In this document: positions 1 through 29,553 of the stretch, piece after piece
Layout: each line of letters starts with the position of its first letter
How positions within the stretch are numbered: the stretch's first letter is position 1
Origin: Methanobacteriaceae archaeon
GTDB taxonomy: Archaea; Methanobacteriota; Methanobacteria; Methanobacteriales; Methanobacteriaceae
Reading direction: 5' to 3'
Assembly: GCA_003558085.1 (NCBI GenBank)
Contig: PWMT01000010.1
Coordinates: forward strand, 1-29,553
Length of the DNA: 29,553 bases
Notes under the pieces: model-generated
Database searches by the model: none
What the model saw: the letters and a program-made list of their open reading frames with translations, nothing else
Told to the model about the DNA's origin: nothing
Program-made: the position numbers and the translations under genes

Positions 1-195
1 TCTAAAACCAGAAAAAATAATCCTAAACCATCTAAAACCAGAAAAAATTCCATCAAATCTAATTTAGCTAAAAATTCTTCTAATAAAGAAAATAGTGAAG
101 TTAATTCTAAAGAAATGTTAAAAAATGATAAACTAAAACCAGAAAATAAAAATAAAGAGGGAAAAGAAAATCAAACCTCCCTGTTTCAGTTTTGA
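1..195 (+). CDS. rfcL: 3' end of replication factor C large subunit (partial, runs in from the left edge)
   Basis: Frame 1 is open from base 1 to TGA at 193-195: a K/N/S/E-rich low-complexity tail ending ...KEGKENQTSLFQF*. This is a C-terminal PCNA-interacting PIP box (QxxLxxF), typical of archaeal RFC-L. Not in the ORF track. Other PIP-box proteins cannot be excluded from the tail alone. Confidence 0.75.
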   Translation, partial: SKTRKNNPKPSKTRKNSIKSNLAKNSSNKENSEVNSKEMLKNDKLKPENKNKEGKENQTSLFQF

Positions 196-368
196 ATTTT
201 ATTTTCTTATGAGACCTATTCACCATTATCTAAGTTTATATTAGAATTATGGTAATTGATAATTAATTTCTAGAAATTTTAGGTCTTAGAAAAGAAAATA
301 AGATTATTTCATCGGTGATCTTTATTTAACCTTCTTTATTCTCCCAAAAAGGTTGTAGCAGTTATTTT

Positions 369-773
369 TTAGTTAATATTTTTTATCTGATCTTTTTTCC
401 GATAGGCCATTCCCTGAAAAATGGCAATCAAGTCCTGGTTAGAATCATAGATATCAATGGTATAGGTAGATAATTTGGGGTTTAGGGAGATTTCCTTAGC
501 CTCAGCAATTAGCATGCCGGTTTTAGCAGATTTCATAAATGAAATATTAGCATTTATAGCTACAGTAACATTTCCATAAGAATTTGCAGCTACCGCAAAA
601 GTATAATCAGCTAAAGTAAATAGAGCACCTCCATGAACTGATCCAATAGCATTTAAATGCTCTTCCTTTATTAACATACTAGTTTTTGCTCTTCCAGGTT
701 CAACTTCAAGTAACTCTATCCCCACATGTTGTGCAAATTTGTCCTTTTGGAAGAAATTTTTTATAAATTCCAT
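369..773 (-). CDS. PaaI-family hotdog-fold acyl-CoA thioesterase
   Basis: HLNAIGSVHGGALFTLAD motif. Start moved to the ATG at 773 (MEFIKNFF), giving 134 aa, the usual size for the family. Confidence 0.9.
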   Translation of the reverse strand: MEFIKNFFQKDKFAQHVGIELLEVEPGRAKTSMLIKEEHLNAIGSVHGGALFTLADYTFAVAANSYGNVTVAINANISFMKSAKTGMLIAEAKEISLNPKLSTYTIDIYDSNQDLIAIFQGMAYRKKDQIKNIN

Positions 774-1073
774 CTTAATCACTATATTAAAGTTTTGGGA
801 ACTCATAATAATTAAAATCTTCCTAATAACTTTCACCAATAATGTTTTAACTTTAAAGGTTCTGGATTGAGTTATAATAATTAGGCCCGTAAATATTTCC
901 TCAGAAAATACCAGGAAACTTAAATAAGTGCCTATTTTAAGTGAAAATTTATTTTATTTAATTAAACTTCATCTTTGAAATATTTTAAAAATAGTCTCCG
1001 GAGAGTGTTTCTCTTTGAGTTTACCATCTATCGTTTAAGAAGTTTATATACCTATCTTAAACCCAGAGTTGTG

Positions 1074-1760
1074 TTATTTAGATAAAAAACGGCTGGATTT
1101 TAAAATATTTTCCCTTACCTGGGGAATTATAGTTTCTAAAAACTGTAGAAATTCATGTACTAGTTTATCATCACCTTCTAAGTGGTGAGCTTTAGCATCA
1201 ACCTCTAACCAGCCATATATCCAGTTTAAGGGCACGTTGACCAGGGGGTAAATTAGTCTGATCTTTTCTATTTTATCTTGAGAACTTTGCATTTTGATTT
1301 TTTTCCCAGTAAAGATCTGGTTTAAAATGTTTTTTACTTCATGATCCAAAGTCAAAGGTAGGGCTATAACCTCAAAATCATGTGTTAAGGTTTTTCCTAT
1401 CTCTTCTAGCTCAAATTTTTTTTGAATTAATTGTATACCATATTTACGGGTGTAGGGTTCTAAAATTATTTCTAAAACTTTATCTTCCACCTTAGGGCCT
1501 GTTCTAATCAGCACTATCTCCCGGGGATTAAGTGAATCACCTATTATTTTGGAAGATCGAGTGCAGATTTTCTGAAAAATAGTGGATCTTACTATTTGCA
1601 GTTGAGGATATTTTTTGTGCACTAATTCTTCTCTTTTACGTGAAAACTTAGAGAAGCGGAGATTATTGATATATAGGTATGGAAGAACCACACTTACAAA
1701 ACGAGTATCCACTCCTATTCTTTTTAAAAATCGTAAAACATCTCTCTTTTCAGTTTTCAT
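1074..1760 (-). CDS. Conserved hypothetical protein; degenerate TtcA/TtuA(Ncs6)-like PP-loop fold
   Basis: 228-aa ORF. Segments ALPLTLDHEVKNILNQIFTG, LIYPLVNVP and FLETIIPQVRENILKS echo TtuA motifs (TGHNLDDEAQTILMN, IKPL..IP, LE...PG.K..IL.S). No SGGKDS loop or CxxC motifs. Confidence 0.6.
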   Translation of the reverse strand: MKTEKRDVLRFLKRIGVDTRFVSVVLPYLYINNLRFSKFSRKREELVHKKYPQLQIVRSTIFQKICTRSSKIIGDSLNPREIVLIRTGPKVEDKVLEIILEPYTRKYGIQLIQKKFELEEIGKTLTHDFEVIALPLTLDHEVKNILNQIFTGKKIKMQSSQDKIEKIRLIYPLVNVPLNWIYGWLEVDAKAHHLEGDDKLVHEFLQFLETIIPQVRENILKSSRFLSK

Positions 1761-1803
1761 GTTATCTTCAAATTTAAAAATTTATTTTATTTTTTCATTA
1801 ATT

Positions 1804-1897
1804 TTCTTGGTTATTTATAACTGTATTTATGCTTATTTGTTATTTAGAATGTTCTTGGTTATTTATAACTGTTTTTTTGCTTCTTAGTTATTTAGAA
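1804..1897. repeat. Imperfect direct repeat, 2 x 46 bp, 48-bp period
   Basis: 1804-1849 and 1852-1897 match at 42/46 positions. Each copy contains GTTATTTATAAC and GTTATTTAGAA. Confidence 0.8.
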
Positions 1898-2080
1898 CTT
1901 ATTTTTAGGTTTTATACAACTTCACTGAATAAACTATGTAATAATTATTCAATATTTAATTAGCTTTTTAGGGTCTAAACTATTAATGGTTAAGAAAAAA
2001 GGTTTATCTATTTAAAATTAAATATAAGTATAGTTTTAAAGTTAAAAAATATTTCAAATTAATTAATATGGGGGGATGGC

Positions 2081-3007
2081 ATGTTCAAGATTTTTAAGGG
2101 AAAAAAAGAAGAAAAAGAGGATATTTTAGAGTTAGTTTTGGATGAACCAGTAGATTGTATTGGTGACTATACCTACAATTTTTACTGGCAGCATCAAGGT
2201 GAAAAATTAGATCTAGATCAAAAAATACCTGGCAATGATTACAGTTTTAGAGAAGTGGTTGAACACTTAAAGAATAAGAATATTTTGAAAATTAGGGGTA
2301 ATGTGGGTCATCGTTTCTTGTCCAGCATGGGTGCCGATCTGAAATATTTTGGGGTGAGTGGAGAAAACGTGGAAGCAGGAACCGTATTGGTAGACGGTGA
2401 TGTGGATTCTCGTATGGGTATCAGCATGGTTAGCGGAACCATTTACATTAAAGGACAAATTAAAACTCCTATAGGTAATCTGGTTGAATTAAAATCTGAT
2501 AAAAAGGGTTATCGAAAATTTAAATCTATAACTGATATTATCACTCATGGTTTAAATGGAGAAAAGCTTATTGGTGCTTTATTATCTGGAAGCAGACTTA
2601 TCATTCAGGATGGAATGGTCAGGGATACTGTAGGTGCTAGACTCTCTATAGCAGCGGAGATAATAGTTGAGGGAGAGGTGGATTTATCCACAGGTATATT
2701 AATGCGGCAGGGATTAGTGAAAGTTAATGGAAATGCAGGTAAGAATACTGCTGCTCTTTTAAATGGTGGTACAGTAGTTATAAATGGTAATTGTGAAGAT
2801 TTTGCTGCTATTGAAATGATTAAAGGTACTTTAATAGTCAATGGTGATGCTGGGAAATTTTTAGGTGCTCAAAAGAAAAATGGTAAAATTTTAGCCCATA
2901 AAGGAAGACCTATTCCCCCCACCAGTAAAAGAAAGTTAACTGTAGATGAAAAAAATCTTATATTAAATCTGGGTTTCAATCCCACACAGTTTAGTGCTTT
3001 CCAGTGA
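2081..3007 (+). CDS. FwdC/FmdC / glutamate synthase C-terminal-like (GXGXG beta-helix) protein
   Basis: Repeated G-x-G...M-x-x-G-x-I-x-V-x-G units (MGISMVSGTIYIKG, TGILMRQGLVKVNGNAG, AAIEMIKGTLIVNGDAG). SD GGGGGA upstream. Confidence 0.8.
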   Translation: MFKIFKGKKEEKEDILELVLDEPVDCIGDYTYNFYWQHQGEKLDLDQKIPGNDYSFREVVEHLKNKNILKIRGNVGHRFLSSMGADLKYFGVSGENVEAGTVLVDGDVDSRMGISMVSGTIYIKGQIKTPIGNLVELKSDKKGYRKFKSITDIITHGLNGEKLIGALLSGSRLIIQDGMVRDTVGARLSIAAEIIVEGEVDLSTGILMRQGLVKVNGNAGKNTAALLNGGTVVINGNCEDFAAIEMIKGTLIVNGDAGKFLGAQKKNGKILAHKGRPIPPTSKRKLTVDEKNLILNLGFNPTQFSAFQ

Positions 3008-3238
3008 ATAATATATGACTCCTGATTTTTCTAACAAAATGTAACTTAATCTTTTTTTTACCCTCTAAAAACATGTTTATCTGCCCAAAATTAAATTTTA
3101 AAACTTATTTATAATAATTATCTTTTTAAATCATCATCTTAAATAGCATATTTTTTAAATATATATTACTTAAATTATTTAAATATAAAAACACAGATTT
3201 ATAGAACTTTTTTTATCAATAATTATCCTCTCTAAAAC

Positions 3239-3252
3239 AAAAGATTTATAAG
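3239..3252 (+). promoter_or_regulatory. Putative archaeal BRE/TATA promoter of htpX
   Basis: AAAAGA followed by TTTATAAG (3245-3252), about 65 nt upstream of the SD-supported ATG at 3317. Confidence 0.5.
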
Positions 3253-3316
3253 ATGAGCACTAAATATGGATCTGATTATTATAACTATTCAATTCTTATT
3301 GGAGGAAATAACCAAA

Positions 3317-4276
3317 ATGAATAAATTTAGTACATGGAAACTTAGGTTAAGATTATTATTTGCTAGTGTTATCCTATTTATTCTGGTATATGCCTTGGTA
3401 GTGGTAGTGGGTATGTTCATGGGCATAACTGGACCATTGTTTTACGCTTTATTTGGTCTAACTATCATCCTAGTACAGTACCTGCTCAGCCCTAAGATGG
3501 TGGAGATCACCATGCAAGTGCGCTATGTCTCCCCAGAAGAGGCACCGGAATTACACCAAATGGTGGAAGATCTAGCATTAAAAGCTGACATCCCCAAACC
3601 TAAAGTAGGAGTAACTGAACTCGCTGTCCCCAATGCTTTTGCCTTTGGTAGAACTAAAGGAGATGGAAGAGTTTGTGTCACTCGAGGTCTTTTAAATCTT
3701 TTAAATAAAGATGAATTGTATGCGGTATTAGGACATGAAATATCCCATATAAGACATTCTGATATGGCAGTAATGACCTTTATCAGTGCGGTTCCATTAA
3801 TCGCTTATTATATATTCTGGAGCACATTATTCAGTAGAGGAGGTAACAATGGCCGTGGCTTAGTGGGTATAGTAGCCCTGGGAGCTTATATAATCGGACA
3901 ATTAGTGGTATTATTCATTTCCCGAGTTAGAGAATACTATGCTGATCAGGGAAGTGTGGCCATAGGAGCCCAACCACATAACATGGCTAGTGCACTATAC
4001 AAGCTCGCTTATGGTTCCGCCAATCTCAACAAAGAACAGTTAAAACAAGTTCAAGGTATAAAAGCCTTCTTTGTTAACGATGTTTCTGATGCTAGTCAAG
4101 AAGTAAATGATTTAAGACAAGTTGATTTTAATGGGGATGGAACTATCAGCCAAGCTGAATTAAATCAGTTAAAATATTCTGATGTGAATATAAAAACATC
4201 TAGTAAAATCTTTGAGCTATTATCCACCCACCCCAACATGATGAAAAGGGTTAAAAGATTATCAGAGATGACCTAA
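3317..4276 (+). CDS. htpX: HtpX membrane zinc metalloprotease (peptidase M48)
   Basis: PNAFA, HEISH zinc motif, SRVREYYAD and STHP; N-terminal TM helices. Start set at ATG 3317 behind GGAGG (3301-3305), not 3266. Confidence 0.95.
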   Translation: MNKFSTWKLRLRLLFASVILFILVYALVVVVGMFMGITGPLFYALFGLTIILVQYLLSPKMVEITMQVRYVSPEEAPELHQMVEDLALKADIPKPKVGVTELAVPNAFAFGRTKGDGRVCVTRGLLNLLNKDELYAVLGHEISHIRHSDMAVMTFISAVPLIAYYIFWSTLFSRGGNNGRGLVGIVALGAYIIGQLVVLFISRVREYYADQGSVAIGAQPHNMASALYKLAYGSANLNKEQLKQVQGIKAFFVNDVSDASQEVNDLRQVDFNGDGTISQAELNQLKYSDVNIKTSSKIFELLSTHPNMMKRVKRLSEMT

Positions 4277-4320
4277 TCTTTTCCTTAATTTTTTTTTTAA
4301 ACAATTCTTATTTTTTTTAT
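4277..4320 (+). terminator. Oligo-T archaeal terminator region after htpX
   Basis: Long T runs immediately after the stop codon, facing a convergent gene. Confidence 0.45.
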
Positions 4321-4518
4321 ACTTATAAGTTCATCTTATTAACTTAAATCTAAAGAGGCTATTTTTTAGAATTTAATTATCAAAGAATTAATTAGCTTTT
4401 TTTTTAAAAGGAATAATGATTGAACTGAACTAATAAAAAAAAAATTTAGAAAGGTAGAAACCTTTCTTGATTATGTTAATTAGTTTATTCATTAAGTAAA
4501 TTTAGTTGCTTATGATGA

Positions 4519-4971
4519 TCAACGTTGCTTTTCATTAAGCAAATCTTTCAATTCATCTAAATTAATAGTGAAAGATTCTAAACTCTCAATTGAAGTTTCT
4601 AAACCAGAACCGGTTTCTAAATACTGTATGTAGGTGGTTAAAAAATTATCATAATCTTTAAATGCTGCAATGGCAGTAGAATGTATCTCATCATAACCGG
4701 CAGGTGGTGTAGTATCTTCTAATTCACTAATGATAAGTTGAACATCTTTTTGAATTTCCCTAAACCTTGTTATCAATTCTTCATCTGTTATGGATCCATC
4801 TATTTCTGCTTGTAAATTAAGGTTAACTTCATTACCAATATCGATAAAATCAGAAAGATAGCCATTTATTAGATTTAGATATTCCTCTTCATTTGGACTG
4901 CTATCAATACAACCAGAAGCACAAACTACGCCTGAGATTAACAATATTATTAGAATATAAGACTTTTTCAA
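4519..4971 (-). CDS. Predicted lipoprotein / secreted acidic helical protein of unknown function
   Basis: TTG start with SD GAGGGGGAGG. Signal peptide MKKSYILIILLISGVVCASGC ends in an archaeal lipobox-like (A)SGC. Confidence 0.75.
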   Translation of the reverse strand: MKKSYILIILLISGVVCASGCIDSSPNEEEYLNLINGYLSDFIDIGNEVNLNLQAEIDGSITDEELITRFREIQKDVQLIISELEDTTPPAGYDEIHSTAIAAFKDYDNFLTTYIQYLETGSGLETSIESLESFTINLDELKDLLNEKQR

Positions 4972-5024
4972 CCTAATAACCTCCCCCTCATTTAAATTTA
5001 GCTTATAATAATTAGGCTTATTTA

Positions 5025-5040
5025 GATATAAAGTTTACCT
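5025..5040 (-). promoter_or_regulatory. Putative BRE/TATA promoter of the lipoprotein gene
   Basis: Minus strand reads AGGTAAAC-TTTATATC, about 55 nt upstream of the start codon. Confidence 0.5.
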
Positions 5041-5268
5041 AATATTTAAAAAAAAAATCTAAAATATTAGAAATAATATTTATTCGAATAATCCTTAGAG
5101 TTATTATTAATAGACTCGAAATAACAGCTAATAAAGTACTTTCTAATTTCCTTAAAATTTCAATCAATAATTTTTTTAAAACTTTTTTTAGTTACTTAGC
5201 ATCATATAGAATAAGTCACCATTATTATAATAAATCTAATAGAATTAAGTCACTATTTAATTATAGTA

Positions 5269-5361
5269 GAGAGTAATATGCAAGTTTTATTCAGATTTTT
5301 TATTATATCCGTAAGTTATTGGGGGAGAGTAATATGCAAGTTTTATCCAGATTTTCTATTA
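5269..5361 (+). repeat. 37-bp direct duplication spanning the rnc start codon
   Basis: GAGAGTAATATGCAAGTTTTATTCAGATTTTTTATTA (5269-5305) vs GAGAGTAATATGCAAGTTTTATCCAGATTTTCTATTA (5325-5361): 35/37 identical. Confidence 0.9.
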
Positions 5362-5987
5362 AACCCTTAAATAAACAGCTTTATGATATGGCTTTCATTC
5401 ATGAGTCCTATGCTAATGAAAATGGTTTAAAAGAATGTTATGAAAGATTAGAATTCATAGGTGATGCTGTACTGGACCTGGTAATATCTGAATATTTATA
5501 TAATCAAGATAAAACCTTAAGTGAAGGAGAGCTTACCCGACTACGTTCCAATTATGTATGTAAAAAAGCCCTCTTTACTTACTCCCAAGAATTAGGTTTA
5601 GTGGAATATATAAAATTAGGAGCTGGAGCAGAGCTCAGTAGAAGGGAGATGGATTCAGTAATAGCTGATGTATTCGAATCATTGTTAGGCGCATTATATT
5701 TAGATCAAGGCTTAGAAATGGTTAAAGAATTTTTAAAGGTAACGATTATACCCCATATTAAAAATGATGAAATCTTCTTTTATGATTATAAATCCCAGCT
5801 AAAACAATTATGTGATCAACTGGGATGGAATATTACTTATAAATTACATAATGAAGAAGGAAAATCCCATAATAAAACTTTCACTATGCTAGGTTTGATT
5901 AATGGTGAAGAATATGGAAGGGGTCAGGGCGGCAGTAAAAAAGAAGCAGAGCAAAATGCAGCAAGAATGGTGCTACAAAAAATTTAA
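5334..5987 (+). CDS. rnc: Ribonuclease III (catalytic domain + dsRBD)
   Basis: Signature [25 protein letters not shown], and a C-terminal dsRBD (DYKSQL...[13 protein letters not shown]). Start at ATG 5334 behind GGGGGAG. Confidence 0.95.
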
Positions 5988-6132
5988 AATAATTTTAACT
6001 CCCCCCGTAATAGAGCCATCATACAATACCTAAACTATACCCTGATTTTTTTACATATTTTAGTTTTAGATGAAATATTAGCTATGATTTGGGATATAAA
6101 ACAGTTTACTATAAAATAATGGGTTTTTTTAT

Positions 6133-6937
6133 TTAAGTTAATTTTTCTATATAAATTATTTTCTCTAAAAAATTAGTAATATCTCCACTAATTTCTTCTG
6201 CTAATGAGGGAATAAGTAAATTATGTCCCACATCATCTTTAATAAACCATTGGCTATTATTAATTGAAACATAAAGTTTTTCTCCCAAGTGTAGATCAAA
6301 AAGCATATCTTCCCGGATAGAAATGATTAAAACTGGTCATTTCAGATAAGCTAGTTTTGAGCTTACATCAAAATTTAAAAGATTTTCTATAATATGTATG
6401 AGTGATTCTGGAGAAGCTGTTTTAGCTTTCTCTGCTTTTAATTTATTTAAAATTTCTTTATTTTCCAATACGAAATCAGGAGTGTTAACCAATTGTACTC
6501 CTTCATCAAAAAAAGATTCATAATTCTCCTCTAATTTTTGCTTAAATTTAATTAATTTACTCTCCATTTTTTGTTCCACCTGACTGAATCCGGAAATCAA
6601 AACCAGTGATTTTATATGTAATTTATTATTCCGGGCCAATTTCAATGCTAGTGCTGCTCCCAATGAAAATCCAATCACATGTATATTTTCCAAATTTAAT
6701 TCCTCTAGAAAGATAGTTAAATCTAATATCAAACTATCCAAACTATAATCTGCGGAAATAGTACTCGATAAACCGTGTCCAGGCAAGTCTAGAGCCACAG
6801 TTCTAAATTTATCTTCAATGTTTCAATAAGAGGAAGCCATTGGTTAAATCATCAGATAATCCATGTAAAAAGAGAATGGGATCCCCAGATCCCTGATCTG
6901 TATAATGCCATTGATTTCCATTAATTATTAAATACAT
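6133..6937 (-). pseudogene. Alpha/beta-hydrolase pseudogene (two 1-bp deletions and one in-frame TGA)
   Basis: ATG 6937 with SD GTGAGGT gives MYLIINGNQWHYTDQGSGDPILFLHGLSDDLT. A shift at ~6840 gives WLPLIETL; a shift at ~6814 gives DKFRTVALDLPGHG...GFSLG...LAYLK. After TGA at 6337-6339 the frame continues PVLIISIREDML...DVGHNLL...EKLT* to 6133. Confidence 0.9.
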
Positions 6938-7060
6938 AACAACCTCACTTTTAAGTTATAGAGGTAATAATTTCTCAGTTATTTTATAAAATTTTATATT
7001 TGATAGGAGTTTATACATAATAATATAGTATTGAGGATAAAAATCTGGAGAAAATATAAA

Positions 7061-7246
7061 ATGGTGCGTTACCAATTAGATGATATTCCCAGTACAATAC
7101 ATTGTTCCCAGTGTGGTAAACTCTCCCCAGAAGTAGATGGAAGTTTTCAACAGACCAGTAAATTTATCATTGTTTATTATAAATGTCCCCACTGCGGCCA
7201 TGTTGATAAATTACAATGTGGAAAGCCAGTAGAGATTATTGATTAA
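7061..7246 (+). CDS. Small zinc-ribbon protein (61 aa)
   Basis: CSQC...CPHC pairs. ATG 7061 follows GGAG; TATA-like TTTATACA at 7010-7017. Confidence 0.75.
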   Translation: MVRYQLDDIPSTIHCSQCGKLSPEVDGSFQQTSKFIIVYYKCPHCGHVDKLQCGKPVEIID

Positions 7247-7471
7247 TAAATTCAGATAAACTATAGTCTAATACTAGCAGTCATTTTCTTACCTAAGGAT
7301 TTTATTATCCACACTCCCACCTAATTGCTATAAATTTTTTTAACTCAAAATTCTTTAGATGATCCTTTAAAATCAATTAGCCTTTCATCAATCAGTTTGA
7401 ATTAATATAGGGGAATTGAAAACTAATCTAATAATATTTTAGCGATAATTTAGATAAGAAGGGAAGATAAA

Positions 7472-8158
7472 ATGATGGAAAATTACTCAGTGGATGGATA
7501 CGATACCGTGGCAAGATGTTTGAAAGAAAAGTTGGATTTAACTAGATCCCCCGTGGCAATTAAATTTGTTTTGCAGGAAAAAGATTTACCAGATAATATT
7601 AAAGAAATAGAACTTCCCATAAGGCACTGTGAAATGGTTACCAGGGCCAGTGATGGTGAAACTTTTTATGCAATAGCCACCGATCAAGCATGTAAGGGAG
7701 GAGCAGCTGCGATTGGGGCTGATAAGACTCCTGAAAACTTAAAAACAGGTGAATTTTATTATGACTTAGGACGTTTTTCTAGTATAGGGGCAGCTAAAAG
7801 AACCATTAATGCTATACCCAAAATCAACATGGATATTCATGCCACTATTTATGCCCCTTTAGAAAAGGCCAGATTTCATCCTGATGTGATCATAGTCATA
7901 GCTAATCCAGTGCAGGCTATGAAATTATCCCAGGCCCTAATATATACTTTAGGGGGTCGTTTAGAAGCTGATTTTTCAGGAATACAGTCTTTATGTGCTG
8001 ATGCCGTGGCAGGGCCTTTTATGAGAAAAGTTCCTAATATCACACTAGGCTGCAGTGGATCCCGTAAATTTGCAGGTATTGAGGATCAAGAATTAATTGT
8101 AGGACTTAATGGAGAAAATATTGGTTGCGTGATCAATGCTTTAGATGAGATGAGCTAA
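7472..8158 (+). CDS. DUF169 family protein
   Basis: L.RSPVAIKF, RHCEMV, ACKGGA, Y.PLE...F.PDV, QSLCADA and LGC.GSRKF are characteristic of DUF169. Confidence 0.85.
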   Translation: MMENYSVDGYDTVARCLKEKLDLTRSPVAIKFVLQEKDLPDNIKEIELPIRHCEMVTRASDGETFYAIATDQACKGGAAAIGADKTPENLKTGEFYYDLGRFSSIGAAKRTINAIPKINMDIHATIYAPLEKARFHPDVIIVIANPVQAMKLSQALIYTLGGRLEADFSGIQSLCADAVAGPFMRKVPNITLGCSGSRKFAGIEDQELIVGLNGENIGCVINALDEMS

Positions 8159-8209
8159 TAAAAAATGTATAAGATTTTTTTTAGGAACAATATTAAAAAT
8201 TAATTTTTT

Positions 8210-8869
8210 TTAAAAATTATCTAAAATAAATTCATAGTCCTTATAATAATTTACATTAGTTAATTCCAGTTTACTTGCAGCAGGAAAACCATATAATTGC
8301 ACACCATCCTTATTCATTCTTCTTAGCATGGGATTGAGGTTACTATTATATGCGGGCAAGTAATTCAACAGTAATTTTTTTGAGCACGCAAAGGGCATGC
8401 CTAAACCTTCTGCTGAATCGAGATAACCAGAACTTTTCCTACCTAAAATAGAAATAATATTATGGGGACTTTCATTATTTAAAACTTTTTCAATCATTTT
8501 ATTTAAATTGTAAGTGCTGATAGTGGGCTGATCTCCTGCTAAGCATAGACATAACCAGTTACTGGCAGCATTAACTCCATTCCATAATGATTTTGCCAGA
8601 GGAACCTCAACAGGATCATTTACGACTAATTTAATACGAGAATCTTTAATTTCATCTATAGTGGGAATTATATCTTCCTTATAATGACCTACAACCACCA
8701 AGCACTCCTCTATATCCATAGTTAAAATTTTAGATAAGGTATGTTGAAGTATGTTTTTACCTTTAATCTCCAAGAGAAGCTTATTGGTAACTGGCAAGTT
8801 TCTTTTTTTTAAATCTTCCCGCATACGACGATTTTGTCCTGCTGCAGTTACCACGGCTGATACAGTCAT
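8210..8869 (-). CDS. MobA/GlmU-like nucleotidyltransferase (NTP_transf_3), last gene of the pseudomurein Mur operon
   Basis: VVTAAGQNRRM...NKLLL, LAGDQP, and C-terminal NVNY..DY (an NINT..D equivalent). Starts 11 bp after the upstream gene's stop. Confidence 0.8.
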   Translation of the reverse strand: MTVSAVVTAAGQNRRMREDLKKRNLPVTNKLLLEIKGKNILQHTLSKILTMDIEECLVVVGHYKEDIIPTIDEIKDSRIKLVVNDPVEVPLAKSLWNGVNAASNWLCLCLAGDQPTISTYNLNKMIEKVLNNESPHNIISILGRKSSGYLDSAEGLGMPFACSKKLLLNYLPAYNSNLNPMLRRMNKDGVQLYGFPAASKLELTNVNYYKDYEFILDNF

Positions 8870-8880
8870 ATTTAATCAAA

Positions 8881-10068
8881 TCAATTAGGTACTAAATGAA
8901 AGATTTGAGCATAGGTAGTGGTGCCAGCTCCTGCTCCACTGCTGGACATTATTATCTTTATGGGATATTCATTAGTGTTAAATACTTTAACATCAGTTGC
9001 GGGATTGTAACCATAGCTTACGGTATGAAATGCCCAGGTCATACCCACCGGCAGCGGACAACCAGCTGCACTTACAGCATTCCTTAAGGCCCTAGCAGGT
9101 GGACATGTGCCATGAGATGCATATCCTCCTGGTGCTTTAGGATCTCTTACACTTATAAATCCTCCAGTTTCTTTACCTGAAGCGTAATTATCTGGCGGTA
9201 CAATAGTGCCATTCCATCTTCGAGCAAATTCTCTTGCATTCGCTGCTCGGGCAGCATCACCATATTCGGGATAAGATCCTAAAGTACTGGCACTGCTACC
9301 AATTTCCACGGCAGTATAGTCATTTTTATAAGCCATAACTGGTGCGTTTGAAGTATAATTGTGCATGTATTCTTGTACAGATTCTCCAAAGTAAGCTACA
9401 ATATGAGAGGGTAGAACTGGATTTCGACCATCATTAAAATTGGAGAGATAATAATCTAATATAATTTCATCTCCTTCAGCAGCCCTTTCAAACCATTCTT
9501 TTACTTGCTCTTCTGAAACAAAATGGTTAGGGATAGTATCATTCCTTATATTATCAAAACTAAGTTTCTGCAGGGTTTCATTATTTTCTTTAATTTCCAG
9601 TTTATCTTCAACTTTATATCCATAAATATAAGGAGTTTTATAAGCCCAGATAAAGTTTCCTGGTTCCTCTACTATTAACTTATCCTCATTAGTGCTCAAC
9701 ATCCCGGGTCCTTCGTATCCACAAGAAGTACCCTTACGACAAATATTTTCATTAGTTAAATGAACGATAGGAGTTCTTATATTACCAGTTAATAAGGATT
9801 CAGTTAAATCCAGATAACGCTGGTCTTGGATATAATCTAGAACATAGTGATGGTTAAGGATTAAAGGAACTCTCCAGATTTTGCTGTTATCTACTACCTC
9901 AGTACCAGGCAATACGGTATCTCCAATAGCCAATTTTGATATTTCTGCTGGATTTTGGGCGGGATAGGCCTCTTCTAGATAAATTCCCAGGGGAATGGAA
10001 ATTATTCCTAAAAATATTAATAAAAGTGCTATTTTAAATGCTGTTTTCTTCCAGTATTTTTTTAGAAT
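8881..10068 (-). CDS. Membrane-anchored protein with C-terminal VanW-like domain
   Basis: The frame stays open upstream of the track's TTG (9933) and encodes LKKYWKKTAFKIALLLIFLGIISIPLGIY, a basic segment plus TM helix. Proposed ATT start at 10068, 6 nt after AGGAGGAG. C-terminal RAANAREFARRWNGTIVPP...HGTCPPARALRNA...TVSYG....DVKVFNTNEYPIKI parallels VanW motifs. Confidence 0.7.
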   Translation of the reverse strand: MLKKYWKKTAFKIALLLIFLGIISIPLGIYLEEAYPAQNPAEISKLAIGDTVLPGTEVVDNSKIWRVPLILNHHYVLDYIQDQRYLDLTESLLTGNIRTPIVHLTNENICRKGTSCGYEGPGMLSTNEDKLIVEEPGNFIWAYKTPYIYGYKVEDKLEIKENNETLQKLSFDNIRNDTIPNHFVSEEQVKEWFERAAEGDEIILDYYLSNFNDGRNPVLPSHIVAYFGESVQEYMHNYTSNAPVMAYKNDYTAVEIGSSASTLGSYPEYGDAARAANAREFARRWNGTIVPPDNYASGKETGGFISVRDPKAPGGYASHGTCPPARALRNAVSAAGCPLPVGMTWAFHTVSYGYNPATDVKVFNTNEYPIKIIMSSSGAGAGTTTYAQIFHLVPN

Positions 10069-13000
10069 ACTTAACTCCTCCTTCTCCTATGACTAGTATC
10101 ACATCATCTTTATCTGCAATTTGAATTGCTTCTTTTAGACCTTCTCTAACCTGCTCCTGGCTGGCACCTAATGTTCCTTTTTTTATTTTATTTTTACTTG
10201 AACGGGTTTTAACTAACTGCTTTTTAATATACTTTGAAGATTTAAGAGCAGCATGAGAAGCACTTATTATAATATCAGCTTTATTAAGAATTTTAGCGAT
10301 ATCCCGATCACCTTGTTCTCCACTTTCTGAAGATATAGTATTTATTACTATAAGTTTATTATTCTCCATTTGATTTAAAACATTCTGGATCACGGCTTTA
10401 ACACCGGCAGGATTATGAGCATAATCTAGAATGATTCTAGGTTCTTCTTTAATTATCTCAAATCGTCCATCCACGCCATTAAATTCTGCTATACCTTTTA
10501 CTATATCCTCAAATTTTACACCCAAAGCCCAAGCACCTGCAGCGGCAGATAAAGCATTATAGATATTATAGATACCCCCTATTTTTAATTTGATCCAGGC
10601 CTGCTCAGAATTTATTTGAAGCAACATACTATTTTCACTCACCTGTTGAGCAGATATATCTAGTGCTGGTTTTTTGTAACCACATTTACAATTATAATTT
10701 CCTAGATGTCCTAAGTAATGTTGTTCGTATTTAAGGGGTTTTTGGCATAAGGGACATTCACGACCTTCAGCAAAAGCATGGGCATTAGTGTTGATATGGG
10801 CTATACCATAGAATATTATGTTTTCAGGATTCTGGGAGGAGGCGAAGTTAGCTACCAAGGGATCGTCAGCATTAAGTATCAATATATCGGCAACTTCAGT
10901 TATTTCTTTTTTACACTGCACATAGCGGTTAAAGTCCTCGTCATCCTTTAAATGATCATGTGAAATGTTAGTAACCAGTCCCAGATCCACTTCACTATTT
11001 AATGCGGAATTTTTTATTTCATTCGGATTTCCAAAAGTCCCTATTTCCACTACAGCCATATCCCCTTTTAATCGGGCTTGTAAAGCTGGTATTAGCTCGG
11101 TATTACCCTGTATACTCATGAAATGTTCGGGAACTTGATAACCTGCTGTATGGAGAATATTTTTAAGTAATTTAGTTGTAGTGGTTTTACCATTAGTACC
11201 AGTTACCCCTATAACAGGTTTATTAACCTTACACATAGCCATGATCTCTTTCACTCCGATTATATTGGCCTGGCTATTTTTTTTAATTTTCTCTACTAAA
11301 TCTGTACGATCCCATAAACCCGGGGTAAGGACGATGGTATCTGCTTGGCGTAGAACTTCACTTGAATGTCCCCCCAGATCTAAATGTATACCCTCTTTAA
11401 GAAAAATCTCCTTTAAATCACAATCAGTTGCTGAATCAGAAACAGTTACCCTGGCACCATTATCTTTAAGCACCCGAGCTAAAAGACTACCTACAGTTCC
11501 ACATCCGCCTATTATAACTATATTGGTTTTATAATCCTTATAATATTTAATAGCTGTTTTAATATCATTTTTTACATTATCATAGGCGTTCACCACACCA
11601 GGACCAAGATGAAGTATGGTGTCTCCTGGGGCTGAAACTTCCAGGGCCATTAAAATACCAGTGTTTATATTTTCCACACCATAAGTCTCCACGGCACGAG
11701 CAGCAGCATTGATTTCTTCTACACTATTCCAGTTAACTACCTCAGTGGTTTCATTTTTAGCACTGGTGATGATCACATCTGCTTTTTTATCTAAAACATG
11801 GCCGATTTTAGTTTTATCTCTAATGGTGAGAGTGTCTGGATTATCTAAACTAATTATTAAGCGACCCTCCACCTCCAGACCCTCCAATAATTTTTCCATA
11901 CTTTCCGGGTTATGGGCGGCATCCATAAAAATATTAACATCCTCTACTTGATCAATTTTCTCAAAACGTCCCTTCAATCCAGAGAATGATTCTAGCTGTT
12001 CTACTAAATATTCTAAATCAAAACCGAGCACCAGTCCAATAGCAATAGAGGCCAGAGCATTTTCAATATTAATAGTTCCGGGTACTTTAAGTTGTAGGGA
12101 ACTTTTAAAGGGACCCACCCACTTACGGGAAAAATTTCCACATCTACACTTAAGCTGGTTACAGTTAGAACAGCAGGCTGTAGGCAGCCTAGTGGTTATA
12201 AGGGTGAAACTGGAACCATTAAGACCTCTTAATTCAATTTCCTTGGCATAAATATTTAAATCTGTAATAGAAGTTTGGTATACTTTATCTTCGAAAAATA
12301 TGCTTTGAGGATTATTAAGGCCATAGAAGATGATTTCTTTATCGCTGTTAGCTGACTGTTGCGCTATTATGGGGTCGTCACCATTTAAAATTAAAACCCC
12401 TTGTTCATCTATTAGTTGGGAGAGGGAGAAGTTACGCTGAATATATTGTTCATAGTTTTCAAATTCATCCAGGTGATCCGGGGTGAGATTAGTCAACACT
12501 CCACTGCACAATTCCAGTCCTTCAGCCATACGTATGGTACCATGGGGTAATTCGAATACTGCTAAATCTTTTTTTTGAGCTTTATCATTAACCACTAGCT
12601 CTACTAAACCTTCAATCACTAGAGAATCTTGAATGGAAGAAAATATAAGAGTTTCCATTTTATCTTCCAGTAAGTGGTTTATCATATTGGTAGTGGTGGT
12701 TTTACCATCAGTTCCCCCCACACCTACCATAGGTAGATGGAGTAAGGAATTTATGATCTTTCCAATATCTGCAGTGCTTATAATCTCGGTGGCTTTTTCT
12801 TCACGGACTTTTTTAATAAATTGATGCACATCTGAGTGTGGGGGTATGTTTGGGGATATAAAAATGGCATCAGCCCAAAGAAAATTTTCCAAGTTATGAT
12901 TTCCCAATTCAAAAAGTATTCCTTTTTGTTCCAATTCCCTGATCTTTTTTTGAGCTTTTTTAGGAAGGGAATCAAAATCTTGTTTATCGGTTACTCGGAC

Positions 13001-13087
13001 CTGATTATCTAAATATTTTAATAGGTTAGCAGCTGGCCTTCCAGCGTTACCTGCTCCTACGATCAGTATATTTTTACCACTTATCAA
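10034..13087 (-). CDS. Tandem double Mur ligase (MurD-like module fused to MurC-like module), pseudomurein peptide ligase
   Basis: Two complete Mur modules: GAGNAG/GTDGKTTT/NLTPDHLD/GRFE/DAAHNP and GGCGTVGS/GTNGKTTT/NISHDHL/GRFE/DYAHNP. Boundary near 11530. TTG start. Confidence 0.9.
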   Translation of the reverse strand: MISGKNILIVGAGNAGRPAANLLKYLDNQVRVTDKQDFDSLPKKAQKKIRELEQKGILFELGNHNLENFLWADAIFISPNIPPHSDVHQFIKKVREEKATEIISTADIGKIINSLLHLPMVGVGGTDGKTTTTNMINHLLEDKMETLIFSSIQDSLVIEGLVELVVNDKAQKKDLAVFELPHGTIRMAEGLELCSGVLTNLTPDHLDEFENYEQYIQRNFSLSQLIDEQGVLILNGDDPIIAQQSANSDKEIIFYGLNNPQSIFFEDKVYQTSITDLNIYAKEIELRGLNGSSFTLITTRLPTACCSNCNQLKCRCGNFSRKWVGPFKSSLQLKVPGTINIENALASIAIGLVLGFDLEYLVEQLESFSGLKGRFEKIDQVEDVNIFMDAAHNPESMEKLLEGLEVEGRLIISLDNPDTLTIRDKTKIGHVLDKKADVIITSAKNETTEVVNWNSVEEINAAARAVETYGVENINTGILMALEVSAPGDTILHLGPGVVNAYDNVKNDIKTAIKYYKDYKTNIVIIGGCGTVGSLLARVLKDNGARVTVSDSATDCDLKEIFLKEGIHLDLGGHSSEVLRQADTIVLTPGLWDRTDLVEKIKKNSQANIIGVKEIMAMCKVNKPVIGVTGTNGKTTTTKLLKNILHTAGYQVPEHFMSIQGNTELIPALQARLKGDMAVVEIGTFGNPNEIKNSALNSEVDLGLVTNISHDHLKDDEDFNRYVQCKKEITEVADILILNADDPLVANFASSQNPENIIFYGIAHINTNAHAFAEGRECPLCQKPLKYEQHYLGHLGNYNCKCGYKKPALDISAQQVSENSMLLQINSEQAWIKLKIGGIYNIYNALSAAAGAWALGVKFEDIVKGIAEFNGVDGRFEIIKEEPRIILDYAHNPAGVKAVIQNVLNQMENNKLIVINTISSESGEQGDRDIAKILNKADIIISASHAALKSSKYIKKQLVKTRSSKNKIKKGTLGASQEQVREGLKEAIQIADKDDVILVIGEGGVKYSKKILEENSI

Positions 13088-13091
13088 TCTA

Positions 13092-14303
13092 TCAACCTTT
13101 AGCCATTGCTGCCATCATTCTCTGTATTCTAATTATTTTCTGCTGACCATTCCCACCTATAAAAATATTTTTTTTAGCAAGGTATGGTCTTATAGTTTCT
13201 GGAAGCTGATCAATATCCTTTAAAATTTTTATTTCGCCTTTAAAATTAAGTTTTTTTAATTTTAACGCTGCTTGAGATGTGCTATCTTCTAATCCAGGGA
13301 ATAATATTAATATTTCTGGTTCAAATTCATTAACTACTTCTAGGATCTGGAACCGCCAACTTTCATGAGTTCGGGGAGTGCCGATGATCATCAAGGGAAA
13401 ACTATCTTCCTCTAAAACTTCCTGGAGGGCATGGACATTATCGGTTTTACCAACCACTAATCGACTCCCCTGAACATGGAATGATTTTATACGGCCCTCT
13501 GGAAGATGGAAATTTTCCAGAGAAGTTTTTATTATATCTTCATCAATATTAAGGCTTTTAGCCACGTTTTCTGCAGCACCAGCATTAATCTGATTGAATC
13601 TGCCAAATAAAGGAATTTTACAACTGCTATGTTTATAAAAGTTGCATTGTGGAATTTCAGCACCAATTTGGGCCAGATTTTCATCTAATTGATTTAAAAA
13701 TGTTTTTTTATCCTTTAAAAAATTTTTCAAGTTATGGTGGAAATTAGTAAGAGATCCATGATGATCTAGATGATCATCTCCCATGTTAGTAACTACTATT
13801 AAATCAAAATCAAAGCAGTGATTGCAGAATTCTAGAGTCATATCACATATTTCTACAATCATAACCTGGTATTCATTTTCATTAGCTTCTAGAAATAATT
13901 CAGTGTATCCTTGGAATCCACCACCAGCATTTCCCCCAATTAAAACTTTCATACCCGATTTTTCCATTATGCTCTTGAGCATCAAAGCGGTGGTGGTTTT
14001 ACCATTAGTTCCGGTAATTCCAATAGTAAATATAGATCTATGAGCATCCATTTTATCAGCTAATAATAGTTGAGAATTTTTTATTCTCTCTCCCAAGGGA
14101 ACCTTCCATAAACCAGGAGAAAGTGCTACTGCATCAGCAGAAAATATTTTTTCTTCATCATGAAATCCCAGATCTAGTTCTACTTCTTCATCTAAGTTGA
14201 TGTTTTTATCCAGATCAGAGGCATAGACTTCTTTAACCCTACTTTTTAGAGATTTGATGGCTTTTTTCCCTTCAACTCCCAGACCTACTACTGCAACTTT
14301 CAT
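13092..14303 (-). CDS. murD: MurD-like pseudomurein peptide ligase
   Basis: VAVVGLGVEG, LSPG, GITGTNGKTTT, GGNAG, TNMGDDHLD.H and EGR. SD AGGTG. Confidence 0.85.
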   Translation of the reverse strand: MKVAVVGLGVEGKKAIKSLKSRVKEVYASDLDKNINLDEEVELDLGFHDEEKIFSADAVALSPGLWKVPLGERIKNSQLLLADKMDAHRSIFTIGITGTNGKTTTALMLKSIMEKSGMKVLIGGNAGGGFQGYTELFLEANENEYQVMIVEICDMTLEFCNHCFDFDLIVVTNMGDDHLDHHGSLTNFHHNLKNFLKDKKTFLNQLDENLAQIGAEIPQCNFYKHSSCKIPLFGRFNQINAGAAENVAKSLNIDEDIIKTSLENFHLPEGRIKSFHVQGSRLVVGKTDNVHALQEVLEEDSFPLMIIGTPRTHESWRFQILEVVNEFEPEILILFPGLEDSTSQAALKLKKLNFKGEIKILKDIDQLPETIRPYLAKKNIFIGGNGQQKIIRIQRMMAAMAKG

Positions 14304-14568
14304 GATACACCTAAAAAAATTGAATCAAGTTATTTACACCATATATTATTAATTTATCTATTACAAAACTAGTATTTAAAGTAACTAATGGTTTACCTTT
14401 CAGGGAAAAAAATCAGTAAATAATGAATTGAAATTAATTTATTTGAATATCTATGGATTTAATATAATCTACCATTAATATAGCTATCCTAAGATTATAG
14501 AATATTTTCTTCATACTATTTTAGTAACTTTATTTTTAGATCAATTAATTTTCCTATATTTTTTATAA

Positions 14569-15573
14569 TTACGGGGGATAAGTTACTATCTTCAATTCTT
14601 TAACTGGAGTACCATCACTCCAAAAACCCATAAATCTTTGATTAGAAGTATTTCCCAGGGCATATTCCTGGTTTTCCCCATAATAAGCAGCCTCATATAA
14701 TCCATCGAAAAGTTTCCAGGTACCATAATAATCTAGGGCATTAACCATAAAACTAAAATTATCACAATGGAAGATGGCTAATGGTGCTAGATGATCAGCT
14801 ATTAAGGGTGGATTTCCATGATAATCAGAAACCATGATTACATGATCCTTATTAGTTAAGGGTATCTGAGTAGTTTCTCTAATAATTTTTTCTGCATCAG
14901 CAGAACCCACTATATCATCTTCCTCACCAGATAAGGTAAGTAAAAGGGTGTCTGCAGGTATTAAGGATAAATCTTCTAGTATCTGGCCTCTACTCTGATT
15001 TTCACTACGGGATACACCGGGTTGAACGCAGAAAATTGCTTTAGGTTGGGGTATGTCTTCCTCTAAGGCTCGGGCTGCCATGTTAATGGAAATCAACCCC
15101 CCAGCAGAGTGTCCCACCAAAGCCATATTCTCTGTTTCTGGTCTGACATGATCTCCTTCTTCCAATTGTTTTAATCCATCTTTAACTGCATAAATTGCAT
15201 TATCGGTAAAATCAGATGTATCGAAAATATTGGCTTGATAGCGGGGATAAATTACTATATTTCCTCTTTTAACCAGATGATTTATCCAGGGTCGATAAAA
15301 AATAGGATTAATAGCTGACCAGCCATGATTAAATATGATCACTGGAGCTGAAGAAGGCGAGGGTGATGCTGGCTCAAAAATCCAGTACTGTAATGCCCCA
15401 CTACCGTAAGTAGAAGAAATGATTTGGGTATGGTTATACTCTCTTCCTCCAGGACCATCAGGACTTTGCCCTGGAGGTCGGGCGTCACTTGCCAGGGAAA
15501 TCTCACAGGATAGGAACATAATTAAAAATAGGATACTAAGTAGGGATAAAGTATAGATTTTTTTAAAATTCAT
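14569..15573 (-). CDS. Secreted alpha/beta hydrolase (chlorophyllase/cutinase-like esterase)
   Basis: N-terminal signal peptide, HGW oxyanion motif, GHSAGG nucleophile elbow, candidate Asp (GEEDDIV) and His (ADHLAP). Confidence 0.8.
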   Translation of the reverse strand: MNFKKIYTLSLLSILFLIMFLSCEISLASDARPPGQSPDGPGGREYNHTQIISSTYGSGALQYWIFEPASPSPSSAPVIIFNHGWSAINPIFYRPWINHLVKRGNIVIYPRYQANIFDTSDFTDNAIYAVKDGLKQLEEGDHVRPETENMALVGHSAGGLISINMAARALEEDIPQPKAIFCVQPGVSRSENQSRGQILEDLSLIPADTLLLTLSGEEDDIVGSADAEKIIRETTQIPLTNKDHVIMVSDYHGNPPLIADHLAPLAIFHCDNFSFMVNALDYYGTWKLFDGLYEAAYYGENQEYALGNTSNQRFMGFWSDGTPVKELKIVTYPP

Positions 15574-15638
15574 GGCTATATATTATTATTTAACGATTAT
15601 TTATTTTTTATTCTATAGAATTAGTAATATACTAGTAT

Positions 15639-15802
15639 TTTTACCTTTTTTATTCTTTTTAGGACTTCTATTAGACTATTATTTAATAGTTTTACCTTTT
15701 TTATTCTTTTTAGGACTTCTATTAGACTATTATTTAATAGTTTTACCTTTTTTATTCTTTTTAGGACTTCTATTAGACTATTATTTAATAGTTTTACCTT
15801 TT
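15639..15802. repeat. Perfect tandem repeat, 3 x 51 bp plus 11 bp
   Basis: Unit TTTTACCTTTTTTATTCTTTTTAGGACTTCTATTAGACTATTATTTAATAG at 15639, 15690 and 15741; partial copy at 15792. Confidence 0.95.
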
Positions 15803-15946
15803 ATTTTGATCTCTTATGGAAAAAAGCGGGGTTTTCTAGGTTTTATTAAAACTTACCTTATATTTTCCTTAAAAAATTTGTACTTTAAATTACATAATAA
15901 TAATTCACTTTTTAATTAATTATAAAAATTAACGGGGGGCTTTTAA

Positions 15947-16456
15947 ATTATCCAAGATATAAAATCGGAATCAGAAGATAACTTTGAAAAGGCAACTTTC
16001 GGGGCTGGATGTTTCTGGGGTGTTGAAGCAGCTTTTAGAGAATTAAAGGGTGTAGTTTCCACTTCAGTTGGGTATATGGGTGGTCATCTTAAAAATCCAA
16101 CTTATGAGGATGTTTGTCGTGGAGACAGTGGACATAGTGAAGTGGTGGAGGTGGTCTATGATCCCGAGATGATATCCTACCAAAAATTACTAGATCTATT
16201 CTGGAGAATACATGATCCCACCACCTTGAATCGTCAAGGTCCTGATATAGGATATCAATATAGATCGGTTATATTCTATCATACTCTGGAACAGAAACTG
16301 GAGGCTCAGGCTTCCCTTAAAAAAATACAAGCATCATCCGCTAAAGGAAGGGAGATTGTAACCGCCCTGGAACCAGCCACCACTTTTTACCGTGCAGAAG
16401 AATATCATCAACAATATCTAGAAAAGACTGGAGGAAAAAGTTGCCATTTCTTTTAA
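15947..16456 (+). CDS. msrA: Peptide methionine sulfoxide reductase MsrA
   Basis: The catalytic GAGCFWGVE motif (~16001-16027) lies in frame upstream of the track's ATG 16076. Also YEDVC, GHSEVV, NRQGPD.G.QYRS and AEEYHQQY. The frame opens after TAA 15944-15946 with ATT at 15947, behind GGGGGG. Start uncertain. Confidence 0.92.
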
Positions 16457-16493
16457 AGAAAAATAAAATTGTTTAATTAATTTAGGGGAGGAT

Positions 16494-18224
16494 ATGATGT
16501 CCAATCTAAAACTAGAAGATGAAGCTTGTCTAGTATTATGTGGAGAAGCTGGACAGGGAATTCAAACTGTGGAAAATATTATGATTCAGGCCTTAAAGAA
16601 AGGAGGCTACCATGTTTTCTCTACCAAAGAATACATGTCCAGAGTAAGGGGAGGTCAGAACTCAACTGAAATTAGAGTATCTTCGCGAAGAGTGAAAGCC
16701 TATAAAGAGGGAATAGATATTCTAGTAGCTTTAAGTCCCCAGGCCATTGATCATTTAAAAGAAAGAATAAGTTCTAAAACACTAATTATTGGTGATGAAG
16801 AAATATTAAAAGATGTAGATGATCGAAATTATAGGCTGCTTAAGTCACCATTTATCTCCCGAGCTAAACAACTAGGGGGTATAATATTTTCCAACGTCAT
16901 TGCTGCTGGAACCCTAGCCTGTATCATGGGAGTGGATAAAAAAATATTTGATAATATTATCACCTTACTCTTCAAATCTAAGGGTGAGGAAATCTTAAAA
17001 GGAGACTTAAAGGCAGGGGATGTGGGATATGAATTGGGATATAAATTAATGGAGAAGGGCATAACCATTAAAATAGAAAAAGACCCTAAAATCAGCAATG
17101 AAATCTTAATTAATGGTACAGAAGCGGTGGGGTTAGGCTGTATTTCTGGGGGATGTAGATTCATATCTTCCTATCCTATGACTCCCTCCAGTCCCTTACA
17201 ATCATTTTTAGCCAGCAATGCCTCTGACTTTGAATTAATTTTTGAGCAAGCTGAAGATGAAATAGCAGCTATAAACATGGCTTTAGGAGCTTCTTATGCC
17301 GGAGCCAGGGCGATGACTGCTACCTCAGGAAGTGGTTATGCTCTTATGGTAGAAGCAGTGGGATTAGCAGGAATGATTGAAACTCCAGTGGTAATCTATC
17401 TAGCTCAAAGACCAGGACCAGCGGTGGGACTTCCCACCCGTACTGCTCAGGAGGACTTAAATCTAGCCCTATATGGTTGTCCAGGGGAATTTCCACGCAT
17501 AATTTTTGCTCCAGGTAAATTCAAAGATGCCTTAGAATTATCCCATCAGGCCTTTAACCTGGCTGATAAATATCAGATACCAGTATTTATTTTATCGGAC
17601 CAATACTTTGCGGATATGTATTACAACCTTCCTTCCTTAACCATAGAGGATCTGGAAGTGGAAAACTATCTCCTTGAGACTAGTCAGGATTATAAACGTT
17701 ACCAGCTAACCTCAGATGGTATCTCTCCCCGAGGCGTTCCTGGTTATGGTCTGGGATTGGTAGGTGTGGATTCTGATGAACACGATGAAGAAGCACATAT
17801 AACTGAAGACCTAAATATGCGAACCAGAATGGTGGATAAAAGGCTTAAAAAGTTAGATGATATAAAAAAAGAGGCTATACCTGGAGAACTATTCAGCACC
17901 TCCTCTAATGGTAACTTTAAAAATTTAATCCTAGGATGGGGTTCTACTTACTGGCCTTTAAAAGAAGCATTAACTCTATTCGATGACCATGATATAGCCT
18001 TATTACATATTAAACAATTATATCCACTACACCCGGAAGTAGCAGAATATATAAAGAAAGCAGAAAGAAGTGTTATGTTTGAAAATAATGCCCAGGGTCA
18101 AATGGCCAATTTAATCGAATCTGAAACTGGTTTAAAAATAGATAAAAGAGTTTTAAAATACAATGGAATGCCCTTTTCAGTAGAAGAAATTTATGAAGTT
18201 TTAGAGAATCTAGAGGAGGATTAA
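16494..18224 (+). CDS. korA: 2-oxoacid:ferredoxin oxidoreductase alpha subunit (gamma-alpha fusion)
   Basis: [36 protein letters not shown] and [11 protein letters not shown]. Substrate specificity cannot be determined from sequence. Confidence 0.9.
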
Positions 18225-18226
18225 AC

Positions 18227-19105
18227 ATGGATCCTGAAATATTTGATATGCCTGATGCAGATGTGGCTTGGTGTCCAGGTTGTGGAGATTTTCTTATTTT
18301 AAAGTCATTAAAGCAAGCTCTAGCTGATTTAGAAATAAATCCCTTAGAACTGGTACTGGTATCTGGGATTGGCCAAGCCGGGAAACTACCTCATTATCTA
18401 AAATCCAACTTCTATAATGGTTTACATGGTCGTTCATTATCACCAGCTACAGCTATTAAAGCTTCAAATCCTCAGTTAGTGGTTATTGACGTATCGGGAG
18501 ATGGATGTATGTATGGAGAGGGGGGTAATCATTTCTTACATAATATCCGTCGCAACCCAGATATCACTAATCTGGTGCACAATAATATGGTATACGGTCT
18601 TACCAAAGGTCAAGCATCACCTACCAGCCAAAAGGACTTTAAAACTCCTTTTCAAGTGGAAGGGGTATTTGAAGAACCATTCAATCCCCTATCAGTAGCT
18701 ATAGCTTTAGGTGCTACTTTCGTTGCCAGAACTTTTGCAGGGAATACTTCACAAACCACGGAAATAATTAAAAAAGCTATTAAACATCGCGGTTATGCTT
18801 TAGTAGATATCTTCCAACCATGTGTTACCTTTAACAAGTTCAACACTTTCCAATGGTTCAAGGATAATACTTACCAACTAGATGATTCACATGATCCCAC
18901 CCAAATTAAATTAGCCTTTGAGAAATCCCTTGAAGGTGGAGATGGTAAAGGTAAATTTCCTTTAGGGATTTTTTATATTGAACAGGGTAAGAGAACTTTT
19001 GAGGATAACTTACCAGTTTATCAGGAAGATAAAACACCTTTATTCCAAAGAAAAGTGGATAAAAATAAATTAAAAGCCTTTATCGAATCTAAAAGGGGCA
19101 TGTGA
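18227..19105 (+). CDS. korB: 2-oxoacid:ferredoxin oxidoreductase beta subunit
   Basis: WCPGCG, SGIG, LHGR, TPP-binding GDG...[13 protein letters not shown] and QPCVTFN. Starts 2 bp after the alpha subunit. Confidence 0.92.
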
Positions 19106-19163
19106 GGTTTAATATTTATATTTATATTATAATCTGTTAAATTTAATAAAGGGTAAGATAATC

Positions 19164-19574
19164 ATGTTTGAAGAAGAAATGGATTCCCGAGTTTATAAAC
19201 TTTTTATAACTCAACTTAAAGAAAACGATGAAGAAAACATTCGCTTTAGAGAAAGATTGGAACAGGCATATGATTTCCAGTGGGAAAATTATTCTAAACC
19301 TGGAGATAACAGTCGGGAGGATCTTAAAAATCAGATTAATGAGGCAGAAGTAGTCATATTATTATCAGGTCTTTATTCTCTCTATCCTTATTACCTGGAA
19401 CAAGTGGTTGATATCTCCCAGGAACAAAAAAAGCCACTGGTTATTATTCGCCCCTATGGAATGGAGAATGTACCACTGGAACTGGAAGAAAAAGCACAGG
19501 AAGTGGTGGGCTGGAATTCACCTTGTATAGTGGATGCGATTAAAGGTGTTTTAGGGCTGGGAGAAGGAATCTGA
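19164..19574 (+). CDS. Stand-alone TIR-like domain protein (MTH538 / DUF1863 / ThsB-like)
   Basis: YKLFIT, F.W.NYS.P, L..QI..A.VVILL.G.Y, KP...IRPYG...VP and VVGWN...IVDAI match the MTH538-type TIR pattern. Confidence 0.8.
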   Translation: MFEEEMDSRVYKLFITQLKENDEENIRFRERLEQAYDFQWENYSKPGDNSREDLKNQINEAEVVILLSGLYSLYPYYLEQVVDISQEQKKPLVIIRPYGMENVPLELEEKAQEVVGWNSPCIVDAIKGVLGLGEGI

Positions 19575-19588
19575 TCTATTTAAATAAA

Positions 19589-22354
19589 TTAGCTTGTTAC
19601 TTTCAAATCAGAAATAACCTTATCCACAATAACCTGGGATTCGCCTTCCTCTTTTTTTACTTTAATGATATTATCAGCTGCTTCCTCCAGATTCAAATCA
19701 TGGCTGACGATAATCATCTGGGGTAAGATGGACATTTTCTTTAAAATATCGATTAATTCCTGCCGCCGGTAATCATCCAAGTGAATAGTGGGTTCATCCA
19801 ACATGATAAGCTCTAATTTACCCCCAGAAAGTACCTTGGTAATACCTAAACGCATGGCCAATGCCACCGCAATCTTTTCTCCGCCACTAATCATATCTAG
19901 ACTGGTTTTACCACCAGGACCATATATTTCCACATTGTAGTCCTCATCTATGGAAATGTCTGAATATTCAAAGTTAAACTGATCAAAGAAAGCTCTGCTA
20001 TGCTGTTCAATCAGGGGACGGGAAATATTTCTAAGATCCTTCTGCACTCCATCTTTACCATAAAGGTCACGAATATAATTCAACAGTTTGAGGAAATCTT
20101 CCAGGTCAAACATTTCACTTTCATATTTCTTCAGGGACTGCAATTCCTTTTCAATATCCCTAATAGAACGGTTTATTACATTTAAGCTTCCTTCATTCTC
20201 TTTTTTCTGGCCATTACAATTTAGAAAAGTTTTATTTTTATTATCAAACTCTTCTATTAACTGTTGGTGATAGGATTTATCATAATAGAGTTCTTCCAAT
20301 TTATTCTCTAATGAATATATGTGGTTATCTGTCTTGTGGATTTCTTCTTGGTTTTCATCTAATTTCTGGATAAGTGAACTTTTCTGAGTGATTATACCTT
20401 GTAGTTTATTTAACTCTGCTTTCAGATTTTCTAGCTCCTGGAGATCTGCTTCGATTTTTTCCAGGTTAACCTGCGGACCATCATCTATTATTTTTAGATA
20501 TTCAGGCGCTGCTTGGGGAACTAATTTATCTATTTTCAAGTGGCAATTTTTAATTTCCTCTAAAAGATAATTTAATCTAGATTTCATTGCTTCAGGATCT
20601 TCAAATGTTTCCAGGGCATGCTTTGCTTTCAAGTATTTCTCATTTTTATCCTTAATTTCTTTTAATCTACTCTTTTTTGAGTGAATATTGGATTCTATCT
20701 CATCCAATTTAAAGGACTTGATTTTTAATTTTTCCCCTTCTATTTCACATTTTTCCAGTTCCTGCTGTTGTTTCGTTAGGGTTTTGATTTTTTCCTGCAA
20801 GATATCTAATTTAATTTTTTGAAGAGATCGCTCTTTTTGATTTAAGGCTTTTTTTTGTTTACTTAATTGTTTTAAAGTATCCTTTAAACTTTTTATTCTT
20901 TCTTTATTCATTGCAATTTCATGGGAATACTTATTCTCCAGGGATTCCTTTTTTGTTTTATCAATGGTAGATTCGCATACCGGGCACTTGTCTTCAACCT
21001 GTGTCAATTCCTCTAAAGGTTTCTTCAGTTTTTGGTTCTGGTCTTTTAGTGAAGAAATTTCTGAATTTAAGTTATTAATCTCCTCATCTAAAAATTCCAT
21101 CTTTTTTAGGGTATCCTTGCTCACTTTTTTAAACTGTTCTTGGATTTCGGCTAGAGAATCTAAGCTTGTATCCATTATTTGATTATATTCTGTAATTTTT
21201 GCTTCAATTTCCTGGTTTAGAACCTGAATATTATTTTTCAACTCAGTTTTCCTAGCTTCCACACTTTTAATAAGTGCTCTAGTACCCTCAAATTCTAATT
21301 TATCATCCAATAAGATCTGAATTTTCTTATCAATATCTAAATATTCCTTATGATATATTTGGTATTGTCTTAGAACATCATTATAGGATTGGATCTTCTT
21401 TAAATTCTGACTAAGTTGTTCTTCTTCTCTTTTAAAATCTTTTAAATTTAAACCCAGAGAATGTAAGGGGATTAAAAAATTTAGGGAGTCAATAACTTGT
21501 TTTAATTCAGCTGCTTTAATTTCCTTCTTCTTTAGGTTCTCTAAGTCGAAAAGTAAAATTTCCTGATCCTTTTTTAGTTTAGAGAGAAAATCATGGTGGG
21601 ATTTTATTTGTGAGGAGATATCATGGAAGGCTATTTTTTTTTCATCCATCTTATCTTTCTCATTTTTTATTTGCTTTAAATCTTCTAAGATTCCCTGGAT
21701 ATTCTCCTCTATCTCACTTATTTTTAATTCAATACTGGACTTTTATGCTTTTTTAGACTTTAATTCATCCTGCCAGTGTTTTTTAGATTCTAATACTCCT
21801 CTTAAATGTTCTTTTTTTTCTCTATAATGACTTATAAGTGGTCCCATATTTTTCCAGGCTGCTTCCAGGGATTCAATTCCAAGTAATTTGCCCATGAATT
21901 TTTTTTTCTCGCCAGGGGTTTTATCAATCAAATCCGCTATTTCACCCTGTTTCACATAGACCGCATTTAGGAATAGTTTACTATCCATCTCCAGTAGTTT
22001 CTCAATTTCCAGAGTCACTGATTTATCCCCTGCGAGGATCTGATGATAACCAGCACCATCCTTTAATTCTAAAAAAGCTCTTGATAATTTATTATTTCTC
22101 TTGCGGGTGACCCGGTAAGTATTACTGTTAGCAATGAATTCCAGAACCACCTTCATCTTTTCCTCTCCACATTTAACTAGTTTTTGCAGACTCCTAGGTG
22201 AATAATCCTTGAATAGAGCAAAGCTAACCGCTTCCAGTATACTGGTTTTACCTGCTCCATTTTCGCCCATTATAATCGATATGCCTGCAGGAAAATCTAT
22301 ATTGTTTGAGGAGTGCGATTTGAAGTTCTCCATTTTCAGATTTTTAATGATCAT
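19589..22354 (-). CDS. rad50: Rad50 ATPase, interrupted by one in-frame TAA (21743-21745)
   Basis: Walker A GENGAGKTS, Q-loop YVKQGEI, coiled coil, zinc hook CPVC, signature SGGE, Walker B LIMLDEP. The two track ORFs share one frame, with 31 sense codons between the TAA and ATG 21649. Start ATG 22354 behind GAGG. Confidence 0.92.
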
Positions 22355-23483
22355 ATAATTCCTCATAGAATTTGTGGGTTAATTCTTCAGCATTTTCTAG
22401 TCTTCCTTCCCCTATTTCTTGTAACAGTTCCAATGCTAAATTAGTCACCAGTTCACTGTCCAGATCACTTAAACGTTCTCTCAGCATAGATTTAACATCC
22501 AGACTGTGTCCTTTCCTTAATATTTTTTCATTCTCCAGGGATTCTATCTGAAAATTGGGCCGCATAGTTAAAACTAGATCAGAAAAAGCCTTATTCAGTT
22601 CTTCGAACGCTTCAACACGGGAGAAATTCCCTCCTTTCACCGTTAAATGTAAAACTGGTTTCTGCGGGAGTTTAAGGATTTCCTTTTTAAGTTGTTCTAT
22701 TTCAGCCTTTCGCTGGGAATATTCCATCTCTTTCTGGATAAATTCTCGGGGCAGATCCAGATTAACTGCTTCCACATCTAGTAAGTCTCCAGCTAAGTCC
22801 ACTAGATAATATCCTTTACCTTTTTTCTGGTAGTTTCCCACTTCATCCAGCTTCCATATATCAGTAGATCCAGGATAAGCCATTTTACCTTCACCAAAAT
22901 CATCTAAGATTCGGTTATGAATATGGCCCATGGCATAATAATCAAATGTTTCTGGTATCTGTGCCAGTTCCAATTCATATTCAAAAGGAAGATACTTATC
23001 TATACCCTGATGCAGTATCAAAATGGACTTAGCATAATTTTGAGAGGCCTTTTCCAGTTGCTTCAAACAATCCTCCAATGAAGCTGAATGATACTTGGAA
23101 ACATAGGGTGAACCACCTAAAAAAATATCCTCATGGTTGAAGTAGGGATGGTTCGAACTGAGTACCTTCAAACCAAATTCTTTAAATAGTAGCTGAGGTG
23201 GTAGGGCGTTTTTACGCATAACAGTATCATGATTACCGGGTACTGCGTAAATCGGTATTCCAGCATCTTTAAAAGCTAAAAAACCTTTTTGAACATGTAA
23301 TAAGGCCTGGGTGGGTGGTCTTGAAAATTCAAAAAGATCACCAGAGTGGATTACAAAATCAGGTCGTTCCTGGACAATACTGGTAACTATTTCTTCAAAA
23401 ACATTATAATAATCCTTTTCCCTCTCATAAAGTCCGTATTGCCGGTAACCAAGATGGGTGTCCGCTAAGTGGGCAAATCTCAT
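22344..23483 (-). CDS. mre11: Mre11 nuclease
   Basis: Phosphoesterase motifs DTHLG, GDLF, GNHD, LHQ and GHIH. TGATG overlap with the herA stop. Confidence 0.95.
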   Translation of the reverse strand: MRFAHLADTHLGYRQYGLYEREKDYYNVFEEIVTSIVQERPDFVIHSGDLFEFSRPPTQALLHVQKGFLAFKDAGIPIYAVPGNHDTVMRKNALPPQLLFKEFGLKVLSSNHPYFNHEDIFLGGSPYVSKYHSASLEDCLKQLEKASQNYAKSILILHQGIDKYLPFEYELELAQIPETFDYYAMGHIHNRILDDFGEGKMAYPGSTDIWKLDEVGNYQKKGKGYYLVDLAGDLLDVEAVNLDLPREFIQKEMEYSQRKAEIEQLKKEILKLPQKPVLHLTVKGGNFSRVEAFEELNKAFSDLVLTMRPNFQIESLENEKILRKGHSLDVKSMLRERLSDLDSELVTNLALELLQEIGEGRLENAEELTHKFYEELYDH

Positions 23484-25012
23484 CAATAATCCCCTCCCAG
23501 ATTTCGTATTTCATTTCTCTGTTTCTGGATGAGTTCCTTCTTTTCCTGTGAAGACTTTTTCCATAAATCAATAACTGCTAAATCCTGACCAAACTCCTTA
23601 TTTTTATGTTCATCGATTTTTACCAAGGCAGGGATTTTAGTCATCAGCCCTAAAACCACTGCTTCACCTATATTAAGAGATGGTAATTGTTTGAGGAGAT
23701 CATCACTCAGATTTTCACTGGCAGATTGCACATGACGCTGATCCTGTGGTTCCACTAGACGCAAAATAATCATGTTATTGGCTTGAGATAAAGAATCAGG
23801 ATCAAGGGATTTAGGGCTCTGGCTCACCAGACACAGCCCCAAACCAAATTTACGTCCTTCTCGAGCTATTCTACTAATCCAAAATTTAGCTTCCGTATTT
23901 CTAGTTTTAGGCGCCAGCAAATGAGCTTCCTCTAAAACAAAAAATATAGGGTAATTTAAGTTAGCTTGGCCTTCATCTTTACGTAACCATTTTTTATTAT
24001 TCTCCAGGGCGTGGCGTAGTACATGGCTAACTATAACCTCTGCAGCAGACTCATCCACCGAACCCAGATCAATGATATTGGCTTTGCCCAGCTCCAGTTT
24101 AGTTAAAATTTTCCCAGCAGCAAGATTAATTATGGAACTGTAGCGTCTTTTCATGTCCTCTAACTTATTTATAACATCCACGATCTGTTTTTCCTTAGAA
24201 ACATCCTGACCTTGAAATTTGGTTTCACCGCTGGACCATCCCTCCAATATCTTACGCATAGACTGGATAAAATCATAAGGATTTATATCTCCGTTTCTTA
24301 TCTCTTCTTGGACTAATCTATAGGCTTCTGCAAAGTAACGCTCCTGAATATAAGCTTTAGCATCAATTCGTGAAAGCCTTTTTATTTCCACAAAAGACAT
24401 GTACTTGGGATTAATTTCAGGTCTTATAACTTTAGAGGATCCATTTTGGTAATTTATATCATATTCAGAATGCATATCAAATATAACTACACATCCATGA
24501 TATTTTAGGATTCCATCTATTACTATTGCTACAGTGTTGGATTTTCCAGCTCCAGTCATGGCCAGTATAGCTAAATGGCGGGAGAACATTTTTTCTAAAT
24601 CTACCCGAACCTCCACCTGGTCTTGGCTGATGAGGCTTCCTAATTTAAGGCTTTTTTCTAGGGGGAATATTTCTTCCAAGTCACTTTTGGAGGCAGGTAG
24701 TACTTCTGTTCCTGGTGGTGCAGGAGTACGGGGAATGCGTAAATTATCCTGCAAATCCCCTAATATTCGCACACCACCGCGGATGTAATGGTCATCTCCT
24801 TCGATTTCCCTGATTTTTTGTATGGTTTTCGGATCGAATATATCTTCAGTAATAGATACACTGCCACGTACCAGGGATTCAATCATTCCCAACACATTTT
24901 TCCCATCATAGGTCAAGGAAACATATTCCCCTACCTGGGGCATTTCTTTAGAAATAAAACTGACCTTTATCGGTGATGTTTCTCCAATACAACTTCCTAT
25001 GACTTTTTTCAT
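23483..25012 (-). CDS. herA: HerA bipolar DNA helicase/translocase
   Basis: N-terminal HAS barrel, RHLAILAMTGAGKS, DMHSEY, LEEAH, IAREGRKFG and SQSP. Operon context fits. Confidence 0.95.
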   Translation of the reverse strand: MKKVIGSCIGETSPIKVSFISKEMPQVGEYVSLTYDGKNVLGMIESLVRGSVSITEDIFDPKTIQKIREIEGDDHYIRGGVRILGDLQDNLRIPRTPAPPGTEVLPASKSDLEEIFPLEKSLKLGSLISQDQVEVRVDLEKMFSRHLAILAMTGAGKSNTVAIVIDGILKYHGCVVIFDMHSEYDINYQNGSSKVIRPEINPKYMSFVEIKRLSRIDAKAYIQERYFAEAYRLVQEEIRNGDINPYDFIQSMRKILEGWSSGETKFQGQDVSKEKQIVDVINKLEDMKRRYSSIINLAAGKILTKLELGKANIIDLGSVDESAAEVIVSHVLRHALENNKKWLRKDEGQANLNYPIFFVLEEAHLLAPKTRNTEAKFWISRIAREGRKFGLGLCLVSQSPKSLDPDSLSQANNMIILRLVEPQDQRHVQSASENLSDDLLKQLPSLNIGEAVVLGLMTKIPALVKIDEHKNKEFGQDLAVIDLWKKSSQEKKELIQKQRNEIRNLGGDY

Positions 25013-26064
25013 AACATTTCTCTCCCATCCTTTTCAAGCCAACCCATCATCAATGAAAGTCTCTCCAGATCACGCATTTTTATCACTACATCATTATGTG
25101 CTTTTTTTAAAAGGTAAGGATATCCTTCCACACTATTCCCTTTTAAAATACTTAATATATTCTCTATTTGATCATCATCGGCTTTATAGGGAACTTCTAT
25201 CTTCAGCATATTTTTATGGTCTTCTAGTCTGGCGTAAAATATAGTGAATTCTTTATCCCGAAAGTATTGATTTAGCACTGGAAATTCTCTTTTCACCTCA
25301 CCAGAAACCTTTAAAAATAAGGGCTGGGAATATCCCTCTTTTTTGTTACTGCGGTCAAATAGGGAGATGTCAGGTATGTTGCTGTGAAAGTAATCATTGC
25401 GGGTGGATGTTTTAGATATGGCCACTATTTTTTTTTCATCTCCTAAGAGCTCACGCATAACTATTAAACTTTCCAGATTCTCTAAATAAGTTAAAGACTC
25501 CAAGGCAGGTATAAATTTAGAATAGATATCTTCAGCAAATTTAGAAGAGCTGATCTCCACTTTATTCTTATTCAATTCCTTTTCCAGGGGGAACAAATAT
25601 TCTTTAATAATCTCTTTTTTGGTCCCAGTTCTAAGTTCTCTATCCAGGGGGAAGGGTCTGATCAAATTACCTAAAAGAGAACCATCAAATAGATAATAAT
25701 CTACATTTTTATTTTGCAAAGCTATTAGAGCATTTTTTAATTCATATAAACCCATATAATTTCTTAAACGATCCTCTACAAATCGATGGTGAGGGATAAT
25801 ATCCACATCAGAGCTTTCAATTCTCTCCAGCCGGGACTCATAAATGAGGGTTTCAGCACTGATAGCATAAAAAATAAAACTTAAAAATTTTTTCTTCTGA
25901 ATACTACCATCCCCTGCAGAAAGGTTTATCCTGGATTTATTAATTTTAAGGGGTTTCTCTTTCCATTTTAAGGATGGTTGGATATCTGGGTTAATAAATT
26001 CATCTAATTTTTCTAATATAGTTTCTCTTTTGTTTAAAGTTAGTTTAAGTAATGATTCCAGCAT
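25009..26064 (-). CDS. nurA: NurA nuclease
   Basis: AGDGS, FDGSL, ISKTS and GYPYLLKKAH. ATGA overlap with herA. Start ATG 26064 behind AGGTGG. Confidence 0.93.
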   Translation of the reverse strand: MLESLLKLTLNKRETILEKLDEFINPDIQPSLKWKEKPLKINKSRINLSAGDGSIQKKKFLSFIFYAISAETLIYESRLERIESSDVDIIPHHRFVEDRLRNYMGLYELKNALIALQNKNVDYYLFDGSLLGNLIRPFPLDRELRTGTKKEIIKEYLFPLEKELNKNKVEISSSKFAEDIYSKFIPALESLTYLENLESLIVMRELLGDEKKIVAISKTSTRNDYFHSNIPDISLFDRSNKKEGYSQPLFLKVSGEVKREFPVLNQYFRDKEFTIFYARLEDHKNMLKIEVPYKADDDQIENILSILKGNSVEGYPYLLKKAHNDVVIKMRDLERLSLMMGWLEKDGREML

Positions 26065-26199
26065 GAATCCACCTAAATGATGTTTATAACAATTTATCCA
26101 AGCGCTAATTTTTTTATAAAAGTACATCCCTGCTCATTTATATTAGACTTAAATCTCCACCCTTATATATTTTACATTTACAATTCCAAAATAAATTGA

Positions 26200-26269
26200 A
26201 ATAATTGATGTTTATTATAATACCATTACAATAAATTATGTTTATTATGCAATAATTGATGTTATTATT
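26200..26269. repeat. Three imperfect ~19-bp repeats upstream of the nurA operon
   Basis: AATAATTGATGTTTATTAT (26200), AATAAATTATGTTTATTAT (26230), AATAATTGATGTTATTATT (26251). Confidence 0.55.
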
Positions 26270-26365
26270 TACAAATTTCTCATCCTAAGTAATTATTTAT
26301 TTTAATCCCCTAGTTAGATTAAATAGACATTAAAAAGAGAGGATTACCTATTTTCTTTCTAAATT

Positions 26366-27043
26366 TTATTCCTTTTCAATAATTACCGCTGTACCATAAG
26401 CCAGGATTTCCTTCATCTGCTCTGATATATCATCTGAATCGAATCGGGTGTTGATTATTGCATTAGCACCTAATCCCTGGGCATATTCTAACATACTTTT
26501 AAGTGCTTCTTTGCGAGATTCTTCCATAATCTTAACAAATTCTCTTATTTCATCTTCAGAAATAGAATGCATATCTGAGTTATCGTCTCCTCCTGATATC
26601 TTACTTATAACTGTAAGACCATATACAAATCCTAAGGTTTTAACGGCCTTATAACCAGTCACATAATCAGCATTAACTATGAGTATATCTGCCATAGTTT
26701 CATCTTTAAATTCAGCATTAGAAGGAATGGTTATTGAAGGTGTATTCAATGTTGATTGCGGCGGACTGCTACTTGTGGCTTTTTCTGGCGGAATTATTTT
26801 AGATTCTTCCAATAATTCTTCTTTATCTTCCACTAACTTGTTACCACATTCTGTACAGAACATGGCATCTTCTGAAAATTCTAAATTACAATTAGTACAA
26901 CGCATCAAATTTCCCGGGGCTACATCAGGTGTAATGTTTTTAGTTCTATGCACTCTATCTTCAACAGATTTAGATCGGGAAACTCCACCTCTTTTTTCTT
27001 CTAATCTTCTTTTTATTTCCTCATTACTTACCATTTTAACCAT
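26366..27043 (-). CDS. Zinc-ribbon + YbjQ/UPF0145 domain protein
   Basis: CTNC...FCTECG zinc ribbon, P/S/T-rich linker, then YbjQ motifs (V.GYK....LG.VYG, ESRKEAL..M...A..LGANAII..RFD, EILAYGTAV). SD AGGTGAG. Confidence 0.85.
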   Translation of the reverse strand: MVKMVSNEEIKRRLEEKRGGVSRSKSVEDRVHRTKNITPDVAPGNLMRCTNCNLEFSEDAMFCTECGNKLVEDKEELLEESKIIPPEKATSSSPPQSTLNTPSITIPSNAEFKDETMADILIVNADYVTGYKAVKTLGFVYGLTVISKISGGDDNSDMHSISEDEIREFVKIMEESRKEALKSMLEYAQGLGANAIINTRFDSDDISEQMKEILAYGTAVIIEKE

Positions 27044-27242
27044 CTCACCTAAAATTTCTATCCTGAGGTTTTATAAACTAAAATCTAATCTTGATAGAAA
27101 ATAATTACTTTTTATTTAAAATATGCTATGTTGGTTAAATAATTTAAACTTGTTATTGCTTACTAGCTAATAACACCTAAAAAAAAATAGATAATCTTAG
27201 ATAAGTATGTATTTATAAAAAAATCAGGGTTTATATTAATTT

Positions 27243-29039
27243 TTAAGTTCCCTGGGCAGGGCAAATCATGATAATCGATTCTCCTTCATTTAGTTTCTCA
27301 TCACTTGCAGGTACCGCCAGGGTTCCATCACTATTTACCTTTAAAAATCCTCTACACTCTGGAGGAACTCCCCCAGCAGGTGATTGTTCTTTTGCATTTA
27401 AAATCTGAAAAGTCCCTCCAGCTTCTAAGATATCTAATAGTTCATCAATATTCCTCCCGAAAAGACTGAAAGGCGTTTGAGATAGAACATCAATAGAAGA
27501 TTTACTATGCACTATTTCATCCTGGCGAGTGCGCTCTCGACCAAATATGATCATATTATTGTAACCTATATCTGAAATAAAAGTATCTAATGCAATTCTT
27601 ACTAGATCAGGATTATCTATCGCCATAATAAGCCATTTTACTTGATATTTGAAGTCATGTGTCTGGTCAACTATCTCTTCGTTTCTAAGTTCATCAAATG
27701 ATCCAGTATATATCATGTAGGGTGATTTACTATCCCTATAACATTTTTGGAATTTGTATTTTCCCGGTGCAATTAAGATCACCTTAACTCCTAGCTTATG
27801 CAAAGCTTCTGCCAGATCAATTATCCAGGGCCGATCACCGACCAAAGCAACCATATTGCGCCCTGGCATGGCAATATTCATCTTACGAGAAAGTATAGGT
27901 GCTGCAATGCCATAAATTATCATCGTGCCCATAATTACAGTAAATACTACCGGTACTAATTCTGGAAAAATCACACCTGCATTAAATAGACTAATAGCAA
28001 AAAAAGAGGAGGTAGCTGCAGCTACAATACCTCTTGGTGCTAGAGCTCCAATAAAAATTCTCTGGGAAAGACTAAAATTTAAGCCATGGGTAGCAATAAT
28101 GGCTACTATTGGTCTGACCAATAATACATACACCGCTACTAAACCCAGGGCAGGTAAAATATATTTTTCTAACTCAGCTAGATTTACTAAAGCAGCAAGC
28201 AATATGAATAAAATACCAATGATGAGAGGTTCCATGGTTTCATTGAACTGGCGCACTCCAATTGCAGGGGTGCTTCTCTGATTTCCCAATGCAAAACCCA
28301 TAGCTACAGCTGCAAAAAGTCCTGCCTCAGTAAATATCATTTCTGCTGATACAATGGCTATAATAGCAAACATCATAGCGATGAGGGGACTTAAATTTGG
28401 AGGAACACTTCCCGAACGTTCAGAGATAACATATAATATAGCAGCCAATAATCCGATGAGGACTCCGCTTACCAACGTGATCACTAATTCCAGGATAGGA
28501 TTAAAGGGTAAACCGGTAATCACACTTAAAATAGCAACTGCTATGCTGGCACCGATAGGATCAATAAGTATACTTTCCCACATTAAAACATGACCTACTG
28601 GCTCCCGGGGTCGAGCAAAGTTTAAAACAGGACCGACGACTGTGGGTCCGGAAACCACTAGTATGGATGCTAAAAGTAAGGCCAGTATAGGAGTAAGGTT
28701 AAAGATTAATAGAATGGTTAAAGCACCAATAAATAGAGTAATAATAACTCCCAGTGTCACCAGTCTCCAAACAGCTTCTTGAGCACTAGGCTGAATTTTC
28801 CGTACTTTAAGTTCAAAACCACCTCTAAAAAGCAGCAGACCCACACCAATAGTTACCAGGGGAAAAAGGGAGTCTCCAAATATTTCAATAGGATCTACCA
28901 GTCCCCATACTGGACCGACTAATATGCCACCTATTAAAAGAGTAATTATAGCAGGGATTTTAATCATCTTGGAAAACCACTGCAGTAAAATTCCCAACCC
29001 TATAATAATTCCCAGACCTATGAGTAATCTTTCATGCAT
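27243..29039 (-). CDS. CPA1 (NhaP-type) cation/H+ antiporter with C-terminal soluble RCK-like domain
   Basis: About 12 TM segments, LLFRGG, VSGPTVV, WESILIDPIG, LLVRP and APRGIVAAA, followed by a soluble tail of about 200 aa. Confidence 0.88.
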   Translation of the reverse strand: MHERLLIGLGIIIGLGILLQWFSKMIKIPAIITLLIGGILVGPVWGLVDPIEIFGDSLFPLVTIGVGLLLFRGGFELKVRKIQPSAQEAVWRLVTLGVIITLFIGALTILLIFNLTPILALLLASILVVSGPTVVGPVLNFARPREPVGHVLMWESILIDPIGASIAVAILSVITGLPFNPILELVITLVSGVLIGLLAAILYVISERSGSVPPNLSPLIAMMFAIIAIVSAEMIFTEAGLFAAVAMGFALGNQRSTPAIGVRQFNETMEPLIIGILFILLAALVNLAELEKYILPALGLVAVYVLLVRPIVAIIATHGLNFSLSQRIFIGALAPRGIVAAATSSFFAISLFNAGVIFPELVPVVFTVIMGTMIIYGIAAPILSRKMNIAMPGRNMVALVGDRPWIIDLAEALHKLGVKVILIAPGKYKFQKCYRDSKSPYMIYTGSFDELRNEEIVDQTHDFKYQVKWLIMAIDNPDLVRIALDTFISDIGYNNMIIFGRERTRQDEIVHSKSSIDVLSQTPFSLFGRNIDELLDILEAGGTFQILNAKEQSPAGGVPPECRGFLKVNSDGTLAVPASDEKLNEGESIIMICPAQGT

Positions 29040-29284
29040 ATCATCCTATCCTTTCTAAACTCCCTAAATCATGATAGCATTTTTTTTTTTACTAGTCCAA
29101 CTCTTTCTAGTTATTGTTATTTATTTTTTAGGGGGTCTTATTTAGATTGCTAGAAGTGATAATTTAGTTTAACTCTAATTAATGGTGTAATATTATAATG
29201 ATTTACTGGAATACTATAAAAACCACCAATAACTAGTATCTGCTAATAATTAGCCTACAAAGGGCAAACAATATTAAAACTGAA

Positions 29285-29535
29285 TTATATAATATTATAC
29301 AGGTTTGCTATAAAATAAGAAATTTGATTTTCTGGAATAAAATCCGTAAGACGCTTAGGCACCAAGCAAGTCTGAACAATACGATATTCCCTCAAAGCCA
29401 TTAAAACCACAACCAAAAAACTATAAATAACTAAATAAAAATATAGAACTTCTAGAATATAAAACTAACCCTTAAAAACACGAGTATAAAATAATAGAAA
29501 AAAAAAATAAAAAAACTTAATTATGAGACAGCCTC
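29285..29535 (-). mobile_element. Truncated IS1182-family-like element: left end plus transposase N-terminal remnant
   Basis: Minus strand begins GAGGCTGTCTCATAA (29535-29521), resembling IS1182-family terminal repeats. ATG 29401 encodes [24 protein letters not shown], like the Q..L.P..L.D.IPE.H N-terminus of IS1182 transposases; stop at 29285. No matching right end seen. Confidence 0.7.
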
Positions 29536-29553
29536 AAAATAATAGAAAAATAA

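Follow-up and report, generated by a model that had tools for sequence, protein, structure and literature searches.

PmurA of pseudomurein-containing methanogens: a membrane-anchored protein with a remote VanW-like domain and an invariant cysteine

Overview

Sequence comparisons support the classification of the C-terminal domain of PmurA as a remote homologue of the VanW domain. The gene studied here lies in the window (the whole analysed stretch of 29,553 nucleotides from a Methanobacteriaceae archaeon; Table 1) and is a member of the PmurA/Mfer335 family (NF053640; OG0001147 of PMC11915815 by cluster position), with the same neighbours. On balance, PmurA is probably a membrane-anchored, exported VanW-superfamily protein that acts on the pseudomurein stem peptide via a thioacyl intermediate on Cys322. 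We found no connection between PmurA and VanW in the literature. Since the family already bears the name PmurA, what is new is not the gene but its homology and the functional reading.

Table 1. Features of the PmurA locus, in nucleotide positions of the window
Feature	Position	Strand	Remarks
PmurA/Mfer335-family gene	8881..10068	-	NCBIfam NF053640: E 6e-150, 499.4 bits (cut-off 400), model positions 1-378
Signal-anchor TM helix, residues 9-34	9967..10044	-	AF2 helix 9-34; basic N flank, acidic C flank
N-terminal extracytoplasmic domain, ~residues 41-254	9307..9948	-	β-rich, no known family
VanW-like domain (putative catalytic), residues 270-391	8896..9261	-	hhalign with controls; secondary structure; common PDB neighbours
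His319 codon, invariant	9112..9114	-	In place of the central Gly of VanW GGGxC
Cys322 codon, putative nucleophile	9103..9105	-	Aligned to the invariant VanW Cys; opens helix 322-334 (AF2)
Non-canonical start layout	10066..10081	-	GGAGG (10081-10077), 8-nt spacer, ATT (10068-10066)
TAG codon	10087..10089	-	TTG start codon at the same place in same-genus genomes L013 and L014
Seven-A run in the pMurC/PmurA overlap	10057..10063	-	A +1 shift here would fuse pMurC to PmurA
pMurD1-pMurC fused peptide ligase, 1017 aa, upstream gene	10034..13087	-	NCBIfam pMurC 668.6 bits, pMurD1 484.6 bits
PmurB nucleotidyltransferase, downstream gene	8210..8869	-	NCBIfam NF053639, 297.1 bits (cut-off 260)
pMurD2 peptide ligase	13092..14303	-	NCBIfam NF053647, 571.6 bits

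Similarity to VanW in sequence

A preliminary description of this DNA had reported VanW-like blocks in the right order near the C-terminus, and profile comparison bears this out. Using hhalign, the C-terminal domain aligned with the VanW-domain alignment over 112-117 columns, with a probability of 96.3-96.4 and an E-value of 1.1-1.5e-9; a second run of PmurA against VanW gave a probability of 95.4 and an E-value of 1.9e-8 over 177 columns, and weaker similarity reaches back to residue 203 (nt 9462). In the hhalign controls the real comparison gave 58.6, with far lower values for reversed VanW (11.9), the best of 60 column shuffles (19.4) and the best of 60 block shuffles (30.4). An R..N block, an NGT..P block and an N..YPI block are common to VanW and PmurA, and at eight positions, the Cys among them, the same residue is conserved in both families. 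Run reciprocally, hmmsearch recovered 80 of 80 members on the PmurA side and 122 of 124 proteins on the VanW side. VanW was also the first named family (score 0.89) in a protein-language-model search with a PmurA homologue as the query.

In Pfam searches of individual proteins, no family comes up more often than VanW across all 80 members, for which the summary consists of E-values only, and its matches are sub-threshold (15/80 at E ≤ 10; best E 0.0013); the member matches are collinear and extend to both ends of the model. The best of the members scanned singly (n = 37) reached 18.1 bits, below the VanW gathering cut-off of 27 bits, and for the window's own protein Pfam returned no VanW at E ≤ 10, the only match being DUF5683 at 0.043. 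Peptidase_S10 gave weak matches in seven of the 80 members; these cover a central, non-catalytic stretch of the Peptidase_S10 model and were treated as chance.

Predicted structure and topology

The AF2 model of PmurA is confident (pLDDT 92.1), and all eight secondary-structure elements of its C-terminal domain are matched in the same order by a VanW model (pLDDT 88.6). The two models, compared indirectly via their neighbours, have the top two PDB chains in common and 30 of the 50 nearest overall. Foldseek with the PmurA model gave no match at E ≤ 1e-3 in the PDB or BFVD. A sequence search of the PDB gave no match to the PmurA family profile (best E 0.87) or to a VanW protein; no VanW chain has been solved.

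The basic N-terminus, the membrane anchor and the outward-facing bulk of the protein, all proposed earlier, are upheld by the flank charges and the predicted helix. Residues 1-12 hold five K/R and no D/E, the AF2 helix is hydrophobic, and in the members with a full N-terminus (31/80) the mean number of K/R is 2.6 for the N flank and 0.65 for the C flank. This supports an N-in, C-out (type II) topology with the C-terminal domain outside the cell. The VanW L,D-transpeptidases (LDTs; PF04294; Clostridioides difficile Ldt4 and Ldt5) are arranged like PmurA, with an N-terminal membrane anchor, an extracytoplasmic spacer and then the catalytic domain. Unlike in these enzymes, PG_binding_4 is not detectable in the N-terminal domain of PmurA (hhalign probability 0.7). 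A protein language model did link this domain to PG_binding_4 (0.87, 98 of 256 features in common), which is a lead only.

The surroundings of Cys322

The Cys codon had been noted as retained, and the residue that it encodes is found in every one of the 80 members and of the 12 divergent representatives. The Cys residues of VanW and PmurA align with each other, and each begins a helix. The two families differ around it: PmurA has an invariant His319, Pro323, Arg326 and Arg329, whereas the VanW catalytic residues H90 and D102 (VanW-domain numbering), the conserved Arg preceding the catalytic His and a β-hairpin all fall in PmurA gaps, so that the putative catalytic machinery of PmurA differs. 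Two histidines had been put forward as the base. That of SHGxC is conserved and is a candidate still; that of AFHTV varies, the window's His348 differing among members. The host also sets PmurA apart from the VanW LDTs, being an archaeon with an all-L wall peptide.

The YkuD-type L,D-transpeptidases (PF03734) have, as PmurA does, a Cys nucleophile and a nearby His. Their motif reads S-H-G-C, close to the S-H-G-x-C of PmurA. The YkuD fold is described in PMC11348318 as different from that of VanW, and no YkuD match was found in this genome or in four genomes of the PmurA-less genus g5 described below (0/5).

The gene and its start codon

The gene proposed at 8881-10068 of the reverse strand is real: it belongs to NF053640 and its frame is open throughout, from 10086, just past the TAG, down to the stop codon at 8883-8881. 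If ATT 10068-10066 is the start, it has 395 codons. The start that had been placed at 10068 stands in part, as the open frame reaches this position, but the codon there is the non-canonical ATT, and the list of canonical open reading frames holds only 8881-9933 (TTG start, 350 aa, no TM segment). No ATG, GTG or TTG lies upstream of the TM segment. The layout of GGAGG, spacer and ATT is identical in L005, and GGAGG-N8-ATT occurs in L007 with no overlapping upstream gene. ATT 10068 is the best candidate for the start; a +1 shift at the seven-A run is an unlikely alternative.

The locus could also be read as a decaying gene that has lost its start codon and yields no product, or a truncated one without the TM segment from TTG 9933. 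The ancestral TTG is now TAG in this genome, unchanged in covering contigs from three runs and at least two studies (including a ~92%-identical strain), and the lack of ATG, GTG or TTG before the TM segment would fit such a loss. However, the PmurA frame is intact; of the nine differences from the ~92%-identical strain within residues 1-46, eight are synonymous, and that strain has TTA in place of TTG 9933. Relative to a same-genus genome, codon changes in the TM part number 15 synonymous and 11 non-synonymous, and GGAGG-N8-ATT recurs in two other genera. Decay is very improbable. One metatranscriptome contig spans 9820-9990, which is not proof of transcription, and a promoter and terminator scan, of a kind ill-suited to archaea, gave counts at or below the shuffle expectation.

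Operon and distribution

The operon layout agrees with what was first described: counted from ATT 10068, PmurA overlaps the end of pMurD1-pMurC by 35 nt, and PmurB lies 11 nt past the PmurA stop codon. The gene order, with PmurA between a pMurC-type ligase and PmurB, is identical in the same-genus genome L013, where the pMurD1-pMurC fusion is present too.

Profiling of the gene across the lineage, as the preliminary description had suggested, found PmurA in 193 of 201 lineage genomes and in none of 14 control genomes. The lineage sample comprised the four families of this class, so that the absence of PmurA elsewhere in archaea rests on the 14 controls and the literature. In a genus labelled Methanobrevibacter sp. 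(g5, to which strain 87.7 belongs), pMurC and PmurB are retained but none of five genomes has PmurA; PmurA therefore cannot be the sole cross-linker everywhere. Searching the family profile against 1.84 billion proteins gave 68 matches at E ≤ 1e-3, with no full-length VanW-type protein among them. Under Pfam, the five full-length matches scanned were two chance repeat proteins (P0145, PPC; P0148, NHL) and three without a family; most of the others were short pieces covering part of the profile. Fused PmurA forms of 693-2000 aa gave no match at E ≤ 1e-5, which is weak evidence.

Proposed function and its alternatives

The substrate of PmurA, its reaction through an acyl-enzyme, and whether it is a transpeptidase or a carboxypeptidase are matters of inference. 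PmurA would process the stem peptide of pseudomurein on the outer side of the membrane. There Cys322 would attack the bond that attaches the terminal residue to a donor peptide, releasing that residue and leaving a thioacyl intermediate. The acyl group could then pass to the Glu amino group of a neighbouring peptide, which would be cross-linking, or alternatively to water, which would be trimming. His319, three residues before Cys322, may stand in for the missing VanW His/Asp pair as general base. A more specific version, which we hold tentatively as one possibility, is that PmurA is the pseudomurein transpeptidase, an offshoot of the VanW LDTs rebuilt on a His319-Cys322 dyad that cleaves an L-L bond and makes the Glu-Lys cross-link. 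This is close to the VanW-fold cross-linker of the preliminary description, which gains from the homology, the Cys, the topology, the operon and the distribution and loses from the missing His/Asp counterpart, the sub-cut-off Pfam scores and the genus without the gene.

A less likely alternative is that PmurA is a hydrolase of the VanW fold, either a carboxypeptidase or an endopeptidase, or else a protein without catalytic activity that binds the wall or acts as a scaffold, and that exported transglutaminase-like proteins make the cross-links. According to the sections of PMC11348318 on VanW proteins, these are Cys-dependent L,D-transpeptidases, yet only three of seven further VanW proteins assayed had LDT activity (the other four had none), and Ldt4 and Ldt5 of C. 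difficile were still carboxypeptidases after mutation of the Cys to Ala. The loss of the VanW His/Asp pair in PmurA points the same way, as does the existence of a genus that lives without PmurA. Transglutaminases are the best cross-linking candidate in the relevant part of PMC11915815, and Transglut_core proteins are encoded both here (two matches) and in g5 (five in each genome). Against this, Transglut_core also occurs in three archaeal controls without pseudomurein and so is not specific to pseudomurein walls. An invariant Cys and His in an exported protein of a strict anaerobe suggest catalysis rather than binding. Transglutaminases act on a Gln amide without removing a terminal residue. 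For PmurA itself, PF01841 (transglutaminase core) is absent from the Pfam table of the window's protein and from the 25 most frequent families of the members (n = 80, E ≤ 10).

Published texts, in the passages that mention PmurA, treat it as uncharacterised, as a possible phosphoryl-transfer enzyme or as having no TM segments. In one published proposal it is a cytoplasmic ATP-using enzyme (a glutamate kinase or NTPase) that makes a UDP-Glu-γ-phosphate starter of the stem peptide. Its clustering with PmurB and the ligases would suit this, and Mfer335 is named by Subedi 2021 among candidates for phosphoryl transfer (discussion in PMC10117817). Sections 3.1 and 3.6 of PMC12996149 state a conserved NTPase domain and report that ATP is converted to ADP and AMP; the breakdown of ATP by recombinant PMurA (section 3.6) would fit a cytoplasmic role, but the expected Glu-phosphate product was undetected according to the same sections. 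For PmurA no NTPase or kinase family was found in Pfam or NCBIfam, none figures in the 25 families seen most often across the members (n = 80), and the PmurA domain is VanW-like. The N-in signal anchor, which puts most of PmurA on the extracellular side, argues against the glutamate-kinase idea, and we consider this idea very improbable.

Significance

That the literature lacks a cross-linking enzyme, as first stated, agrees with PMC10117817, PMC11915815 and PMC2812497, whose passages on extracellular pseudomurein assembly identify no enzyme and merely postulate transglutaminases. The VanW placement and the invariant Cys offer a concrete mechanism that is testable with existing synthetic pseudomurein peptides and Methanothermobacter genetics, and the PmurA-less genus g5 provides a natural comparison. 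On the distribution given above, PmurA is restricted to methanogens with pseudomurein, among them the main methane producers of the rumen and gut, so a Cys-directed inhibitor could be selective; if the transpeptidase reading is true, PmurA would be a methanogen-specific drug target. With the VanW homology, the common ancestry of murein and pseudomurein synthesis extends beyond the membrane. If PmurA is indeed a transpeptidase, the cross-linking of pseudomurein outside the cell would, like the Mur ligases in the cytoplasm, have a common origin with murein synthesis.

The PmurA gene and its neighbours

The open frame on the minus strand runs from just after a TAG at 10089–10087 to the stop codon at 8883–8881. 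A mechanical ORF list gives only 8881–9933 (350 aa, TTG start), a version that omits the upstream basic stretch and the hydrophobic helix. The 395-aa translation from the ATT at 10068 scores 499.4 bits against the NCBIfam model NF053640, 'Mfer335 family protein PmurA' (cut-off 400); the family is already named, without an established function. The layout in the preliminary description, with the gene overlapping pMurC and followed closely by PmurB, is correct. The pMurD1–pMurC fusion is also found in a same-genus genome (L013; 1027 aa). The stretch 9700–10400 is present in public runs labelled as salt-lake, soda-lake and alkali-sediment metagenomes, one of which also holds a second, ∼92% identical strain.

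Genes and open reading frames of the pseudomurein Mur cluster and its surroundings
Feature	Coordinates	Strand	Remarks
PmurA/Mfer335 gene	8881–10068	−	NCBIfam NF053640
pMurD1–pMurC fusion	10034–13087	−	Single 1017-aa ORF upstream of PmurA; 35-nt overlap with PmurA
pMurD2	13092–14303	−	Further upstream; NCBIfam
PmurB	8210–8869	−	Downstream of PmurA; gap of 11 nt
DUF169 (COG2043) protein	7472–8158	+	Divergent, just downstream of PmurB; no NCBIfam match
334-aa ORF	14569–15573	−	Upstream of pMurD2; no NCBIfam match; possibly a cluster member
686-aa ORF	19589–21649	−	Rad50 models match the C-terminal two thirds only, well below cut-offs; possibly a short ATPase of Rad50/SMC type, or else a wrongly called start

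Start codon and topology

In two same-genus genomes the gene begins TTG GAG AAG GAG GAG; this TTG is TAG in the window, a change that is synonymous in the overlapping pMurC frame, and the region at 10057–10089 (minus strand) leaves PmurA with no ATG, GTG or TTG ahead of its transmembrane segment. The TAG is unchanged in contigs from three runs and at least two studies, including the ∼92% identical strain. In that strain eight of the nine differences in residues 1–46 are synonymous in the PmurA frame, and the TTG at 9933 has become TTA. Of the 34 codons in the transmembrane part, 15 differ synonymously and 11 non-synonymously from those of a same-genus genome. Together these observations indicate that the segment is translated. 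The ATT at 10068 lies 8 nt past a GGAGG, a layout repeated in a locus from another genus (L005) and, as GGAGG-N8-ATT, in a further one (L007) where no overlapping gene accounts for the pattern. This supports the start that had been placed at 10068 and makes GGAGG-N8-ATT the likely PmurA start in the window; a +1 shift on the run of seven A (10063–10057) in place of the ATT start is less likely.

Charges were averaged over the 15 residues on either side of the hydrophobic segment in the 31 of 80 family proteins with a full N-terminus: the preceding flank carries 2.6 Lys/Arg and 0.45 Asp/Glu, the following one 0.65 and 2.2, respectively. Under the positive-inside rule, this places most of PmurA outside the cell. 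A strong hydrophobic segment is missing from 27 of the 80 predicted proteins in the family alignment, most of which start inside or after the segment (for example 'MYPLG'); in each of the 14 other genomes inspected the frame upstream stays open and encodes hydrophobic residues, and the short predictions are probably mis-called starts. A 2025 pangenome paper (PMC11915815) lists OG0001147, flanked by a Mur ligase and a MobA-like transferase, as uncharacterized, lacking a signal peptide and having 0 TM segments. From the cluster position we infer that OG0001147 is PmurA, and mis-called starts may account for its '0 TM' entry.

Relationship to VanW proteins

A Pfam scan of the window protein gave no VanW match at E values up to 10, and the best PmurA member reached 18.1 bits, below the cut-off of 27. 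VanW was the commonest Pfam family among PmurA members (5/29, then 15/80; best E 0.0013). The sub-threshold matches were collinear, with one member spanning model positions 2–129, two covering the first 35 positions and two the last 30. For profile–profile comparison, a degenerate pattern was used to retrieve four VanW proteins (Pfam VanW E 1e-43 to 2e-52) encoded on viral contigs, to which a homologue search added 120 more. The PmurA C-terminal domain (residues 262–395; 80-row family alignment) served as the hhalign query. The two domain alignments matched with a probability of 96.3, an E value of 1.5e-9 and a score of 58.6 over 112 columns. Taking match columns from the first sequence gave 96.4, 1.1e-9 and 117 columns, and whole-protein alignments 95.4, 1.9e-8 and 177 columns. 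Control scores were 11.9 for the reversed VanW alignment, 19.4 for the best of 60 column shuffles, 30.4 for the best of 60 shuffles of 8-column blocks and 11.4 for the PmurA N-terminal domain against VanW.

With hmmsearch filters off, the VanW HMM found 80/80 PmurA proteins and the PmurA HMM 122/124 VanW proteins, with low scores (best E ∼6e-6 for these small sets). In a language-model search with the PmurA homologue P0024, taken as a lead only, VanW ranked first among named families once the query's own clusters were set aside (0.89, 177 of 256 features). When 1.84 billion proteins were searched with the profile, no full-length VanW-type protein came up at E values up to 1e-3. The relationship is a remote one that only profile–profile methods reveal.

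Predicted structure and active site

In the confident AF2 model of the window protein (pLDDT 92.1, pTM 0.82), a helix (9–34) is followed by a beta-rich domain and then by an alpha+beta domain at the C-terminus. Each of the eight elements of this last domain can be paired, without change of order, with one in a model of a short VanW protein (pLDDT 88.6), and the three extra VanW elements (H97–101, hairpin 112–125 and E146–150) fall in gaps of the hhalign alignment. Cys322 is the first residue of its helix, and the VanW Cys is the second residue of the matching one.

Matching secondary-structure elements (E, strand; H, helix) of the two models
PmurA	VanW
E251–262	E56–65
H271–285	H71–84
E288–290	E87–89
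E295–297	E94–96
H322–334	H129–140
E361–363	E177–180
E370–377	E185–192
E384–394	E196–204

Neither model has a clear relative in the PDB: Foldseek with the PmurA model gave no match at E values up to 1e-3. A sequence search of the PDB found no VanW chain. Compared indirectly, through their 50 nearest PDB chains, the two models share the top two and 30 overall, and these 30 are among the 39 PmurA rows located on the C-terminal domain.

Asp213, Arg215, Arg274, Asn277, His319, Cys322, Arg326, Arg329 and Asn364 are invariant in all 80 members and in 12/12 divergent representatives; Asp309 is invariant in the 80 and is Glu or Gln in two of the 12. Arg274, Asn277, Pro292, Gly320, Cys322, Leu328, Asn364 and Pro369 are the same residue, conserved at ≥0.9, in both PmurA and VanW. 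Bollinger et al. (2024; PMC11348318) showed that the VanW proteins of C. difficile act as L,D-transpeptidases that depend on a Cys; a Cys-His-Asp triad is proposed for them, and their fold resembles no solved structure. Of seven other VanW proteins tested, three were active. The invariant Arg, catalytic His and catalytic Asp of VanW are unaligned, lying in segments that PmurA lacks, so that only the nucleophile of the proposed triad is retained. At the middle Gly of the VanW motif GGGxC, PmurA has His319; Pro323 replaces the consensus Gln and Arg329 the consensus Tyr. The His of 'AFHTV', put forward as a second candidate base, is not conserved; a putative His319–Cys322 dyad is suggested instead.

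Distribution

Both genome samples are limited to this class and its four families. The family model found PmurA in 117/121 and then 193/201 lineage genomes and in 0/14 control genomes, which include four archaea that lack pseudomurein. There was no match in the five genomes of a Methanobrevibacter-like genus (g5), where the sole family-profile match at E values up to 1 was UvrC, a chance hit. This genus retains PmurB, ∼130–146 bp from pMurC (L019 1450–3627; L025 1274–3690); PmurB directly follows pMurC both in locus L019 and in a contig recorded as Methanobrevibacter sp. 87.7. The remaining three misses are single genomes that are 92–94% complete. In two genomes the match is in two pieces in different frames (G011:C5:185028-186154 and G065:C1:32398-33533); frameshifts or errors of assembly may lie behind the splits.

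Almost all sampled genomes therefore carry PmurA, yet one lineage can do without it or has replaced it, so that PmurA cannot be the sole cross-linker in all of them. Bacterial L,D-transpeptidases are likewise redundant as a rule (PMC11348318). YkuD matches were found in none of five genomes (four of g5 and that of the window). Transglut_core proteins occur in g5 and in the window's genome, and also in three control archaea without pseudomurein.

Function

Subedi et al. (2021; PMC10117817) confine Mfer335 relatives to pseudomurein methanogens, note a membrane insertion domain near the N-terminus and count Mfer335 among the possible enzymes of phosphoryl transfer; they detected no orthologue of a transpeptidase and repeated a transglutaminase proposal. 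According to the legend to Fig. S6 of Leahy et al. (2010; PMC2812497), cross-linking requires that a terminal residue be removed and that Glu be linked to Lys, a link 'probably' forged by transglutaminases. A 2026 paper (PMC12996149) claims a conserved NTPase domain in PmurA on the basis of a supplementary table and reports conversion of ATP to ADP and AMP, but Glu-phosphate was not seen. An exported domain speaks against the protein activating glutamate in the cytoplasm, and we consider the published kinase reading unlikely.

We describe PmurA as an exported, membrane-anchored and divergent member of the VanW superfamily, encoded inside the stem-peptide ligase operon. The VanW-like features first noticed in the gene are confirmed. 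The proposal of a VanW-like cross-linking transpeptidase is supported in part: export, anchoring, superfamily membership, the invariant Cys-His pair and the place in the ligase operon stand. We lean slightly towards a putative enzyme that depends on its Cys and works on the peptide of pseudomurein on the outer side of the membrane; that it is specifically the cross-linking transpeptidase is possible but less likely than not.

A whole-word literature search found no paper with 'VanW' and 'pseudomurein' together, and the PmurA–VanW link appears to be new in the searchable literature. Mis-called starts would make the PmurA family look cytoplasmic in automated surveys, and its link to VanW is directly testable.
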